From Phycisphaera mikurensis NBRC 102666 (lineage in GTDB: Bacteria; Planctomycetota; Phycisphaerae; Phycisphaerales; SM1A02), in contig CAMDUB010000009.1 in assembly GCA_945878575.1 (NCBI GenBank), forward strand, positions 87 through 64,086: a stretch of DNA of 64,000 nucleotides, written 5' to 3'. This document shows positions 1 through 64,000 of the stretch, one piece after another. The notes beneath the pieces are model-generated. The model ran no database searches. It was not told the origin of the DNA and worked only from the letters and a program-made list of their open reading frames with translations. Position 1 is the first letter of the stretch; the number at the start of each line of letters is the position of its first letter. The translations under genes and the position numbers were made by a program.

Positions 1-2341
1 GCACCAGTTTCGCGTACTCCAGCACCAGCGTCTTCACGCCCACAGTGCGGAATGACACACGCGCGCTGGTGACACTGCCGCGCGGCAAGATCGCTTGCAC
101 AGTGCCGGTGCCGAAGAGCGGATGACGCACCATGCAGCCAACCGGAAACTGGGCGCCGAGGCCGCGCGGCTTGTCAAACTCGTCTGCCCACGGCTCGTCG
201 ATGCCGTCCGAGCCTTCTCCAGAGCCGTCGCCGCTGCCGTCCATCCAACTGGATGCCAAGTCAGTGCGTTCAACATTTGCCTCTGAAAGTTCGCGCAGGA
301 ACTCGCTCTCCATCGCGCTCATGCGCATGCCGCGCACGGTGCGGCGCGCAGCGTGCGTCATCAAGAGCTGCCGCTTGGCGCGCGTCATGCCCACAAAGCA
401 AAGACGTCGCTCTTCTTCAATATCTTCATCACCTTCGCGCGCACGCATGTGTGGCAGCAGGCCTTCTTCGCAGCCGATCATGGTGACCATCTCAAACTCA
501 AGTCCCTTGGCAGCATGCAGCGTCATCAAAGTCACCGATCCAGCGTCGGAGTCATACGCATCGGAGTCCGCCACCAATGCCACGGATTGCAGGAACCCCT
601 GCAGCGCGCGTAACAATGTTGGAGGCGCGCCGGCAGGGTCATCCGGTAATTCAAAGTCGCCCGCGGCGTTGACGGTTTCGTCAAGATTGAGGCGTCGCTG
701 CTCTTGGTCATCGCCATCGGTGCCGTCGGCAAAGTCACGCAGGCCGCTTTCATCAAGCACCATTTCTACAAATGCAGCCAGCGCATCCGGCTCCCCCAGT
801 TCAATCACTTGTCGCCAGCGCGCCAGCATGGATACAAACTCATCAATCTTGCGCGCGGTGCGATCCGCAACGCCCGCCTCGCGCGCGAAACGCAGCGCCG
901 CAAGCATGGGAATTTGCTGAACAGCCGCAATGCGCTCAATGCGCGTGAGCGACGAATCACCAATGCCACGCGTGGGCACATTCACAATGCGACCGCACGC
1001 AACATCGTCAGCAGCGTTCGCCACTAAGCGCAGGTACGCCATCAAGTCTTTGACTTCCTTGCGGTCATAGAACGCAGTGCCGCGCACAATGCGGTACGGA
1101 ATCTGCCTGCGGCGCAGTGCATCTTCCACCACGCGACTGAGCGCGTTCATTCGGTAGAGCACCGCAATTTCTTTCCACGGCGTGCCCGCTGCATTGGCCG
1201 TCACGATGGCCTTGGCCACTTCGTCGGACTCAGCGTGCTCATCCGCCGCGCGCAATACGCGGACCTTCTCACCCGCGCCTTGCCCCGTATAGAGCGGCTT
1301 CGCCTTACGACGCTTGTTGTGCCGAATCAGCGCGTCGGCCGCGGCCACTACATGTTCCGTCGAACGAAAGTTCTCACCGAGCGCCACCGTGACAGCGCCA
1401 TCAAAGCACGCCTCAAATTCAAGGATGTTTCGAATGTCCGCACCGCGCCAGCGATAGATCGACTGATCCGGATCGCCCACCACGCAGATGTTCCGATGCC
1501 CACCAGCGATGTTGCGCGCGATAGCAAACTGCGCGCGATTGGTGTCCTGGTATTCGTCGATCAACACATAGCGGTAGCGCCCCGCGGCGATCGCGCGCAG
1601 TGAGTCATTCGTGCCCAAACTGATGGCGGTGCGCATGAGTAGATCATCAAAGTCGAGCGCCTTGTTGCGCTGCAGGATCTTCTCGTACGCCTCGTAGGCC
1701 TTGGCAACTTGACGCGCTGCAAAATCACCGGCTGCCTCACGGAACGCGGCTGCGTCTACCAGTTGATTCTTCGCAGTGCTGATCTTTGAAAGCACCGCAG
1801 CAGGCTGGAAGTTCTTCGTATCAAGCCCCGCTTCCACGATCGCGCTCTTCATTGCTGAACGCTGATCGTCGGCGTCGTAGATCACAAAGTCCGGGTCAAC
1901 GCCGCAATCCACTGCATGACGGCGAAGGAACATCGCGCAGAATGCATGGAAGGTGCTAACCACCAGTCCGCGTCGACCGGGTACATCAATTGGAATCATT
2001 GACTCCACACGATGCTTCATTTCGCCAGCAGCTTTGTTGGTGAACGTCAGCGCCAAGATCTGCCACGCAGGAATGCCCAGCGCCACTAAACGCGCCACGC
2101 GGCGGGTGATGACGCGCGTCTTTCCAGAGCCGGGGCCAGCCAGAACCAGGAGCGGTCCATCAACATGGGCAACGGCGATGCGCTGGTCTTCGGTGAGTCC
2201 TTCCAGGAGCGCGTCGGCATCAAGTTCCGGAATCACCGGTTCAGGTGCCTGCTCCGGTGCTGATCTATCAGCCGCAGATTGTGCTGATTTGTAGCCTGTT
2301 TGTGCGACTTTTAGTGGGGTCGGTAATTCGGGAAACAGCAT
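1..2341 (-). CDS. uvrD: UvrD/PcrA-family ATP-dependent DNA helicase (3' end runs off the window)
   Basis: Absent from the ORF track because it has no stop in the window. Reverse translation from ATG at 2341 gives MLFPELPTPL...DGPLLVLAGPGSGKTRVITRRVA (helicase motif I/Walker A near 2100-2160). In my hand translation of both ends the frame reaches nt 2 with ...VSFRTVGVKTLVLEYAKLV, a UvrD/PcrA-type C-terminus; the middle was not translated. Confidence 0.85.
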   Translation of the reverse strand, partial: MLFPELPTPLKVAQTGYKSAQSAADRSAPEQAPEPVIPELDADALLEGLTEDQRIAVAHVDGPLLVLAGPGSGKTRVITRRVARLVALGIPAWQILALTFTNKAAGEMKHRVESMIPIDVPGRRGLVVSTFHAFCAMFLRRHAVDCGVDPDFVIYDADDQRSAMKSAIVEAGLDTKNFQPAAVLSKISTAKNQLVDAAAFREAAGDFAARQVAKAYEAYEKILQRNKALDFDDLLMRTAISLGTNDSLRAIAAGRYRYVLIDEYQDTNRAQFAIARNIAGGHRNICVVGDPDQSIYRWRGADIRNILEFEACFDGAVTVALGENFRSTEHVVAAADALIRHNKRRKAKPLYTGQGAGEKVRVLRAADEHAESDEVAKAIVTANAAGTPWKEIAVLYRMNALSRVVEDALRRRQIPYRIVRGTAFYDRKEVKDLMAYLRLVANAADDVACGRIVNVPTRGIGDSSLTRIERIAAVQQIPMLAALRFAREAGVADRTARKIDEFVSMLARWRQVIELGEPDALAAFVEMVLDESGLRDFADGTDGDDQEQRRLNLDETVNAAGDFELPDDPAGAPPTLLRALQGFLQSVALVADSDAYDSDAGSVTLMTLHAAKGLEFEMVTMIGCEEGLLPHMRAREGDEDIEEERRLCFVGMTRAKRQLLMTHAARRTVRGMRMSAMESEFLRELSEANVERTDLASSWMDGSGDGSGEGSDGIDEPWADEFDKPRGLGAQFPVGCMVRHPLFGTGTVQAILPRGSVTSARVSFRTVGVKTLVLEYAKLV

Positions 2342-2756
2342 GCGCGGGGCCTCCTTGCGGTGCGCGAAAGCGCTCAGTGCGCCAGTCGACTTGGCGAGTC
2401 TAGGAGACAGGCATCGACATGCTGTCCACAGGCCGGATTCGCTGACTGAACACAATTAAATAAACATAAATCGTGAGCCGAGACAGACTTGCAGCGCGCT
2501 CACACGAAAGTCAATAAAAACGATGCGAACAGGGGTTGCAACCACAACAGGTAGGGGTACCATGAGCGCCACGCCCAAGCGTTGGTAGTGCTTGGACGAA
2601 GGAATGATACCAAACAGAATGCGAACAGCGGTTCAAATTTCTGTTTAGGTGGTGAGAAAGTCAGACGGTGTGCGCGCCGGTGTTGCCAGTGTCGTGGGTT
2701 GAAGTTGAAGTGAAGCATTTGACGGACCAGGAAGGTCCGAGTCAAGGGGTTGGACG

Positions 2757-3362
2757 ATGAGCATTCTTTGTGACACGCAGATCCGTGATTCCGTGCGGAT
2801 CGTCCCCTTCGCTGACAACGCGAAGCGCCCCGGAACAGTCTCCTTCGGCGTCTCCAGCTACGGCTACGACGTTCGAGTGGGAACAAAGTTCAAAGTCTTC
2901 ACCAACGCCACCAGCGGCGGCACCGCCATCGTTGACCCGAAGAACTTTTCGAACGACCTCTTCATCGCCATCGACACCGCCGAAACCGGCCGCGACCACA
3001 TTGTGATCCCGCCGAATTCGTTCGCCCTTGCCGAGACCGTCGAGACCATTGATGTTCCGCGCGACGTCCTTGCCATCTGCGTTGGCAAGAGCACCTACGC
3101 CCGCTGCGGCATCATTGTGAATGTCACGCCGCTTGAGCCAGAATGGCGCGGCAAGGTCACCATCGAAATCAGTAACACCACGCCGCTTCCAGCCAAGATT
3201 TACGCCAATGAAGGCATCGCCCAAATGATCTTCTTGCGAGCCGAGAACGTCTGCGCCGTGAGTTACGCAGACAAGCGCGGTAAGTATCAAGATCAAACCG
3301 GCCTGACACTCCCGCGCGTCGACGGACTTCCGTTCGGCGACAGCACTCCAAATCATCAGTAA
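2757..3362 (+). CDS. dcd: dCTP deaminase
   Basis: 201-aa [34 protein letters not shown] and [10 protein letters not shown] fit the dCTP deaminase (dUTPase-fold) family. It lies directly upstream of the ribonucleotide reductase gene. Confidence 0.85.
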
Positions 3363-3481
3363 GACACGAACCCAGGACTCCGCGCTCCTACGGGCGCGGT
3401 GCCGCCCCGTCACGAACACAGATCCTGAAACCATGCACGCAGGCATCGCGTGCACCATCACGAGAGAGACACGGAATACCC

Positions 3482-6400
3482 ATGAGAATTGCACGACGCT
3501 TCACGACCGCTGGCAAGGACGTCTACGGAACCACCGAGTGGACCACCCGCTCAAGCCGCATCTCAAATTCGGACGGCAGTACCGTCTTTGAAATGCACGA
3601 TGCGCAGGTTCCTGCGTCATGGAGTCAGCTTGCCACGGACATCGTGGTCAGCAAGTACTTCCGCAAGGCCGGCGTGCCACAACTGAGCGCCGACGGTCGT
3701 CCTCTCAAGGATGCCGCGGGTAAGCCCGTTCTTGGACCAGAGCGCAGCGTTCGCCAAGTGGCACATCGCTTGGCCGGTTGCTGGCGCCACTGGGGCGAGA
3801 AGTTTGGCTACTTCACTGCCAAGAAGGACGCTGACGCTTTCTACGACGAACTCGCGCACATGCTGCTCAACCAGATGGCTGCGCCGAACAGCCCACAGTG
3901 GTTCAACACTGGCTTGAACTACGCCTACGGAATCAGCGGCCCTGCGCAGGGTCACTGGATCGCGGATCACAAGACTGGCAAAGTTGGCCTCGCCAAGGAT
4001 GCCTACACGCACCCGCAGCCGCACGCCTGCTTCATTCAGGGCGTCAAGGACGATCTAGTCGGCGAAGGCGGAATCATGGACCTGTGGACCCGCGAAGCGC
4101 GACTCTTCAAGTACGGCTCGGGCACCGGCACCAACTTCTCCAACGTCCGTGGTGAGAACGAACAACTCTCCGGTGGCGGTCGCAGTTCTGGACTGATGAG
4201 CTTCCTGAAGATCGGCGACCGCGCCGCAGGTGCAATCAAGTCCGGCGGCACCACGCGCCGCGCTGCCAAGATGGTCTGCCTGGATGTCAATCACCCTGAT
4301 ATTGAGAAGTTCGTCAACTGGAAGGTTCGTGAAGAAATCAAGGTCGCCGCGCTTGTTGAAGGCATGAAACTCCTGGCACCGAACCAGAAGGAACTGGCCG
4401 AGAAGTTTGGGCTCAAGCTCGATTACGACTTCAACGGCGAGGCCTACTACACCGTCAGCGGACAGAACTCCAACAACTCCGTGCGACTCTCTGATGAGTT
4501 CATGGATGCAGTGGAGGCCAACGGCGAGTGGACGTTGATTCGTCGCACCGATGGCAAGGTCGCCAAGACCCTCCCGGCTGTCGATCTGTGGAAGCAAATC
4601 AATGAGGCTGCGTGGCACTGCGCAGACCCTGGCATCCAGTACGACACCACCATCAACGCGTGGCACACTTGCCCGGAAGGCGGGCGCATCAACGCCAGCA
4701 ATCCATGCAGTGAGTACATGTTCCTGGACAACACCGCATGCAACTTGGCGTCCATCAACCTGCTCAAGTTCTATGACTCAGAGACGCGCACCTTCGACAT
4801 CGAGGGTTACGAGCACGCCATCAGTCTGTGGACCGTGGTCTTGGAAATCAGCGTGCTGATGGCCAGCTTCCCATCCAAGGAAATTGCTGAACTCAGTTGG
4901 AAGTACCGCACCCTTGGCCTCGGCTACGCCAACCTTGGCGCCATGCTGATGCAGGCTGGTATCCCCTACGACAGTGAAGCTGGTCGTGCAGTGTGCGGCG
5001 CGCTCAGTTCCATCCTGACCGGTCGTTCCTATGCAGCCAGTGCTGTGCTCGCTGCTGAGCACGGAACGTTCGATGGTTACAAGGAGAACAAGGAGCACAT
5101 GCTCCGCGTGATCCGCAATCATCGTCGCGCTGCGCAGGGTGTTGCCCGCGACAGTGGTCAGTACGAAGAAATGCGCATCGCGCCGGTTCCGATTGATCAT
5201 GCGGTGTTCACCGAAGGTCGCGTGACCATTTCCAATGCCAACGACATGCTCAGCCGCGCGGTTGCTGCATGGGACGATGCGCTGGCGTTCGGCAAGAAGC
5301 ACGGCTTCCGCAATGCGCAGGTCACGGTGATTGCACCAACTGGCACCATCGGACTGCTGATGGATTGCGATACCACTGGCGTGGAGCCGGACTTTGCGCT
5401 GACCAAGTTCAAGAAGCTTGCTGGCGGTGGTTACTTCAAGATCGCCAATCAGTCGCTGCGCCCCGCGCTGCAGGCACTCGCCTACACCGCTGTGCAGGTG
5501 GATGAAATTGTCACCCACGTCATGGGCACGCTCAGTCTGGAAGTTCCACTTCCAACCGAGGACGGCATCGTTCCATCGCACGGAACCACGTTCCGTGACT
5601 TTCTAATTCAGTCGGGTTACACCGGCGATGAGGTGGTGCAGATTGAGAACAGCCTGCCAACCGTCTTTGAGATCTCCTTCGCGTTCAGCGCATGGAGCAT
5701 GCCCGAGCGCATCTTGGCCGCTCACGGTATTGACGCCGTTGCTGCGCGTGCTGACCAGAAGTTCAATGGCCTCCGCGCCCTTGGTCTCAATCGCAAGCAG
5801 ATCGATGCACTGAACGTTCGCATCTGTGGAACGCAGACGGTGGAAGGCGCTCCGCACCTGAAGGACAAGCACCTTCCAGTGTTTGACTGCGCGAACCGTT
5901 GCGGCAACTTGGGCACACGTTTCATCGCGCCTCAGGGTCACATCCACATGATGGCCGCTGCGCAGCCGTTCATCTCGGGTGCAATCAGTAAGACCATCAA
6001 TCTTCCGAATGACGCGAATGTTGAAGACATTGGTGCGTGCTACCGCCTGAGCTGGGAACTTGGTCTCAAGGCCAACGCCCTGTATCGCGATGGTTGCAAG
6101 CTGAGCCAGCCGCTCAGCACCAAGAGCGATGCGTCTGACGAGCGTGAGGAAGAAGACACTGCTGGCTTGCCAGAAGTGGTCTCCACCACCACCTACGTTG
6201 ATCGCATTGTCGAGCGCGTGGTTGAAGTGGAGCGCGTGGTGGAGCGTGTTGTTGAGCGCCCGCGTCGTAGTCGTCTGCCGGACACTCGTCAGTCACTCAC
6301 CCACAAGTTCAACGTTGCTGGTCATGAGGGCTACTTGATCGTTGGTCTCTACGAAGACGGCACGCCAGGCGAACTGTTCATCACCATGGCGAAGGAAGGC

Positions 6401-7090
6401 TCCACCATTGGTGGGCTGATGGATTCGCTGGGAACCGCCATCAGTCTGGCACTGCAGTACGGCGTGCCGGTGGAGAGTATCGTCAACAAGTTTGCGCACC
6501 AGCGTTTTGAGCCAATGGGAATGACCACCAACTCGGACATTCCGTTTGCGAAGAGCTTGGTCGATTACATCTTCCGATGGCTCGGAATGCAATTCATCGA
6601 GGGCTATCGCGATCAGAACGCACCGCGTCGCACCAAGCCAGCGGAGATCTCCGGTGGTGGAATGAACGCACACGGGAACGCAGGAAGCGCCCCGATCAGT
6701 AACGCCGACGCCAAGGAGGCTGCATGGCAATCACGCTCAGGAATCACCACGCACGACGGATCGATCAGCGCTTCGTCGACGCAGGGCAGCGCGTCGCATT
6801 CCGTCCAGGCGAAGGCCGACGCACAAGAGATTCTTTCACGCCGTTCAATCTCGGTCGTTGTGGCAGAATCGATCGTCGATGGTTCGGATGGAGCGGACCC
6901 GATGTCACGCAAGTCAGTGAAAGAGACCGTCAAGGTCGGCGAAACGCGCGACACTGGCAACGCGCTTGACCAGTCCAACGCGCACCTCATGGGTGACGCT
7001 CCGGCCTGCGATGGTTGCGGATCGATCACCGTCCGCAACGGAACTTGCTACCGCTGCCTGAACTGCGGCAGTTCGATGGGCTGCTCCTGA
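3482..7090 (+). CDS. nrdJ: Adenosylcobalamin-dependent (class II) ribonucleotide reductase
   Basis: 1202-aa ORF with class II RNR core blocks (NPCSEYMFLDNTACNLASINL, TVIAPTGTIGLLMDCDTTGVEPDF, ISKTINLPND). It ends in the typical Cys-rich tail CDGCGSITVRNGTCYRCLNCGSSMGCS. Confidence 0.9.
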   Translation: MRIARRFTTAGKDVYGTTEWTTRSSRISNSDGSTVFEMHDAQVPASWSQLATDIVVSKYFRKAGVPQLSADGRPLKDAAGKPVLGPERSVRQVAHRLAGCWRHWGEKFGYFTAKKDADAFYDELAHMLLNQMAAPNSPQWFNTGLNYAYGISGPAQGHWIADHKTGKVGLAKDAYTHPQPHACFIQGVKDDLVGEGGIMDLWTREARLFKYGSGTGTNFSNVRGENEQLSGGGRSSGLMSFLKIGDRAAGAIKSGGTTRRAAKMVCLDVNHPDIEKFVNWKVREEIKVAALVEGMKLLAPNQKELAEKFGLKLDYDFNGEAYYTVSGQNSNNSVRLSDEFMDAVEANGEWTLIRRTDGKVAKTLPAVDLWKQINEAAWHCADPGIQYDTTINAWHTCPEGGRINASNPCSEYMFLDNTACNLASINLLKFYDSETRTFDIEGYEHAISLWTVVLEISVLMASFPSKEIAELSWKYRTLGLGYANLGAMLMQAGIPYDSEAGRAVCGALSSILTGRSYAASAVLAAEHGTFDGYKENKEHMLRVIRNHRRAAQGVARDSGQYEEMRIAPVPIDHAVFTEGRVTISNANDMLSRAVAAWDDALAFGKKHGFRNAQVTVIAPTGTIGLLMDCDTTGVEPDFALTKFKKLAGGGYFKIANQSLRPALQALAYTAVQVDEIVTHVMGTLSLEVPLPTEDGIVPSHGTTFRDFLIQSGYTGDEVVQIENSLPTVFEISFAFSAWSMPERILAAHGIDAVAARADQKFNGLRALGLNRKQIDALNVRICGTQTVEGAPHLKDKHLPVFDCANRCGNLGTRFIAPQGHIHMMAAAQPFISGAISKTINLPNDANVEDIGACYRLSWELGLKANALYRDGCKLSQPLSTKSDASDEREEEDTAGLPEVVSTTTYVDRIVERVVEVERVVERVVERPRRSRLPDTRQSLTHKFNVAGHEGYLIVGLYEDGTPGELFITMAKEGSTIGGLMDSLGTAISLALQYGVPVESIVNKFAHQRFEPMGMTTNSDIPFAKSLVDYIFRWLGMQFIEGYRDQNAPRRTKPAEISGGGMNAHGNAGSAPISNADAKEAAWQSRSGITTHDGSISASSTQGSASHSVQAKADAQEILSRRSISVVVAESIVDGSDGADPMSRKSVKETVKVGETRDTGNALDQSNAHLMGDAPACDGCGSITVRNGTCYRCLNCGSSMGCS

Positions 7091-7107
7091 GCCAATGAAC
7101 CACGCTC

Positions 7108-7146
7108 CATCATGCGGCGTGCCACGGAACGGCACGCCGCATGATG
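7108..7146 (+). terminator. Perfect 16-bp hairpin 18 nt after the nrdJ stop (no U-tract)
   Basis: Arms catcatgcggcgtgcc (7108-7123) and ggcacgccgcatgatg (7131-7146) with a 7-nt loop. No T-run follows on either strand, so terminator function is uncertain. Confidence 0.45.
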
Positions 7147-7527
7147 GGGCCAACTTCAATCGACGGTCGCCTCACGCATGGCTGCGTTGCGCACCGCCAG
7201 ACCCTCTGAAAGGAAGGTCAGGCTCATGAATCATGCGCCGTTGCACGGACTCCGACCCGTGCGCGGCGCGACAACAGACGCGATGGTGGCGAGTTCGTAA
7301 CAGCGTGACGGTCAGCGAGTGGATGGACCCTCCTTGCATGGCTGGATGAGCACGGATATCAGCGAACTTCGGCCCCCTCTCCTGGGAATGGATGCCCCCC
7401 GGCCGGCACACTGGCGCGCGCAAGCGCACACGTGCCGGGCGACCGGGAAGGGAGACCCGACGCCTCACGGCTCGCCCCATCGCGTCACTTTCAATGACGA
7501 AGCGCTTCGGCGCTCGTCGTTCCTCCC
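7147..7527 (+). ncRNA. Unassigned structured noncoding region (candidate sRNA, long nrdJ 3' UTR or leader)
   Basis: About 380 nt with no credible ORF. Stable local helices include CCGGCAC...GTGCCGG (about 7411-7438) and a UUCG-tetraloop hairpin gacga-a-gcgc-ttcg-gcgc-tcgtc (7496-7518). A strong + strand intrinsic terminator follows. Confidence 0.3.
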
Positions 7528-7575
7528 CCCCCTGCTGCGGAAGCCCACCCCCGCGGCAGGGGGAATTTGTTTTTG
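7528..7575 (+). terminator. Rho-independent terminator
   Basis: 13-bp stem ccccctgctgcgg / ccgcggcaggggg (one G-U pair) with loop aagcccaccc, followed by aatttgtttttg. It overlaps the ORF-track start at 7567, which argues for the later start at 7633. Confidence 0.7.
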
Positions 7576-7632
7576 CGCTGCGATGGCTGCTTTGCGTGCC
7601 GTGGGTGCCGCGGTTCCATACACTCATCGATC

Positions 7633-8223
7633 ATGCTGAACATCGCCACGACCCTTCGAATTTCCCCGGCGTGCGCGCTGTTTGCCCTGACCCTGACGGC
7701 GTGTGAGACCACTCCGGAGGCGCAGTCACTGGCACGCAAGGTCGACCTGGATACCGCGCCGCTTACGCACGTGGTGCTGGTGCAGTTGAAGGACCCATCG
7801 CGGGCCGCCGAGTTGGTTCAGGATTGCGACCGCGTCCTGCCGTCCATTGAGGGTGTTTCCGCGTACAGCTGCGGAGTGCCGCTCGTGATGGGTCGAACGA
7901 ATGTCACTAGCGATTACGACGTTGGCATCTACGTGGGGTTTCGGACCGAGGCCGCGTACCGAGACTATGTGGATCACCCCCGTCATTTAGAGATGGTGGA
8001 GGGCTGGCGCGAGGGCTGGAAGTCCGTGCGGATGTTTGACATTGTTGACGGAGTGCCGGCGGCGATGCCCGTCACGGTTGCACCGATTGCAGCCGACGCA
8101 GTGAAGCCGGTGAAGGTGGATGCGGCGAAGCCTGCGCCAGCCGCACCGGCCAAACCGAGCGGTACTGGCGCTGCTGCTCCAGCGCCGGCAGTCGCGCCGA
8201 CGGCGCCGATTGCCCCCAAGTAA
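7633..8223 (+). CDS. Dabb (stress-responsive alpha/beta-barrel) domain lipoprotein with Ala/Pro-rich tail
   Basis: In-frame ATG at 7633 gives the lipoprotein signal MLNIATTLRISPACALFALTLTAC. THVVLVQLKD...VGFRTEAAYRDYVDHPRHLEMV fits a Dabb domain. The C-terminus is a low-complexity A/P/K tail. Confidence 0.65.
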   Translation: MLNIATTLRISPACALFALTLTACETTPEAQSLARKVDLDTAPLTHVVLVQLKDPSRAAELVQDCDRVLPSIEGVSAYSCGVPLVMGRTNVTSDYDVGIYVGFRTEAAYRDYVDHPRHLEMVEGWREGWKSVRMFDIVDGVPAAMPVTVAPIAADAVKPVKVDAAKPAPAAPAKPSGTGAAAPAPAVAPTAPIAPK

Positions 8224-8258
8224 GGGCAAGTAAGGGGTGGTCTGCTCGCAGTACCGGC

Positions 8259-9008
8259 TTGCGGATCGCTACACTTCGATTCATGGCTATTGAAACCACG
8301 CTCCAGGCTCGCCAGAAATGGTGGAATATTTTGTACGCCGTGATCTGTGCGGTGCTGGGCGCATGGGGCGCCTACGACTATTGGGTCACCATTCCACGCA
8401 AGGAGGCGGAGGTTGCAGCCTATGAAGTGGCCGCCACCGCTGCTGAAGAGATGGAAGCGAAGGCGCGCGCAGCTGCCGCAGCGCCAGGCGCAGCACAAAC
8501 GCTCTCGGTGGAGGACGTCAAGGCGTACGAAGCCGCCAAGGCGGTGGTGGATAAGGGCAAGCCCGTTGCACCGGCCGCGTACGACCGCCCCGTGCAGATG
8601 TGGCTGTACATCATCGGATGCGGAGTGCTGGGCGTTCCGTGGTTCCTTTGGGAATGGCTCTCGTCTGCTAGTAAGAAATATCGCTTGAACGCGGATGGAT
8701 CGTTTGAATTCAATGGGCGCAGCATTCCCATGGAAGACATCGCTGACATCGACATGTCCAAGTGGATGTCCAAATCAGTTGCAACCGTCGTCGCAAAGGA
8801 CGGCACGCGCATTACGCTTGACGATTACAAGTTCAAGAATTCAAACCTGATCATCGGTGGGATCGCTGCGCGCTTGTATCCCAATGACTGGGATACCGAT
8901 GGCCGTGACTTGAATAAGATTCGTGCGCAGGAAGAAGCTGCGGCGGCTGCGGAGGCCGCAGCGGCGACCGAAGGCGCTGCGGAATCCACCACCGATAAGA
9001 CAGCCTGA
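8259..9008 (+). CDS. Hypothetical membrane protein
   Basis: 249-aa ORF with two hydrophobic helices (WWNILYAVICAVLGAWGAY; MWLYIIGCGVLGVPWFLW) and an acidic Ala-rich tail. No family recognised. An alternative start is at 8283. Confidence 0.55.
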   Translation: MRIATLRFMAIETTLQARQKWWNILYAVICAVLGAWGAYDYWVTIPRKEAEVAAYEVAATAAEEMEAKARAAAAAPGAAQTLSVEDVKAYEAAKAVVDKGKPVAPAAYDRPVQMWLYIIGCGVLGVPWFLWEWLSSASKKYRLNADGSFEFNGRSIPMEDIADIDMSKWMSKSVATVVAKDGTRITLDDYKFKNSNLIIGGIAARLYPNDWDTDGRDLNKIRAQEEAAAAAEAAAATEGAAESTTDKTA

Positions 9009-9011
9009 ACC

Positions 9012-10127
9012 ATGCGCTCGACCGCCGAACCGACTACCGCCATTGCCAAGCAAGATCGTTGCGGCGACTTGCCACATCGCCCGCGCGTACTGCTGGGAAA
9101 GATGGGGCTTGATGGCCATGATCGGGGTGTGAAGTTGATTGCGCGGGTGATGCGCGACTCAGGAATTCATGTGATTTACAGCGGGCTGTGGCAGACGCCG
9201 CGCAGCCTGGCGATCGGCGCACGCGATGAAGATGTTGATTGCGTTGCGGCTTCGATGATGTCGAATTCGCACTTGGTGTTGGTGCCGCGGCTACTGAATG
9301 AAATGAAGGCGGTTGGTCGCGCTGATATTCCGGTGAACGTCGGCGGCATCATTCCGCAATCGGATGTGCAGGGGCTTCTTGATGCGGGCGTTGCTCGCAT
9401 TTATCACACTGGCACCAGCATGGATGACATTGTCGACAGTGTGCGCGCCACGGTGAAACCGTATGCGCCGGTGGTTTCCAGCGCGCGCGAGGCGGTGCTG
9501 GCACGGCAGATTTCCATGGCGCATGCCGCGTCGCTTCCGGCAGGAACGCCGGTCAAGCGTCCCGCGCGCGTGGTGGGAATCACTGGTTCGCCCGGCGCAG
9601 GCAAGAGCACGCTGGTTGCAGCGATGGCAAATGAAGCGGTTCGTCGCGGGCAACGCATTGCCGTGGTTGCCTTCGATCCGATGAGCCCGATCACTGGCGG
9701 TGCATTGCTTGGCGACCGACTGCGCGTTGACTTCAACGCCGTTGATGACAAAGTGTTCTATCGATCGCTGGCGATTGTTGGCGAGGATTACCGCAGCTTG
9801 CCGGAAATCATCGGCTTGATCGGCGCGGCGGGCTTCGACAGCTTGATCATTGAAACCGTGGGAGCTGGTCAGAATGATGTGGCAATCCGTCAGCATGTCG
9901 ACCGCACCGCGGTGGTAGTGGTGCCAGGCATGGGCGATTCCGTACAGATGGACAAGGCGGGCATTCTGGAGATTGCGGATCTCTTTGTTGCCAACAAGGC
10001 CGATCACGCGGGTGAGGCCAAACTGGTGCGTGAACTCTTAGATATCGCCGGCGGCCGCCCGATTCTGGAAACCATTGCTACCGAGGGCAAGGGCGTGGTT
10101 GAGCTGCTTGATGCGCTGCTGAAGTGA
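9012..10127 (+). CDS. Fusion of a B12-binding domain (methylmalonyl-CoA mutase small-subunit type) with a MeaB/ArgK-type G-protein chaperone
   Basis: The N-terminal half has the cobalamin DxHxxG motif (GLDGHDRGVKLIARVMRDSG). The C-terminal half has a Walker A (GITGSPGAGKSTL), IIETVGAGQND and ANKADH (NKxD), as in MeaB. Confidence 0.8.
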   Translation: MRSTAEPTTAIAKQDRCGDLPHRPRVLLGKMGLDGHDRGVKLIARVMRDSGIHVIYSGLWQTPRSLAIGARDEDVDCVAASMMSNSHLVLVPRLLNEMKAVGRADIPVNVGGIIPQSDVQGLLDAGVARIYHTGTSMDDIVDSVRATVKPYAPVVSSAREAVLARQISMAHAASLPAGTPVKRPARVVGITGSPGAGKSTLVAAMANEAVRRGQRIAVVAFDPMSPITGGALLGDRLRVDFNAVDDKVFYRSLAIVGEDYRSLPEIIGLIGAAGFDSLIIETVGAGQNDVAIRQHVDRTAVVVVPGMGDSVQMDKAGILEIADLFVANKADHAGEAKLVRELLDIAGGRPILETIATEGKGVVELLDALLK

Positions 10128-10251
10128 CTGGCGCGGCGTGATTGCCGGAGGGTCATCCGCGCACCCGAACTCTCTACACTGTGGCGCTCGCGGCGGACCG
10201 ATCCGCGCGCGCACTGCTCGTTACCCCGCTACCTGATTTGAGGAGATTTCC

Positions 10252-11787
10252 ATGTCCGTTGAACTGAAGCCCAACTGCAATCAAGCGCTCGAACTCGGTA
10301 AGTACGCCTGCGAATTCATGCGGAGTGCTTCGCCGTCGGAGTCGGTGCAAGAGCGCACTAAGCTCTTTCATACGGACAGCGTCTTGTGCGGCATCAGCGC
10401 GGTAGCCCTGTGCGCAAACGCGCCGGTGGTCCTGCGCGAAGAGGCGCTGGAATATCCAAACGCGCACGGCGTTCCGTTCTTTGGAAGCACCGTGAAGGTT
10501 GCGCCGGAGAAGGCGATCGTTGCGAACAGCAGCGCGGTGCGCGAGTGGGATTCCAACGGCACAAACTTTGGATTCCGCAAGGAACTTGGCTTCATTGCAG
10601 GCGAGTTTGGGCACAATGATTTCTATCCAGTAGCGATTGCTGCGGCGCAGATGAAGGGCCTTGATGGCGCCGCGGCGCTACGCGGCATGATGCTTTCGGA
10701 TGAGATTCGTGGACGCCTTGCGGAGGTGTTCAGTCTCAAGACCTACAAGATTGACCATGTGGTGCACGGCGCGATTGCCAGTGCGGCTACGTGGGGCGCC
10801 ATGATGGGCGCGACGCCGGAACAGATTGAGAGTGCTATTGGCATGGTGGTTGCGCACTACATTCCGTGGCGCGCCATTCGCGCTGGCAAGCAGCTCAGTG
10901 ATTCCAAGGGCGCGAGCGCGGCGATCAGTACTGAAGTTGCGGTGCTGAGCATGATGCGTTCCATGCGCGGATTCATCGGACCGAAGGACATCTTCCGCAA
11001 TCCAGAGAGCATGTTCCGGCAGTTTGAGAAGACCGCGGGCGACAGTCCGTTCCCGTTGGTGTTGAGTACCACGGGCGATGACTTTGCAGTGATGGGCATG
11101 CACTTCAAGCTTGGGTTGTATGAGCACCAGAGTGCGGGCGCGCTGCAAGGGATGATCGACTTGATGCGCAAGCATCCGGAGATCTTGGAGAATCCGGGGC
11201 TGATTAAGGGCATCAAGATTGTCGCGTACGAGCCGGCGTTTGGCATCATTGGCGATCCAGCGAAGCGCGATCCAAAGACGCGGCAGAGTGCGGACCATTC
11301 GATGGTGTACATCGTGGGAACACTGCTGCGAAAGGCTGTGGAGAAGGCCGCGGAGATGAAGAGTGGCAAGATTGCTGACGGCAACGATGCCATGTGGAAG
11401 ACGCTGTTCTTAGCGCCGTACGACTATGACCCGGCGGCGATCGTGAATAAGACCACGCGCGCGTTCATGGAAAAGATGACGTTCGAGCATGGCGGCGCGG
11501 AGTACGACCGCAACTATCCGGACGGCATTCCAACGAGTGTGGTGATTACGACGACGGATGGAAGGACGCTTGACAGTGGTTTCGTGATGTATCCGAGCGG
11601 ACATGCGCGGAATACCAGCGCAAACCTGAAAGACATCTTGGCGAACAAGTTCGAGCGGCTTGGCGCGCTCGCGATGGATGATCCGAAGCCGCTGGTGGCG
11701 AAGTTGAACGCCATTGAGAAGCTGGACGCGAAGCAGTTGGCGGAGGTGTACGACTTCCGGATTGTGAGTCGCGGGAAGTTTGAGTGA
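10252..11787 (+). CDS. prpD: MmgE/PrpD family protein (2-methylcitrate dehydratase-like)
   Basis: 511-aa ORF. Blocks SADHSMVYIVG, FKLGLYEHQSAGALQGM and MYPSGHARNT parallel E. coli PrpD (DRDHCIQYMVA, FKISFPAEFHSQTAVEAA, EYPIGHARRR). Confidence 0.75.
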   Translation: MSVELKPNCNQALELGKYACEFMRSASPSESVQERTKLFHTDSVLCGISAVALCANAPVVLREEALEYPNAHGVPFFGSTVKVAPEKAIVANSSAVREWDSNGTNFGFRKELGFIAGEFGHNDFYPVAIAAAQMKGLDGAAALRGMMLSDEIRGRLAEVFSLKTYKIDHVVHGAIASAATWGAMMGATPEQIESAIGMVVAHYIPWRAIRAGKQLSDSKGASAAISTEVAVLSMMRSMRGFIGPKDIFRNPESMFRQFEKTAGDSPFPLVLSTTGDDFAVMGMHFKLGLYEHQSAGALQGMIDLMRKHPEILENPGLIKGIKIVAYEPAFGIIGDPAKRDPKTRQSADHSMVYIVGTLLRKAVEKAAEMKSGKIADGNDAMWKTLFLAPYDYDPAAIVNKTTRAFMEKMTFEHGGAEYDRNYPDGIPTSVVITTTDGRTLDSGFVMYPSGHARNTSANLKDILANKFERLGALAMDDPKPLVAKLNAIEKLDAKQLAEVYDFRIVSRGKFE

Positions 11788-11871
11788 GGTGGTGGGGGGC
11801 GGGGCGACCTCGGGATCAGAAGTTCGGCGGCAGTTGATCGGATTGTTGCTTTCGCGTGCTACCCTTTCGAC

Positions 11872-12402
11872 ATGGATTGGCGTCAACGAATTTCTGTAGA
11901 CCCCGGCCCCGATGGTCCCTTCCTCGGGGGATACAAGAATGATACGGGTGCTCTGACTTGGATTACGAATGAAACTGTGGACTACCTAGGGTGGGGACCC
12001 AGTGAACCAAACGGCGGGCTCTCGGAGAGATACGTCCACCTCAAACTCTATGGCAAGCAGTCGGCTTGGAACGATTGCCCTTCCCCCTACGCAATCAGTT
12101 TCATCGTTGAATGGGACGCCGACTGCAACAACGACAACATCGTCGACTACGGTCAAATCCTCAACGGTCAACTCGCCGACACCAACACCAACGGCATCCC
12201 CGATTGCTGCGAGCCCGGCAACAACTGCTGCGTCGGTGACATCTACGTGAATCACATCATCGACGGCGGCGATCTCGGCGTGCTCCTCAGCGAATGGGGC
12301 GTCGTGACGCCAACCACGAATTCAGACCTCAATCGGGACGGATTCGTGAATGGCGCAGATCTCGGCATGCTGCTCGCCAATTGGGGACCGTGCGGGGCCT
12401 AA
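11872..12402 (+). pseudogene. 5'-truncated C-type-lectin-domain / dockerin-like repeat protein (probable gene remnant)
   Basis: Only the C-terminal two-thirds of a CTLD is present (W..EPN...WNDCPSPYAISFIVEW), followed by dockerin/EF-hand-like repeats (DLNRDGFVNGADLGMLLANWG). There is no signal peptide, and the frame is open back to the prpD stop with no better start. Confidence 0.5.
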
Positions 12403-12414
12403 CCCCGCTCCCCC

Positions 12415-12448
12415 GAAAATAGGGACAGTGGTGAACGGCACCTATTTA
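12415..12448. repeat. Palindromic repeat element, copy 1 (core GGTGAACGGCACCTATTTA)
   Basis: gaaaatagggacagtggtgaacggcacctattta. The arms AAATAGG/CCTATTT pair. It lies between convergent genes, and its last 3 nt (tta) are the fbp stop codon. Near-identical copies lie at 19586-19647 and 50191-50225. Confidence 0.8.
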
Positions 12449-13459
12449 CAGGTGCGCCACCACCGCGGCGACTTCGTTCTTCGACCCCAGCACCAGCGGC
12501 ACGCGTTCGTGCATTTGGCTTGGGACGATGTCCATCGTGCGTTGACCAGCAGCGGTGACGCTCGCACCGCCGGCTTGCTCCACTAGGAAACTCATTGGAT
12601 TTGCTTCGTAGAGGAGCCGCAGCTTTCCGTTCGGATGCTTCTTGGTCGGCGGATACAAGAACACGCCGCCGTTCATCAGCGTGCGGTGCATATCCGCAAC
12701 CATCGAGCCGATGTAGCGGCTGCTGTAGCCGTTCTGGTGCGCCCACTTCAAGTACTTCTGGAAGCCCTCCGGGAAGCCCTCGGCATTGGCCTCGTTCACG
12801 GAATAAATCTTCTTGCTCGCGGGCATCTGAATGTTGCTCTGCACCAACATAAAACTGCCGATCGACGAATCGAGTTCAAACATGTGCACGCCGCGACCAG
12901 TGGTGATCACGAACACCGTGCTCGATCCGTACAACACGTAGCCCGCGGCCACCTGCTGATGACCAGCCTGGCACACCGTCTCCACCGCGCCGTGAATCTT
13001 TGGGTCGTTGCGCAGAATCGTGAAGATGGTGCCGACGCCAACCGCAGTGTCAAGATTGCTTGAGCCATCCAGCGGGTCGAACAACACGCAGTACTTGCCG
13101 CCCTCGTGGCCGCGGCGCAGAATGGTCGGTTGCTCCTCTTCCTCGCTGCCAAGCACCGCGATCGATCCGCGACCGCCGAGCACGCGCATGATCACCTCGT
13201 TGGCGATTACATCCATGTGCAACTGATCCTCGCCCTGCACATTGATGGTGCCGTCTTCGCCCAGCACGTTCTGCAAGCGCACGTGGCGCACCTTGTGCGC
13301 GATGATCTTGGCGGCAAGACTGATGGCGCTGATGATCCAACTGAAATCGCCCGACGCGCCCGGATAGCGCGTTTCCTCCTCCAGGATGAACGACTGGAGC
13401 GAGACGAGGTTGTCGGTGACCACCCGGCGTGGTGGCTGCTGCTCTGTGGAATCCGGCAT
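12446..13459 (-). CDS. fbp: Fructose-1,6-bisphosphatase class I
   Basis: GKYCVLFDPLDGSSNLD, YGSSTVFVITTG and GGVFLYPPTKKHPNGKLRLLYEANPMSFLVEQAGG are class I FBPase blocks. I prefer the start MPDSTEQQ at 13459 over the ORF-track start at 13510. Confidence 0.9.
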   Translation of the reverse strand: MPDSTEQQPPRRVVTDNLVSLQSFILEEETRYPGASGDFSWIISAISLAAKIIAHKVRHVRLQNVLGEDGTINVQGEDQLHMDVIANEVIMRVLGGRGSIAVLGSEEEEQPTILRRGHEGGKYCVLFDPLDGSSNLDTAVGVGTIFTILRNDPKIHGAVETVCQAGHQQVAAGYVLYGSSTVFVITTGRGVHMFELDSSIGSFMLVQSNIQMPASKKIYSVNEANAEGFPEGFQKYLKWAHQNGYSSRYIGSMVADMHRTLMNGGVFLYPPTKKHPNGKLRLLYEANPMSFLVEQAGGASVTAAGQRTMDIVPSQMHERVPLVLGSKNEVAAVVAHL

Positions 13460-13533
13460 AAAGTGAACGATATCATTCGCGACCCGGCTGCATTCGCACG
13501 CAGCCCACACTTCAGAGAATCAGGAATCCACCC

Positions 13534-14706
13534 ATGAACCAGCCCGTCATCGTCGCCGCTCGTCGTACCCCGATCGGAAAGTTCTTTGGCAGCCTCGCGC
13601 GCGTTCCGGCGCCGGTTCTCGGCAGTTATGCCATCAAGGCGCTGCTTGAGGACGCCCCGGCCGCCAAGGGCCACGTGGAGGCGTGCATCATGGGCAACGT
13701 GCTGCAGGCTGGCGTTGGTCAGAATCCGGCGCGCCAGGCGGCGCTCAAGGCTGGAATCGGCGAGACCGTCAATGCGGTCACTGTGAACAAGGTCTGCGGC
13801 TCCGGCCTTGAAGCCGTGATGCAAGCCGCGAACATGATCCGGCTCGGCGACGCGCACTGCGTGGTGGCCGGCGGCATGGAGAACATGGACTTGGCGCCGC
13901 ACCTGGCGCAGGTGCGCGGCGGGATCAAGTACGGCGAGGGCAAGCTGATCGACCACATGCAGTTCGATGGTCTCACCTGTGCGTTTGAGAATTGGCCAAT
14001 GGGGAACGCCGCCGAACACACTGCTGCAAGCTGCGGCGTCACCCGCGTTGCGCAAGATGCGTTCAGCGCGGAGAGCAATCGACGTGCAGCGGAGGCAACC
14101 AAGAACGGTTGGTTCAAGGCAGAGATCGTTCCGCTGTCAGCTGAACAGTGCATGGCGAAGACTGGTTTGGATGCGGATGAAGGTTTCCGCGCGGACACCA
14201 CGGCGGACGGCCTTGCGAAGTTGCGCGCCGCGTTCACGAAGGACGGCACGGTGACCGCTGGTAATGCGAGTCAGATTTCTGACGGCGCTGCGGCGGTGCT
14301 GGTGATGAGCGAATCGAAGGCGAAGGAACTTGGCCTGAAAGTGCTGGCGCGGATTGTTGGCTACGGCACCTCTGGTGTGGCGCCAAAGGACTTGTTTACG
14401 GCGCCGAAAGTTGGCATCGAACAACTGCTACAGAAGACCGGCAAGACGGTCGCGGACATTGATCTCTTTGAGGTGAACGAGGCGTTTGCAGCCCAAGTGC
14501 TGGCGAATGTCACGCCACTGGCGATCCCGCACGAGAAATTGAACATCTGCGGCGGCGGCGTGGCCCTCGGCCACCCGATCGGCGCGAGCGGTGCGCGCGT
14601 CCTCGTGACGCTCATCCACCAACTGCACCGCACCGGCGGCAAGCGCGGCATCTGCAGCCTATGCCTCGGCGGCGGCAACGCGGTGTCAATGATGGTTGAA
14701 ATATAA
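13534..14706 (+). CDS. Acetyl-CoA C-acetyltransferase (thiolase II)
   Basis: 390 aa. MNQPVIVAARRTPIGKF, the active-site region NKVCGSGLEAVMQAA, and C-terminal NICGGGVALGHPIGASGARV...LCLGGGNAVSMMVE. Confidence 0.9.
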   Translation: MNQPVIVAARRTPIGKFFGSLARVPAPVLGSYAIKALLEDAPAAKGHVEACIMGNVLQAGVGQNPARQAALKAGIGETVNAVTVNKVCGSGLEAVMQAANMIRLGDAHCVVAGGMENMDLAPHLAQVRGGIKYGEGKLIDHMQFDGLTCAFENWPMGNAAEHTAASCGVTRVAQDAFSAESNRRAAEATKNGWFKAEIVPLSAEQCMAKTGLDADEGFRADTTADGLAKLRAAFTKDGTVTAGNASQISDGAAAVLVMSESKAKELGLKVLARIVGYGTSGVAPKDLFTAPKVGIEQLLQKTGKTVADIDLFEVNEAFAAQVLANVTPLAIPHEKLNICGGGVALGHPIGASGARVLVTLIHQLHRTGGKRGICSLCLGGGNAVSMMVEI

Positions 14707-14846
14707 ATTCGTCCCGTTCCTCCCGGACCAATTTATATTCGCAAACATTCGTCCCGTTCCTCCCGACCGATTTAAAATGGTCCCGGGAGGAAAGGGACCA
14801 TTTTGTGTGCTGATTTAAAATGGTCCGGGAGGAACGGGAGCAATTT
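14705..14846. repeat. Four copies of a ~30-nt unit (core TCCCGTTCCTCCCGGACC) arranged as nested inverted repeats
   Basis: Direct copies R1 14705-14734 and R2 14746-14774, then inverted copies R3 14775-14805 and R4 14817-14846. R1 is complementary to R4 at 27 of 30 positions. R3 is itself a hairpin (AAAATGGTCCC/GGGACCATTTT) followed by TTTTGTGTG. The array fills the gap between convergent genes. Confidence 0.85.
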
Positions 14847-14855
14847 GTTTGATGG

Positions 14856-15524
14856 TCACGGCGACGGCCGAATCGAACGCAACTTCATGCCGTCTGGCGT
14901 CTGCTCAAACTCTATGACGCGGAACTTGAACTGGTCCCACAGGTGCGGTGACAAGGTGGCGCGCGTCAGGCCAGGTGCCACTTGTTTCATGGAAAGATCT
15001 GACCCCACCGCGTTGAATCGCATGCGGTTGAGCAACTCCATGGTGACGCGCCGATTGTCCTTGCACCACTTGTCAAACCCCTCAAAGCCGCCGTTCTGCT
15101 TCCATTCCGCGCGCGCTTCCGGCGCGAGCAGTTGGTCCCACATCAACTGATATTCCTCGTTGCGAAAGCACGCCATGGTGTTCGCCACCACGTGCTCCGG
15201 CATCATGCACCGCAACACCACCGTGCCGTCATCAAGTTGTTCGCGCGGTTCAAATGCTTTCGCAGCAATCGGCTTGCCGTCCGCGCCGAGCTTCGGCGGC
15301 AACGGCGCAGTGCGTGGACCCGCCTTGGAAATCACTGTCTCGCCGATCGGCCGATCCACAAAGATCACTTTGGTGCCGTCCCGCAGAACCATTTCCTTCG
15401 GCGCATCACCGTCCGCCATGTAACTCGGTCGGTATCGATACTCCACGCGCTCCGGCGTGCACGCGGAAAGCATCACCGCGGCAACAAGTGAAAGCGCCGC
15501 CGCATTGAACAGTCCACACGTCAT
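14856..15524 (-). CDS. Hypothetical lipoprotein
   Basis: The internal ATG at 15524 gives MTCGLFNAAALSLVAAVMLSAC (a lipobox) and overlaps the nadB stop as ATGA. No family recognised. Confidence 0.6.
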   Translation of the reverse strand: MTCGLFNAAALSLVAAVMLSACTPERVEYRYRPSYMADGDAPKEMVLRDGTKVIFVDRPIGETVISKAGPRTAPLPPKLGADGKPIAAKAFEPREQLDDGTVVLRCMMPEHVVANTMACFRNEEYQLMWDQLLAPEARAEWKQNGGFEGFDKWCKDNRRVTMELLNRMRFNAVGSDLSMKQVAPGLTRATLSPHLWDQFKFRVIEFEQTPDGMKLRSIRPSP

Positions 15525-17188
15525 TTCGTGTGCCCCGCCGGTACACCCGATGACCCCAGCGCTGACATCACGGGATCTAACTGGCTGATCGACCACGCCA
15601 CATGATGCGCGTGTGCCGGATCCGTTTCAGGCACATCGGTTCGCTGATGCGTACCGCGGCTCTCATTCCGCGCGAGCGCAGCGCGCGTCATCAAGAGGCC
15701 CACCGTGAGAAGATTCTGCACTTCCCAACCTTCAGGCGTGGAGAACACCTCGTCCATTCCATAGCGACCCCAGAATGCAAACATCGAAAGCACATCGGTG
15801 AGATGCGCACCGCTACGTTCGATGCCAACGTTGCGCCACATGGCGCTGCGAAGACTCGAGCGAATGTCTGCTAAATCCAGTTCTCCATGCGCTGCCGTGT
15901 GCACTTCGCTGACGATCGCTCGCGGCAACACCTCGGGCGGCGCCTCGCGTGCAATGGAAACCGCTACGCGCCTGCCGAACACCAGTCCATCAAGCAAACT
16001 GTTTGAAGCCAAGCGATTGGCACCATGGACTCCGTTGGCAGCCACCTCGCCGCACGCCCACAGTCCCGGCAGCGAAGTACGACCATCAAGATCCGTGCGC
16101 ACTCCGCCGATCATGTAATGCGCCGCTGGAGTCACCGGAATTCGATCGCGTGTTGGATCAATATCGAACCCTGCCAGCATGCGTGCAAGACCTGGGAAGC
16201 GCTCGGCAAATCGCCCCGGCGCAAAGTGCCGGCAGTCAAGAAATACATGACTCTCGCCGCTACCTGCAAGATGGCGAACGATCGACTTGCTCACCACATC
16301 ACGCGGCGCAAGCTCCGCCATCGGATGGAGACCCTGCATGAATCGATCGCCGTTGCGATTGACAAGATGCGCTCCCTCGCCGCGCACCGCTTCACTAATG
16401 AGCATGCGCCCCGCACCTGCAACGTACAGCGCGGTGGGGTGAAACTGGAAGAATTCAAGATCGGAGAGTTCCGCGCCCGCGCGCCACGCCATGGCAACGC
16501 CGTCGCCAGTGGCAACTTTCGGGTTGGTGGTTTCGCGGAACACCTGCCCTGCTCCGCCGGAAGCAAGCACGGTGGCGCGCGCCCACATGATCTGCAACCT
16601 GTGGCGCGGGTGCCAAGTCAGCGCGCCGAGTATGCGCCCCGACCCATCCGCAGCGCGCAGCAGGTCAATGACAAAGCAGCGGTCGAACACGCGAATGCCG
16701 CGCGTCGCGCGCACACGCTCAATCAAGCAACGCGCCAGTTCATAGCCCGTTGCATCACCATCGGTATGCACGATCCGCGCGTGATGATGCCCACCCTCCA
16801 GACCAAGCGCAGGCGAACCATCCGCCGCGCGATCGACACGCATGCCCCACTCCAAGAGTCGCGCGATCTCATGGCGACCCTCATGAACAAGCGCATTCAC
16901 CGCACCAACATCACAGAGACCGGCGCCCGCTTCCAATGTGTCCGCAACATGGCTCGCCACCGTGTCTTGATCGGAAAGCACTGCAGCAATTCCGCCCTGC
17001 GCCCAACTGGTGTTGGAAAGATCAACCGCCTCTTTCGCCAAGATAATCACATCACCGTGGGCGGCAGCCTCAATCGCAGTTCGAAGCCCCGCCACGCCCG
17101 TACCGATCACCAGCACATCCGTGAAGATCTGCGGCAGCAATGCACTGCGAAACGGAATCAGAAATCGGCGGTCGTGGTAGATGTGCAT
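15521..17188 (-). CDS. nadB: L-aspartate oxidase
   Basis: 555 aa. FAD-binding N-terminus DVLVIGTGVAGLRTAIEAA, then SNTSWAQGGIAAVL and the HYMIGGVRTD and GLWACGEVAANGVHGANRLASNSLL blocks. Confidence 0.9.
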   Translation of the reverse strand: MHIYHDRRFLIPFRSALLPQIFTDVLVIGTGVAGLRTAIEAAAHGDVIILAKEAVDLSNTSWAQGGIAAVLSDQDTVASHVADTLEAGAGLCDVGAVNALVHEGRHEIARLLEWGMRVDRAADGSPALGLEGGHHHARIVHTDGDATGYELARCLIERVRATRGIRVFDRCFVIDLLRAADGSGRILGALTWHPRHRLQIMWARATVLASGGAGQVFRETTNPKVATGDGVAMAWRAGAELSDLEFFQFHPTALYVAGAGRMLISEAVRGEGAHLVNRNGDRFMQGLHPMAELAPRDVVSKSIVRHLAGSGESHVFLDCRHFAPGRFAERFPGLARMLAGFDIDPTRDRIPVTPAAHYMIGGVRTDLDGRTSLPGLWACGEVAANGVHGANRLASNSLLDGLVFGRRVAVSIAREAPPEVLPRAIVSEVHTAAHGELDLADIRSSLRSAMWRNVGIERSGAHLTDVLSMFAFWGRYGMDEVFSTPEGWEVQNLLTVGLLMTRAALARNESRGTHQRTDVPETDPAHAHHVAWSISQLDPVMSALGSSGVPAGHTK

Positions 17189-17297
17189 GGAACAACCAAC
17201 ATCCTAGGCAAGGACTGCCCTGAGCCTCGACGAATAGCGCGCGGGCGGTTTCAGAACACATGCCTGACACCTCATCATGCGCGTGCGACCCTTTCCG

Positions 17298-17567
17298 TCA
17301 CGCCCCATACGCATCGAGCGCCTTCTTGCCGAACACCGTACCCGGTCCACCGTTCATCAGCGTGCAAATATCAAGCGTTTCCTTCAGTTCTTGCAGGGTT
17401 ACGCCAGCAACTTTGGCGGCCTTCGTGTGATGAACAATGCAGCCCTCACACAGGCGGGAAACACCACAGGCGATAGCTATCAGTTCCTTGGTCTTGGTGT
17501 CGAGTGCATTGGGAGCGAGGCTGACGTGATGAAGTTGCTTGAATACTGCGCCGGTTTCTGGGGTCAT
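17298..17567 (-). CDS. Carboxymuconolactone decarboxylase / AhpD-like family protein
   Basis: An 89-aa product starts at MTPETGAVFKQL (ATG at 17567). It has the CxxC core LCEGCIVHH typical of the CMD/AhpD family. The upstream ORF-track extension has no coding character. Confidence 0.7.
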   Translation of the reverse strand: MTPETGAVFKQLHHVSLAPNALDTKTKELIAIACGVSRLCEGCIVHHTKAAKVAGVTLQELKETLDICTLMNGGPGTVFGKKALDAYGA

Positions 17568-17656
17568 GTGAGTTCCTGTCGGTGTTGAGTGAATTGAAGT
17601 AGCCAACGCATGTGAATACCCATATGAGCCAATGGCCGACGATCGGTTCCCAAATT

Positions 17657-18301
17657 TTACCTTCGGACAAATAGTCCGTAGATAAATTCCTGCGATTTGC
17701 CCCACGGTGTTTCATGTTGCTCTCGCACAGAATTGATCATCTGAAATGCTGGCGTAAATTCGGCGGCGAGCGTTTCTGCACTGTAACGGCAGACTGGCAG
17801 ACCACTGCACCGTTCCGGACCCGATAGCGCAAAGGTGGCGATGATCGCATGGCCGGCCGAAACAACCGTTCGTGATGCCAAATCAACGTAGCGCTTTCGA
17901 TCATCTACCTCATGGAGGAAATGAAAGACGGCGCGGTCATGCCACAAGTCTACGGTGCCAAGGTACGGCGATTCAAGCACATCGCCCACTATCCAACGGA
18001 TGCGATCTGCGTATGAAGTCGCGCGAGCTTTGGCACGCACGATCGCGCTTCCGGAAATGTCAAGAACAGCGATTGACTCAGCAGGATCTGATGGGCGCCG
18101 CGTGAGCAGTTCGCACGCGAGCGCTGATTGACCACCACCAACGTCAAGTACGCGAATTGGAGGCGGATTGAGCGTGTTAGTGAGTGCCAGAGAAACAGTT
18201 GGAAACGATTGGAACCAACTCAAATCGGCGTCAGGTTTGGTCGCATAGACGCCCTCCCAATGTGCGCGACGTTGATCGGTGGAGTCGGAATACGAATTCA
18301 T
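17657..18301 (-). CDS. Class I SAM-dependent methyltransferase
   Basis: Motif I VLDVGGGQSALACELL. The start MNSYSDSTDQRRAHWEGVY (ATG at 18301) is preferred over 18373. Confidence 0.7.
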   Translation of the reverse strand: MNSYSDSTDQRRAHWEGVYATKPDADLSWFQSFPTVSLALTNTLNPPPIRVLDVGGGQSALACELLTRRPSDPAESIAVLDISGSAIVRAKARATSYADRIRWIVGDVLESPYLGTVDLWHDRAVFHFLHEVDDRKRYVDLASRTVVSAGHAIIATFALSGPERCSGLPVCRYSAETLAAEFTPAFQMINSVREQHETPWGKSQEFIYGLFVRR

Positions 18302-18332
18302 GGATGGTTGAGTGAGCGACCGGTCGTGCTGT

Positions 18333-19499
18333 TCATTGCTTGGCACGCGCGGAATGCAGTGTCGCTGCATCAAACTCCGCTGCCCAAATCTGACTGGACT
18401 TCTCTCCGGTTCCCCGCTGCGCCGTCCACATCATCCACTTACCGTCATGACTGAAGACGGGAAGAACATCGGCACCGCTGCAGTTGGTAATGCGAACGGA
18501 ACTCTCCGGATGCAGCGCGTCACGCATCATGACTTCGTAATTCTGATGGCCCATCTCACTTGATCCATAGATGAAGTGACGACCATCAGGGTGGTAGTAC
18601 GGGCACCAATTGACGTGCTCGTTCTTGGTGAGTGCGCGTTCGTTGGAAACTCCAGTGACTTTCCCGGAAGCATCGCGCACGAGATCGGCACTGAAGATCT
18701 GCAGGAGGCTGTCGCCCTGCCGATCGCTGCGAAAGATGATGCCACTGCCATCGGGCGTGAAGAACGGGCCGCCGTCGTAGCCGGGGGCGTCAACGATCTT
18801 GCGCGTCTCCCCGGTTGGCATGTCCATCACCCAGAGATCGCCCTGCGTCTTGGGATCCACCTGCGTATAGAGGAGCGTGCGTCCATCGGGACTGAAACTG
18901 CATTCGGCGGCGTAGCCATTGCCATCGCCGACCAGCGTCTTTAGGCTGCTGGCAGTGCCATCCGCGGTGCGAAGATCGACTTGCACAATCCGCATCTCCG
19001 GCGGGAACTGCCAGCGGTATTTACCCGTGCCACGCTGATAGCCGGGCGTCTCCTTGTTCGAAGGCGGGACGATGGTGCTTCCAAATATCACAAGCTCTGG
19101 ATGCTTTGGATGGAACCATCCGCACGTATTTGCGCTGCCTTCGGGACTGATGCGCTTGATGTTCGCGAGGGCGGAAACTCGCCCGTCTGCACCGCGTGCC
19201 ACATCCGCCACATACATGGAATAGAACTCGGCCGGCGCTGCGTCACCGATCGGCTGCTCGATGGCTTGAAAGACAATGGTTCGGTCATCGGGGCTGAAGT
19301 AACTCTCGCCAGCCTTACTAAATCGATCCGGGAACGTGAGCTGCACGTGATGCGTGAGCACCGGTGCCTCGGTGGTACGAAAGTCAGTGAGCGGGGTCGG
19401 CGCCGGGGCGGCGGTCGGCGCGGCCGCTTCCTTCTGCGAGGCACAGGCGGAAAGGGCGCCAATGGCGACGACAATGCAAACAAGCCGGAGTGAGACCAT
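18333..19499 (-). CDS. TolB-like PD40/WD40 beta-propeller lipoprotein
   Basis: Signal/lipobox MVSLRLVCIVVAIGALSAC. Repeated PD40-type motifs are present (SFSPDGRTLLYTQ, FFTPDGSGIIFRSDRQG, YYHPDGRHFIYGS, VFSHDGKWMMWTAQRG). Confidence 0.7.
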   Translation of the reverse strand: MVSLRLVCIVVAIGALSACASQKEAAAPTAAPAPTPLTDFRTTEAPVLTHHVQLTFPDRFSKAGESYFSPDDRTIVFQAIEQPIGDAAPAEFYSMYVADVARGADGRVSALANIKRISPEGSANTCGWFHPKHPELVIFGSTIVPPSNKETPGYQRGTGKYRWQFPPEMRIVQVDLRTADGTASSLKTLVGDGNGYAAECSFSPDGRTLLYTQVDPKTQGDLWVMDMPTGETRKIVDAPGYDGGPFFTPDGSGIIFRSDRQGDSLLQIFSADLVRDASGKVTGVSNERALTKNEHVNWCPYYHPDGRHFIYGSSEMGHQNYEVMMRDALHPESSVRITNCSGADVLPVFSHDGKWMMWTAQRGTGEKSSQIWAAEFDAATLHSARAKQ

Positions 19500-19585
19500 T
19501 CCGTGATTCTAAGACCGTTCCGTACCGAAAGTAACACGCTCGCGCAATAATGGAGGCGGAAAGCGCGATCGCTCCCAGCAGCGCC

Positions 19586-19647
19586 AAAAAATAGGCACAG
19601 GGGTGAACGGCACCTATTTAGGCACCGGGGCGAAGGGCACCTATTTA
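19586..19647. repeat. Palindromic repeat element, copy 2 plus an adjacent partial tandem unit
   Basis: aaaaaataggcacaggggtgaacggcacctattta is followed by ggcaccggggcgaagggcacctattta. Unlike the other copies, it lies between divergently transcribed genes. Confidence 0.8.
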
Positions 19648-19660
19648 ATACCATCGGGGG

Positions 19661-20299
19661 ATGGATGGACGCGGGTACGAACTTCTGTTTGAGGATGAAC
19701 ACCTCCTGGTGGTGAACAAGGAGTGCGGGCTACTGACCGTACCTGGCATCGGTCCCGAGAAAGCCGATTGCCTGATCGCGCGCCTGCAGAAAGAGTGGGC
19801 CACCGCTCGAGTCGTTCATCGACTTGATCGCGACACCAGCGGCGTACTGGTGGTGGCGCTTGATGCGGACACTCACCGCGCACTCAGCATGCAGTTTGAG
19901 CGCCGCGAAACTTCAAAGACCTACATCGCCATTGCCGCTGGCCATCCACCCAAAGAGAGCGGCGAGATTGATCTGCCAATCCGCAAGGATCTGGTCAATG
20001 GACCACTGCAGATTGTTGACTTTGTGCACGGTCGTGCCAGCGTGACCCAGTGGCGCGTTCTTGAACTCCTGCACGAACCCGCTCGCACGCGCTTTGAACT
20101 CACCCCCATCACCGGCCGCAGCCATCAACTGCGCGTGCATCTCTTGGCGATCGGTCATCCCATTCTTGGCGATGACCTCTATGCGCCCGCCGATATCAAA
20201 GCGCTTGCGCCCCGCCTCTGCCTGCACGCGCAGCAACTGGGATTTACACATCCCGCCACCGCAGCGGCTGTTGAATTCACTTCACCAGCGCCGTTCTGA
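19661..20299 (+). CDS. RluA-family pseudouridine synthase
   Basis: Catalytic motif HRLDRDTSGVLVVA and C-terminal HQLRVHL...GHPILGDDLY. The 3' end overlaps the convergent shc gene by 23 nt. Confidence 0.8.
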   Translation: MDGRGYELLFEDEHLLVVNKECGLLTVPGIGPEKADCLIARLQKEWATARVVHRLDRDTSGVLVVALDADTHRALSMQFERRETSKTYIAIAAGHPPKESGEIDLPIRKDLVNGPLQIVDFVHGRASVTQWRVLELLHEPARTRFELTPITGRSHQLRVHLLAIGHPILGDDLYAPADIKALAPRLCLHAQQLGFTHPATAAAVEFTSPAPF

Positions 20300-22415
20300 T
20301 ATCGGTGGCTACGTGTGACTTGCCCGGCTCCTGCACGCTGATTCCGTGTGCGGACAGTGCGCGGCCGATCGCCATGAGCGGAAAATACAAGCGGTAAAGG
20401 TGGTATCGCAGGTAAAAGACTTTCGGGAAACCCGTGCCCGTAAATTCCGTCTCCACCCAACTCCCCGCCGGATCGCCGTCCGGATTCAAGCCCGGCTGCA
20501 CGGCATCAGCCGCCCGTAACTGGGTTTGTGCAAGCCAGCGAAGCGCGCGCCACAAGTCCGGATCGTTCGCTCCGTACACCTCTTGCAACACCATCGCCGC
20601 CCACGCGGTCTGGCTTGCAGTGCTTGGACCCGTGCCCATCAATGAACGATCTTCGTAACTATTCGCAGTCTCACCAAAGCTGCCGTCCGGCTTCTGCACG
20701 CTCTTGATCCATGCGCCCGCGCGCTGAATCCACGGCTCACTGCGCGGCACGCCGCAACGAATCGGACCGATCACCGCCTGCCACGTTCCGTAGATGTAGT
20801 TCACGCCCCATCGACCCCAGAAGCATCCTTCCGGCTCTTGATGACCTTTGATGAATTCCACCGCGTGCGCGATGGTTGGATTATCGATGCGATAGCCAAG
20901 CCAACTCATGCACTCCAACGTGCGTCCCGTGATGTCATGACACGCGGGATCCTGCATCGCGTTGTGATCGGCAAACGGAACGTACTCGTAGATCTGATGA
21001 TTCCGCGTACGGTCGAACGCGGCCCACCCGCCGTTCTCACACTGCATGGCAAACACCCACTCCACTCCGCGACGCGCCGCAGCCTCGTTCTCTGCACCAC
21101 CCGCGCGCTTCAACGTCATGGCAACCATCACCGTGTCGTCAACATCTGCATACCACGCGTTCTGATATTCAAAGTACCAACCGGCCGCGCGTGTTCCGGG
21201 GCGCACGTTGGCAATCCAATCGCCCGTCCAGCGAACTTCCTTGCCGCGCAGCCATTCAGCCGCATGCGCGAACGACCGATCCGTTGCCGCGGTGAGACCA
21301 CAATCAGCAAGCGCATATCCAGCGATGCCAGTGTCCCACACCGGGCTGAAACATGGCTGAATGTGAATGGTGTTGCCATGTGCGGAAGCACCTTGACCGG
21401 CAGGATGCGCAGCAGGTTCCTCTATGAAAAACGCATCAAGATCTTTCTCAGCGCGCGCTACCAGTGGATCGTTTCGCTTCACGCCCAGCGCGTGGAACAC
21501 CACCTGTATGTACACCATGGGCGGGAAGATGGCGCCCAGACCCTGTGTCGGCGCCGGTGCATCTTGCGATGCGCGTGCCAATATCCAGCTGTATGCCGCA
21601 CGGATCGCCGACATACGCGGCGCGGTGCCGATTGATCGGCCAACAAACTTCAACACGCTGTCGACCACCTTGAAGAAGACGCGCCAGAAGTGCGGCGTGG
21701 TCATAGGCATCTTGAGTCGATGCCGATCATGCTCGCTCAAAAAGAGTTCTGCAATGCCCTGCTCGCTTCCAAGCTTTCGCGTCGGCTGCAGCGTTGCCAC
21801 AATGGCAAGTGGCAGAATCATGGTGCGGCTCCACGCACTCATTCGGTCCATGTGAAAGTAGAACCACTTGGGAAGCCAAACGATTTCTGGGGGAATGGCC
21901 GGTACGGCGTTCCAACTAATCTGCCCAAGCGCCGCCAGATAGAAATTACTGAAACTGTTGCACTTCTCTGCTCCACCCATGGCGCGAATCACTGCACGGG
22001 CGCGGCTCATGTGCGGCGCATCAGGCGAGTCGCCATGCAACTTCAGACAGAAATACGCCTTCACGGTTGCGCTGAGATCAATGGTGCTTCCTGGATACTG
22101 CCCCCAGCCACCATCCGCACGCTGTTGCGAGCGCAAGTAGCGAACGATTTTCTCCAGCGTCTCCACACCATCGCGCCCGTCCGCCATTGCTGAGCGCTCT
22201 TGACCCAAGATCCACTTCATCAAGAGGTACTCGCTCTGCAGAATCGAGTCTCCCTCCAATTCCGCGCACCAGTGTCCATCATTGCGCTGCAGGCTCTTCA
22301 ACGCAACAAGTGCATCGCCCGCGGTGCGCGCAAGCGTGTCGAGTGTCTGGCGATCAGGTCCGGTCGTGGGCAGCATGAACGGGAGATCATAAATAGTCAC
22401 AGCACAATGAGGCAC
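20277..22415 (-). CDS. shc: Squalene-hopene cyclase
   Basis: 712 aa with the DxDD catalytic motif (WYADVDDTVMV) and several QW-type repeats (RSQQRADGGWGQ, QCENGGWAAF, VQKPDGSFGE). Confidence 0.9.
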   Translation of the reverse strand: MPHCAVTIYDLPFMLPTTGPDRQTLDTLARTAGDALVALKSLQRNDGHWCAELEGDSILQSEYLLMKWILGQERSAMADGRDGVETLEKIVRYLRSQQRADGGWGQYPGSTIDLSATVKAYFCLKLHGDSPDAPHMSRARAVIRAMGGAEKCNSFSNFYLAALGQISWNAVPAIPPEIVWLPKWFYFHMDRMSAWSRTMILPLAIVATLQPTRKLGSEQGIAELFLSEHDRHRLKMPMTTPHFWRVFFKVVDSVLKFVGRSIGTAPRMSAIRAAYSWILARASQDAPAPTQGLGAIFPPMVYIQVVFHALGVKRNDPLVARAEKDLDAFFIEEPAAHPAGQGASAHGNTIHIQPCFSPVWDTGIAGYALADCGLTAATDRSFAHAAEWLRGKEVRWTGDWIANVRPGTRAAGWYFEYQNAWYADVDDTVMVAMTLKRAGGAENEAAARRGVEWVFAMQCENGGWAAFDRTRNHQIYEYVPFADHNAMQDPACHDITGRTLECMSWLGYRIDNPTIAHAVEFIKGHQEPEGCFWGRWGVNYIYGTWQAVIGPIRCGVPRSEPWIQRAGAWIKSVQKPDGSFGETANSYEDRSLMGTGPSTASQTAWAAMVLQEVYGANDPDLWRALRWLAQTQLRAADAVQPGLNPDGDPAGSWVETEFTGTGFPKVFYLRYHLYRLYFPLMAIGRALSAHGISVQEPGKSHVATDIRTALVK

Positions 22416-22518
22416 GGCCCCTGCTGCAACACCATTCCCGGACTCACCGTCGTTGGAATTCCTTTGTCCGTGCCTTCTTTATGCCTTGATTTACGATTCG
22501 GACGATAGTATCGATCTG

Positions 22519-23685
22519 ATGAAATTACTCAATGGACCGCTCAATTCATGGCTTGCTCGGTGCATGTTGGCGCTCCTGTGCGCTGCTACCTTCGCCCTGC
22601 CCGCACGCGCAGGAAATGGGGTGTATGTGTCCACCAACCCCAACGGCGCCAATGCCGTGTTGGCCTACACCCGCAACGTCAAGAACGGCTTGCTGACCTA
22701 TGTCGGTCGCTTCGATACTGGCGGACGCGGCCTGGTGGACATTGGCGGCGCGCAATCGCACGCACTGGTGGCAACGCGCACGCAGTTGTTTGTAGTGAAC
22801 CCCGGGAGCAATGATTTCACCACCTTCGCACTTCGTGATGACGGATCGCTGCTGTTCATGGGCGTGACGAATTCTGGTGGAGTTCGCCCAGTCAGTATCA
22901 CCGTTTCCGGAAATGTCATTTACGTGTTAAACCAAGGACAACTCGGTGTTGCTACCGCCAGTTGCAATGGATTCACTCTTGGTGACGACGGCTTGCCGGT
23001 ATCGATCGGAACCTACGACGTCATCTATGAAGCCGAAGCCATTCCAACCGACGTATTCTTCACGCGTAACGGTGCGCGACTGGTTGTGCTTCTCAATGGA
23101 AGTGATGCCATCGATACATTTTCTGCGTCGGCGGACGGCGCATTGACCGTGAATCGACGACTCACCGGTGTCAGCAATCCGGTGGGCGGAACAATGTCTC
23201 CGGTACAACCGTTCGTTGCGTTTGCAGCACTTGATGATGACACGGCGCCGCGGATGATTTCTATCCGTGCAACTGGAACTGCATTGCCAAGTATCGTGAG
23301 TTCAGCCGGTTTAGCGAGCACCATTTCGCCGTGCTGGGCTGCAGCAACTCCGAACGGCAAGAAGGTGTGGTCATCAAACTTTGCATCTGGTTCGCTCACG
23401 CTGTTCGCTGGCAAGTTAAATGGCAGCATTCGTGCGGTCAATACCTATGTGCCTGCTTCGAGCAGCCCGGGTTCACTTGATGTGGCTGTTGATCAACGCG
23501 GAAAGTTCTTGTACCGACTGCGCGCCTTCAACCCCAGTGGCGGCACCGCGCCCGTACCCGTGATCGAGGCGATGAAGATCACCAATTCCACTGCCAATGG
23601 CGGCGTTCAGTTAGTGCAAACGGTTTCATTGCCGTCCGATCTGCAGACCGCTTCGCCGACTGGCATCGTGGTCACCGCTCCCTAA
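22519..23685 (+). CDS. Secreted beta-propeller repeat protein (lactonase-like fold, function uncertain)
   Basis: The start at 22519 gives the signal peptide MKLLNGPLNSWLARCMLALLCAATFALPARA. The repetitive beta-strand-rich sequence resembles 7-bladed lactonase-type propellers. Confidence 0.5.
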   Translation: MKLLNGPLNSWLARCMLALLCAATFALPARAGNGVYVSTNPNGANAVLAYTRNVKNGLLTYVGRFDTGGRGLVDIGGAQSHALVATRTQLFVVNPGSNDFTTFALRDDGSLLFMGVTNSGGVRPVSITVSGNVIYVLNQGQLGVATASCNGFTLGDDGLPVSIGTYDVIYEAEAIPTDVFFTRNGARLVVLLNGSDAIDTFSASADGALTVNRRLTGVSNPVGGTMSPVQPFVAFAALDDDTAPRMISIRATGTALPSIVSSAGLASTISPCWAAATPNGKKVWSSNFASGSLTLFAGKLNGSIRAVNTYVPASSSPGSLDVAVDQRGKFLYRLRAFNPSGGTAPVPVIEAMKITNSTANGGVQLVQTVSLPSDLQTASPTGIVVTAP

Positions 23686-23687
23686 AT

Positions 23688-23718
23688 ACACAGCCCCAGC
23701 AAATTGCCGGGGCTGTGT
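23688..23718. terminator. 10-bp hairpin between convergent genes
   Basis: acacagcccc (23688-23697) pairs with ggggctgtgt (23709-23718) across an 11-nt loop. The flanks are only weakly T-rich. Confidence 0.45.
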
Positions 23719-23754
23719 GTTCAATCAGGTAAGAAGCGGGTCACTCGGAATCAC

Positions 23755-24215
23755 TTAGCGACGGCGGCGACCAACCAGTCCAGCCACGCCGAGCAGAACC
23801 ATGGCGCCCGGAGTAGGGACTGAACCACTGTAAACATTGATGTTGTCCACACGGTTGGTGCCAGCGGCGGCGGTGGTCACCGTCGACTGAATGCGGAACA
23901 TCACCGAGGCCTGTCCCGCCGCGGCGCTGAGGCCGCTGACGGTGGTAGTGAAGGTGACCGGCTGATTGGTGACTGCGTTCCACGTCGTGGTGCCGCTGCC
24001 AGCGAGACCCGCCTGAACAACCGTGTATGAGGCGAGAACCGTAGTAAAGTTTGCACCACCATCGACGCTCATGAGTACAGCGAAGGTCGCCGGACCAGTA
24101 CTACTGCGCGTCTGGTCAAACGAAAGCGTGATCGGGTCGGCGTAGCCAGTGGTGGAGAGGGAGACTTGGTAGTAGTCACCGATCGCCCAATTCGTCTTCC
24201 TCACATGCCACACAT
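23755..24215 (-). CDS. PEP-CTERM-tailed protein without a visible signal peptide (start uncertain, possibly truncated)
   Basis: The C-terminus VPTPGAMVLLGVAGLVGRRRR is a PEP-CTERM sorting signal. Coding character begins only after the upstream gene's stop at 24228. Only GTG starts are available (about 24205-24215), and no hydrophobic N-terminus is present. Confidence 0.5.
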
Positions 24216-24227
24216 GTGGCAGCCGCC

Positions 24228-24821
24228 CTACGCTCGCGTTGGTCTGACCACCGCCGCGATAACGGCACTCGCCACGGTCCAAGTCAAAAACGTGTCGGCA
24301 ATTCCGGCGTAGACCCACCGCGCGGGCAGCTGAAACCAGGCGAGATCCGGGCCATCGCCAGCCATCGCCGCAAACAGAGCAATGACCATGCCGATGGTCC
24401 AGCGCCCCACCCATGACGGACAGCGCATGCCGGCCATCAGGATGCTCATGAGAAAGGCACTAAAGGCCATATATCCGAACGCAGTCAAGTAGCGCTGTGC
24501 ACTGATGGGGTCACGGCCTTGCTTGCGGACCAAGAGCACGCCCACCGGTCCGCGCTGTGATGCCTCGCGCCAATCCGACACGGTGCGAGCGCGCTGCTCG
24601 GCGTCCATGGTGCTGAGCGCCTGCATGTCGATACCGGGAAATCCGTAGGCCCCGTCGCGCGGCGCCCCGCGACCGATGGCATCAACGAGTGCAGAATCCG
24701 CGGGCAGTGGTTCAAGTGCCCAGTCGTACAGGCGTACCGCCGACCACGAAACATACGCCCACGCAAACGCCGCAAGCGCACCAAGCACTGTCCCCAGAAT
24801 CACCCGCCGCAGATTTACCAC
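24228..24821 (-). CDS. Hypothetical multi-pass membrane protein
   Basis: Hydrophobic segments ILGTVLGALAAFAWAYV, AFGYMAFSAFLMSILMAG, IGMVIALFAAMAG and FLTWTVASAVIAAVV. A likely GTG start at 24821 overlaps the mutase stop (GTGGTAA). Confidence 0.55.
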   Translation of the reverse strand: MVNLRRVILGTVLGALAAFAWAYVSWSAVRLYDWALEPLPADSALVDAIGRGAPRDGAYGFPGIDMQALSTMDAEQRARTVSDWREASQRGPVGVLLVRKQGRDPISAQRYLTAFGYMAFSAFLMSILMAGMRCPSWVGRWTIGMVIALFAAMAGDGPDLAWFQLPARWVYAGIADTFLTWTVASAVIAAVVRPTRA

Positions 24822-26512
24822 TCCGGCCCTCCCGAGTAGCGGCCGAACACGTCCGCCATCGCCTGCACCATCTCGCCGAGGGTGCACTTGTGCAACGCGC
24901 CCTCAACCAGCGACGGCATCACGTTGTCACCCTTGCGCGCCGCGGCGCGGATCGCATCAAGCGCAACCTTCACACCGTCTGCATTGCGAGTCTGGCGGAA
25001 CTTGGTGAGACGATCGCACTGCTCGGTTTCCACCGTATGCGGGATCTGCAGAATCTCAACTTGGTGCTGATCATTACCATCGTTGTAAGCGTTCATGCCC
25101 ACCACGATGCGATCGCCCGCTTCCATCTCTTGACCGAAGCGGTAACTCGCTTCAGCGATCTGCCGGCGGAAGTAGCCCTTGTGAATTCCAGCAACCACGC
25201 CGCCCATGTCATCAATCTCCTTGATGAACTGGTTCGCGTCCTTCTCCATCTGGTCGGTCAGCGCTTCCACGTACCAACTGCCACCCAGCGGATCGACGGT
25301 GCGGTGCACGCCGGTTTCATGCGCAAGGATCTGCTGCGTGCGCAAGGCCACGCGAACGGCAGCCTCCGTGGGCAAACCAAGCGTCTCATCCATGCTGTCC
25401 GTATGCAAACTTTGGCAACCGCCAAGCACGCCAGCCATCGCCTGGAATGCCACGCGCACAATGTTGTTGAGCGGCTGCTGCTCTGTCAGGCTGCAACCCG
25501 CCGTCTGAACATGCGTGCGCATCAGCATGCTGCGTTCGTTCTTCGCGCCGAAACGGTCGCGCATGGCGTTCGCCCAAATGCGGCGCGCGGCTCGAAGTTT
25601 GCAGATTTCCTCGAAGAATTCGTTGTGACTGTTGAAGAAGAAACTGAGGCGCGGTGCGAACGTATCCACCGGTATGCCACGCTTGATGCACGCCTCCGCG
25701 TATTCCATTCCATCGCGCAACGTGAACGCCAGTTCTTGTGTGGCGCTCGAACCCGCCTCGCGAATGTGATAACCGGAGATGCTCACCGAGTTCCACTTCG
25801 GCAGGTGCTGCGCGGCAAACTCAATGGTGTCCACCACCAGTTTGACACTCGCCTCCGGCGGATAGATGAACTCATTCTGCGCGTGGAACTCCTTGAGAAT
25901 GTCATTCTGCAGCGTGCCGCCGACCGTGCTCCAATCGACGCCACGCTCCTTGGCCATCGCCAAGTACATCGCCCAGATGACCGCCGCCGGACCGTTGATG
26001 GTCTGACTCACGGTGACCTCACCGATCGGAATGTCCGCGTACAGACGATGCATATCTTCGATCGTGCTGATCGCAACGCCGCATCGACCAACTTCGCCTG
26101 CGGACAACGCATCGTCAGAATCGCGACCCATCAGCGTGGGCAGATCGAACGCCGTGGAAAGACCAGTGTTCGCCTTTGTGCCCTTGGCATTCTCAAGCAG
26201 GTACTTGAAGCGGCGGTTGGTGTCGTCAGCAGAACCGAAGCCCGCAAACTGCCGCATGGTCCAGAGGCGATCGCGATACATCGTCTTGTGAACACCGCGC
26301 GTGAACGGGAAGACGCCGGGCTCGCCGATGCGCGCGTGCGGCTTGGAAGCGTCCGCAGGATCCGTGGTGTGCACCGTGGCGGGGCCGTAGCGCTCATCGA
26401 TCACGTAGCCAGAGAGCGTCACCGTCTCTGGGTTGATGGCGGGCTTGGCAGGCGCGGCGGGCGCGGTGGAAACGGAAGTCTTCGTGGAACTGTTGGTCGG
26501 GTGGGCAGACAT
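24815..26512 (-). CDS. Methylmalonyl-CoA mutase-family catalytic (substrate-binding barrel) subunit, no B12 domain
   Basis: 565 aa. GEPGVFPFTRGVHKTMYRDRLWTMRQFAGFGSADDTNRRFKYLL and LSTAFDLPTLMGRDSD are canonical MCM N-terminal blocks. The protein ends before the B12-binding domain. Confidence 0.85.
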   Translation of the reverse strand: MSAHPTNSSTKTSVSTAPAAPAKPAINPETVTLSGYVIDERYGPATVHTTDPADASKPHARIGEPGVFPFTRGVHKTMYRDRLWTMRQFAGFGSADDTNRRFKYLLENAKGTKANTGLSTAFDLPTLMGRDSDDALSAGEVGRCGVAISTIEDMHRLYADIPIGEVTVSQTINGPAAVIWAMYLAMAKERGVDWSTVGGTLQNDILKEFHAQNEFIYPPEASVKLVVDTIEFAAQHLPKWNSVSISGYHIREAGSSATQELAFTLRDGMEYAEACIKRGIPVDTFAPRLSFFFNSHNEFFEEICKLRAARRIWANAMRDRFGAKNERSMLMRTHVQTAGCSLTEQQPLNNIVRVAFQAMAGVLGGCQSLHTDSMDETLGLPTEAAVRVALRTQQILAHETGVHRTVDPLGGSWYVEALTDQMEKDANQFIKEIDDMGGVVAGIHKGYFRRQIAEASYRFGQEMEAGDRIVVGMNAYNDGNDQHQVEILQIPHTVETEQCDRLTKFRQTRNADGVKVALDAIRAAARKGDNVMPSLVEGALHKCTLGEMVQAMADVFGRYSGGPEW

Positions 26513-26559
26513 TTCCGGATTGTAGGGGCGTCAACTAGTCTTCCCCATCCCAAATCGCC

Positions 26560-27492
26560 ATGAAACTGCTCCAAACCGGAACCCTTGTATTTCTCATCTG
26601 CTGCACGGCCATCGGCAATGATTTGTTTGCGGAAACGCAGATACCGGCTCCAACGTTCACCGCTTCACAAGTCGTCGAGCCACAGGGTGCCGCGCCGTCA
26701 ACCGAGGGTGCGCTGGCCAATTCTCCCGCGGCAGCCAATGCCCCAGTCACCGACTCCAACCCGCCCGAGTTCCCGCTCATCGACCCGCATGGATTCTCGC
26801 TCGACTTCCGCCCGCAGATTTGGATGCCGTCCGTCTCGGGCTCCGTTGGCGTTGGCGACCGCACGGCGAACGTCGAGGAGAGCTTCATCGATATCTTGGA
26901 GAACACGGACTCAGTGATCGGACTCTCGGGGCGCGTGACCGTGGCCTATGACCGATTCGAGGCGTTCACTGACATCACTTGGATCAGACTTGGATTCGAC
27001 AAAGTCACTACTCCGTCCGGCGCGCGCTTCAGCACCACCATGACCCTGATGATCTCTGATGCGTGCATTGCATACAACCTCCTGGAGCCCTCAGTAGACA
27101 GCCGCGGACGACGCGGTCCAACACTTGCTCCGTATACCGGCGCGCGCATCTTCTGGGCCAATACCCAGGTCGACGCTACGGAACTTCCATTCAGTGATTC
27201 CGCTTCATCCGTATGGGCGGATCCAATCTTTGGTGGAATGTGGGAAACACCCTTTGGTGATGCAGGACGATTCTCACTCGCCGGGGACGCTGGAGGCTTC
27301 ACACTCTCCTCGCAACTGACGTGGCAGGTCACCGCGCTCTTTGGATTTGACTTCCGTTGCTTTGAGCACCCGTGCACGCTCTCGATCGGAATGCGAGCCA
27401 TTGCCGATGATTACGCCGCCGATAGCACGAACAGAGTCACCACCGACCTGATCCTGTGGGGCCCGATTCTTGCTTGGGATATTCGATTCTGA
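26560..27492 (+). CDS. Putative outer-membrane beta-barrel protein
   Basis: Signal-like N-terminus MKLLQTGTLVFLICCTAIG, alternating-hydrophobicity strands, and a terminal aromatic residue (...LAWDIRF). Confidence 0.45.
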   Translation: MKLLQTGTLVFLICCTAIGNDLFAETQIPAPTFTASQVVEPQGAAPSTEGALANSPAAANAPVTDSNPPEFPLIDPHGFSLDFRPQIWMPSVSGSVGVGDRTANVEESFIDILENTDSVIGLSGRVTVAYDRFEAFTDITWIRLGFDKVTTPSGARFSTTMTLMISDACIAYNLLEPSVDSRGRRGPTLAPYTGARIFWANTQVDATELPFSDSASSVWADPIFGGMWETPFGDAGRFSLAGDAGGFTLSSQLTWQVTALFGFDFRCFEHPCTLSIGMRAIADDYAADSTNRVTTDLILWGPILAWDIRF

Positions 27493-27542
27493 ACGAGCGC
27501 AACCTGCACGAATCGCAGCGACATCTATAGAATCTTGCCCTT

Positions 27543-28727
27543 ATGCGCACTCTTGCCAACATCGCCATTGCTTGCATCGCCATCACCGTCAGCGCCGTTG
27601 CGCTCCCAGCGTGTGCGCAGCGCCGACCCGTGCAGCCGGAATCGGAACTACTGGCTGAGCGCGCGGAAATCAAGAAGCGATTCAATGAAGGCAATCGCAT
27701 ATGGATGGAATTCCTGGTCAAGAACGTGCATGAGCGCCGTGCCACGGAGCCACAAGCGAGCGTTGATGTGTTGGTGGTTTCCGGCGGTGGCGACTGGGGC
27801 GCCTTTGGAACGGGCGTATTGATCGGCTGGAGCGGACTGCCCGCTGGTCCCACCGCGCTTCCAAAATTTCAAGTGGTATCCGGCGTGAGTACCGGCGCTT
27901 TGATCGCGCCATTTGCTTACCTTGGAACTGCCAAAGACTTGAAGGCGATCGATGACCTGTACCGGAATCCCAAGTCAGACTGGGTGAAGTCACGCGGCCC
28001 CCTGTTCTTCCTGCCGGACAATGCCAGCTTTGCTGAAGTGCCTGGGCTAGAGCGCGAAGTGGACAAGTTCATTGACATGGACTTTGCCAAGCGCATCGCC
28101 AAGGAATTTGAAACCGGCCGCATTGTTGTCATTCAGACCACCAATATGGACGACGGCAGCGCGCAGCCCTTCAACTGGAGCTTTGCTGCGAAGCAGGCCA
28201 CTGAGGACGGCAACATCCGTCGACTGCAGAACATTCTGCTGGCTTCCTCGGGAATTCCCGGTGCATTCCCACCCCGGGAGATCGACGGATCGCTCTATGT
28301 CGATGGCGCAGTGACCAGCAACATCATTTACGGCGGAGCATTCAAACGCAATGAAACGTTCGGCGCAACATGGAAGCGCATGTATGCGGGCGAGTCGATC
28401 CCCAAGATTCGCTATTGGGTCATTCTCAATAACTATGCGGCTGCGCAACCCGTCACCGTACAACCCACGTGGCCCAGCGTGATCTCACGCGCGCTTGAGG
28501 TGGCCGTGCGTGCTTCAACAACCATTGCGCTCCGGCACTTGTATTCCATGGCCGAGGTCAACCAACTCCGCGGCGATGGCGACATTGAAGTTCGCTGGAT
28601 GGCCATTCCCGATTCTTGGAAGGCCCCAACGGAAGGCATCTTCCAAGAGGCAACCATGCGTTCGCTCTCTGACTTGGGCATGAAGATTGGTGCCGACCCG
28701 GCGTCGTGGCAGACTGAAGCTCCGTGA
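27543..28727 (+). CDS. Secreted patatin-like phospholipase
   Basis: Signal peptide MRTLANIAIACIAITVSAVALPACA. Oxyanion motif SGGGDWGAFG, nucleophile elbow GVSTG (GxSxG) and catalytic Asp motif DGAVTSN. Confidence 0.8.
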   Translation: MRTLANIAIACIAITVSAVALPACAQRRPVQPESELLAERAEIKKRFNEGNRIWMEFLVKNVHERRATEPQASVDVLVVSGGGDWGAFGTGVLIGWSGLPAGPTALPKFQVVSGVSTGALIAPFAYLGTAKDLKAIDDLYRNPKSDWVKSRGPLFFLPDNASFAEVPGLEREVDKFIDMDFAKRIAKEFETGRIVVIQTTNMDDGSAQPFNWSFAAKQATEDGNIRRLQNILLASSGIPGAFPPREIDGSLYVDGAVTSNIIYGGAFKRNETFGATWKRMYAGESIPKIRYWVILNNYAAAQPVTVQPTWPSVISRALEVAVRASTTIALRHLYSMAEVNQLRGDGDIEVRWMAIPDSWKAPTEGIFQEATMRSLSDLGMKIGADPASWQTEAP

Positions 28728-29686
28728 GTACCACGCCTGGTGGCGAAGTTGAGGCACGATCAAGCAGCACCACCGTGGTGGCGTTCGTGGCCCTGTATGT
28801 CTTCTGGGGTTCCACCTACCTTGGCAGCAAGTTTGCCATGGCAAGTTTTCCACCAGCGCTGCTGAGTGGCATTCGATTCATCATCGCCGGGCTCGCAATG
28901 GCGGTAATTCTCTTTGCGTGCAAGAAGTTGCATCTCAAGGATTTTGCCAATTGGCGCTGGTGGCGCAATTGCAGCGGCGCAGGAATTCTGCTCTTCGCCC
29001 TGGCAAACGTCATGGTTTCCATGGGTGTTCAGCGCATCCCCTCTGGCGTTGCGGCATTGATTGTGGCATTGACCAGCGTATGGATCGTGTCGCTGGACCG
29101 CATCATTTCGCGCGCAGGCGCACCAAGTTGGTCGATCATCTTGGGACTGATTTGCGGCATTGCGGGAGTGACCGTCCTCGGCGGTCCAAGCTGGGGTGGC
29201 GGTGCCAGTGAACTGAGTACTGCTGGCGTGCTACTGGCTGCAGCAAGCACCATCGCATGGGCATGCGGAACGATGGTCGCCAAGCATTCGGCACGACCGG
29301 ATTCGCTGTGGGCTGCCAGCGTCATGCAGATGCTCGGCGGCGGCGCGGCGGCACTGATTGCCAGCACCGTCTTTGAACGTCAGGCGTGGCCGACGTGGGA
29401 AGCGGTCACCCCAAGTTCATTGTGGGCGATCGCATACCTGGTGGCGTTCGGATCATTGGTCGGTTTCAGCGCATACGTGTGGCTACTGAGTAACGTCAAC
29501 GCGGCAGCGGTGGCAACGTACGCCTACGTGAATCCGTTGGTGGCACTGTGCCTAGGGACACTGCTGGCCGGCGAAGCGATTCCAGCGCGAACCGGCTTGG
29601 CGGCACCACTCATTCTTGGCAGTGTGGCGCTGATGCAGTTTGTCAGACCGCCATCAAAGAACGAACCGCCGGTTGCCGAAGAATAG
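28724..29686 (+). CDS. EamA/DMT-family transporter
   Basis: About 10 hydrophobic helices in two repeats. The N-terminal block VVAFVALYVFWGSTYLGSKFAM is typical of EamA. The start overlaps the patatin stop. Confidence 0.7.
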   Translation: MSTTPGGEVEARSSSTTVVAFVALYVFWGSTYLGSKFAMASFPPALLSGIRFIIAGLAMAVILFACKKLHLKDFANWRWWRNCSGAGILLFALANVMVSMGVQRIPSGVAALIVALTSVWIVSLDRIISRAGAPSWSIILGLICGIAGVTVLGGPSWGGGASELSTAGVLLAAASTIAWACGTMVAKHSARPDSLWAASVMQMLGGGAAALIASTVFERQAWPTWEAVTPSSLWAIAYLVAFGSLVGFSAYVWLLSNVNAAAVATYAYVNPLVALCLGTLLAGEAIPARTGLAAPLILGSVALMQFVRPPSKNEPPVAEE

Positions 29687-29721
29687 GCACAGATTCCGTT
29701 CGCAGCGCAGGTAGAGAGCAC

Positions 29722-30321
29722 TCACGCCGTCCACGCGCGCACATGATCGCCGACAACTGCCGTCACCACCGCAAACACGCGGTCGCGATGAGATCGAACC
29801 ACCACGTTCTGCTTGCCATCATCACTCAATGCGCCCACATGTTCAATGCGAAGTGAACGACCGAGTGCATCGGCGCCGATCCGCTCAGCCTTCACCACGG
29901 ACTCCTTGGCGCACCACAGGCGGAGCGGCCATACATCATCATTCCACGGAAGCCGTGCTTCGCCGGTCTCTTCTGCAAGCGATCGCAACGCAGGGATACC
30001 GGAAGCATGAATCGGCTCGGCATCAATACCGAGGCTCGGTGCGCCAGGTGCGGCGATCGCACATCCGGCAAGTCCGCGGGTATGCGCAATCGATACGAAC
30101 GGCGCAGCGCGGTGACCAGCAATACGTGGCGCACCTTGTGCATCATGATCAAGAGCGGCGCCATGCCACGCGCTTGGTCCGTGCGTGCTCTTCCACGCGG
30201 CCACTGCGACGCCGAATGCGGCACGACTGGCTTGACGCCCGAGTTCACGCGTGTGCGCGCGCGGCGCATCGGGTTCGTGCGCAAACGGGAGCCAGATGAT
30301 GACAGGATCCAACAGGTCCAT
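29722..30321 (-). CDS. 4'-phosphopantetheinyl transferase superfamily protein
   Basis: GIDAEPI (the GxDxE motif) and LWCAKESVVKA (the WxxKEAxxK motif). Confidence 0.55.
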   Translation of the reverse strand: MDLLDPVIIWLPFAHEPDAPRAHTRELGRQASRAAFGVAVAAWKSTHGPSAWHGAALDHDAQGAPRIAGHRAAPFVSIAHTRGLAGCAIAAPGAPSLGIDAEPIHASGIPALRSLAEETGEARLPWNDDVWPLRLWCAKESVVKAERIGADALGRSLRIEHVGALSDDGKQNVVVRSHRDRVFAVVTAVVGDHVRAWTA

Positions 30322-30429
30322 GGGCGAGAAGTATGTCCGAAACCGTTGCAGCGCAACAACGGTATCGGCAGATTGCCGACCGCTACTACAGCGCGTCTTG
30401 GGTCAGAGACCGGGCTGCACCGCGCCTAA

Positions 30430-33400
30430 TCACACGGAGAAGTAGCCCGCACTGGGGTGGTGGACAATGATCGCGCTGGTGGACTGCTCGGGGTCAATTT
30501 GGAAATTCTCGGTGAGATGACAACCGATCCGCTCCGGCCGGAGCAAACGCCACATCTTCTCTTGATCAGACATATCGGGGCATGCCGGATAGCCAAAGCT
30601 GTAGCGGCACCCTCGATACTTCTGTTGGAAGAGTTCGCGGATCTTCGGGCTGTCGTCATGACCAATCCCCAACTCCGCGCGCATGCGCTTGTGCCACAGT
30701 TCCGCAAGTGCTTCCGCACATTCCACGCCGAATCCGTGCGTGTACAGATATTCCGTGTAGGCGTTGCTGTCGAACAACTTCTTCGCACGCACGCTGGCCA
30801 TCGGACCCATGGTGACGCAGGTGAGACCCACCACGTCACGCTCGCCTGAAGCAGACGAACGGAAGAAATCACTGATGGAAAGTTGACGGCCAGTCTTCTG
30901 GCGCGGGAAATCAAAGCGCTCCAGTTCACGCCCCGGATCCGTTGGGTCGTAAATCAACAATGCATCACCTTCCGTCGCACACGGATACCAGCCGTACACA
31001 ACCTTTGGCTGCAAGAACGCGTCGCCATCATCCTTGGCCTGCTTCTGCATGCGCGCCAGTGCTGGCCGAGCCTCGTTGTCTAAGAGTGCTTCGTACGCCT
31101 TGGCATCCAGGTCGCCTTGCTTGAATCCCCACTGACCGCGGAACAAGGCAGTCTGATTGATGAATGGGAACAATTCGTCAAGATCAACATGCTCTACCAC
31201 GCGCGCGCCCCAGAACGGCGGATCGGGAACACGGTCCACTGCAACCACGGTGCTGGCTGGACGTGCACCCTCGGTACCGCCCGAGCCCTGCTCGCCACGC
31301 ATCGCCGCACCACCGTCAACGCTCTCTATGACCGCCGCGCCGCCAGCGGGTTCCTTACCAATGGCACAGGCACGCGATGCCGCAACGCGCTCATCAACAG
31401 CGCGGCGCTTGCCAAGTCGCTCATCGATCTGCTCGTCAATGGCCGCCAACGTCCCGGTGGCCAACGCATCACAGACGGACATGCCCTCGAACGCGTCGCG
31501 CCCGTAGTAAAGCGGCCCGGCGTAAATGCCGCGCAAGTGACCCTCCGCGTAGTGACGCGTGAGTGCCGCACCGCCAAGAAGTACCGGGATGTTGATGCCG
31601 CGCTCGTTGAGTTCGCGCAGATTCTGCTCCATCACGCCCACGCTGCGCACAAGCAGTCCGCTCATGCCCAGCGCGTCGGCCTTGGTTCGCTCCACTGCTT
31701 CCAGCATCGCTGTCAGCGGCTGCTTGATGCCAATGTTGTGAACTTCAAATCCATTGTTGGTGAGAATGATGTCAACCAAATTCTTGCCAATGTCATGGAC
31801 ATCACCAGAAACCGTCGCCAACACAATGCGCGCCTTGGCACGACCGGTGGCGCCAGCCTTCTCCATGTGCGGCTGCAACAAAGCAACTGCCTTCTTCATC
31901 ACCGTGGCGCTCTTCAGAACGAATGGCAACTGCATCTTGCCGGAACCAAAGAGATCACCAACCACCTTCATGCCCATCAGCAAATGGTCGTTGATGATTT
32001 CCAGCGGCCCATACACCGCCAGCGCGCGATCAAGCGCTGCTTCAATACCCTTGTCTTCGCCGTCAATAATGTGCTGCTGCAGCGCCTCTTCAATCGGAAG
32101 ATCCGCGAGCGTCTTTCGAACCTCGACCGTTTCAGCACCATCGGGGAACAGCCCGATGAAGTGCAGCAGCGGATCAAAGTCCTCGGGCATCCCTTCCGGA
32201 CGCTCCGCACCACGACGATTGAAGATCAACCACTGCGCAGCATCCCACTGTTCCTTCGGAATGCGATTCTCCGGCAGGATCTTGCTCGGGTGCACAATCG
32301 CCGCAGTCAGACCACGCATGCGCGCTTCATGCAGGAACGCACTGTTCAATACCGCTCGCGCAGATGGCTTGAGTCCGAATGAAATGTTGGACAATCCAAG
32401 CAGAATTTGGCATTCTGGGAATCGTTCGGAGATTCGCCGGATGCCTTCCAGCGTCTCCAGACCCAAACGACGATCTTCGTCATTGCCGGTTGCAATGGTG
32501 AATGTCAGCGGATCAAAGAACAAGTCGTGGGCATCTAATCCCCACTTGCGCGTGAACAGATCATGAATACGCGCTGCGATTTCCACCTTGCGGTCCGCGG
32601 TCTTGGCCATACCAGCCTGCGGATCTTCATCGATAGTGAGCGCCACGCATGCAGCGCCATAGCGCTTGAGTAGAGGGCAGATTTCGTCGATCCGCTTCTC
32701 GCCGTCTTCCAAGTTGATGCTGTTGACAATGCAGCGTCCACCAGCTCGCTTCAGCGCGGCTTCAATCACATCCGCCTGGGTGCTGTCAACCATCAGTGGC
32801 GCGTTCACATGTTGCACGTAGCGGCTTGCCACCTCGGCCATGTCTTTCACGCCATCGCGTCCAACAAAGTCAACGCATACATCCAAGAGGTGACTGCCAT
32901 CGCGCATCTCTTCTTTCGCCATGCTGACCAAGCCATCCCAGTCATCAGCGTCCAACAACGTCTTGAACTTCTTGCTTCCATTGGCATTGGTGCGCTCTGC
33001 AACAATCAGGAAACTATTGTCTTGCCGGAACTCGGTGAATCCATAAAGACTTGAGCACCCCGGCGTGCTCACCGCTACGCGAGTGATCGGCGTTCGGGTG
33101 CCAACAACTTCGCGGAGTGCACTGATGTGCTCGTTGGTGGTACCGCAGCATCCACCGACGATTCCTGCGCCAAATTCTTCGATGAATCGACGCATCGCTG
33201 CGCCAAATCCTTCGGGCCGCAAAGGGTATTCCGTGCGTCCGTCCACCAAGATCGGTAAACCTGCATTGGGGATCACACTGAACGGACGGTTCCAATGCTT
33301 GGCCAAATACGCAATGTGCTCAGCCATCTCGGTTGGGCCGGTCGCGCAATTCAAACCAAGACTTGCAATTGGAAACGGTCGCAGTGCATTGACTACTGCT

Positions 33401-34032
33401 GCCATGTCGGAGCCAAGCAACATGGTGCCGGTGGTCTCCATGGTAACGCTGGCAAGCACCGGAATATCCTCATGCGTCTTTCCAACGGCGCCGATGGCAT
33501 CAAGGCACGCACTAATAGCGCACTTCACTTGCAACAAATCTTGACTGGTCTCCACGATCAAGCAGTCCGCGCCACCATCAATGAGGCCGCGCGCCTGCTC
33601 GCGATATGAATCGAGCATCAGCTCCCAAGAAACTTGCCCAAGAGTAATGAGTTTCGTACCAGGCCCCATCGACCCCGCAACAAAGCGTGGTCGGTCCCGC
33701 GTACTGAACTTGTTGGCGGCCGCGCGCGCAACCTGCGCGGCACGCACATTCAGGTCGTACACCCAACTGACCATCTCTTCATCAAAGTCAGCCGCGACCA
33801 ATTTGTTGGAACCGAACGAATCCGTTTCCACAACGTCTGCACCTGCTGCCAAGAAACCCTCATGGATGCGCTGAATCAAATCGGGGCGACTGCGCACCAA
33901 AATGTCCGTGCAATTCTCACGGCCGAGGTAATCCTCCGCAGCACAATCAGCGCACGAGTGAATGCTCGTCCCCATCGCACCGTCGAACACCACGATGCCA
34001 CGATCTAACGCCGACTGGAAGCTGCTGGCCAT
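30430..34032 (-). CDS. metH: Cobalamin-dependent methionine synthase
   Basis: 1200 aa with all four modules. The Hcy domain has GGCCGTT, the pterin domain has INSINLEDGE, the B12 domain has GDVHDIGKNLV, and an AdoMet-activation C-terminus is present. Confidence 0.95.
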   Translation of the reverse strand: MASSFQSALDRGIVVFDGAMGTSIHSCADCAAEDYLGRENCTDILVRSRPDLIQRIHEGFLAAGADVVETDSFGSNKLVAADFDEEMVSWVYDLNVRAAQVARAAANKFSTRDRPRFVAGSMGPGTKLITLGQVSWELMLDSYREQARGLIDGGADCLIVETSQDLLQVKCAISACLDAIGAVGKTHEDIPVLASVTMETTGTMLLGSDMAAVVNALRPFPIASLGLNCATGPTEMAEHIAYLAKHWNRPFSVIPNAGLPILVDGRTEYPLRPEGFGAAMRRFIEEFGAGIVGGCCGTTNEHISALREVVGTRTPITRVAVSTPGCSSLYGFTEFRQDNSFLIVAERTNANGSKKFKTLLDADDWDGLVSMAKEEMRDGSHLLDVCVDFVGRDGVKDMAEVASRYVQHVNAPLMVDSTQADVIEAALKRAGGRCIVNSINLEDGEKRIDEICPLLKRYGAACVALTIDEDPQAGMAKTADRKVEIAARIHDLFTRKWGLDAHDLFFDPLTFTIATGNDEDRRLGLETLEGIRRISERFPECQILLGLSNISFGLKPSARAVLNSAFLHEARMRGLTAAIVHPSKILPENRIPKEQWDAAQWLIFNRRGAERPEGMPEDFDPLLHFIGLFPDGAETVEVRKTLADLPIEEALQQHIIDGEDKGIEAALDRALAVYGPLEIINDHLLMGMKVVGDLFGSGKMQLPFVLKSATVMKKAVALLQPHMEKAGATGRAKARIVLATVSGDVHDIGKNLVDIILTNNGFEVHNIGIKQPLTAMLEAVERTKADALGMSGLLVRSVGVMEQNLRELNERGINIPVLLGGAALTRHYAEGHLRGIYAGPLYYGRDAFEGMSVCDALATGTLAAIDEQIDERLGKRRAVDERVAASRACAIGKEPAGGAAVIESVDGGAAMRGEQGSGGTEGARPASTVVAVDRVPDPPFWGARVVEHVDLDELFPFINQTALFRGQWGFKQGDLDAKAYEALLDNEARPALARMQKQAKDDGDAFLQPKVVYGWYPCATEGDALLIYDPTDPGRELERFDFPRQKTGRQLSISDFFRSSASGERDVVGLTCVTMGPMASVRAKKLFDSNAYTEYLYTHGFGVECAEALAELWHKRMRAELGIGHDDSPKIRELFQQKYRGCRYSFGYPACPDMSDQEKMWRLLRPERIGCHLTENFQIDPEQSTSAIIVHHPSAGYFSV

Positions 34033-34193
34033 ATGTAGATGAACCGTACTTCAATACCCGCCCTTATTCAACCGTTCATCCGGATATACGGATGGATGGC
34101 ATTCGGAAAGATTTATGGCTAGGTATTATTAGACGTTATGTAAGAGCGTGGGTCCAATCGCCATTGTTCGCCGGTTCGTACCCTTGTCATTCC

Positions 34194-35744
34194 ATGGCTT
34201 CCCGCGTTCCCTGCGTTCCCCCGCTCGTCATCCTGATCGCAGCACTGTCCATGGCGCATTGCGCGCCGGATGATCGTGCAGCTACTGTCGACGCGACCAC
34301 GAAGGGCGCCACGACAGACGCGGCGACTTTGAGTCCCGCTGCATCGAATACAACGACATCGACCACTGCGCCATCGCCCTCCCCCGCAACAAACGCCGCA
34401 ACAAACGCCGCAACCTTCGACGCCGTGTGGACCACCGTTCGCGATTCACATTGGGACGCCACGCTCGGCGGAGTTGACTGGAACGCGGTGCGCGCTGAGT
34501 TGCTGCCCAAGGCCACCGCTGCAGAATCCAACGAGGCATTGCGCGCCGTACTTACCGATGCACTGAGTCGTTTGCAGCAAAGTCACTTTGCCATCATTCC
34601 CAGTGAGTTTGCCAATACTGAAGAAGTCGAACTTCAAGCGCCACACGCGGACGGTGCCTCCACCGCGCAACCCGCGGCGGTCGCAAAGCAGCCCAGTCCT
34701 GCAGTGAAAGAAGGCCAGTCCGGCGCGGAACTTGCATTCATGCCGCATGAAGGCGCCGCCGGCACATGGGACGCGATTGTGGTGGCTATCGAGCCTGGCT
34801 CTCCCGCCGAGCGCGCGGGCATTACCACCGGCATGCGCGTTACCAAGATCGCCAACGGCACGATCGACACCATCGCAGCGGTCGGTGACCACCTGCCGCC
34901 CGGCGATGGTCTAGAGCGCTACGAACGCGCACAGATGGCGCACATCGCCACCACTGGCGATCCCGGCACCACGCGTTCGTGGGAGCTGGAGACGGTGGAC
35001 GGCTCCGCACTCACCGCCGATGTCACCTACGAACTTGACTCGCGCCCGCACACCAAATTCGGTTTGCTTCCTGCACTTCCAACGGAACTCACCTGGCGTC
35101 ACCTTGATGAAACCGAACGGCAGCGCTGGGGTGCCACAGACCATGAAATCGGCCTGATTCGCTTCAATATCTGGCTGATCCCCGTAGCGCGACCGTTTGA
35201 CATCGCCATGGACACGCTCCGTTCCGCCGACGGCATCATCATCGATTTGCGCGGCAATCCGGGCGGCATCGGCGCCATGGCCATGGGTATCGCTGGTCAC
35301 TTCACTGCAGAGGCTCGCGAGCTTGGCGAAATGCAGACGCGCGACGTCACGCTGCAATTCAAGACCAACCCGCGAACGGTGAGTAGTACTGGTGTTGCCG
35401 TCACGCCGTACGCCGGTCCAGTGGCCATTCTGGTGGACGACTCCACCGCGAGTACCAGTGAGATCTTTGCCGGGGGAATGCAATTCCTCAAGCGCGCGAA
35501 AGTGTTCGGAACGCGCACCGCCGGCGCCGCGCTCCCAGCAATCACCATGACGCTTCCCAATGGCGACGTCTTCCTGCACGCGATCGCCGACTACCGCCTC
35601 CCCGACGGCTCCGCGCTGGAAGCAACCGGCGTAGTACCCGACAACGCACGTCCGTACACGCGCGCTGATTACGCCGCACTTGGCGACCCCGCGATGGCCG
35701 AAGCCGTGCGTTGGATTGCCAGCCAGCGCAGCAACGGGCACTGA
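34194..35744 (+). CDS. S41-family (C-terminal processing / tricorn-core type) serine peptidase with PDZ-like region
   Basis: The start at 34194 gives the signal MASRVPCVPPLVILIAALSMAHC. IIDLRGNPGG and the catalytic-Ser region DDSTASTSEIFAGG are S41 hallmarks. Confidence 0.75.
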   Translation: MASRVPCVPPLVILIAALSMAHCAPDDRAATVDATTKGATTDAATLSPAASNTTTSTTAPSPSPATNAATNAATFDAVWTTVRDSHWDATLGGVDWNAVRAELLPKATAAESNEALRAVLTDALSRLQQSHFAIIPSEFANTEEVELQAPHADGASTAQPAAVAKQPSPAVKEGQSGAELAFMPHEGAAGTWDAIVVAIEPGSPAERAGITTGMRVTKIANGTIDTIAAVGDHLPPGDGLERYERAQMAHIATTGDPGTTRSWELETVDGSALTADVTYELDSRPHTKFGLLPALPTELTWRHLDETERQRWGATDHEIGLIRFNIWLIPVARPFDIAMDTLRSADGIIIDLRGNPGGIGAMAMGIAGHFTAEARELGEMQTRDVTLQFKTNPRTVSSTGVAVTPYAGPVAILVDDSTASTSEIFAGGMQFLKRAKVFGTRTAGAALPAITMTLPNGDVFLHAIADYRLPDGSALEATGVVPDNARPYTRADYAALGDPAMAEAVRWIASQRSNGH

Positions 35745-35767
35745 ATACGCAGAGCGCAACTGCTTCC

Positions 35768-35878
35768 ACTTCTACTTCAACACCGAACTTCTACTTCGAA
35801 ACCACACTTCTACTTCGACACCACACTTCTACTTCGATACCACACTTCTACTTCGACACAGCACTTCTACTTCGCTCA
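35768..35878 (+). repeat. Six tandem copies of a 19-nt unit (consensus CACACTTCTACTTCGACAC)
   Basis: The core ACTTCTACTTC starts at 35768, 35787, 35806, 35825, 35844 and 35863, an exact 19-nt period. The array ends 10 nt before the ATG at 35888. Confidence 0.9.
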
Positions 35879-35887
35879 GGACCCATC

Positions 35888-36880
35888 ATGAAAAACCGCA
35901 CCATCCTCTCGTTCATCCCCGTCGCTCTCGCTTGCACCACCATCGCCCTCGCGCAAGCCGTGCAGTCGCCAACAAAGCCTGCAAAGACCCCGGCCGCTGC
36001 GCCTGTTGCACCAGTTGCACCAGCTGCACCCGCTGCCCCAATTGCTCCGTCTGCCACCCCGCCAGTCGCTCCCGCCGCCGCGCCCGCACCTGCTGGGCTC
36101 CCGAAGTTCGCGCCCGTCGCCTTTGAAGGCGCCAAGCCATCCGCGCAAGAGCTGCTGACGCGCCACATCACCGCCACCGGCGGCGAGAAGGCGTGGGATG
36201 CCAAGAACATGATGAGTTCCAAGGGCGCCATTGAAATTCCTGCCGCCGGCCTCAAGGGCGCCATGGATATGCAAGCGATGGCTCCGGACAACATTGCCGT
36301 CGTCATGGACATTCCAGGAATGGGTCAGTCGCGCAGCGGCTTCAATGGGACCGTTGGTTGGACGATCGATCCGATGCGTGGGCCAGCACTGATGGATTCC
36401 AAGCAGGTTGCAGACCTCAAGCGCGATGGCAACTTCCGCCGCGACTTGGACCTGATGCGCAACGCCGGCAACGCCGAAGTGCTTGGGCTGGTTGAATTCG
36501 AAACGCGCCCGTGCTGGCAGGTGAAGATTTCCACATCGACTCCCGACGCCACCCCCACCAACAATTTCTACGACAAAGAAACCGGTCTCATGGCCGGCAT
36601 GACCATGATGGCAGCAACACCCATGGGCAGTATTCCGGTGACGTTGGTGACTAGTGAATATAAAGACTTTGCAGACGTCAAACTGCCCGTCCGTACCACC
36701 ACTAAGGTCATGGGGCAGATGCAAGTGATGACCATCGATTCCGTGACTTGGGAAGGTGTGTCTGCCAAAGCATTTGAACTGCCACCAGAAATTGCTGCGA
36801 TGAAGAACGCTGCTCCGACACCAGCAACACCCGCGGCTCCCATCGCCCCCGCCGCCCCCGCCGCCCCCGCCACCAAGTAA
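35888..36880 (+). CDS. Secreted protein with Ala/Pro-rich linkers, unknown function
   Basis: The ATG at 35888 gives the signal peptide MKNRTILSFIPVALACTTIALAQA. The ORF-track extension from 35711 merely reads through the tandem repeat. The globular core has no motif I recognise. Confidence 0.6.
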   Translation: MKNRTILSFIPVALACTTIALAQAVQSPTKPAKTPAAAPVAPVAPAAPAAPIAPSATPPVAPAAAPAPAGLPKFAPVAFEGAKPSAQELLTRHITATGGEKAWDAKNMMSSKGAIEIPAAGLKGAMDMQAMAPDNIAVVMDIPGMGQSRSGFNGTVGWTIDPMRGPALMDSKQVADLKRDGNFRRDLDLMRNAGNAEVLGLVEFETRPCWQVKISTSTPDATPTNNFYDKETGLMAGMTMMAATPMGSIPVTLVTSEYKDFADVKLPVRTTTKVMGQMQVMTIDSVTWEGVSAKAFELPPEIAAMKNAAPTPATPAAPIAPAAPAAPATK

Positions 36881-36899
36881 CCACACCACGCGGCACTCA

Positions 36900-37847
36900 A
36901 TGACCACCTCTGCTGTCAATCTCCGCGCCGTTTGGAAACGCTTTGGCAAGACCGAGGCCGTTCGTGGCATCGATCTTGACGTACCCGATGGATCCCTCAC
37001 CGGATTCATTGGTCCAAACGGCGCGGGTAAGAGCACCACCATCCGGATGATCATGTCGATCATCTATCCCGATGAGGGCTCGGTGCAGGTGTTGGGCGCG
37101 GACGCCATCAGTGCCAAGGATCGGATCGGCTATCTGCCGGAAGAGCGCGGACTCTATCGACGCATGCGCGTGATGGAATTTCTGAAATTCATGGCCACCC
37201 TCAAGGGTATGCCCGCTGCTGGCTTAGACGGACGCGTCAACGCCTGGCTGGAACGCGTGCAATTGACCGACGCCAGCAAGAAGCGCTGCCAAGAATTGTC
37301 CAAGGGACAACAACAGAAGGTGCAATTCATTGCCAGCGTCATTCATGATCCCGAACTCATCATCCTTGATGAGCCATTCAGCGGATTGGATCCAGTCAAC
37401 GCGCGCCTCATCAACCGCTTGATCCGCGACTTGCATGAGGCCGGACGGACCATCATCTTCTCCACGCATGTCATGCATCAAGCCGAGCAGCTCTGTGACC
37501 GCATCGTCCTGATCAACCGCGGCGAGAAGATCCTGGATGCATCGATGACAGAGATTCACGCACGCTTTGATCCGCGCACGGTGCAAGTGGAACCATCCTC
37601 GCATAACCCAGCGGACGCATCCCGCCTGGGCGCACTGCCAGGCGTGGAGCGGGCACAATGGAATCCGGAACGCCACGCTGCCGAATTGACAATCGCGCGC
37701 GACATTGATCCGCAAAGTGTGATGCGTGCGGCCATCGCACTGATGCCAATACGTACGGTTGAATTGCGCAAGACAACACTTGATGATGTCTTCGTTGAAC
37801 TTGTTGGCGAGGCAATGCCCTCGAGTGAGGAATCCGGCAATGGCTGA
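36900..37847 (+). CDS. ABC transporter ATP-binding protein (ABC-2/NatA-like)
   Basis: Walker A GPNGAGKST, signature LSKGQQQKV and Walker B IILDEPFSGLD. Confidence 0.9.
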   Translation: MTTSAVNLRAVWKRFGKTEAVRGIDLDVPDGSLTGFIGPNGAGKSTTIRMIMSIIYPDEGSVQVLGADAISAKDRIGYLPEERGLYRRMRVMEFLKFMATLKGMPAAGLDGRVNAWLERVQLTDASKKRCQELSKGQQQKVQFIASVIHDPELIILDEPFSGLDPVNARLINRLIRDLHEAGRTIIFSTHVMHQAEQLCDRIVLINRGEKILDASMTEIHARFDPRTVQVEPSSHNPADASRLGALPGVERAQWNPERHAAELTIARDIDPQSVMRAAIALMPIRTVELRKTTLDDVFVELVGEAMPSSEESGNG

Positions 37848-39219
37848 TCGAGTGCACGCCAGTTCAATGCGCAGAATCTGGACGATCGCGTTTCGCGAAT
37901 TCCGTCACACCGTCATCACTAAGGGATTCATCTTTGGCGCGCTGGTGATGCCGGTAGTGATGTTTGCTGGCATTGCTGCCATCGGACTACTGATCGGAAT
38001 GCAAGTGACCCCCGTGGCGGGCACCCTGGTGGTGATCGATGAAAGTGGCACGGTTGCTGGATTCACGGCCGAAGAACTCACCCCTGAGCAAGTGGCCAAA
38101 GATATGCAGGACACGCTCAAGCGAAACTCTGCACTCAAGAATTGGCCCGGCGGTGATGTTGCGCAACAAGCAACCGCCAGCCTGCCATCCATCGATGTCC
38201 AGGTGGAATCCGTGCAAGACGTCACTCGCGTGGATGAACTGCGCGCCAAGGTGCAAGACGGATCGCTCCTTGGCCTTGCCATCGTGCCGCCCGAGCTCCT
38301 CAACGCCAATTCCAAGGATGCCGAAGGCAACGACCTCACCTACACGCTCATCGTGCCCACGCGGAGCGCACCGCGGCTCACTGGCATATTGGAGAAATCC
38401 ATCGCCAAGGGGATTGTCAAAGCGCGTGTGCAGCGGGTTGGCACGGACTACACATCGTTGAAAGCGCTGCTAGCGCTACCAGAAACATCAGTACGCCGAA
38501 TGTCTGTCGAAGGAGCAGAAGCGGACGAGAACGTGCTTGCCAAGACGCTCCTTCCCATGGGATTCATGATGCTCCTGTGGGCGACCACGTTCGCAAGCGG
38601 GCAGTACCTGCTCACTACCACTATTGAGGAGAAATCCAGCAAGGTGATGGAAGTGCTCCTCAGCGCTGTCAGTCCCATGGAACTTCTGTGCGGCAAGCTC
38701 CTGGGATATGCCATGGTTTCAGCAGTGATGCTGGGCATGTACGGGGCGTTGGGAATTGCCGGCCTGATCGCCGCAGCCATGGGCGACCTGGTATCGCCGG
38801 GGATGCTCATCCTGATGCTTGTCTACTTTGTGATGGCCTATGCGTTTGTGTCCACCATGATGGCAAGCGTCGGCAGCGCAGTGAATGATCTCCGCGAGGC
38901 GCAAAGTTTGGTAACGCCCGCCATGCTGATCTTGATGCTGCCGATCATGCTTTGGCTACCCATCAGTGAACAACCCAACGGTTGGATCGCCACCATTTCC
39001 AGCTTCATTCCGCCAGCGATCCCCTTCGTCATGGTGCTCCGCGTGACTGCCAGCAACGAGCAGATCGATACCTGGCAAGTGGTATTCAGCCTCGTCTGGG
39101 GCTTCGCCTGGGTTGGAGTCTTCATCTGGGGCGGTGCCAAGATCTTCCGCGTTGGCGTACTGATGCAAGGCAAGCCGCCCTCCCCACGCGAACTCCTCAA
39201 GTGGATTCGCATGGCCTGA
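37840..39219 (+). CDS. ABC-2 type transporter permease (NatB-like)
   Basis: The ATG at 37840 overlaps the ATPase stop (ATGGCTGA). The protein has an N-terminal TM helix, a large extracytoplasmic loop and a C-terminal bundle of 5-6 TM helices. Confidence 0.7.
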   Translation: MADRVHASSMRRIWTIAFREFRHTVITKGFIFGALVMPVVMFAGIAAIGLLIGMQVTPVAGTLVVIDESGTVAGFTAEELTPEQVAKDMQDTLKRNSALKNWPGGDVAQQATASLPSIDVQVESVQDVTRVDELRAKVQDGSLLGLAIVPPELLNANSKDAEGNDLTYTLIVPTRSAPRLTGILEKSIAKGIVKARVQRVGTDYTSLKALLALPETSVRRMSVEGAEADENVLAKTLLPMGFMMLLWATTFASGQYLLTTTIEEKSSKVMEVLLSAVSPMELLCGKLLGYAMVSAVMLGMYGALGIAGLIAAAMGDLVSPGMLILMLVYFVMAYAFVSTMMASVGSAVNDLREAQSLVTPAMLILMLPIMLWLPISEQPNGWIATISSFIPPAIPFVMVLRVTASNEQIDTWQVVFSLVWGFAWVGVFIWGGAKIFRVGVLMQGKPPSPRELLKWIRMA

Positions 39220-39249
39220 GCAGGTGACCCGAGCGACTACAGTGACGGA

Positions 39250-40770
39250 GTGAGCGGCGTCCTCATACTCCTCGTATCAAGTGTTGTGCTGGTGCTGCTA
39301 TTCAGTGCACTCGGCGTCGGCGCTGTGTGGTGGGCGCTCTTTGGTGACAAAGCACGCTCGCGCCGCTGCCCACGCTGCTGGCATGATCTGTCCGGCACCC
39401 CTGGAATGACCTGCGGCGAATGTGGCCATGTGGCACATCATGAACGCGAACTGCTGCAAACGCGCCGGCGCTGGGGCGTGGCGATCGTTGCGCTCGTTGG
39501 AATTCTGGTGGTCACCGGTTGGGCGCGACTGGAAATACTCAATGCTTCGTGGGTTGGATTTGTCCCCAACGCAGTGCTTGTGCAACTGCCGCGCCTGTTG
39601 CCCAGCGGCCAGTTACCGACGTGGGCGCAGACTGAACTCAACAACCGGATCGTGAATGGGCAACTTGATGGCCAGCAAATCTTGAATCTGATTGATGTAC
39701 TTGATCCCGGCGAGGACGCGCTTGGAAACCCAGACGATTGGCGCACCCTCACGCTTGCGCGTGCAACATTCTGTCTTCCCGCCGAACTTGCCTCGGTCGC
39801 CGACGAACCCGTCGCTTCCGCTGAAGTGCGTCGCGAAGCGCGCGCGAAGTTTGTATCTGCGCGCACCGGCCGCCTGACACTCCTTACCCCATGGATCGAT
39901 GTGGTTTTACCCACAGAGTGGCCCGTTGGCGTACCGCCAGTTGCGGGTGTGCGCGGCACCGTGTGGGGCACCAATACGGAATGGCGCATCCGGTTGCATG
40001 ACGATCACTCCAACTGGCTGGTGGGCGACGGCATGTCCGCATTGCGGCGCCAACCAGGATTTGGCGCACTGCAACTACCGATCCCAACAACCGACGGTCG
40101 CGTCCAAGCAACGCTGGAGTTTGAAACTCGCCGACGCGATGACGGAGCCGCACAATGGAATCCATGGATTCCCCAACCACCGATTGTGATTGATGCGGTG
40201 GTTCGCCCGCTCGATCTTTCGCATATGCAACCGAGTGATGATGCAGAGATCACCCAGACTGCACGCGAGGCATTTGAGTTCCCCGTATCGATCTGGACTG
40301 ATGACAATCGTCCAGCTGGTATTCGTTTCAACACGCGCGCCTTCGCGAGTCCGGACTACGCAGACATGTTGATCGGCGTGGTACTGGAACTACGGGAGAA
40401 CGGCGTTGCCAGGCGCCGCTCGCACCTGTGGTGGCCGGGCTCGAGCCTGGCCCGTACTGGCTGGGAAGTTGACCTGGAAGATGTGCAAGCGCTGCGGCGT
40501 CTGCGTGATCTCGCAAGCCAACGCGGGGCATTGCCAGCCGATCCGGACGGCGGCAATTCCATCCCCGGGTGGACCATGTCCGTCCGCGGCGACCGGCTGA
40601 TGGCGCTCCGAGCCATGGGTGCCGGAAGCCACAACGAGGCAAGCATGCGCTTCTGGAGCGGACAATTTGAAACCCCACTCCGAGTCAGCGAACGCCCGGA
40701 AACAGCCCCAAATCGGGTATTTCGCCAGGAATCGCGCTCGCCTGCTCCCGGGCTACCTAAACAAAAATAA
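39250..40770 (+). CDS. Hypothetical membrane-anchored protein with zinc-ribbon motif
   Basis: GTG start. A TM helix (LILLVSSVVLVLLFSALGVGAVWWALF) is followed by CPRCWHDLSGTPGMTCGECGH, a second TM helix, and a ~400-aa domain with no recognisable family. Confidence 0.55.
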   Translation: MSGVLILLVSSVVLVLLFSALGVGAVWWALFGDKARSRRCPRCWHDLSGTPGMTCGECGHVAHHERELLQTRRRWGVAIVALVGILVVTGWARLEILNASWVGFVPNAVLVQLPRLLPSGQLPTWAQTELNNRIVNGQLDGQQILNLIDVLDPGEDALGNPDDWRTLTLARATFCLPAELASVADEPVASAEVRREARAKFVSARTGRLTLLTPWIDVVLPTEWPVGVPPVAGVRGTVWGTNTEWRIRLHDDHSNWLVGDGMSALRRQPGFGALQLPIPTTDGRVQATLEFETRRRDDGAAQWNPWIPQPPIVIDAVVRPLDLSHMQPSDDAEITQTAREAFEFPVSIWTDDNRPAGIRFNTRAFASPDYADMLIGVVLELRENGVARRRSHLWWPGSSLARTGWEVDLEDVQALRRLRDLASQRGALPADPDGGNSIPGWTMSVRGDRLMALRAMGAGSHNEASMRFWSGQFETPLRVSERPETAPNRVFRQESRSPAPGLPKQK

Positions 40771-40873
40771 AATTCTGTAAGGATGCCTGATCCATAATCT
40801 CGGTTCCTTACGCATATCAAGTTGGAGAGATCGGTTAGAGGCTCATTGGACACCACGTTGTGAGGCGCTTCAT

Positions 40874-41356
40874 ATGGACCGTGACTTTTCCCCGAGCTAC
40901 GCAACTTCCACGCATGACGAACCTGCCGCGCGAACATTCGCTCGACCCGCTCGCCCTGCCCATGCAATCCTGGAACATGCTCTCGCCACCCACGGACGCG
41001 CGCAGCACGAGTGGCTGCAGCCAGCGGTGGGATCTGCAAGTGCCTTCAATCGCGACGAAGCACACGTGCTCGTCGATGCGAATCGCTGCATCGCTGCGAC
41101 CGATGATCAAGCGCTCGAAGTTGACTTGGTCATCTGCAGCGGATCCGCGAACGCCGACGCCGAAATCCTGTATCGACTTCCCGCTGGCAGTTACCTCTGT
41201 GCAGACGACGCGTGGGACTCACCGATCTTTGACGCCATTTCAGATGACAAGGAACGTCGAGTCCGGGTTGAACTCCCCGACGGTCGAACCAAGATCACCT
41301 GCCGACTTGAACGCGGCGGTCGTCTCAGCGTACGGCTTGTGAATCAGAAATCTTGA
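40874..41356 (+). CDS. Hypothetical protein
   Basis: 160 aa with balanced composition, unlike the overlapping 40860 frame. Its 3' end overlaps the convergent kinase gene by 32 nt. Confidence 0.4.
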   Translation: MDRDFSPSYATSTHDEPAARTFARPARPAHAILEHALATHGRAQHEWLQPAVGSASAFNRDEAHVLVDANRCIAATDDQALEVDLVICSGSANADAEILYRLPAGSYLCADDAWDSPIFDAISDDKERRVRVELPDGRTKITCRLERGGRLSVRLVNQKS

Positions 41357-42461
41357 GCGTCTCAACCAAGGCGCGCATGGCGTCCGCCATCTCGGCAGCA
41401 GAACCAAAGCGCTGCTCGGGTGACTTGGCCAAGGCACGCTCAAAGAATGCCACTGCTGGATGTCCCGCCTCTACAGCACCAGTGCTATCAAGCGCCCGGG
41501 CGGGCTCCGCAATGATGGTGCGCAGCATCTCCGCGGACGTGTGGCCATCCATGTCGTAGGGCAAGGTGCCCGCCAGCAGTTCGTAAGCGACCACTCCAAG
41601 TTGGTACAGGTCGGATCGATGATCAGCGTGTCGCGAGTTACCAGAAGCTTGCTCGGGGCTCAGGTAGCTCAGTGTTCCGATGATTTGCCCAGTCAGCGTG
41701 TGCTCCTGACGCGTGTTCAGATCGCCGTCAAGGACGCGTGCCGCACCGAAATCGATGAGTCGAGCACCACCGGTATGTTCGACCAGGATGTTGCCCGGCT
41801 TGAGATCGCGATGAATGATGCCATGCCCGTGCGCAACTGTCAGCGCGTCGGCGATCGACACCAGCATCTCCATGCGGCGATACGCAGGAACATGTTGCTC
41901 GCGGCAATGCTTGCGAATGTCTTGGCCGTCAATGAAATCCATCACCAAGTACGCGCATCCGCCATCAAGCGTGCCCGCGGAACGAAGCGCCACCAACGCG
42001 GGATGCCGCAGCCGAGCCAGCAACCGCCATTCACGCCGAAAGCGTGCTGCAGCGCTGCGACCGGAACTCTCCACATGAACCAACTTCACTGCGACCAGTT
42101 CACCGGACTCAGTCTCGCGGCAGAGTTGCACCACCCCCGCGCCACCACGCCCAAGTTCACGAATCGGCTCATAGCCCGACGGAAGCGAAAGGACCGGCGA
42201 AATCGATGCCACTTCCACGCCCGCGCAATCCCACGCGGACACACCACCTTCATCAGCCCGCAAGAGCGATCGAACCAATTCAACCAGCGCGAGATCGCCG
42301 CCGCAGGAATCTTCGACGAACATCTGTCGCTCATCAGCGGGCATGTCGCAAGCACAGGTGAAAATAGCTCGCGCGCGGCGAAGGCGGTTCGACTTTGCTG
42401 GGTCAACCGCCGGCCCTCGCTGGCCAGTCTGCACTTGGGTACTTGCGCTGTGATCTGTCAT
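41325..42461 (-). CDS. Ser/Thr protein kinase
   Basis: Hanks kinase motifs: GRGGAGVV (glycine loop), VAVK, HRDLKPGNILV, DFGAAR and SYLSPEQ. The start overlaps the upstream sigma-factor stop by 4 nt. Confidence 0.85.
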   Translation of the reverse strand: MTDHSASTQVQTGQRGPAVDPAKSNRLRRARAIFTCACDMPADERQMFVEDSCGGDLALVELVRSLLRADEGGVSAWDCAGVEVASISPVLSLPSGYEPIRELGRGGAGVVQLCRETESGELVAVKLVHVESSGRSAAARFRREWRLLARLRHPALVALRSAGTLDGGCAYLVMDFIDGQDIRKHCREQHVPAYRRMEMLVSIADALTVAHGHGIIHRDLKPGNILVEHTGGARLIDFGAARVLDGDLNTRQEHTLTGQIIGTLSYLSPEQASGNSRHADHRSDLYQLGVVAYELLAGTLPYDMDGHTSAEMLRTIIAEPARALDSTGAVEAGHPAVAFFERALAKSPEQRFGSAAEMADAMRALVETLKISDSQAVR

Positions 42462-43075
42462 GGACGAACCGACTCGCCTTCTTCGTCTAGGCCGTTGAGT
42501 TCAATGCCGAGCTTCTGCGCCAAGAACGCCCGCCCGAATCGCCAGTCGCGATTCACGGTTGGCCGGGAGATACCCAGCGCTTCAGAAATCTCCGCAACCG
42601 TCATGCCAGCGAACACCTTGCATTCCAAGACCTGGGCAGCGCGCGCATCCATTGCCTCAAGTTCGGTAAGTGCTTCGTCAATAGCGAACACATCCGATGG
42701 ATCCATGCGGCTGTCGTCAGCCAAGAACGCCAGTGCTGCGTCTCCGCCACGCTTCGTCGCGCCGCGCTTGGCTGCACCGCGTGATCGGGCGTGATCAACC
42801 AGCACGCAGCGCATGGCATGCGCAGTCACCGCCAGCAGGTTGTTTGCGTTGGCAAACTCGCCTGGATTGCGATGCGCTAGGCGCAGAAACGCCTCGCTCA
42901 CAATGGCGGTCGGCTGCAAGGTGTGGCTGGCGCGCTCTTGGCGCATCAACACCGATGCCATTGACCGCAACTGCGGATAAATTTCTTTGAATCCATCTGC
43001 GATTGAACGCAGTGTTGATCCGCCCCGTTGGAGCACAGAATCAACAGCCTTTTCCTCTATCTGGATCGAACTCAT
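42458..43075 (-). CDS. ECF-type RNA polymerase sigma factor
   Basis: The start MSSIQIEE at 43075 is preceded by GGAGGAGGG. Region 2 is TLQPTAIVSEAFLRL and the region 4 HTH is MTVAEISEALGISRPTVNRDWRFGRAFL. The upstream ORF-track extension to 43231 has no coding character. Confidence 0.8.
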   Translation of the reverse strand: MSSIQIEEKAVDSVLQRGGSTLRSIADGFKEIYPQLRSMASVLMRQERASHTLQPTAIVSEAFLRLAHRNPGEFANANNLLAVTAHAMRCVLVDHARSRGAAKRGATKRGGDAALAFLADDSRMDPSDVFAIDEALTELEAMDARAAQVLECKVFAGMTVAEISEALGISRPTVNRDWRFGRAFLAQKLGIELNGLDEEGESVRP

Positions 43076-43471
43076 GGAGTTTCCCTCCTCCGGTGCGAAG
43101 ATAACCCCGATCAACAGCGAGTCAAACAATGCATGAGCTCCCGAGAGCCGCACTTCTCTGCAGGATCGCACGGCGGCATCCGCAGGGAATTTGCATGCGA
43201 AGAGGTCCACAGATTTACGTCGCGGGTGCACGCCCGGGGATCCAAATGGAGCGCCATCACAAATTCATGTCTTTGAATGACTTACGAAAAAAGTCGATGG
43301 CGCCAACGTGGCCCATGACGTGTGTGAATTGAGACGTAACTTAACTTCCCAGTTGAGATTCAAAAATTTGTCATTGCCTCTTGAGGCGCAAAAATAATTC
43401 TTGGAATTTCGTCAAAGCATGGTCCAAGCGCCCGTGCTCGGCCTTCACCTGTCCTCCAAACGTCCTCCAAA

Positions 43472-43508
43472 ACGCCACACGCGCGCTCGTTGAGCGCGCG
43501 TGTGGCGT
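43472..43508 (-). terminator. Orphan 17-bp perfect hairpin, terminator-like on the minus strand
   Basis: acgccacacgcgcgctc (43472-43488) pairs with gagcgcgcgtgtggcgt (43492-43508) across a 3-nt loop. On the minus strand it is followed by UUUUGGAGGACGUUUGG. No annotated minus-strand gene ends here. Confidence 0.5.
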
Positions 43509-43646
43509 GAGAAGAGAGGCAGGTTTAAAGATCGTTGGGACGACCCTGCCCTCCGCCCTTGGAGGCGCAATCCACGACCAAAGTGGATCACACTGAATCA
43601 ACACAAATGTCAAAATTCCAAAGATTCCGTTTCCTACACTTTCTTC

Positions 43647-44198
43647 ATGCACTCGTCCCTTTGGGCACCGTGGCGAATGGCCTACATCAGCGCCCTTGAA
43701 TCGCAAGTCAACGCCGCCAAGGCATCGCCACCCGCGGGGAGCCCCAACTTCCTGGCGGACTACTGGGCCCACCCCGACCGCGATACAGAACAACAGGTCG
43801 TCCACCGTGATGCCCGCGGCATGGTGCTCCTCAATCGATACCCGTACACCAACGGCCATCTGTTGGTGGCACTCGGCGAACCAAAGCCCACCATCGACGC
43901 CTACACCCCGCCGGATCGAGCGCACTTCTGGAGGCTGATGGAGTTGGCGATGGACCTGTGCCAGCACACCTTCCACCCGCAAGGGATGAACGTCGGACTG
44001 AACCTCGGCCGCGCGGCGGGAGCGGGCCTACCCGAGCACCTGCACGGTCACGTGGTCCCACGCTGGAACGGCGACACTAATTTTATGAGCGTTCTCGGAT
44101 CAACCCGGATGATTCCCGACGCCTTGGATCGAACCTTTGACGCCTATCGCGCAACACTTCCGCAGTCATTGCTTCGCACCGGCCTATTGCCGGGCTAG
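43647..44198 (+). CDS. HIT-family nucleotide hydrolase/transferase
   Basis: Start MHSSLWAPWRMAYI at 43647. Histidine-triad motif LPEHLHGHVVPRWNGDTNFM. Confidence 0.75.
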   Translation: MHSSLWAPWRMAYISALESQVNAAKASPPAGSPNFLADYWAHPDRDTEQQVVHRDARGMVLLNRYPYTNGHLLVALGEPKPTIDAYTPPDRAHFWRLMELAMDLCQHTFHPQGMNVGLNLGRAAGAGLPEHLHGHVVPRWNGDTNFMSVLGSTRMIPDALDRTFDAYRATLPQSLLRTGLLPG

Positions 44199-44445
44199 AC
44201 TGCACATGGATTGACGGGGTCCGACCCCCTCGGGTGCAGGTTCGACGCCTATTTGCTCGAACCGATGCGAACCCCAAGGGATCGCCACCCAATCGCTGCG
44301 ACGAAGGCCATGCCTCCCTCGAGTGGAAGGCCGGGATCGACGGCAGGCGAACCCACCTACGCTTGGGGTTCGAGCTTCGCGTCCGCCAGCCCCCGACGGG
44401 GTCGGGCTCCGTTAATCCCCCCACCGCCCCGCTTTTCGTATTGAA
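44199..44445 (+). other. Structured intergenic region / candidate leader with mutually exclusive helices
   Basis: GGTTCGA (44239-45) pairs with TCGAACC (44257-63). CTTGGGGTTCG (44362-72) can pair with CGAACCCCAAG (44268-78, 11 bp) or with CGAACCC (44348-54, 7 bp). A CCCGAC/GTCGGG hairpin lies at 44392-44406 and GCTTTTCG at 44431. Confidence 0.35.
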
Positions 44446-45894
44446 ATGAAGCACGCCGCACACCCACGCTCGCTGGTTGAACTCTTCACCAGCTGGCTCT
44501 GGGGATTCCATCCGCGCTCGCTGCCGCCGATGCAGCGCACCAACTATGCGCGCGAATTGCTGTCATGGGCATTCCTTCCAATCATGCTCGGCGCGATTGA
44601 AGGCGGCACCATGTCGGTGCTGGTCAAGAAGGCGTGGACGGGAGTGCCGGGCATTTCCCCGGAACTCCTGGACTTTGCGGTGGCCTTCGTCAGCGCCGCA
44701 CCGAACTTCGCAAATCTCACCAGCTTCATATGGGCTCGAGTGAGCCGCGGTCGCGACAAGATCCGCTTCATTTCCACCATTCAGATTGGCACTTGTCTCT
44801 GCGTGGCGGCGGTCGCTGCCATGCCGCTGAATGCATGGGGACTGCTCGGAACATGCATCTTGGTGCTTCTCGCACGCGCGGCATGGACTGGCGTCATCAC
44901 CGTACGCGCGGCAGTGTGGCGACAGAACTACCCGAAGGAACGGCGCGCGAGCATCGCTGGAAAGATGGCCAGCGTGCAGTCAGTCATGCTGGCGCTCGCG
45001 GGATGGATCGTTGGCGCATCCATGGACTTCAGCCCGCAGAGTTTCCATATCACGTTTCCAGTGCTGGCGATCGTCGGCCTATACGGCAACTCAATCTTTC
45101 GCGGCGTGCGGTTGCGCGGAGCTGGACGACTTGCGCGATCTGAGCGCGCCGAATCCGGGCGCAGCACGATCAGTGCAAACCCCATGCACACGGCGGCCAT
45201 GGCGGGCGATGCACTGCACACCAATTGGCGCGTCCTAGTAGAGGATCGCGGCTACCGACAATTCATGATCTGGATGTTCGTGTTCGGCATGGGCAACTTG
45301 ATGATTGGCGCGCCACAGGCCATCGTCTTAGAGGACGGCCTTGGCGCGAGCTACCTGCAAGCGATTCTTGCCACCACCGTCATTCCGCTTATCACCATGC
45401 CACTGATCATTCCGATCTGGGCGCGACTGCTCGACCGCGTTCATGTGGTTCGATTCCGTGCGATTCACAGTTGGAGTTTCGTAGCCGCGGCGGGCACCCT
45501 CTGGCTGGCGGCTTCCCTTGGGCAACTTTGGCTCTTCTACGTGGCGGGAGCGTTCATGGGTGTCGGGTTTGCCGGCGGCGCGCTCGCGTGGAACTTGGGG
45601 CACCAAGACTTCGCCACTCCGGAACGCGATGCCCTCTATATGAGCGTCCACGTGACGCTGAATGGCATTCGCGGGGTGATTGCCCCCTTTCTGGCGGTGG
45701 GCCTGTACAAGTCACTCGGCGCTTGGGGGCTCCAGAATTGGACATTCGGCGCCTGCTTCCTCATCAATACGATCGGTGCAGTGGGATTCGTCCTGCAGTG
45801 GCGCGGAATGCAGCGCCGGGGAACCGACCACGAGTACGTCCGGTATCCCGAAATTGGGGCCGATGAGGGCGAAGTCCCCACTGACCCGCGCTGA
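44446..45894 (+). CDS. MFS-type transporter
   Basis: 482-aa ORF with about 12 hydrophobic helices in two halves separated by a basic loop (RGVRLRGAGRLARSER). An alternative start MQRTNYAREL at 44530 would lengthen the leader. Confidence 0.6.
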   Translation: MKHAAHPRSLVELFTSWLWGFHPRSLPPMQRTNYARELLSWAFLPIMLGAIEGGTMSVLVKKAWTGVPGISPELLDFAVAFVSAAPNFANLTSFIWARVSRGRDKIRFISTIQIGTCLCVAAVAAMPLNAWGLLGTCILVLLARAAWTGVITVRAAVWRQNYPKERRASIAGKMASVQSVMLALAGWIVGASMDFSPQSFHITFPVLAIVGLYGNSIFRGVRLRGAGRLARSERAESGRSTISANPMHTAAMAGDALHTNWRVLVEDRGYRQFMIWMFVFGMGNLMIGAPQAIVLEDGLGASYLQAILATTVIPLITMPLIIPIWARLLDRVHVVRFRAIHSWSFVAAAGTLWLAASLGQLWLFYVAGAFMGVGFAGGALAWNLGHQDFATPERDALYMSVHVTLNGIRGVIAPFLAVGLYKSLGAWGLQNWTFGACFLINTIGAVGFVLQWRGMQRRGTDHEYVRYPEIGADEGEVPTDPR

Positions 45895-45940
45895 CCCGCG
45901 CTGAGCCGCGCTGAGCATGGCTGAGCATGGCTGAGCATGC
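45881..45940 (+). repeat. Six tandem 10-nt units (CTGAsCnnGs) spanning the MFS stop codon
   Basis: ctgacccgcg x2, ctgagccgcg, ctgagcatgg x2, ctgagcatgc. The MFS stop TGA (45892-45894) lies inside unit 2. Confidence 0.85.
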
Positions 45941-46080
45941 TCTTTGAACTAAAGCGCTTCGCATCAACGCCCGGCATCGGTATCCTTCGTTGTTCTGCCT
46001 TGGGCACGTTGCCCGAGGAACCCGCACCGCCGCATGATGACGCGCGTCATCACGGCAAACACATCACCCATAGAGACAAC

Positions 46081-47814
46081 ATGGTCGACTACAACCTGAT
46101 CGAGGACATTGGCCTCGACGCTGCTGAACTTGAAATCATTCTTTCCGGCATTCACTCTGGCTCCGACGTCGGTGGCGTCGAACCGAAGTCGATGGCGCCC
46201 GGAAGCATCCTGAAGGGCATCGTGGTCGGAATGTCCGGTGACTTTGTCATCGTTGACGTCGGACTGAAGAGCGAAGGCCAAGTCGACAAGGCAGAGTTTG
46301 ATGACATCGGCGTGAACGTCGGTGACGAAGTTGAAGTGTTGCTTGAAGAGATGGAAGACTCCGAAGGTTCGGTAGTTCTTTCCAAGCGCAAGGCTGACCG
46401 CATCCGCGGCTGGGAGCAGATCCTGGTCACGCGTAAGGAAGGCGACATCGTTGAGGGCAAGGTCCTCCGCAAGATCAAGGGCGGTCTGCTCGTGGATATC
46501 GGCGTGCCGGTGTTCCTGCCAGCATCGCAAGTTGATGTTCGCCGCCCCGGCGACATCGGCGAATACGTTGGCCGCAATGTGCGCGCCTCGATCCTCAAGA
46601 TCGACGAAGAGCGTAAGAACATCGTCATCAGCCGTCGCAAGCTGATCGAAGAAGAGCGCGACGCTGCCAAGAGCAAGTTGCTCACGGCCGTCAAGGAAGG
46701 CGACATCGTTCGCGGAACCGTCACGAACATCGCCGACTTCGGCGCGTTCATCGACCTCGGCGGACTCGATGGCTTGCTGCACATCACCGACATGAGTTGG
46801 GGCCGCGTCAACCACCCAACCGAAGTCGTCAAGATCGGCGACGAAGTTGAGGTCAAGATCCTCAACATCGACCGCGATCGCGAGAAGATCGCTCTCGGCC
46901 TGAAGCAGAAGGAAACTTCGCCATGGGAAGAGATCGAGAAGAAGTACCCGGTCAATTCGCGCGTCAAGGGTAAGGTGGTCAGCCTCATGTCCTACGGCGC
47001 ATTCGTGCAGCTTGAGGAAGGCATCGAGGGCCTGGTGCACGTCAGCGAAATGAGCTGGACCCGTCGCGTCAACCACCCGAGCGAGCTCGTGGCCGTTGGC
47101 GACGAAGTGGAAGTGGTGGTGCTCGAGATCAACAAGGACAAGTTGGAGATCTCGCTCGGCATGAAGCAGACGGAAGTCAATCCGTGGGAACTGGTCTCCG
47201 ACCGTTACCCGCGCGGCTCCGTTGTGGAGGGCAAGGTTCGCAACCTTTCCAACTACGGCGCATTCGTCGAGATCGAGCCAGGCATCGACGGCCTGCTCCA
47301 CGTCAGCGACATCAGCTGGACCAAGAAGGTTGCTCACCCGAACGAGCTCTACAAGAAGGGCGACAGCGTGCAGTGCGTCATCCTCGAGGTGGACCAGGAG
47401 AAGCAGCGCATCGGCTTGGGCGTCAAGCAACTCACCGAAGATCCGTGGACCGAAGCGATCCCGAGCGCTTACCGCCCGGGCATGATCGTCAAGGGCACCA
47501 TCACCAAGATCGCCAACTTCGGCGTCTTCGTGGAACTCGAGGACGGCCTCGAGGGTCTCTTGCACATCAGCGAACTCTCCGACCAGAAGGTCGAGAATCC
47601 GCAGGATGTGGTCAAGCCTGGCCAGGAAGTCGAAGTCAAGATCCTGCGTGTCGACATCGAAGACCGCAAGATCGGTCTCAGTCTCAAGCGTGCACAGTGG
47701 GGTTCCACCGTGGACGAAGAAGCTGGCCAGCGTCGTTCGCAGACTGGCGTTCGCCCAGCCCGCGGCGGCATGGACGATCACGGATCGCTTGGAACGTCGA
47801 AGATCACTCTCTGA
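46081..47814 (+). CDS. rpsA: 30S ribosomal protein S1
   Basis: Start MVDYNLIEDIG at 46081. Six S1 (OB-fold) repeats with recurring G.V..I..FGAF(V/I)(D/E)L..G..GL.H.S(E/D) blocks. Confidence 0.95.
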   Translation: MVDYNLIEDIGLDAAELEIILSGIHSGSDVGGVEPKSMAPGSILKGIVVGMSGDFVIVDVGLKSEGQVDKAEFDDIGVNVGDEVEVLLEEMEDSEGSVVLSKRKADRIRGWEQILVTRKEGDIVEGKVLRKIKGGLLVDIGVPVFLPASQVDVRRPGDIGEYVGRNVRASILKIDEERKNIVISRRKLIEEERDAAKSKLLTAVKEGDIVRGTVTNIADFGAFIDLGGLDGLLHITDMSWGRVNHPTEVVKIGDEVEVKILNIDRDREKIALGLKQKETSPWEEIEKKYPVNSRVKGKVVSLMSYGAFVQLEEGIEGLVHVSEMSWTRRVNHPSELVAVGDEVEVVVLEINKDKLEISLGMKQTEVNPWELVSDRYPRGSVVEGKVRNLSNYGAFVEIEPGIDGLLHVSDISWTKKVAHPNELYKKGDSVQCVILEVDQEKQRIGLGVKQLTEDPWTEAIPSAYRPGMIVKGTITKIANFGVFVELEDGLEGLLHISELSDQKVENPQDVVKPGQEVEVKILRVDIEDRKIGLSLKRAQWGSTVDEEAGQRRSQTGVRPARGGMDDHGSLGTSKITL

Positions 47815-47843
47815 TCAGCGGCGACAACTTCAAGAAGCAAAGC

Positions 47844-47879
47844 GCGCCCCGACGGAAACGTCGGGGCGCTTTCTTTTTT
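47844..47879 (+). terminator. Rho-independent terminator of rpsA
   Basis: gcgccccgacg (47844-54), GAAA loop, cgtcggggcgc (47859-69), then tttctttttt. Confidence 0.9.
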
Positions 47880-47894
47880 GCGTGGGGCGAAGTT

Positions 47895-48010
47895 GACACA
47901 CTTGCGTACGGACGGGGTTGTGGCATTGCGCCTGCGTACTGGGGCGTTGAGGCATCACGGTTGCGTACTGGTCAGCGTTGATGCATCACGCATGTCTACT
48001 GGCCCGCATT
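47895..48010 (+). repeat. Four degenerate ~30-nt tandem units carrying a TGCGTACTGG-like box
   Basis: The box occurs at 47903, 47933, 47962 and, degenerate as tgtctac, at 47993. Spacings are 30, 29 and 31 nt. Confidence 0.6.
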
Positions 48011-48099
48011 CGCCTTACGAGGATGGCCGCTGAGCGCGGCCCTATCCTCTCCGGCGCCTGCGGCCAGATGGGGGTGTTCCACAAACCCTGGTTGTCAAA

Positions 48100-48305
48100 G
48101 TGTCCTCCGTGTTCGAGCCCCCGCAGTGAGCACGGGATCCTCGGTGAGCGGCGTGTGAAACTGAGAAGTCCGGTAGTTGGACGTACGCCCCGTGGGTGCC
48201 AACCGGACGAACAGTTTCGCCCGAGGCTAAGCGGAACCTTGTGGAGCGCAGCCGTCCGCGTCCGAGGGTCCCGCGCGCAACGGAGGGGGCGGTGGGCGAC
48301 TCCGA
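48100..48305 (+). repeat. Long direct repeat, copy A (180-nt core 48114-48293)
   Basis: Manual alignment to 49982-50161 shows 3 substitutions in 180 nt. Noncoding. It ends about 45-55 nt upstream of the RCC1-gene ATG. Confidence 0.9.
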
Positions 48306-48348
48306 TTTATCCTTTGAAACTCAGTGATGACGTGCTAAAATTTCAGAT

Positions 48349-49929
48349 ATGCAGAAGTCTAGGAGTTACCGGGTGATCCCTTTTGGGCGGTTAAGCCGCA
48401 CGTCGATGGTTGCGGCGTTTCTCGCCGCCGCGGGTGCTGTTGAATGCGCACAGGCGGATGGGATTGTGCGGTGCTGGGGAGCCAATGATTCCGGACAGTG
48501 CAACGTGCCACCCGACCTCGGGAACTGCAGCCGCGTTGTCGCGGGGAGCTCGCACTCCGTAGCGCTTCGAAGCGATGGGACGGTGCGATGCTGGGGAAGC
48601 AACTACTACTGGCAGTGCGACCCTCCGAGCGACTTGGGGATTTGCTCCAACATCGGAGCGGGGTACTCCCACTCGATGGCTATTCAGCGTGATGGAACTG
48701 TTCGATGCTGGGGGAACAACGGCAACGGTCAGTGCAACGCGCCCGTTGACCTCGGACCATGCTCAACGGTCGACGCTGGATACTTCCATTCCATCGCACT
48801 TCGCATGGATGGCGCTGTCAGATGCTGGGGATGGGACGCGTACGGCATTTGCAACCCGCCTGCCGACCTTGGGCCATGCTCAAGCATCGCGGCTGGGTAC
48901 TACCACAACATCGCACTCCGAATCGATGGCGCTGTGCGATGCTGGGGTGGTAGCAACGAGGGCCAATGCAACACGCCAGTTAACCTTGGAACATGCTTAA
49001 GCATCGCCGCTGGGTACAGGCATTCAGCCGCCCTCCGAACCGACAGAACCGTGCGATGCTGGGGATGGAACCAGTTCGGCCAGTGCAACACCCCCATTGA
49101 CCTTGGTCCATGCTCAAGTATTGCGGGTGGGTACTACCACACCATGGCACTCCAAATCGATGGAACCGTTCGCTGCTGGGGCCGGAACGACTCTAGCCAA
49201 TGCGTCACACCCATCGATCTTGGAACATCCACAAAAATCGCCGGTGGCGGCTCGAACTCCCTCGCAATCCAATGTGTTGGCGGCGTTAACGCCCGCGTCA
49301 GTCCAGAGCTTGCGCCGTACTCCTTCGCCAATCCACGGGCGTGGACTGCCACTGGAATTCAAGCAGCTTCTCGTGGTGCAACTATCACTATCAATGCGCG
49401 GGGAAATCTTGGAACTGCAACTAAGTTCCTGACTGTCAAGCTTGATGGCGTGACACTTGCTGCCACGATCTTTGGTTCAGGTTCCGGCAGTACCAATTGC
49501 GCTGCCGTTGCGAGCACTGCAACATTCGTGATTCCTCCAGCGCAATTCAGTGCGCTCACCGCGGACGGCGAACTTGAAGTTCGCATCGAGCCGTCGCTCA
49601 ATGCAACAAGTGTTGGGTGCGCGTCCGCTACGCTCACCGTACAACTCAATTACTTACGCGACACCATTGACTGCGACGCGAATGGTATTGATGACGAGTG
49701 CGACTTTGCCGCTGGGGCCGAAGACGAGAACCAGAACGACAAACTTGATTCGTGCGAATTGCTGTACGGCGACCTGAACCTTGACGGCAACATCGACGGC
49801 GCAGATCTCGGTGGCCTTCTTTCGTTCTGGGGCATTCCAAATCCCCCTTATGGCGATTTGGATGGTGACGGCAATATCACTGGCGGCGACCTCGGCCTCT
49901 TGCTGTCCCATTGGGGCGTGATCAAGTAA
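48349..49929 (+). CDS. Secreted RCC1-repeat protein with C-terminal dockerin/EF-hand-like repeats
   Basis: Signal peptide, then about 8 tandem units of the form DG.VRCWG.N..GQCN.P.DLG.CS.(I/V)A(A/G)GY.HS.AL. The C-terminus has DLNLDGNIDGADLGGLLSFWG and DLDGDGNITGGDLGLLLSHWG. Confidence 0.8.
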   Translation: MQKSRSYRVIPFGRLSRTSMVAAFLAAAGAVECAQADGIVRCWGANDSGQCNVPPDLGNCSRVVAGSSHSVALRSDGTVRCWGSNYYWQCDPPSDLGICSNIGAGYSHSMAIQRDGTVRCWGNNGNGQCNAPVDLGPCSTVDAGYFHSIALRMDGAVRCWGWDAYGICNPPADLGPCSSIAAGYYHNIALRIDGAVRCWGGSNEGQCNTPVNLGTCLSIAAGYRHSAALRTDRTVRCWGWNQFGQCNTPIDLGPCSSIAGGYYHTMALQIDGTVRCWGRNDSSQCVTPIDLGTSTKIAGGGSNSLAIQCVGGVNARVSPELAPYSFANPRAWTATGIQAASRGATITINARGNLGTATKFLTVKLDGVTLAATIFGSGSGSTNCAAVASTATFVIPPAQFSALTADGELEVRIEPSLNATSVGCASATLTVQLNYLRDTIDCDANGIDDECDFAAGAEDENQNDKLDSCELLYGDLNLDGNIDGADLGGLLSFWGIPNPPYGDLDGDGNITGGDLGLLLSHWGVIK

Positions 49930-49968
49930 CCACCCGCCCCGCTACCACGCGCGGCCAGTGCATGCACA

Positions 49969-50172
49969 CGTCCTGCGTTTGCGAGCCCCCGCAGTGAGCA
50001 CGGGATCCTCGGTAAGCGGCGTGTGAAACTGAGAAGTCCAGCAGTTGGACGTACGCCCCGTGGGTGCCAACCGGACGAACAGTTTCGCCCGAGGCTAAGC
50101 GGAACCTTGTGGAGCGCAGCCGTCCGCGTCCGAGGGTCCCGCGCGCAACGGAGGGGGCGGTCAACGACTCAA
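49969..50172 (+). repeat. Long direct repeat, copy B (180-nt core 49982-50161)
   Basis: Same orientation as copy A. It starts about 40 nt after the RCC1-gene stop. Confidence 0.9.
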
Positions 50173-50190
50173 CTCACTCAGACCGCGCCC

Positions 50191-50225
50191 CGAAAATGGG
50201 GACAGTGGTGAACGGCACCTATTTA
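50191..50225. repeat. Palindromic repeat element, copy 3
   Basis: cgaaaatggggacagtggtgaacggcacctattta. As at 12.4 kb, the terminal tta is the stop codon of the convergent minus-strand gene, and the preceding codon (CTG, Leu) is also shared. Confidence 0.8.
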
Positions 50226-51887
50226 CAGTTCAGCAAACTGCATGTCTGAAGACTGTTCGAATGACAGGTCCGGGACGTGCACTTCAGTTGCGAAGCACGC
50301 AAGACCGGGGACCGCAGCCATTGCTGCTCGGGTGGCTTCGGCAGTGATCGGCCGCGCGGCGCGGCCATCAAAGCCAGCGCGGAGGTCCGCGCCAATTTGC
50401 AACTCGGCCTTCACGAAGTCGATCGGCTCGATCGCGCGTTCGAATGCTTGCAGGCGATTCTTGGCGTTCTCAAAGGTGCCGCCCTTCTCAGTCCACGTAG
50501 CGCCCGGAAGCACGCACTCGGCAATGTTGCAGAGCGGGTTCTCAAGCGTGTCGATCAGAACCACCTGCGTGGTCATGGCCGCGTCGCGCAATTCTGGTGT
50601 GACCCAGTCGCTTGGATAGTTGCCCGTGATGACCGCCGCGCCGAATGCCTTGGCGCGCAGCGCTGCAAGGAATGCCGCGTAGTCGTGCACCGTGCCGCCG
50701 CCGCGCTTTGTGTTCAGGGCTTCCAGCACGCGTCGGACGCCGCGGGCGTTCGGGGCCTTCTCTGCGTAGATCGTGAAGCCGGCCTTGAAGGTGCGATTCT
50801 CGCCACTGAACGGAATTGGTCCAACAGCAAGCTCGGCCTTCGGGTCAAGTGCAAGTACCCAACTGCCAAGTTCAAACGCGTCTTCACAAGACAACATCGG
50901 ACTGATGAGGACCGCGGTCTTCTGCTTATTGTTGATCGCGTTGGCGATCGTCCCCTGTGCCTTGGCAACGCCTGCCTTCCAAGCGTGCGAGGCATTGCTG
51001 GCGTCAAACGCCTCCATGCCCTTCACGCGCGGCATACGAATGCGTGACTCGGAATGCACATGCTTCCAGCCATGACGCACTTCATCAGTGATCCACCAAG
51101 TGTTCACATCCATGTTGGTGCGCGGCTTGATGCGGTGCATCCGGCCATCATTGTGCTCGACGAAAATGTTGTCGCCACTTGCAGTAATGCCATCAATTGA
51201 CGGCGTCTTGGTCAGGAACCACACACGCTGCTGGAATAGGAATTCCTTGTCCAACAGTGCGCCAACCGGGCAGAGATCAACCACGTTGCCTGCCAGCGGA
51301 TTGTCGAGCGGCTTGCCAGGGAAGATGTCGATCATCTCACGATCGCCGCGACCGTCCACCATCAGTTCGTCAGTACCAGTGACTTCGCGCGTGAAGCGCA
51401 CACAGCGCGTGCACATGATGCAACGATCGCTGTACAGAAGAATGTTTGGACCAATGTCCTTCTTTGGATTCTTGACCTTCTCTTCAAGGAACCGACTCTG
51501 ACCGCGGCCGTACTCATGGGAGTAGTCCTGCAGGTAGCACTCGCCGGCCTTGTCGCACACCGGGCAGTCCACGGGGTGATTGATGAGGAGGAACTCCATC
51601 ACCGACTTCTGGTTGGCCATCGAGCGCGGACTGTCAGTGGTGACCACCATGCCGTCCGAGCAGTCGGTCTGGCAGGTCGGCTTGAGCTGACCCATGGTCT
51701 CCAACTTGCCGGACTTCGGATTCGGCATCGCCACCTCTGCAAGGCAGATGCGGCAGCTTGCCGGAATCGACATCGACGGGTGGTAGCAGTAGTGCGGGAT
51801 CTCTACATCGTGGCGAAGCGCCACCTCGAGGATCTTTTCGCCCTTTGTGAAGTCATACGACGTGCCGTTGATGGTGATCTGCGCCAT
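50223..51887 (-). CDS. nuoG: NuoG-like Fe-S / molybdopterin-oxidoreductase-fold subunit (NADH-quinone oxidoreductase subunit G family)
   Basis: Start MAQITINGTSYDF at 51887. 2Fe-2S ferredoxin-like N-terminus (HYCYHPSMSIPASCRICLAEV) and 4Fe-4S Cys clusters (CPVCDKAGEC; CIMCTRCVRF...DLCPVGAL). The upstream ORF-track extension has no coding character. Confidence 0.75.
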   Translation of the reverse strand: MAQITINGTSYDFTKGEKILEVALRHDVEIPHYCYHPSMSIPASCRICLAEVAMPNPKSGKLETMGQLKPTCQTDCSDGMVVTTDSPRSMANQKSVMEFLLINHPVDCPVCDKAGECYLQDYSHEYGRGQSRFLEEKVKNPKKDIGPNILLYSDRCIMCTRCVRFTREVTGTDELMVDGRGDREMIDIFPGKPLDNPLAGNVVDLCPVGALLDKEFLFQQRVWFLTKTPSIDGITASGDNIFVEHNDGRMHRIKPRTNMDVNTWWITDEVRHGWKHVHSESRIRMPRVKGMEAFDASNASHAWKAGVAKAQGTIANAINNKQKTAVLISPMLSCEDAFELGSWVLALDPKAELAVGPIPFSGENRTFKAGFTIYAEKAPNARGVRRVLEALNTKRGGGTVHDYAAFLAALRAKAFGAAVITGNYPSDWVTPELRDAAMTTQVVLIDTLENPLCNIAECVLPGATWTEKGGTFENAKNRLQAFERAIEPIDFVKAELQIGADLRAGFDGRAARPITAEATRAAMAAVPGLACFATEVHVPDLSFEQSSDMQFAEL

Positions 51888-51948
51888 GGGAGGGCAAAGT
51901 GTAGTGCCCTGCCACCCCGCAGGGACGCTGAAGGAAGCGGCAAATCGC

Positions 51949-52581
51949 TCACTTACGCGGCAGCGTCTCGAAATCAAGGATCGCTTCGCCGTCCGTGAAT
52001 TCCACGTCGGTGATCTTGATGAACCGACCGTCCCCAAGTTTGGCCTTGAGGGGGAGCGCTCGACCAAGTTCCGGGACAAACCACGCGCCGACGCCGGCAG
52101 CGAATGGAATCGGCAGGTTGCCGATACTGGTTCCGGCAGCGCGGAGTGTGGCCGGCGCGCCATCCTTGCCTTCCGAGCCTGGCTCGATCGCCCAGCGCGT
52201 GATCATCACGAAACCGTTCCAGTCCGCTGCCAACGCGAATCCGTCGGCATCGATCGTCGCCTGCACTCCCTGGACGCCTTCTGGCCATGGCAGACTCTGG
52301 TCGTACTCAAGCCACTGTGGAAGCCGCGCACCGAGCCACGCGTTGACGTCCGCTGCGCGTACGCGCACGCTCCACGGCTGCACGCCTTCGCCACGAACTT
52401 TGGTGGTCTCGCTGGCGATCCCCTGCTCGAGCGCACGCGCCGTGTCCAGCGCGCCCGCCGCGTCGCGCGCGGTGGGACTCCACCACGCAGGAGTCATGCG
52501 CGCAAGAGCGACGGCGCCTGCAGCAACTGCGATGAACACCAGAAGTATGGCGAAGAAAGTGCGCGCGCGGGATCGATTCAT
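51949..52581 (-). CDS. Hypothetical membrane-anchored protein
   Basis: Start MNRSRARTFFAILLVFIAVAAGAVALA at 52581, 22 nt after the fabF stop. It has a single N-terminal TM helix and no recognised domain. Confidence 0.5.
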   Translation of the reverse strand: MNRSRARTFFAILLVFIAVAAGAVALARMTPAWWSPTARDAAGALDTARALEQGIASETTKVRGEGVQPWSVRVRAADVNAWLGARLPQWLEYDQSLPWPEGVQGVQATIDADGFALAADWNGFVMITRWAIEPGSEGKDGAPATLRAAGTSIGNLPIPFAAGVGAWFVPELGRALPLKAKLGDGRFIKITDVEFTDGEAILDFETLPRK

Positions 52582-52603
52582 AGGGGTGTCCTGCCGCAGC
52601 GAG

Positions 52604-53941
52604 TTAGCGCACAAAGCGGCGCACGACCAACGAATCGTTCTGCCCGCCGAAGCCAAAGTTGTTGGAAATGCACACATCAACCGGCAAGCGGCGCGCCGTG
52701 TTGGGTACGTAGTCAAGATCAAGTTCCGGATCCGGCGTCGTGAGATTGCGCGTCGGCGGAACGATGCCATCGCGAATAGCAAGTACGCACGTGATGAACT
52801 CCACGCTGCCCGCCGCCGCGATCAAGTGACCCATCATGCTCTTGATTGAGCTCATGGGGATCTCTTTGGCGATATCGCCAAACACACGCTTGACTGCGCG
52901 TGTCTCAATGGAATCGTTCTCTTTTGTGCCGGTTCCGTGCGCGCTGATGTACTGGATCGGCGGCCGCCCCTGCGCGTCGTGCGCTCTGGGGTCAATGCCC
53001 GCCTGCACAAGCGCAGCGTCCATCGCCACTGCGGCACCGCGACCGTCAGGCTGAATATCGGTGATCCGGTACGCGTCACAACTTGAACCGTAGCCAGTGA
53101 TTTCTGCAAGCGGCGTTGCCCCGCGTGCATCCGCGTGTTCAAGCGTTTCCAGAATGATCATGCCACTGCCTTCGCCCATCACGAAGCCACCGCGATCAAG
53201 ACTGAACGGACGGCTTGCCTCCGCCGGATCATCTTTACGCTCACTCAGCGCAGTCAGGCGATTGAAGCCCGTGACGCCAAAGAGATGAATCATGGTGTGC
53301 GTGCCGCCAGCCATCATGACGTCGGCATCACCGCGGCGCAGAATGCTGAACGCCTCGCCGATCGCTTGCGTGCTCGCCGCGCACGCGGTCAAGCAGTTGT
53401 ACGCCGGCCCACGCAGATTGAACTCGCGCGCCAAATGCGCGAGCGGCATGTTCGGCTCCTGCTCAATTTCACGCGCAGGGGTCATGCGGCCGAGCGCGGC
53501 CTTCGCCCACTTCACGCCGTCAACAGCGTTGGCAGCGGGGTCCCAGGCATCAATGTTTGAGCCAACATAATTTTCAACATCAAGAACGCCCTCGCCCGCG
53601 CCAAGATAAAGACCAACGCGGCGCGGATTGCGCGGCGGAACGACATCAAAACCCGCTTGTTTCCAAGCTTGACTGGCGGATCCAAGCGCAAATTGGCTAT
53701 TGAGGCCAGCCGTCGCGTGCACCTTGACATCCTTCACGAAGCCTGCGACGTCGTAGTCCGTGACCTCAGCGGCGAACGTGGTCGGGAATGTCCGCGCGTC
53801 AAAGCGCGTGATCGGCGCCATGCCGCTCTCAGCATTCAAGAGACGCTTCCAGACGCCTTCAATGTCATGACCAAGTGGCGTCACCCAGCCAGTGCCGGTG
53901 ACAACAATGCGAGGGAGATCGGTGTTTCGGGGCGCGCTCAT
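52604..53941 (-). CDS. fabF: Beta-ketoacyl-ACP synthase II type (catalytically complete)
   Basis: Start MSAPRNTDLPRIVVTGTG at 53941. The Cys-His-His triad contexts are intact: CLTACAAST, ISAHGTGTKEND and SIKSMMGHLIAAAG. Confidence 0.9.
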   Translation of the reverse strand: MSAPRNTDLPRIVVTGTGWVTPLGHDIEGVWKRLLNAESGMAPITRFDARTFPTTFAAEVTDYDVAGFVKDVKVHATAGLNSQFALGSASQAWKQAGFDVVPPRNPRRVGLYLGAGEGVLDVENYVGSNIDAWDPAANAVDGVKWAKAALGRMTPAREIEQEPNMPLAHLAREFNLRGPAYNCLTACAASTQAIGEAFSILRRGDADVMMAGGTHTMIHLFGVTGFNRLTALSERKDDPAEASRPFSLDRGGFVMGEGSGMIILETLEHADARGATPLAEITGYGSSCDAYRITDIQPDGRGAAVAMDAALVQAGIDPRAHDAQGRPPIQYISAHGTGTKENDSIETRAVKRVFGDIAKEIPMSSIKSMMGHLIAAAGSVEFITCVLAIRDGIVPPTRNLTTPDPELDLDYVPNTARRLPVDVCISNNFGFGGQNDSLVVRRFVR

Positions 53942-55269
53942 GCGATGCTCCGGATGATGGCCGCGGCGTTCTGTCCGCCAAGGCTGGGTGTAAAGACAAG
54001 AATCGCGTTCAGTTTCGCGGCGCGCGTGACGCATGCGTTGGCGTCAAGACCAACAGCGCCGACGGTGTTGATGCGCGCTGGCAGACGTTGCTCAGTCAGG
54101 CAGCGCACGGCAACCGCTGCCGCAATGGCGCCGTTGCCCGCGCCGCAGTTACCGATCGCGGGCGTTAGTGTGATGATTGGAATCTGCGCAGCGCGCGCGC
54201 CAAACACCGTATGGATCGCGGCGCGTTCGGCGGCATCCACCAGCGTGACACCCATGCCGAACGGAATGATGGCGTCGATGGCATCGGGCGACATTCCAGC
54301 ATCGGCGAGTGCGGCTTCGATGGCGTCGACAATTCCTTGGCCGTCCGCCTCGGGGTCAACGCCCAACGTGTCCGGGCAGAAACTCTGACTTGCGCCAAAT
54401 CCAGCCAATTCTGCCAGCGGAACGGCGCCACGTGCGGCGGCGGCGTCCATCGCTTCCAGAACCAAGAGACCACCGCCCTCGCCCGGCACGCAGCCTTTGG
54501 CATCGGGGGCATAGGGGCGCACCACGCGCGTCGGATCCTCGCCGGGCGTTGTCGCCGCAAGTCGCTTGGCGTAATGCTGACGCATCATGCCCATCAGATT
54601 GGTCTTACTTTCGGCGCCACCGGAGATACACGCATCCGCATCGCCGCGACCGATCACACGCATCGACTCGCCGATGGAAAGCAAGCTGCTCGCTTCCGCG
54701 CACGTAATAGTGTTGGACGGACCCTGACAATCATGAATGATGGTCACGTGACACGCCAGCATGTTGGGCAAATACTTGAGCATCCACAGCGGCGTCAGGT
54801 TCTTGATGCCCTCGCTGCCCCAGCGACCGATGTCAAACTTTCCGTCCGCCCCGCGCGCGGAGGCAAGTGCGCCGGTGAGTTCATTCTCTTCAGCGGCAAT
54901 CAGTCCAGCGCCGATGTGGCAGCCGAAACGTCCGGGCGGAATCGTGACCGACTCCTGCTCGTGTGATTTGGTAATGATCTTCGCGTGGTTGATCGCCTCA
55001 GTGGCCGCGCCCACCGCAAGTTCAATATCGCGCGACATGACCTTGGTGGCCTTGCGATGCGACTTCGGAACCACCGCCTTCACATCAAACAGCTCGTCGG
55101 CGATCTGCGCAACGAACGGCGTGGGGAAGCCACTGAAATCGAAGGTGCGACATGGGCCGATGCTGCTCTTGCCCTCGCAGAGCGCGCTCCAGAGCGCACT
55201 GATGCCGAGGCCAAAGGGCGTAACGGTCCCAGTACCGGTGATAACAACGCTGCGAGTCTGCCGTGCCAT
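53938..55269 (-). CDS. Ketosynthase-fold protein lacking the catalytic triad (KS partner / CLF-like)
   Basis: KS fold (VVITGTGTVTPFG, GDADACISGGAES). Aligned to FabF, the active-site Cys position is Glu (GPSNTITCAEASS versus GPSISIATACTSG). The His positions are Phe (IIPFGMGV) and Asn (AIGNCGAGNG). The stop overlaps the fabF start. Confidence 0.75.
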   Translation of the reverse strand: MARQTRSVVITGTGTVTPFGLGISALWSALCEGKSSIGPCRTFDFSGFPTPFVAQIADELFDVKAVVPKSHRKATKVMSRDIELAVGAATEAINHAKIITKSHEQESVTIPPGRFGCHIGAGLIAAEENELTGALASARGADGKFDIGRWGSEGIKNLTPLWMLKYLPNMLACHVTIIHDCQGPSNTITCAEASSLLSIGESMRVIGRGDADACISGGAESKTNLMGMMRQHYAKRLAATTPGEDPTRVVRPYAPDAKGCVPGEGGGLLVLEAMDAAAARGAVPLAELAGFGASQSFCPDTLGVDPEADGQGIVDAIEAALADAGMSPDAIDAIIPFGMGVTLVDAAERAAIHTVFGARAAQIPIITLTPAIGNCGAGNGAIAAAVAVRCLTEQRLPARINTVGAVGLDANACVTRAAKLNAILVFTPSLGGQNAAAIIRSIA

Positions 55270-55317
55270 GGACGGAGCAGTCTACGAAGACCGCCGTCTG
55301 ACCGTGCGGACTGCGCT

Positions 55318-56004
55318 TCAGCGGCGGCGGCGACCGTTACCGATCAGCGCGGCGGTCGCGAGCAAGGCGGTTGCGCCTGGTGCCGGAACCACGGTGATGA
55401 AGAGCGACTGCCCGCCAAGGAGACCACCAGCCTCAACAGTGGTGGACCATGACTGACCAGCGGTCAACGTCGGTAGCTCGAGATGCAGGCCGAGCGTTCC
55501 GGTCCAACTGATCGTGCCGGTGGTAGACGCCAATTCAAAGCGGTTGCCCACCGACGGAGTGAAGGTTGACCCGAGACTCACTTCAAAGATCCCATTCAAG
55601 GTCAGGTTGCCATACACCAGAACGGTGTCGTAGTCGACGCGCCCGGTGGTCAGTGCTCTGGAATTGTTGGTACCGGTCAACTCGAAGACCATGCTCGAGT
55701 TTGCGCCGAGCCGGAGATTGCCACCAACTTCAATGACGCCGGGCGAATTGCCCCAGACGAGATCCAGGCCATCGGGACCGGATTCAAGGTCAAAGGCGTC
55801 GTATCGGAAGTTATCTCCGTAGACCGAGCGGCCAGCGGCGTTGATGGTGTCGCCTGCGCCAGCGGCGGCGATCGCATCAGAAATCTGGCCATATTGGTAG
55901 CCATTGAGAGTGCCGCCTGGACCCACCGTGACGATGGCGCACCAGGCTGGTGCAGCAATAAGGAATGCGGCAGAGGCTGAGAGGATGGCGGTAGTGTTCT
56001 TCAT
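55318..56004 (-). CDS. PEP-CTERM-anchored secreted protein
   Basis: Start MKNTTAILSASAAFLIAAPAWC (signal peptide) at 56004. The C-terminus is VVPAPGATALLATAALIGNGRRRR. Confidence 0.65.
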   Translation of the reverse strand: MKNTTAILSASAAFLIAAPAWCAIVTVGPGGTLNGYQYGQISDAIAAAGAGDTINAAGRSVYGDNFRYDAFDLESGPDGLDLVWGNSPGVIEVGGNLRLGANSSMVFELTGTNNSRALTTGRVDYDTVLVYGNLTLNGIFEVSLGSTFTPSVGNRFELASTTGTISWTGTLGLHLELPTLTAGQSWSTTVEAGGLLGGQSLFITVVPAPGATALLATAALIGNGRRRR

Positions 56005-56232
56005 GGCGGTTCGTTTCAGGGGCCGGTGCCCCAATCAATTCAGTGAATCCATTCAGAACGCCAACCCCATGCGGGTTGCGCGCTCACGCCCATAGAGGGG
56101 GCGCTACTTGTAAGAACGAAATCCACGACCGCCACCCATCAAACGGAATGAGAAATTTCCACCGATTTGTAGGTGACTCGTGATTTATCGTGCAGAATCG
56201 GGCGCCATGGCACCTAAGTCATTGCTCGGAAC

Positions 56233-57624
56233 CTACTTACGCATCCGCCGCGCGATCAGCATCGCCAGCTCCAACGCCTGCTCATAGTTGAGGCGCGGGT
56301 CGACCGCCGAGTGGTACGCCTGCGCCAGCATCTCGTCAGATAACCCGCGCGCGCCGCCGGTGCATTCGGTGACATTTTCCCCGGTGAGTTCCACATGGAT
56401 CCCGCCCAGCCACGTGCCCGCAGCGCGGTGAATCTCAAAAGCCTGCTCCACTTCCGCCAAGATGTGCCCAAGTTTACGAGTCTTGACCGGCACCCCCTTG
56501 CCCAGGCCCGACTGCGGAATCACCGTCTCCGTATTGCCGTGCATCGGATCGCAGATCCACACCACGGGACGACCGCTCGCCTTGACGGCCTCGACCAGTT
56601 TGGGCAGGTGCGCGGCAATGGCATGCGCGCCGAAGCGGGTGATGAGCACAATGCGCCCCGGAGTCTGGTACGGATCGAGCCGAGCAATGGTCCGCAGTAA
56701 CGCATCAGCATCAGTACTTGGACCAACCTTCACGCCGACTGGATTTTCAATTCCGCGGAAGAACTCCACGTGTCCGCCTTCCGGATCCGCAGTGCGAACG
56801 CCAATCCACGGGAAGTGCGTGCTCAAATCCCACCAGCCCGCGCGATGCGGCACTTGGCGCGTCTGCGCTTCTTCGTAATCAAGCACCAAACCTTCATGGC
56901 TCGTGAAGAAATCAACGCGATGTACTTGCGCAACATTCACGCCAACCAGCGTCTCCATGAAGCGGAGACCGTCACCAATTTGGTCGACCATCGCCTGATA
57001 TTCAGCGGCCAACGGCGAATGCTTTACAAACTCAAGATCCCAGTATTCCGGGTGATGGAGGTCTGCAAATCCACCGTCGACAAGCGAGCGAATGAAGTTC
57101 AATGTGAGCGCGGCGCGCTCATGACCACGCACCAAGCGGCGCGGATCAGGGGCGCGTTCTGCTGCGGTAAATGCTGGCCCATTCACCAAATCGCCGCGGT
57201 ATGCCGGCAGTGTCACGCCGTCACGCGTCTCCGCATCGCTTGAGCGCGGCTTGGCATATTGACCCGCAAATCGACCGATACGCGTGACACGGCGGCGTCC
57301 ACCCTGCACCAGTACCAGGCTCATCTGCAACAAGATCTTCAGGCGCGCGGCGATCGAGCCAGGCTCGCATCCATCGAATGTCTCAGCGCAATCGCCGCCC
57401 TGAAGAATGAAGCGCTGACCAGAAGCGGCTTCCGCCAACTGCGTGCGGAGCGCTTCAATTTCAAAGCTGGTGACCAAGGGCGGCAACCGCGCAAGATCCG
57501 CGCATGACGATCGCAACGCACCCTGGTCGATCCATTCGGGCTGCTGCAGCGTGGAGCGCGTTCGCCATGAGGAGGGCGACCATCCGTCAACGGCGAATGT
57601 GCGGCGAGTAGCAGGTGCGCTCAT
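56233..57624 (-). CDS. Class II (plant-like) 3-deoxy-7-phosphoheptulonate (DAHP) synthase
   Basis: Start MSAPATRRTF at 57624. LQQPEW, RFILQGGDCAETF, IGRFAGQYAKPRS and ICDPMHGNT are class II DAHPS blocks. The ORF-track start at 57696 would run into the tRNA. Confidence 0.85.
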   Translation of the reverse strand: MSAPATRRTFAVDGWSPSSWRTRSTLQQPEWIDQGALRSSCADLARLPPLVTSFEIEALRTQLAEAASGQRFILQGGDCAETFDGCEPGSIAARLKILLQMSLVLVQGGRRRVTRIGRFAGQYAKPRSSDAETRDGVTLPAYRGDLVNGPAFTAAERAPDPRRLVRGHERAALTLNFIRSLVDGGFADLHHPEYWDLEFVKHSPLAAEYQAMVDQIGDGLRFMETLVGVNVAQVHRVDFFTSHEGLVLDYEEAQTRQVPHRAGWWDLSTHFPWIGVRTADPEGGHVEFFRGIENPVGVKVGPSTDADALLRTIARLDPYQTPGRIVLITRFGAHAIAAHLPKLVEAVKASGRPVVWICDPMHGNTETVIPQSGLGKGVPVKTRKLGHILAEVEQAFEIHRAAGTWLGGIHVELTGENVTECTGGARGLSDEMLAQAYHSAVDPRLNYEQALELAMLIARRMRK

Positions 57625-57657
57625 GAGGTGTAAATCATCCGTCCAGTGAGATGTCAA

Positions 57658-57742
<85 letters not shown>

Positions 57743-57845
57743 GTGAGCCCGGAAGTGTAGAGGGGTTGAGGATTACACGGCGAATCAACCCGACCGCCCG
57801 ACCCAGGCACGCCCTGATTTCCCGCCCGCCCCTAGACTCCGCCCC

Positions 57846-58694
57846 ATGAGCCCGAGCCAGTTCGCCGCCACGAACATCCTGCCGCTTTTGGCGCGCATCG
57901 TCCTGTGCCTGGCGTTCCTGCCGCAGGGGTGGAACAACTTAATGCGTGACGTGGAATACACCGCTCGTGACGCTCAGCGATTGCGTGAACTTGGCGTCCG
58001 CGGCATCACCGACCCCGATCCCAAGAAGTCTGATGTAGCGCTCGGTGCCGTGCGCGGGTTTGAAGCGTTCGAAGCGTTCGAATCACCGGAGTGGCAGAGC
58101 CCTGGCGCCCCACCAGCGCCACGGCCAGGGGCCAATGGCATGGACGACTCCGCGAGCACCGCCACACCGCAACCGGGTGTTACGCCTGCGGCGATGACTG
58201 CACCTGCCAGCAGCGCCTCACAAACGACCCCAACCACTCCATCGAAACCAACCGCGCCCGCACCGGTCATCACCGAACGCCCCAACGCGCTCGCGAGCCC
58301 GCTTGCTCCGCTCACGCAACGCGGCCTGTACACGTTGGCACTGCTCGTTGACCGCGCGCGTATCCCGTTTCCAAACGAGATTGCGTGGGCGGTGGCCGGA
58401 ATCCAACTGGTCGGCGGAGCGTGCGTACTTCTTGGATTGTTCAGCCGCGTCTGGGGGCTGCTGATGTCCCTGATCTTGGCAGCACTGTTTGTGATGACCA
58501 GCCTGCCGATCATCAAGTCGCAGGGGGCATTCGCACTGGGTGCGGAACAACAGAACCTGGTGCTTGCACAAATGGGGCTCTTCGTGCTTGCGCTCGGCGC
58601 ATTCCTGGTGGGTCCTGGTGCCATGAGTCTCGACCGTGCCATCTTCCGGCGCTCCAAGCGCGGCGGTCCGAAGCGCAAGTCAACATCGGCATGA
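57846..58694 (+). CDS. DoxX-like membrane protein with a ~100-aa Pro/Ala/Thr-rich insert
   Basis: The N-terminal helix LPLLARIVLCLAFLPQGWNNL and three C-terminal helices resemble DoxX. The central segment is low-complexity (PGAPPAPRPG...TPTTPSKPTAPAP). Confidence 0.5.
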   Translation: MSPSQFAATNILPLLARIVLCLAFLPQGWNNLMRDVEYTARDAQRLRELGVRGITDPDPKKSDVALGAVRGFEAFEAFESPEWQSPGAPPAPRPGANGMDDSASTATPQPGVTPAAMTAPASSASQTTPTTPSKPTAPAPVITERPNALASPLAPLTQRGLYTLALLVDRARIPFPNEIAWAVAGIQLVGGACVLLGLFSRVWGLLMSLILAALFVMTSLPIIKSQGAFALGAEQQNLVLAQMGLFVLALGAFLVGPGAMSLDRAIFRRSKRGGPKRKSTSA

Positions 58695-59803
58695 ATCGCG
58701 ACGCGGAGAAATTCGATGGCTCGGGTCAGAAATCCGCGCACAGCGTGGATCGCCGCATGGACACCGCGGTTGACACGAGTGTGGACGCGAGGGTGGACAC
58801 CGGCGCCGAAACCACCGCAGAAGCCGGCGTTTCCCCCCGCAGTCCGATCGTGGCGATCACTGCATCAACCATGGTGCATGCACTCATCGCGTTTGCATTG
58901 GTGGCGATGGGAGTCACCGCCGCGCGCGCCATGCGCCGTGAGGCCCCGCCCATCTTGGTTGCCGAATGGACTCCGCCACCACCGATCGGCATTGCACCAT
59001 CACCGCCTGAGCTACCCATTCCGGGAGGCGCGATCGTCTACCAAGGCCCCGCAGCGCGCGGCGTATTCGACAGCGCTTCCGGCGCACGCGCGGCCGCTGA
59101 TCGCTTGGAGCGACTGGCTCCGCCAATCGCAGTGACCGCGAATGCTGCTGGCCGTTTCGGTGGCCAACTCGGCTTCGGCGGCGCACTTCCTGAACGATTC
59201 CGCGCCGCGAGCTTCGCCATGGACAAGCAGCGCGTGGCATTCCTCATTGATGGCGGCGGACGTTTGCTTTCGGCACTGCCAGCGGCGCGCGCGGTACTTG
59301 CCCAGCGCCTAGCCGCACTCATGCCCACGCAGCAGTTCACGGTGGCTATCGCCCGCGGAAACGGCGTGGAACTTGCACCCGGAACTCCAGCTGCAGCCAC
59401 GCGCGCAAACACTGCCGCTGCATTGCGTTGGTTTACCGAACGCAGTGCGCCCGGAGGCACGCCGGACCTTGGTGCGGCACTTGAAAGCGTGTGGCGTGCG
59501 CTTGAACCGGACGCCATCTGCGTCATCGCACGTGGTGCGCCCACCCCGCTCCGCACCGCAGCGCGCAGCGCCAACGCCACACTGCTTTCCACCGCCGATC
59601 GGCTCAATCCCACTACGACGGATGGCTCTCGATTTGCCACATTTCTCTGCGTCGAACTGGTGGAAACATCCGCCGACGGCGCACTGCGCGCACTCGGCGA
59701 ACGCCACGGCGGCAGTAATGGATACCTACTTCTCGACCGCGCCACGCTCGGACTTGCACCGATGCGTTCGCGCAACCAGCCTGCAGGAAACATCAGCAAA
59801 TGA
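58691..59803 (+). CDS. Membrane-anchored protein: TM helix, Pro-rich linker and VWA-like domain (no intact MIDAS)
   Basis: The ATG at 58691 overlaps the DoxX stop (ATGA). TM helix MVHALIAFALVAMGVTAA, then PPPPIGIAPSPPELPIPG. The VWA-like blocks are VAFLIDGGGRLL (DxGxG instead of DxSxS), FTVAIARG and GGTPDLGAALESV. Confidence 0.55.
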   Translation: MNRDAEKFDGSGQKSAHSVDRRMDTAVDTSVDARVDTGAETTAEAGVSPRSPIVAITASTMVHALIAFALVAMGVTAARAMRREAPPILVAEWTPPPPIGIAPSPPELPIPGGAIVYQGPAARGVFDSASGARAAADRLERLAPPIAVTANAAGRFGGQLGFGGALPERFRAASFAMDKQRVAFLIDGGGRLLSALPAARAVLAQRLAALMPTQQFTVAIARGNGVELAPGTPAAATRANTAAALRWFTERSAPGGTPDLGAALESVWRALEPDAICVIARGAPTPLRTAARSANATLLSTADRLNPTTTDGSRFATFLCVELVETSADGALRALGERHGGSNGYLLLDRATLGLAPMRSRNQPAGNISK

Positions 59804-60630
59804 CTACTTACTCACTCCCAGCCGTTGCTACCCGCACCCTTGGCCATGCCACCGGAATGTCCACCACCATAGTGGCCAGTCTTGCCGCCGGATGCATCGC
59901 TGCGCCAGCATGTGCTGGACCATCGTTCGCAACCGCCTTCTTCATCTCGCTCGACCAGTTGCCCGATGGCGGCGTGCGTGTGGACTGGATCGGTAGCTCC
60001 ATGATTTGGGTGTTGATTGCCATGAGCGTTGCCAGTGTGGCACTCATCTGGATTGCCTTCACCGCGAACCGCGTGAGTGACATGCTCCCTCCGTCCGCCG
60101 TTGAAAGCATGCGCTCGATGGTGAGTAGCGGCAAGTTTGCTGAGGCGCTGGAGTGGTCGCGCACCAAGGGTGGTGACTTTGGCCGTGTGATCCACGCAGC
60201 ATTGCTGGCTGCCCCTGCTGGTCATGACGCGATGATGCAAGCGGCGGAATCGATGACTGATGAATTGGTGGTGCGACGCCTACGAAAGATAGAAGTACTC
60301 AATGTCTTTGGCCAAGTTGCGCCAATGATTGGCCTCTTTGGCACGGTGTACGGAATGATCGTCGCCTTCTTCACCATTGCGCAGATGGGTGGAACCGCCG
60401 ACCCGGTGGCGCTTGCGGGCGGAATCGGTACGGCATTGGTGACCACTTTCTGGGGCCTGCTGATTGCCATTCCTGCACTCAGCGTGTTCGCCGTGGTACG
60501 CAATCGAATTGATGCTGCTGGTTCCGAGGGCGCGCGCGAAGTAGAGCAAATTCTCATGCGCTTCCGACCAGGCGGCGCAGGATCGCCCGTTGCAGCGTTG
60601 CGTGGCGAAGCAAAGGGTGCCGAAGCCTGA
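59800..60630 (+). CDS. exbB: MotA/TolQ/ExbB-family proton channel
   Basis: APMIGLFGTVYGMIVAF and GGIGTALVTTFWGLLIAIPALSVF are the conserved TM2/TM3 blocks. The start overlaps the upstream stop. Confidence 0.85.
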   Translation: MTTYSLPAVATRTLGHATGMSTTIVASLAAGCIAAPACAGPSFATAFFISLDQLPDGGVRVDWIGSSMIWVLIAMSVASVALIWIAFTANRVSDMLPPSAVESMRSMVSSGKFAEALEWSRTKGGDFGRVIHAALLAAPAGHDAMMQAAESMTDELVVRRLRKIEVLNVFGQVAPMIGLFGTVYGMIVAFFTIAQMGGTADPVALAGGIGTALVTTFWGLLIAIPALSVFAVVRNRIDAAGSEGAREVEQILMRFRPGGAGSPVAALRGEAKGAEA

Positions 60631-61112
60631 TGCGCGCCAGTCGCATCCATCGCCGAGGACCTGCATCGTTTGAGGCGAACATGACGCCGCTGATCGATAT
60701 GGCGTTCCTACTGATTGTGTTTTTCGTGCTAGTGAGTCAGGTCACCAGTGCGGAGATGGTGGATCTTTCCTTGCCACATCCCACGTCCGGCGCAGCCAAG
60801 CAGCAAGATGGCTCGGAGCGCATTGTGGTGAACGTGATTCCGGCGACCGATGGCGGAGCTGCCGGTTACCGCCTTGGAAAGCGTGAATTCACGGCCGATT
60901 CCACTGGATTGCAGCAGCTCGTGGCCGCCATAGCGCAGGCCATGAAGGGACAGCCCAGCGTGGAAGTCAATATTCGCGCCGACCGCGCGACGGCGTATTC
61001 ATGGGTTCGTCCAGCCATGAATGCGGTGGCCGATGCGCTGACGGTCAGCGGCATTGATCGTGCGCGAGCACGGGTTCGACTGGTGGTACTTGGTGGAGTT
61101 ACCAGTGAGTAA
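60630..61112 (+). CDS. exbD: ExbD/TolR-family protein
   Basis: MTPLIDMAFLLIVFFVLVS anchor and a periplasmic ExbD-like domain (VNIRADRATAYSWV). Confidence 0.85.
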   Translation: MRASRIHRRGPASFEANMTPLIDMAFLLIVFFVLVSQVTSAEMVDLSLPHPTSGAAKQQDGSERIVVNVIPATDGGAAGYRLGKREFTADSTGLQQLVAAIAQAMKGQPSVEVNIRADRATAYSWVRPAMNAVADALTVSGIDRARARVRLVVLGGVTSE

Positions 61113-61761
61113 CGCGGGCTCACAGTTCCAGCATGCGGATGCGCCAAGCAATTCGCTTCATGCGCTCCACGCGCTCAACGCACTAGCAGCGGCGTTGCCC
61201 GAAGCACGCATCGGCGGCAGACCCCGACGCGGATGGCGTGCGCCGCGCCGCCTGCGTAGCACATCACTCGGTGCCGCCATCAGTACCAACATGACGCCGA
61301 TGATTGATGTGGTCTTTCAATTGTTAGTGTTCTTCATTGCCACTACCCACTATGCAACCGACGAGCGCGTGATCGCCATGGATCTCTCGCGCCGCATTGC
61401 AGTGACAGCACCGAGTGATGCAAGCAACCAAGTAGCCGCGCCACTCATCAAGCCACTCGATCCCTTCGCCATGAATGACGAAGCGCTGCATCTATCAGTG
61501 GGCGTTGATGGAGTCATTGTTGCCGGCGCCCCGTTGCGGCGTACGTTCACCCCAGGCGAATTGCGCGCTGTGTTGGCATCCGAATTGCGCGGCAGTGCGC
61601 ATCCAAACGGTATGTTTCAGCCTGCATTTCCGGTGGTGATTGCACCCGCTGATAATGCTCCTTGGGAGATTGCAGTGGAAGTACTTGACGCCGCCGTCGC
61701 TGCAGGTTTCCGAAACGTTGGGTTTGAGCCACGAGCCACGGTGGTGGGGAACGCGCCGTGA
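61105..61761 (+). CDS. exbD: ExbD/TolR-family protein (second copy, start uncertain)
   Basis: MTPMIDVVFQLLVFFIATT anchor. The in-frame GTG at 61105 overlaps the upstream stop by 8 nt. The ORF-track ATG at 61054 would overlap the upstream gene by 59 nt. Confidence 0.75.
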   Translation: MSNAGSQFQHADAPSNSLHALHALNALAAALPEARIGGRPRRGWRAPRRLRSTSLGAAISTNMTPMIDVVFQLLVFFIATTHYATDERVIAMDLSRRIAVTAPSDASNQVAAPLIKPLDPFAMNDEALHLSVGVDGVIVAGAPLRRTFTPGELRAVLASELRGSAHPNGMFQPAFPVVIAPADNAPWEIAVEVLDAAVAAGFRNVGFEPRATVVGNAP

Positions 61762-64000
61762 TCGCCATCGTGATGACCGTAGCTGCACTGGTTGCACAAG
61801 CGCCCGCGCCGGACGGCATTGATGCGCTGGCCGCTGCAACTGAAGTCGCTCGCGTCGAGGCACGGCGCCCGTACACCACATCGGTCGCGGCAACCGCGGC
61901 ATGGACCCGCCTGGAACGCTTGCGTGGACCACTCCTTGAGTCAGACGATCCGCGCTGCGCTGCATGGCTTGCTGATGCCGCGGAAGACGCCATCACACTT
62001 GGCCTCGCCATTGATGGCTGCGGTGTGGCAACCATCGTTGGTATTCCAACACCCGAACAGCGCGAACGCTGCACCGCACTGCTGCGCAACGCACTGACGT
62101 GGACGCGCGCCGCTGAACGCTCGGCACGCGCAGCGATCGCAGCGGGTACGGTCACTCCGGAACTGGCCACCCGACTGGACGCGGTGGAACTTGCGCAACG
62201 AATTCCCCTGATCCGCGCCTGCGCTGCAGTCCTTGCGGGTTGGTCAGGGGCACTGCCAGAAACGGATGCAGCAGCAATCATCGAGAGCGCCGCGACGCGC
62301 CTTGCCGCCATGCGCGGTGCACTTTCCGGGAATGCGCGCACCCTTGCCGATGCCTGCTGCGGCCTAGGTTTAGCGCGTATTGGTCGCCACGCCGAAGCGG
62401 ACGCCGTGCTGGCACCCCTTGCTGCCAACCCCGCTGTAGAACCGGTGTTCCGCATTCTTGCCATCACTGCACTTGCAGAGAACGCCGCGGCAAACGCCAG
62501 TGGCCGTCGCCGCGCGCTCGACGCGCTCCGCGCGCGATATGGCGCTGCACTTGACGATGACTCGCGCCTCTTGCTGGGTGACCTCGACTTTCGTCTCGCC
62601 CGTGCCGCGGCAGCGGATGCCACCAGCACCGCAACGCCTGGTGCGCCCGGCCCGGCACCGGCGTGGCGCGGATGGCTCGACGCCGTTGCGACCACTCCGC
62701 CCGCACGCCGCACCGCCGTGCGTGCGGCAGCGCTGGCGCGGATCGCGCAACATGCGGGCAGCATGGATGACCCCGTGGTGCGTGTAGCGCGCGCGTTGGC
62801 GGCGAGTAGCAGTAGTGATGGTCGCGCGGCCGGCACGGCGCTGCTTCGCGCTGCGCTTGCTGACCCGGCTCTTGATGCGGGCGTCCGCACACTGGCCATG
62901 CTGGAACTCGGTCGCGCAGAACTTCTCTTGGGCCATCCGTCCGAAGGCGCCACGGCGCTCCTTGAGTTTGCGCAGGCGTATCCCTCGGAGCCGGTCTCGC
63001 GTCATGCGATTGATGCGGCGGTTGCAGCAGCGCGCGGAACTGGCGATTCCGTGCTGTTTGCACGGGTTCTTGCCACCGCCGTCGCGCGGTTCCCAGATCA
63101 CCCAGACCATGCGGCGTGGCGAGTTGAGCAGTCCGCGTTGGTGCTATCCAGTGACACTGCGGTGGAGTCGCGCGAATCGCCAGCGCGGCGCGCGGCACTT
63201 GCACTCGACGGCCTCGATCGTGCCGATCGTTCCGGCGTGACCGACCCCGCATTGCGCGCTGACTTAGCCATTGCAGCCGCCGATGCACTGAATGACGAAG
63301 TGCGCGCTGATGCAGCCCTTGAAGCACTGGACCGCGCGCGCCCACTGCCAGGAACTGTGCTGCCTGAAGCGGTTCGACAACGTCTGCTTGAAGAACGTAT
63401 TCGTGCACTGGTACTGGCCACGCGGTCCATTGAAATGGACCGCACCGTAGCCGAAGCAACTGCAGCGGATGCCAACGGTACTGCCGACGCCGCGGCGCGC
63501 GTCTTACGCAGAATGTCCGCTGCTGACCTGGGCAGTGTTGCCGCAGCGGCGGTTGATGAACAACAGATTGCGCGCATCGCGCGATTGGCTGATGCCACCA
63601 TGCACTTATCCGCTCCAACCCCTGAACGCGATGAGATTCTTGCGCGCGCATTCATTGTGGCCCGGATGCATGACTCCGCACAGGCTGCCGCACGACGCGC
63701 CATTGCTGCGCGCGGCGATCGCGCCGACCTCACGCTTGCCCTCGCTGAATCACTGTGGGGAATCGGCGGAGACGCTGCGCTCGCTGAGGCGTTTGCACTC
63801 TATGAACAGGTGTCCCGGGCAGTGCCAGAGCAGTCGCCCGCGTGGTGGTTATGCCAAACGCGTCGCCTGCAGATTCTTGACCGAGTGAGTCGATCGACCG
63901 AGGCAATTGCTCCAAAGGTTGCTCGACTCAAGGCCATTGACCCAGCCCTGGGCGGTCCGGCGTTTGCAGCAAGCATGCTTGAAGTTGCCGCGCGACATGA
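61758..64000 (+). CDS. Large Ala/Leu-rich helical-repeat (TPR-like) protein, 3' end outside the window
   Basis: Absent from the ORF track because it has no stop. The GTG at 61758 overlaps the ExbD stop (GTGA). My translation gives VIAIVMTVAALVAQAPAP... and stays open to nt 64000 with amphipathic helical-repeat character. The long minus-strand ORFs here are antisense shadows. Confidence 0.55.
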   Translation, partial: MIAIVMTVAALVAQAPAPDGIDALAAATEVARVEARRPYTTSVAATAAWTRLERLRGPLLESDDPRCAAWLADAAEDAITLGLAIDGCGVATIVGIPTPEQRERCTALLRNALTWTRAAERSARAAIAAGTVTPELATRLDAVELAQRIPLIRACAAVLAGWSGALPETDAAAIIESAATRLAAMRGALSGNARTLADACCGLGLARIGRHAEADAVLAPLAANPAVEPVFRILAITALAENAAANASGRRRALDALRARYGAALDDDSRLLLGDLDFRLARAAAADATSTATPGAPGPAPAWRGWLDAVATTPPARRTAVRAAALARIAQHAGSMDDPVVRVARALAASSSSDGRAAGTALLRAALADPALDAGVRTLAMLELGRAELLLGHPSEGATALLEFAQAYPSEPVSRHAIDAAVAAARGTGDSVLFARVLATAVARFPDHPDHAAWRVEQSALVLSSDTAVESRESPARRAALALDGLDRADRSGVTDPALRADLAIAAADALNDEVRADAALEALDRARPLPGTVLPEAVRQRLLEERIRALVLATRSIEMDRTVAEATAADANGTADAAARVLRRMSAADLGSVAAAAVDEQQIARIARLADATMHLSAPTPERDEILARAFIVARMHDSAQAAARRAIAARGDRADLTLALAESLWGIGGDAALAEAFALYEQVSRAVPEQSPAWWLCQTRRLQILDRVSRSTEAIAPKVARLKAIDPALGGPAFAASMLEVAARH

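Follow-up and report, generated by a model that had tools for sequence, protein, structure and literature searches.

Between rpsA and a convergent NuoG-like gene of a freshwater Phycisphaerales bacterium, a single RCC1/dockerin-like gene is bracketed by two nearly identical non-coding repeats, raising the question of whether the repeats belong to that gene or to something more widespread. In the window (the whole 64,000-nt stretch of DNA that was analysed), a repeat search aligned positions 48102-48302 with 49970-50170 over 201 nt at 96% identity and a spacing of 1868, as a single two-copy family, in agreement with the first-pass annotation, which had described near-identical direct repeats around the gene. 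Position-by-position comparison of the 180-nt core found three differences, at 48146 (G/A), 48172 (G/A) and 48174 (T/C); the annotation had the right count and the last two positions, but placed the first at 48147, off by one. The window contains exactly two occurrences of a 47-mer taken from the core (none expected in 100 shuffles), and BLAST of the core against the 64 kb detected no third copy. Similarity fades outside approximately 48102 and 48304, matching the weaker similarity that had been reported beyond the core, and the distances given earlier to the gene agree with the coordinates: the core of copy A ends at 48292 and the extended repeat at 48302, ahead of the ATG at 48349, while extended copy B starts at 49970, after a stop codon whose last base is 49929. 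The open reading frames that read through the repeats (47978..48376 on the plus strand and 49922..50164 on the minus strand) have no Pfam match, consistent with the earlier opinion that neither copy looks coding. An open minus-strand frame in the core was also rejected as protein-coding, its polymorphisms being non-synonymous and Pfam matches being absent.

In the three readings that had been offered, the repeats were structured-RNA modules or regulatory ones, members of a MITE-like family, or part of a cassette that could loop out or be amplified. The results support these in part: a dispersed family is borne out and a structured RNA is still a candidate, whereas a classical MITE and a regulatory module specific to the RCC1 gene are not supported. 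Judged from sequence comparisons, the two repeats are separate members of a many-copy family, neither a local duplication nor a module dedicated to the RCC1 gene. On balance, this is probably a new, clade-restricted, high-copy, modular family of intergenic repeats resembling BOX, BIME and ERIC elements, which would be reshuffled by recombination and whose core would act in cis.

Modular organization of the repeats

The repeats are parts of larger composites built of modules designated T, U, K, C and E (Table 1). Copy A is the C module of a T-U-K1-C unit downstream of rpsA, and copy B is that of a K2-C-E unit ending on the stop codon of the NuoG-like gene, of which TTA at 50223-50225, within E, is the TAA stop. 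Throughout the family the modules are always co-oriented in the order T, U (one to four copies), K, C, optionally another U, and then E; the forms seen include U, UU, UUU, UUUU, TUCE, UCUE and UTUKCEUE, and all examined composites are intergenic, with T/U upstream and E downstream of C. Module T, which also precedes U at loci L054, L031, L052 and many others, consists of units that are partial duplicates of the 5' part of U, with a palindrome (TGATGCATCA) inside one unit. Module U is also found without C, at U-only sites and in U arrays of metagenome loci. Both U and E contain short palindromes and adjoin stop codons; inspection of E by eye gave only partial matches to sigma-54 and sigma-70 promoters, and E was not among the sites flagged by the promoter scan. 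The start of T is not an inverted copy of the end of E.

Table 1. Modules of the repeat family and neighbouring features in the window.
Feature	Position	Strand	Description
rpsA intrinsic terminator	47844..47879	+	11-bp GC-rich stem and T run; terminator scan
Module T	47914..48002	+	Three tandem units of ~29-31 nt (GTTGnGGCATCACGnnTGCGTACTGG); repeat and inverted-repeat search
Module U	47997..48066	+	Hairpin GGCCGC-TGAGC-GCGGCC; end ...GCGGCCAG; BLAST 96.7% to the L054 reference module
Linker K1	48067..48114	+	ATGGGGGTGTTCCACAAACCCTGG...CCGTGTTC; variant unlike the linker before copy B; alignments
Core module C, copy A	48115..48292	+	178 nt, GAGCCCCC...GGGGGCGG; two private differences from the family consensus
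Post-core stretch	48293..48304	+	TGGGCGACTC..; last family-matching bases
RCC1/dockerin-like gene unit	48305..49960	+	Occupies the slot between two repeat members
Linker K2	49961..49982	+	TGCATGCACACGTCCTGCGTTTGC; variant also in L054, L020, L024, L047 and L050
Core module C, copy B	49983..50160	+	178 nt; one private difference from the family consensus
Post-core stretch and module E	50161..50226	+	...GAAAATGGGGACAGTGGTGAACGGCACCTATTTAC; E 97% by BLAST
NuoG-like Fe-S oxidoreductase gene	50223..52163	-	Pfam; conserved anchor of copy B
Solo module E	12414..12449	+	Between convergent genes; TTA is the stop codon of minus-strand gene 12446..13510
Solo module E, then second GGCACCTATTTA copy	19588..19650	+	Divergent intergenic region, ~10-40 nt upstream of ORF 19661..20299

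The rpsA terminator, over which there is a weak ctRNA_p42d-like match (47836-47881), precedes the repeat element, and copy A therefore cannot be taken for just the 3' untranslated region of rpsA. On the other side, homologues of the NuoG-like protein are 554 amino acids long, and its true start is therefore probably internal to the open reading frame listed in Table 1.

Two members of a family could have come together here by a recent local duplication accompanying insertion of the RCC1 gene, or through misassembly, but this is scarcely credible. The cores are 98% identical and directly oriented around a single gene, as such an origin would have it, but linkers K1 and K2 differ, as do the outer modules (T-U versus E), and each copy has positional orthologues of its own in other species. 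The left flank of copy A has its orthologue in L001, where rpsA is followed by T-U-C (93% identity over 3.3 kb), and the right flank of copy B has orthologues in L031, L046 and L049, where C accompanies the NuoG-like gene (94-96% nucleotide identity); the junction from copy B and E to the NuoG-like gene is the same in L031 and L049, with the same C-NuoG adjacency in L046, and L052 likewise carries a unit of helicase, U, PEP-like gene and C. The differing linkers and separate orthologues argue against local duplication, as does the similarity of each copy to members in other genomes, which roughly equals that between the pair. In a second sample (ENA ERZ1426596), an RCC1 homologue of 94% identity is likewise separated from a convergent gene by 294 nt, so the arrangement in the window is probably not an assembly artefact.

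The RCC1/dockerin-like gene

The open reading frame at 48349-49929 (Pfam RCC1_2, 2.3e-58) has a 44-nt leader in which the promoter scan located a sigma-70-like promoter (48314-48341: TTGAAA, 16 nt, TGcTAAAAT, 7 nt to the ATG). This promoter lies downstream of copy A and is shared by a paralogue that has no upstream C, and the leader is kept together with a 3' flank of ~30 nt in paralogues L097 and L184. Homology to the repeat family stops at 48304/48305, and homology to the leader of the RCC1 paralogue begins at 48306. The codon-usage score per codon of the gene is low compared with its neighbours, and exact protein look-up of its product and of the rpsA product returned no record. It is best read as a self-promoted accessory gene in a variable slot between two repeat units. 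Copy A was rejected as a 5'-UTR cis-regulator of the RCC1 gene, because the conserved promoter is situated between copy A and the ATG and the core elsewhere adjoins housekeeping genes, with varying neighbours and in every orientation. Module C would not, then, be a regulator dedicated to this gene, and copy A, with the rpsA terminator before it and the RCC1 promoter after it, may not be transcribed at all.

Distribution and genomic context of the family

An exact 24-mer of C was found in 57 stretches from 10 species-representative assemblies of freshwater Phycisphaerales/Planctomycetota, where the copies are 91-100% identical to copy A by BLAST and many lie at contig ends; with many further copies on metagenome contigs, these searches in related genomes and metagenomes uphold the idea of a dispersed family. 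Membership of the family was set at a core identity of 90% or more to the 178-nt consensus. Isolate labels of several of the assemblies are of the Lake Mendota or Lake Baikal type. The flanks fall into 26 clusters, 12 of them common to several assemblies, which sets an upper limit of 26 distinct sites, although some clusters were merged through paralogous PEP-like genes and copies at contig ends may have been counted twice. A scan keyed on module U identified at least 120 further loci. Genes in the fetched loci were predicted with a home-made caller that chose open reading frames by codon usage.

The composite is located 20-60 nt from trpG, aspS, ligA, ispE, pheS, aroB and other genes, and the orientation and distance of C relative to its neighbours are variable. 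Slots between modules elsewhere are occupied by PEP-CTERM-like genes, a toxin-antitoxin-like pair, or an open reading frame of 214-217 amino acids that, read by eye without a database match, appears nucleotidyltransferase-like. The PEP-CTERM assignment is based on the C-terminal pattern VPAPGALALLG...RRRRA, for which NCBIfam matches were weak and below curated cut-offs.

The family has so far been found only in what appear to be close relatives of this freshwater Phycisphaerales bacterium. The modules are absent after rpsA in relatives with 89-90% amino acid identity in RpsA, which have an unrelated conserved 33-aa open reading frame there, and all modules are absent from the NuoG locus of outgroups with 82-86% amino acid identity; the outgroup comparison covers these two orthologous loci, ~260 kb of sequence in all. 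The element is present at more than two loci, and no known IS or Rfam family was matched: in Rfam 15, which the first-pass annotation had proposed searching, the sole match of the whole window at the gathering threshold was a tRNA, and nothing overlapped T, U, K, C or E in a search of 47800-50400 with E values up to 10. A 20-mer of the core had no match in viral contigs, nor did the T-U-K-C-E composite in plasmids and phages (in 'distant' mode).

Structural alleles at orthologous sites

Many copies of C occupy orthologous sites in species that differ by ~20% synonymous divergence, and yet closely related strains differ through gain and loss of modules and genes. At least two alleles downstream of the NuoG-like gene occur among strains whose NuoG protein is identical, and the pheS locus takes the forms U-X-E, U-K-C-E, UU-K-C-E and U-K-C-U-X-E, with pheS itself 92.6-95.4% identical; C is missing from the orthologous pheS site of L107, a member of the clade. 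The 'empty' U-X-E form retains a stretch that, aligned by eye, is ~70% similar to the 5' end of C. Comparison of filled and empty forms at the pheS and NuoG/helicase loci disclosed no short direct target duplication; instead, the whole U module is duplicated. Because inserted segments are flanked by duplicated whole modules and not by short target duplications, dispersed copies have probably been reshuffled by homologous recombination or gene conversion, of which the C-RCC1-C arrangement would be a by-product, arising from recombination between dispersed copies. Through RecA-type recombination the arrangement could in turn allow the RCC1 gene to loop out, be duplicated or be exchanged, and the earlier loop-out idea is plausible, several structural alleles of the locus being present among close strains.

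The same alleles bear on the possibility that C, or the entire T-U-K-C-E composite, is a classical MITE that depends for its movement on a transposase acting in trans from another part of the genome. MITEs such as the Correia elements of Neisseria are short non-coding sequences in many copies, whose inverted ends are imperfect and which disrupt assemblies. The present repeats are similar in being short, non-coding, intergenic and multi-copy, and contigs break at copies; 27-nt arms at the ends of C have 74% complementarity, the copies radiate in a star-like manner from one consensus, and presence and absence are polymorphic at pheS. A MITE is nevertheless very unlikely, and this part of the first-pass reading was not sustained: no short (TA/TAA-type) target-site duplication was seen at any examined junction, inserts being flanked by duplicated modules and changes involving whole modules; U-X-E looks like an internal deletion or a precursor instead of a cleanly emptied site; different species share many copies at orthologous positions; the 25 commonest Pfam families listed for 140 neighbouring proteins include no cognate transposase; and the element has no plasmid or phage match.

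Pairs of modules repeatedly enclose accessory genes (RCC1/dockerin, PEP-CTERM-like, toxin-antitoxin-like and others), with junctions that recur, and one locus has several structural alleles. These observations could also suggest a dedicated site-specific recombination system, integron- or pdif-like, that would recognize the modules and insert and exchange gene cassettes there. Integron attC sites, which are ~57-141 nt long and have core sites R''/R' (RYYYAAC ... GTTRRRY), are likewise folded repeats flanking single accessory genes, including toxin-antitoxin and secreted-protein genes. Such a system is highly improbable here, and attC sites were rejected: the RYYYAAC/GTTRRRY core sites are absent from the ends of the element on inspection of the window sequence, 178 nt exceeds the attC range, and no integrase or recombinase gene is present among the five genes annotated around the repeats of the window or the families listed for the 140 neighbouring proteins. 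The cassettes lie in both orientations with their own promoters, unlike the co-oriented promoterless arrays of integrons, and most copies of C are solitary, beside housekeeping genes.

Conservation and predicted structure of the core

At orthologous loci C is 98.2% identical, compared with 79.6% for fourfold-degenerate sites of the flanking genes, a divergence approximately 10-11-fold lower, and eight copies in five assemblies match the family consensus exactly. These comparisons show, at the sequence level, that C is under strong constraint. Identity to the consensus across species with ~20% synonymous divergence needs either purifying selection or interspecies exchange, so passive repeats are not an easy explanation.

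The plus strand of copy A is predicted to fold with -104.7 kcal/mol (z = -3.5) and copy B with -98.9 kcal/mol (z = -3.0). For module C the strands differ: the predicted plus-strand fold has -97.6 kcal/mol and an ensemble diversity of 10.8, versus -86.8 and 39.8 for the minus strand, and the z-scores are -3.5 and -2.0, respectively. RNAalifold on 34 copies found covariation for none of the 64 predicted pairs, and a separate count on 39 copies (partly ascertained through U) found no compensatory change; variation among the copies is too low for a real test.

The conservation and the well-defined plus-strand fold are what would be expected if the copies of C were independent non-coding RNA genes, or riboregulators associated with surface-protein genes of the exosortase type; all copies, or some of them, would then produce a discrete structured RNA of ~180 nt selected nearly base by base, and the association with accessory surface-protein genes would be functional. 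Several one-sided changes are wobble-compatible on the plus strand, and the apical loop is the most variable spot. A divergent PEP-CTERM-like open reading frame lies within 700 nt of 23 of 99 C copies, and 36 of 46 such frames have a U module within 260 nt after the stop codon. In other phyla, PEP-CTERM-type genes are single-gene units after long conserved non-coding regions, with a 17-nt site and a sigma-54 promoter reported only in Proteobacteria (PMC1569441). The present PEP-CTERM-like genes are similar to this extent, many being framed by a divergent C upstream and U downstream, but C differs from the published motif in its length of ~180 nt, its position beyond a sigma-70-like promoter read by eye, and its presence far from such genes.

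Other features render independent RNA genes somewhat unlikely. There are no compensatory substitutions, and paired positions of the predicted fold vary no less often (26 of 124) than unpaired ones (11 of 54), a common T/A polymorphism (17 of 39 copies) breaking a predicted pair. A scan of the window and inspection of other loci revealed no sigma-70-like promoter or intrinsic terminator flanking C; the orientation and distance of neighbours are inconstant; C is absent from some orthologous sites within the clade, as in L107; and dozens of near-identical stand-alone small RNA genes per genome would be unusual. As a repeat of the BOX, ERIC or BIME kind, C would instead act in cis: in read-through transcripts it would form a long, stable, imperfect hairpin and so affect mRNA ends, stability or insulation.

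Comparison with known repeat families

BOX repeats of pneumococci are modular, clade-restricted, highly structured and co-transcribed with genes, and rarely transpose (PMC3049150). Like BOX (boxA-boxB(n)-boxC in Streptococcus pneumoniae; PMC3049150), the T-U-K-C-E composite has a fixed module order with one sub-unit variable in number, and it is intergenic, abundant, apparently confined to a narrow clade, extensively structured by prediction and rarely moving, with no known transposase. No sequence similarity between the two was found, however, and C is longer (178 nt) and far more uniform between species; self-promoted genes lie between modules, unlike in BOX, and transcription has been demonstrated for BOX, whereas the T-U-K-C-E composite is known from sequence alone.

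In enterobacteria, BIME/REP and ERIC sequences form interspersed mosaics or palindromes between genes, often located just after stop codons where genes converge; they occupy orthologous sites and diverge less than neutral DNA. A REP unit measures 20-40 nt and is paired with a RAYT transposase, and ERIC is ~127 nt. The present family resembles them by description, in its interspersed intergenic units, its positions at stop codons, its orthologous sites and its conservation; U and E are REP-like in behaviour, while C has no counterpart.

Other RNA-bearing or repeat-bearing systems were rejected: a template/variable repeat of a diversity-generating retroelement (DGR), as the repeats are multi-copy and outside the 3' end of coding sequence and no reverse transcriptase is found among the annotated neighbours; and the omega-RNA of IS200/IS605, the bridge RNA of IS110 and retron RNA, as no partner genes are adjacent, the neighbours being rpsA, RCC1 and NuoG-like genes in the window and housekeeping or PEP-CTERM-like genes elsewhere.

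Significance of the repeat family

A more far-reaching role, which is unlikely, would make C a new and required structured RNA or RNA/DNA recombination module that, with U and E, frames exchangeable slots for surface-protein genes (PEP-CTERM-like, RCC1/dockerin); unlike integrons, such a system would vary the cell surface by homology-guided cassette exchange, and it is this role that would explain why the core is conserved base by base. As a BOX/BIME/ERIC-like family, the repeats explain recurrent contig breaks and spurious gene calls in assemblies of abundant uncultured freshwater Planctomycetota, and they mark loci at which close strains differ in their accessory surface-protein genes. The 178-nt core, slow-evolving and without an Rfam counterpart, is a candidate functional RNA, or a candidate recombination substrate that may be behind a cassette-like turnover of secreted proteins; should the family be no more than a selfish repeat, it would still give Planctomycetota a clean counterpart of the BOX, ERIC and BIME elements.

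The direct-repeat pair

According to a repeat search, the only long two-copy direct repeat of the window is a pair of 201-nt sequences (copy A and copy B, 96% identical) on either side of a single RCC1 gene, the C-terminus of which appears dockerin-like by eye; the near-identical repeats described in the first-pass annotation are thus borne out. Its count of three substitutions in the 180-nt core also holds, but a position-by-position comparison moves the first of them from 48147 to 48146 (the others are at 48172 and 48174). A 47-mer of the core occurs twice in the window, versus zero times expected by chance, and there is no third core copy within the 64 kb. No Pfam family matches the ORFs that run across the repeats. 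Other repetition in the neighbouring genes is ordinary for their kind: seven in-frame 117-nt repeats of the RCC1 gene (48457-49251) are RCC1 blades, and numerous direct repeats of rpsA (46300-47700, period 258-264 nt) are its six S1 domains.

Features of the window and modules of the repeat family
Feature	Coordinates or length	Location	Remarks
rpsA	45937-47814	upstream of repeats	
rpsA terminator	47844-47879		canonical; terminator scan
Module T array	47914-48002		three tandem units, ~29-31 nt
Copy A	48102-48302		
RCC1 ORF	48349-49929	between copies A and B	Pfam RCC1_2, 2.3e-58
Copy B	49970-50170		
NuoG-like gene	50223-52163	downstream of repeats	opposite strand
Solo module E	12414-12449	between convergent genes	AAAATAGGGACAGTGGTGAACGGCACCTATTTAC
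Module E, then second GGCACCTATTTA copy	19588-19650	~10-40 nt upstream of ORF 19661..20299	
Module T	~30-nt units		tandem
Module U	~62-79 nt		GC hairpin
Module K			linker, two variants (K1, K2)
Module C	178-190 nt		core
Module E			ends in GGCACCTATTTAC

A modular, dispersed repeat family

Conservation extends past the core on both sides, and with one locus from another assembly as reference (L054:4885-5322) the element can be split into modules T-U-K-C-E, which are always co-oriented, with U varying in copy number. In these terms copy A reads T-U-K1-C and copy B reads K2-C-E, so that their linkers and outer modules differ. The two copies also have separate orthologues: from rpsA to the end of copy A the sequence is 93% identical to L001 over 3.3 kb, and copy B with module E and the NuoG-like gene is 94-96% identical to L031, L046 and L049. 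The alternative of a recent local duplication is therefore rejected.

The proposed search of other genomes and metagenomes, with neighbouring genes listed, found many copies beyond the window. An exact 24-mer of the core, scanned against one genome per species, matched 57 stretches in 10 freshwater assemblies of Phycisphaerales/Planctomycetota (at most 10 per assembly); their identity to copy A is 91-100%, and many of them sit at contig ends. These per-genome numbers are underestimates because the 24-mer missed every copy with A at core position 101 (48215 and 50083 in copies A and B, respectively), where a T/A polymorphism (CAGTTTC versus CAGATTC) is common and 17 of 39 copies have A. Repeat-masked flanks formed 26 clusters, 12 of them common to at least two assemblies, and many sites are orthologous between species; distinct sites number at most 26, since paralogous PEP-like genes fuse some clusters and copies at contig ends may count twice. 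A scan of metagenomes with U as the key, hence blind to the sequence of C, yielded at least 120 loci, with U or TU alone at 35 or more sites away from contig ends; the matches listed include arrays in which U is repeated up to four times, C-less U-E and T-U-U-E, and many C-containing composites. Thus the suggestion of a repeated, MITE-like family stands as regards a dispersed family, but not as regards a classical MITE: the junctions compared have no short target duplication, and no transposase is among the 25 commonest Pfam families of 140 neighbouring proteins. The Rfam search, also proposed earlier, gave no match to the repeats; nor did a core 20-mer against viral contigs, the composite against plasmids and phages, or the literature searched for a published description, so that the family is apparently undescribed.

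Very often the TTA of module E doubles as a convergent gene's stop codon, as at 50223-50225 and in the solo module E (12446-12448), where the minus-strand gene is 12446..13510; the gene upstream of this solo E (11872..12402) terminates in a dockerin-like repeat. At 19588-19650, upstream of ORF 19661..20299, the CACCTATTTAAT stretch could be a -10 box. In the module T array one unit carries TGATGCATCA (47979-47988), a perfect palindrome, of which a second unit has an imperfect version, TGAGGCATCA (47948-47957); from sequence, the spacing looks like that of an operator-type array of protein-binding sites, and such arrays precede U at many loci. U occurs three to four times in tandem in L112 (795-1164), L199 (3478-3851) and L129 (52-456); start-to-start spacing is ~98-100 nt in the first of these and 127 nt in the last. 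Loci of CAMDCW01 and CALQCP02 (L013, L014 and others) have flanks at least 85% identical to other freshwater Phycisphaerales loci (aligned pairs 92-95%), from which the deposited names, 'Phycisphaera mikurensis NBRC 102666' and 'Chitinophaga pinensis', look wrong.

Constraint on the core

Core identity between orthologous loci is 98.2% (3000 positions), versus 79.6% at fourfold-degenerate sites of flanking genes (9080 sites). Copies are 98.6% identical within one assembly and 97.9% between assemblies, a single consensus is matched exactly by eight copies in five assemblies, and the core copies found through U are equally uniform. The plus strand is predicted to form a closed multi-stem fold (copy A, -104.7 kcal/mol, z = -3.5; consensus, -97.6, ensemble diversity 10.8), and the minus strand has a predicted z of -2.0 (-86.8, ensemble diversity 39.8). 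None of 64 predicted pairs covaries, variation being too low for covariation to be assessed. Variable sites are as frequent within predicted pairs (26/124) as outside (11/54), and the frequent T/A polymorphism disrupts a predicted helix; the constraint therefore lies on sequence, and the predicted RNA fold is at most a candidate target of selection. The minus-strand frame open across the core has no family match and no visible coding constraint.

Orthologous loci and spread

By its rpsA homologues the organism belongs to the Phycisphaerales. The element also follows rpsA in L001 (S1 protein 99% identical), where the contig stops inside it, and is absent there in relatives with 89-90% S1 identity. 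Relatives without the repeat (L002-L005, L007, L009-L011) have a conserved 33-aa minus-strand ORF ~200-350 nt downstream of rpsA (e.g. L002 12086-12187; MRAVAIAASNVV...LAALAFMALC), read as a small hydrophobic peptide.

At the NuoG locus, a PEP-CTERM-like gene lies beyond C in L046, L049 and L052, and in L046 and L052 it is followed by U and then by a DEAD-box helicase gene in convergent orientation; L031 has T-U instead of the PEP-CTERM-like gene. In outgroups (82-86% NuoG identity) the NuoG and helicase genes are tail to tail, 3-110 nt apart, with no repeat module at this locus, so the whole U + gene + C + E block is a clade-specific addition. Contigs with one identical NuoG protein have at least two downstream structures, C-E and C-U-X-E, and all break within repeats. 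Between the two genes some outgroups carry unrelated palindromic elements of ~95-120 nt (L081 7666-7760, L079 7666-7773, L084 4714-4835), of which that in L081 has ~32-bp arms, both convergent stop codons in its ends (TAA...TTA) and a possible TA duplication; these point to further MITE-like families in Phycisphaerales.

The pheS locus (pheS 92.6-95.4% identical) has alleles U-X-E, U-K1-C-E, UU-K1-C-E and U-K1-C-U-X-E. The C-bearing segment there lies between duplicates of an entire U module, and no short target duplication was found at this locus or where the NuoG/helicase insertion joins its flanks. The C-less form retains a stretch ~70% similar to the 5' end of C in our alignment. We infer that homologous recombination between dispersed copies may have produced this allele pattern and the C-RCC1-C arrangement, possibly by unequal exchange or gene conversion, or by a looped-out circle that then integrated; the function and mode of spread of the family are likewise matters that we infer.

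Genes in the variable slots

The slot between copies A and B is variable, and RCC1 occupies it as an independent gene. Homology to the family stops at 48304/48305; the sequence from 48306 onward is homologous to the leader of a paralogous RCC1 gene with no C upstream (L097). The two genes (48314-48348; L097 340-430, minus strand) share TTGAAA, a 16-nt spacer, TGCTAnnnT, 7 nt and ATG, a sigma-70-like promoter that implies a leaderless or nearly leaderless mRNA. Some 30 nt 3' of the RCC1 stop are common to another paralogue (L184), where U-K1-C follows. With this promoter downstream of copy A and the core near many other genes, the idea of an RCC1-specific module is abandoned.

PEP-CTERM-like genes in equivalent slots, whose database matches are weak and fall below curated cut-offs, encode proteins with a conserved signal peptide and with VPAPGALALLG...RRRRA at the C-terminus. 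Other occupants are a toxin-antitoxin-like pair (weak database matches for the antitoxin-like ORF only) and a 214-217-aa ORF, nucleotidyltransferase-like by eye and without database match. Across 1.14 Mb of loci, U lies within 260 nt after the stop codon in 36 of 46 PEP-CTERM-like ORFs, and 23 of 99 C copies have a divergent PEP-CTERM-like ORF within 700 nt. Solo composites are also found within 20-60 nt of housekeeping genes (trpG, aspS, ligA, ispE, pheS, aroB, typA, argC), and composite orientation relative to neighbouring genes is mixed. The paralogous PEP-CTERM-like proteins (211-317 aa; L013, L017, L025, L035, L043, L046, L049, L052, L058, L062, L068) have near-identical signal peptides (MRNKTFISSMVG...) and C-terminal anchors, unrelated central parts and conserved 5' and 3' non-coding flanks, as is typical where recombination has diversified surface proteins.

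Comparison with known systems

Among known kinds, the mosaic interspersed repeat comes closest. BIMEs and ERIC of enterobacteria resemble this family in kind; no sequence relationship was seen, so the element would work like BOX, BIME or ERIC without belonging to their families. The family does not qualify as a MITE on target duplication or, among the neighbouring Pfam families listed, on a partner transposase; as an integron attC on core sites, length, cassette organisation or, among the annotated neighbours, integrase; or as an omega-RNA or bridge-RNA on adjacent partner genes. Pneumococcal BOX elements have a fixed module order, variable sub-unit number, a narrow clade, extensive predicted structure, co-transcription and slow movement (PMC3049150); the present family has the module order, the variable sub-unit number and the extensive predicted structure in common with them, along with slow movement and a probably narrow clade. 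Published PEP-CTERM upstream motifs are reported from Proteobacteria only (PMC1569441). With a core under strong constraint and an association with variable slots for surface-protein genes, this family is a candidate worth following up.
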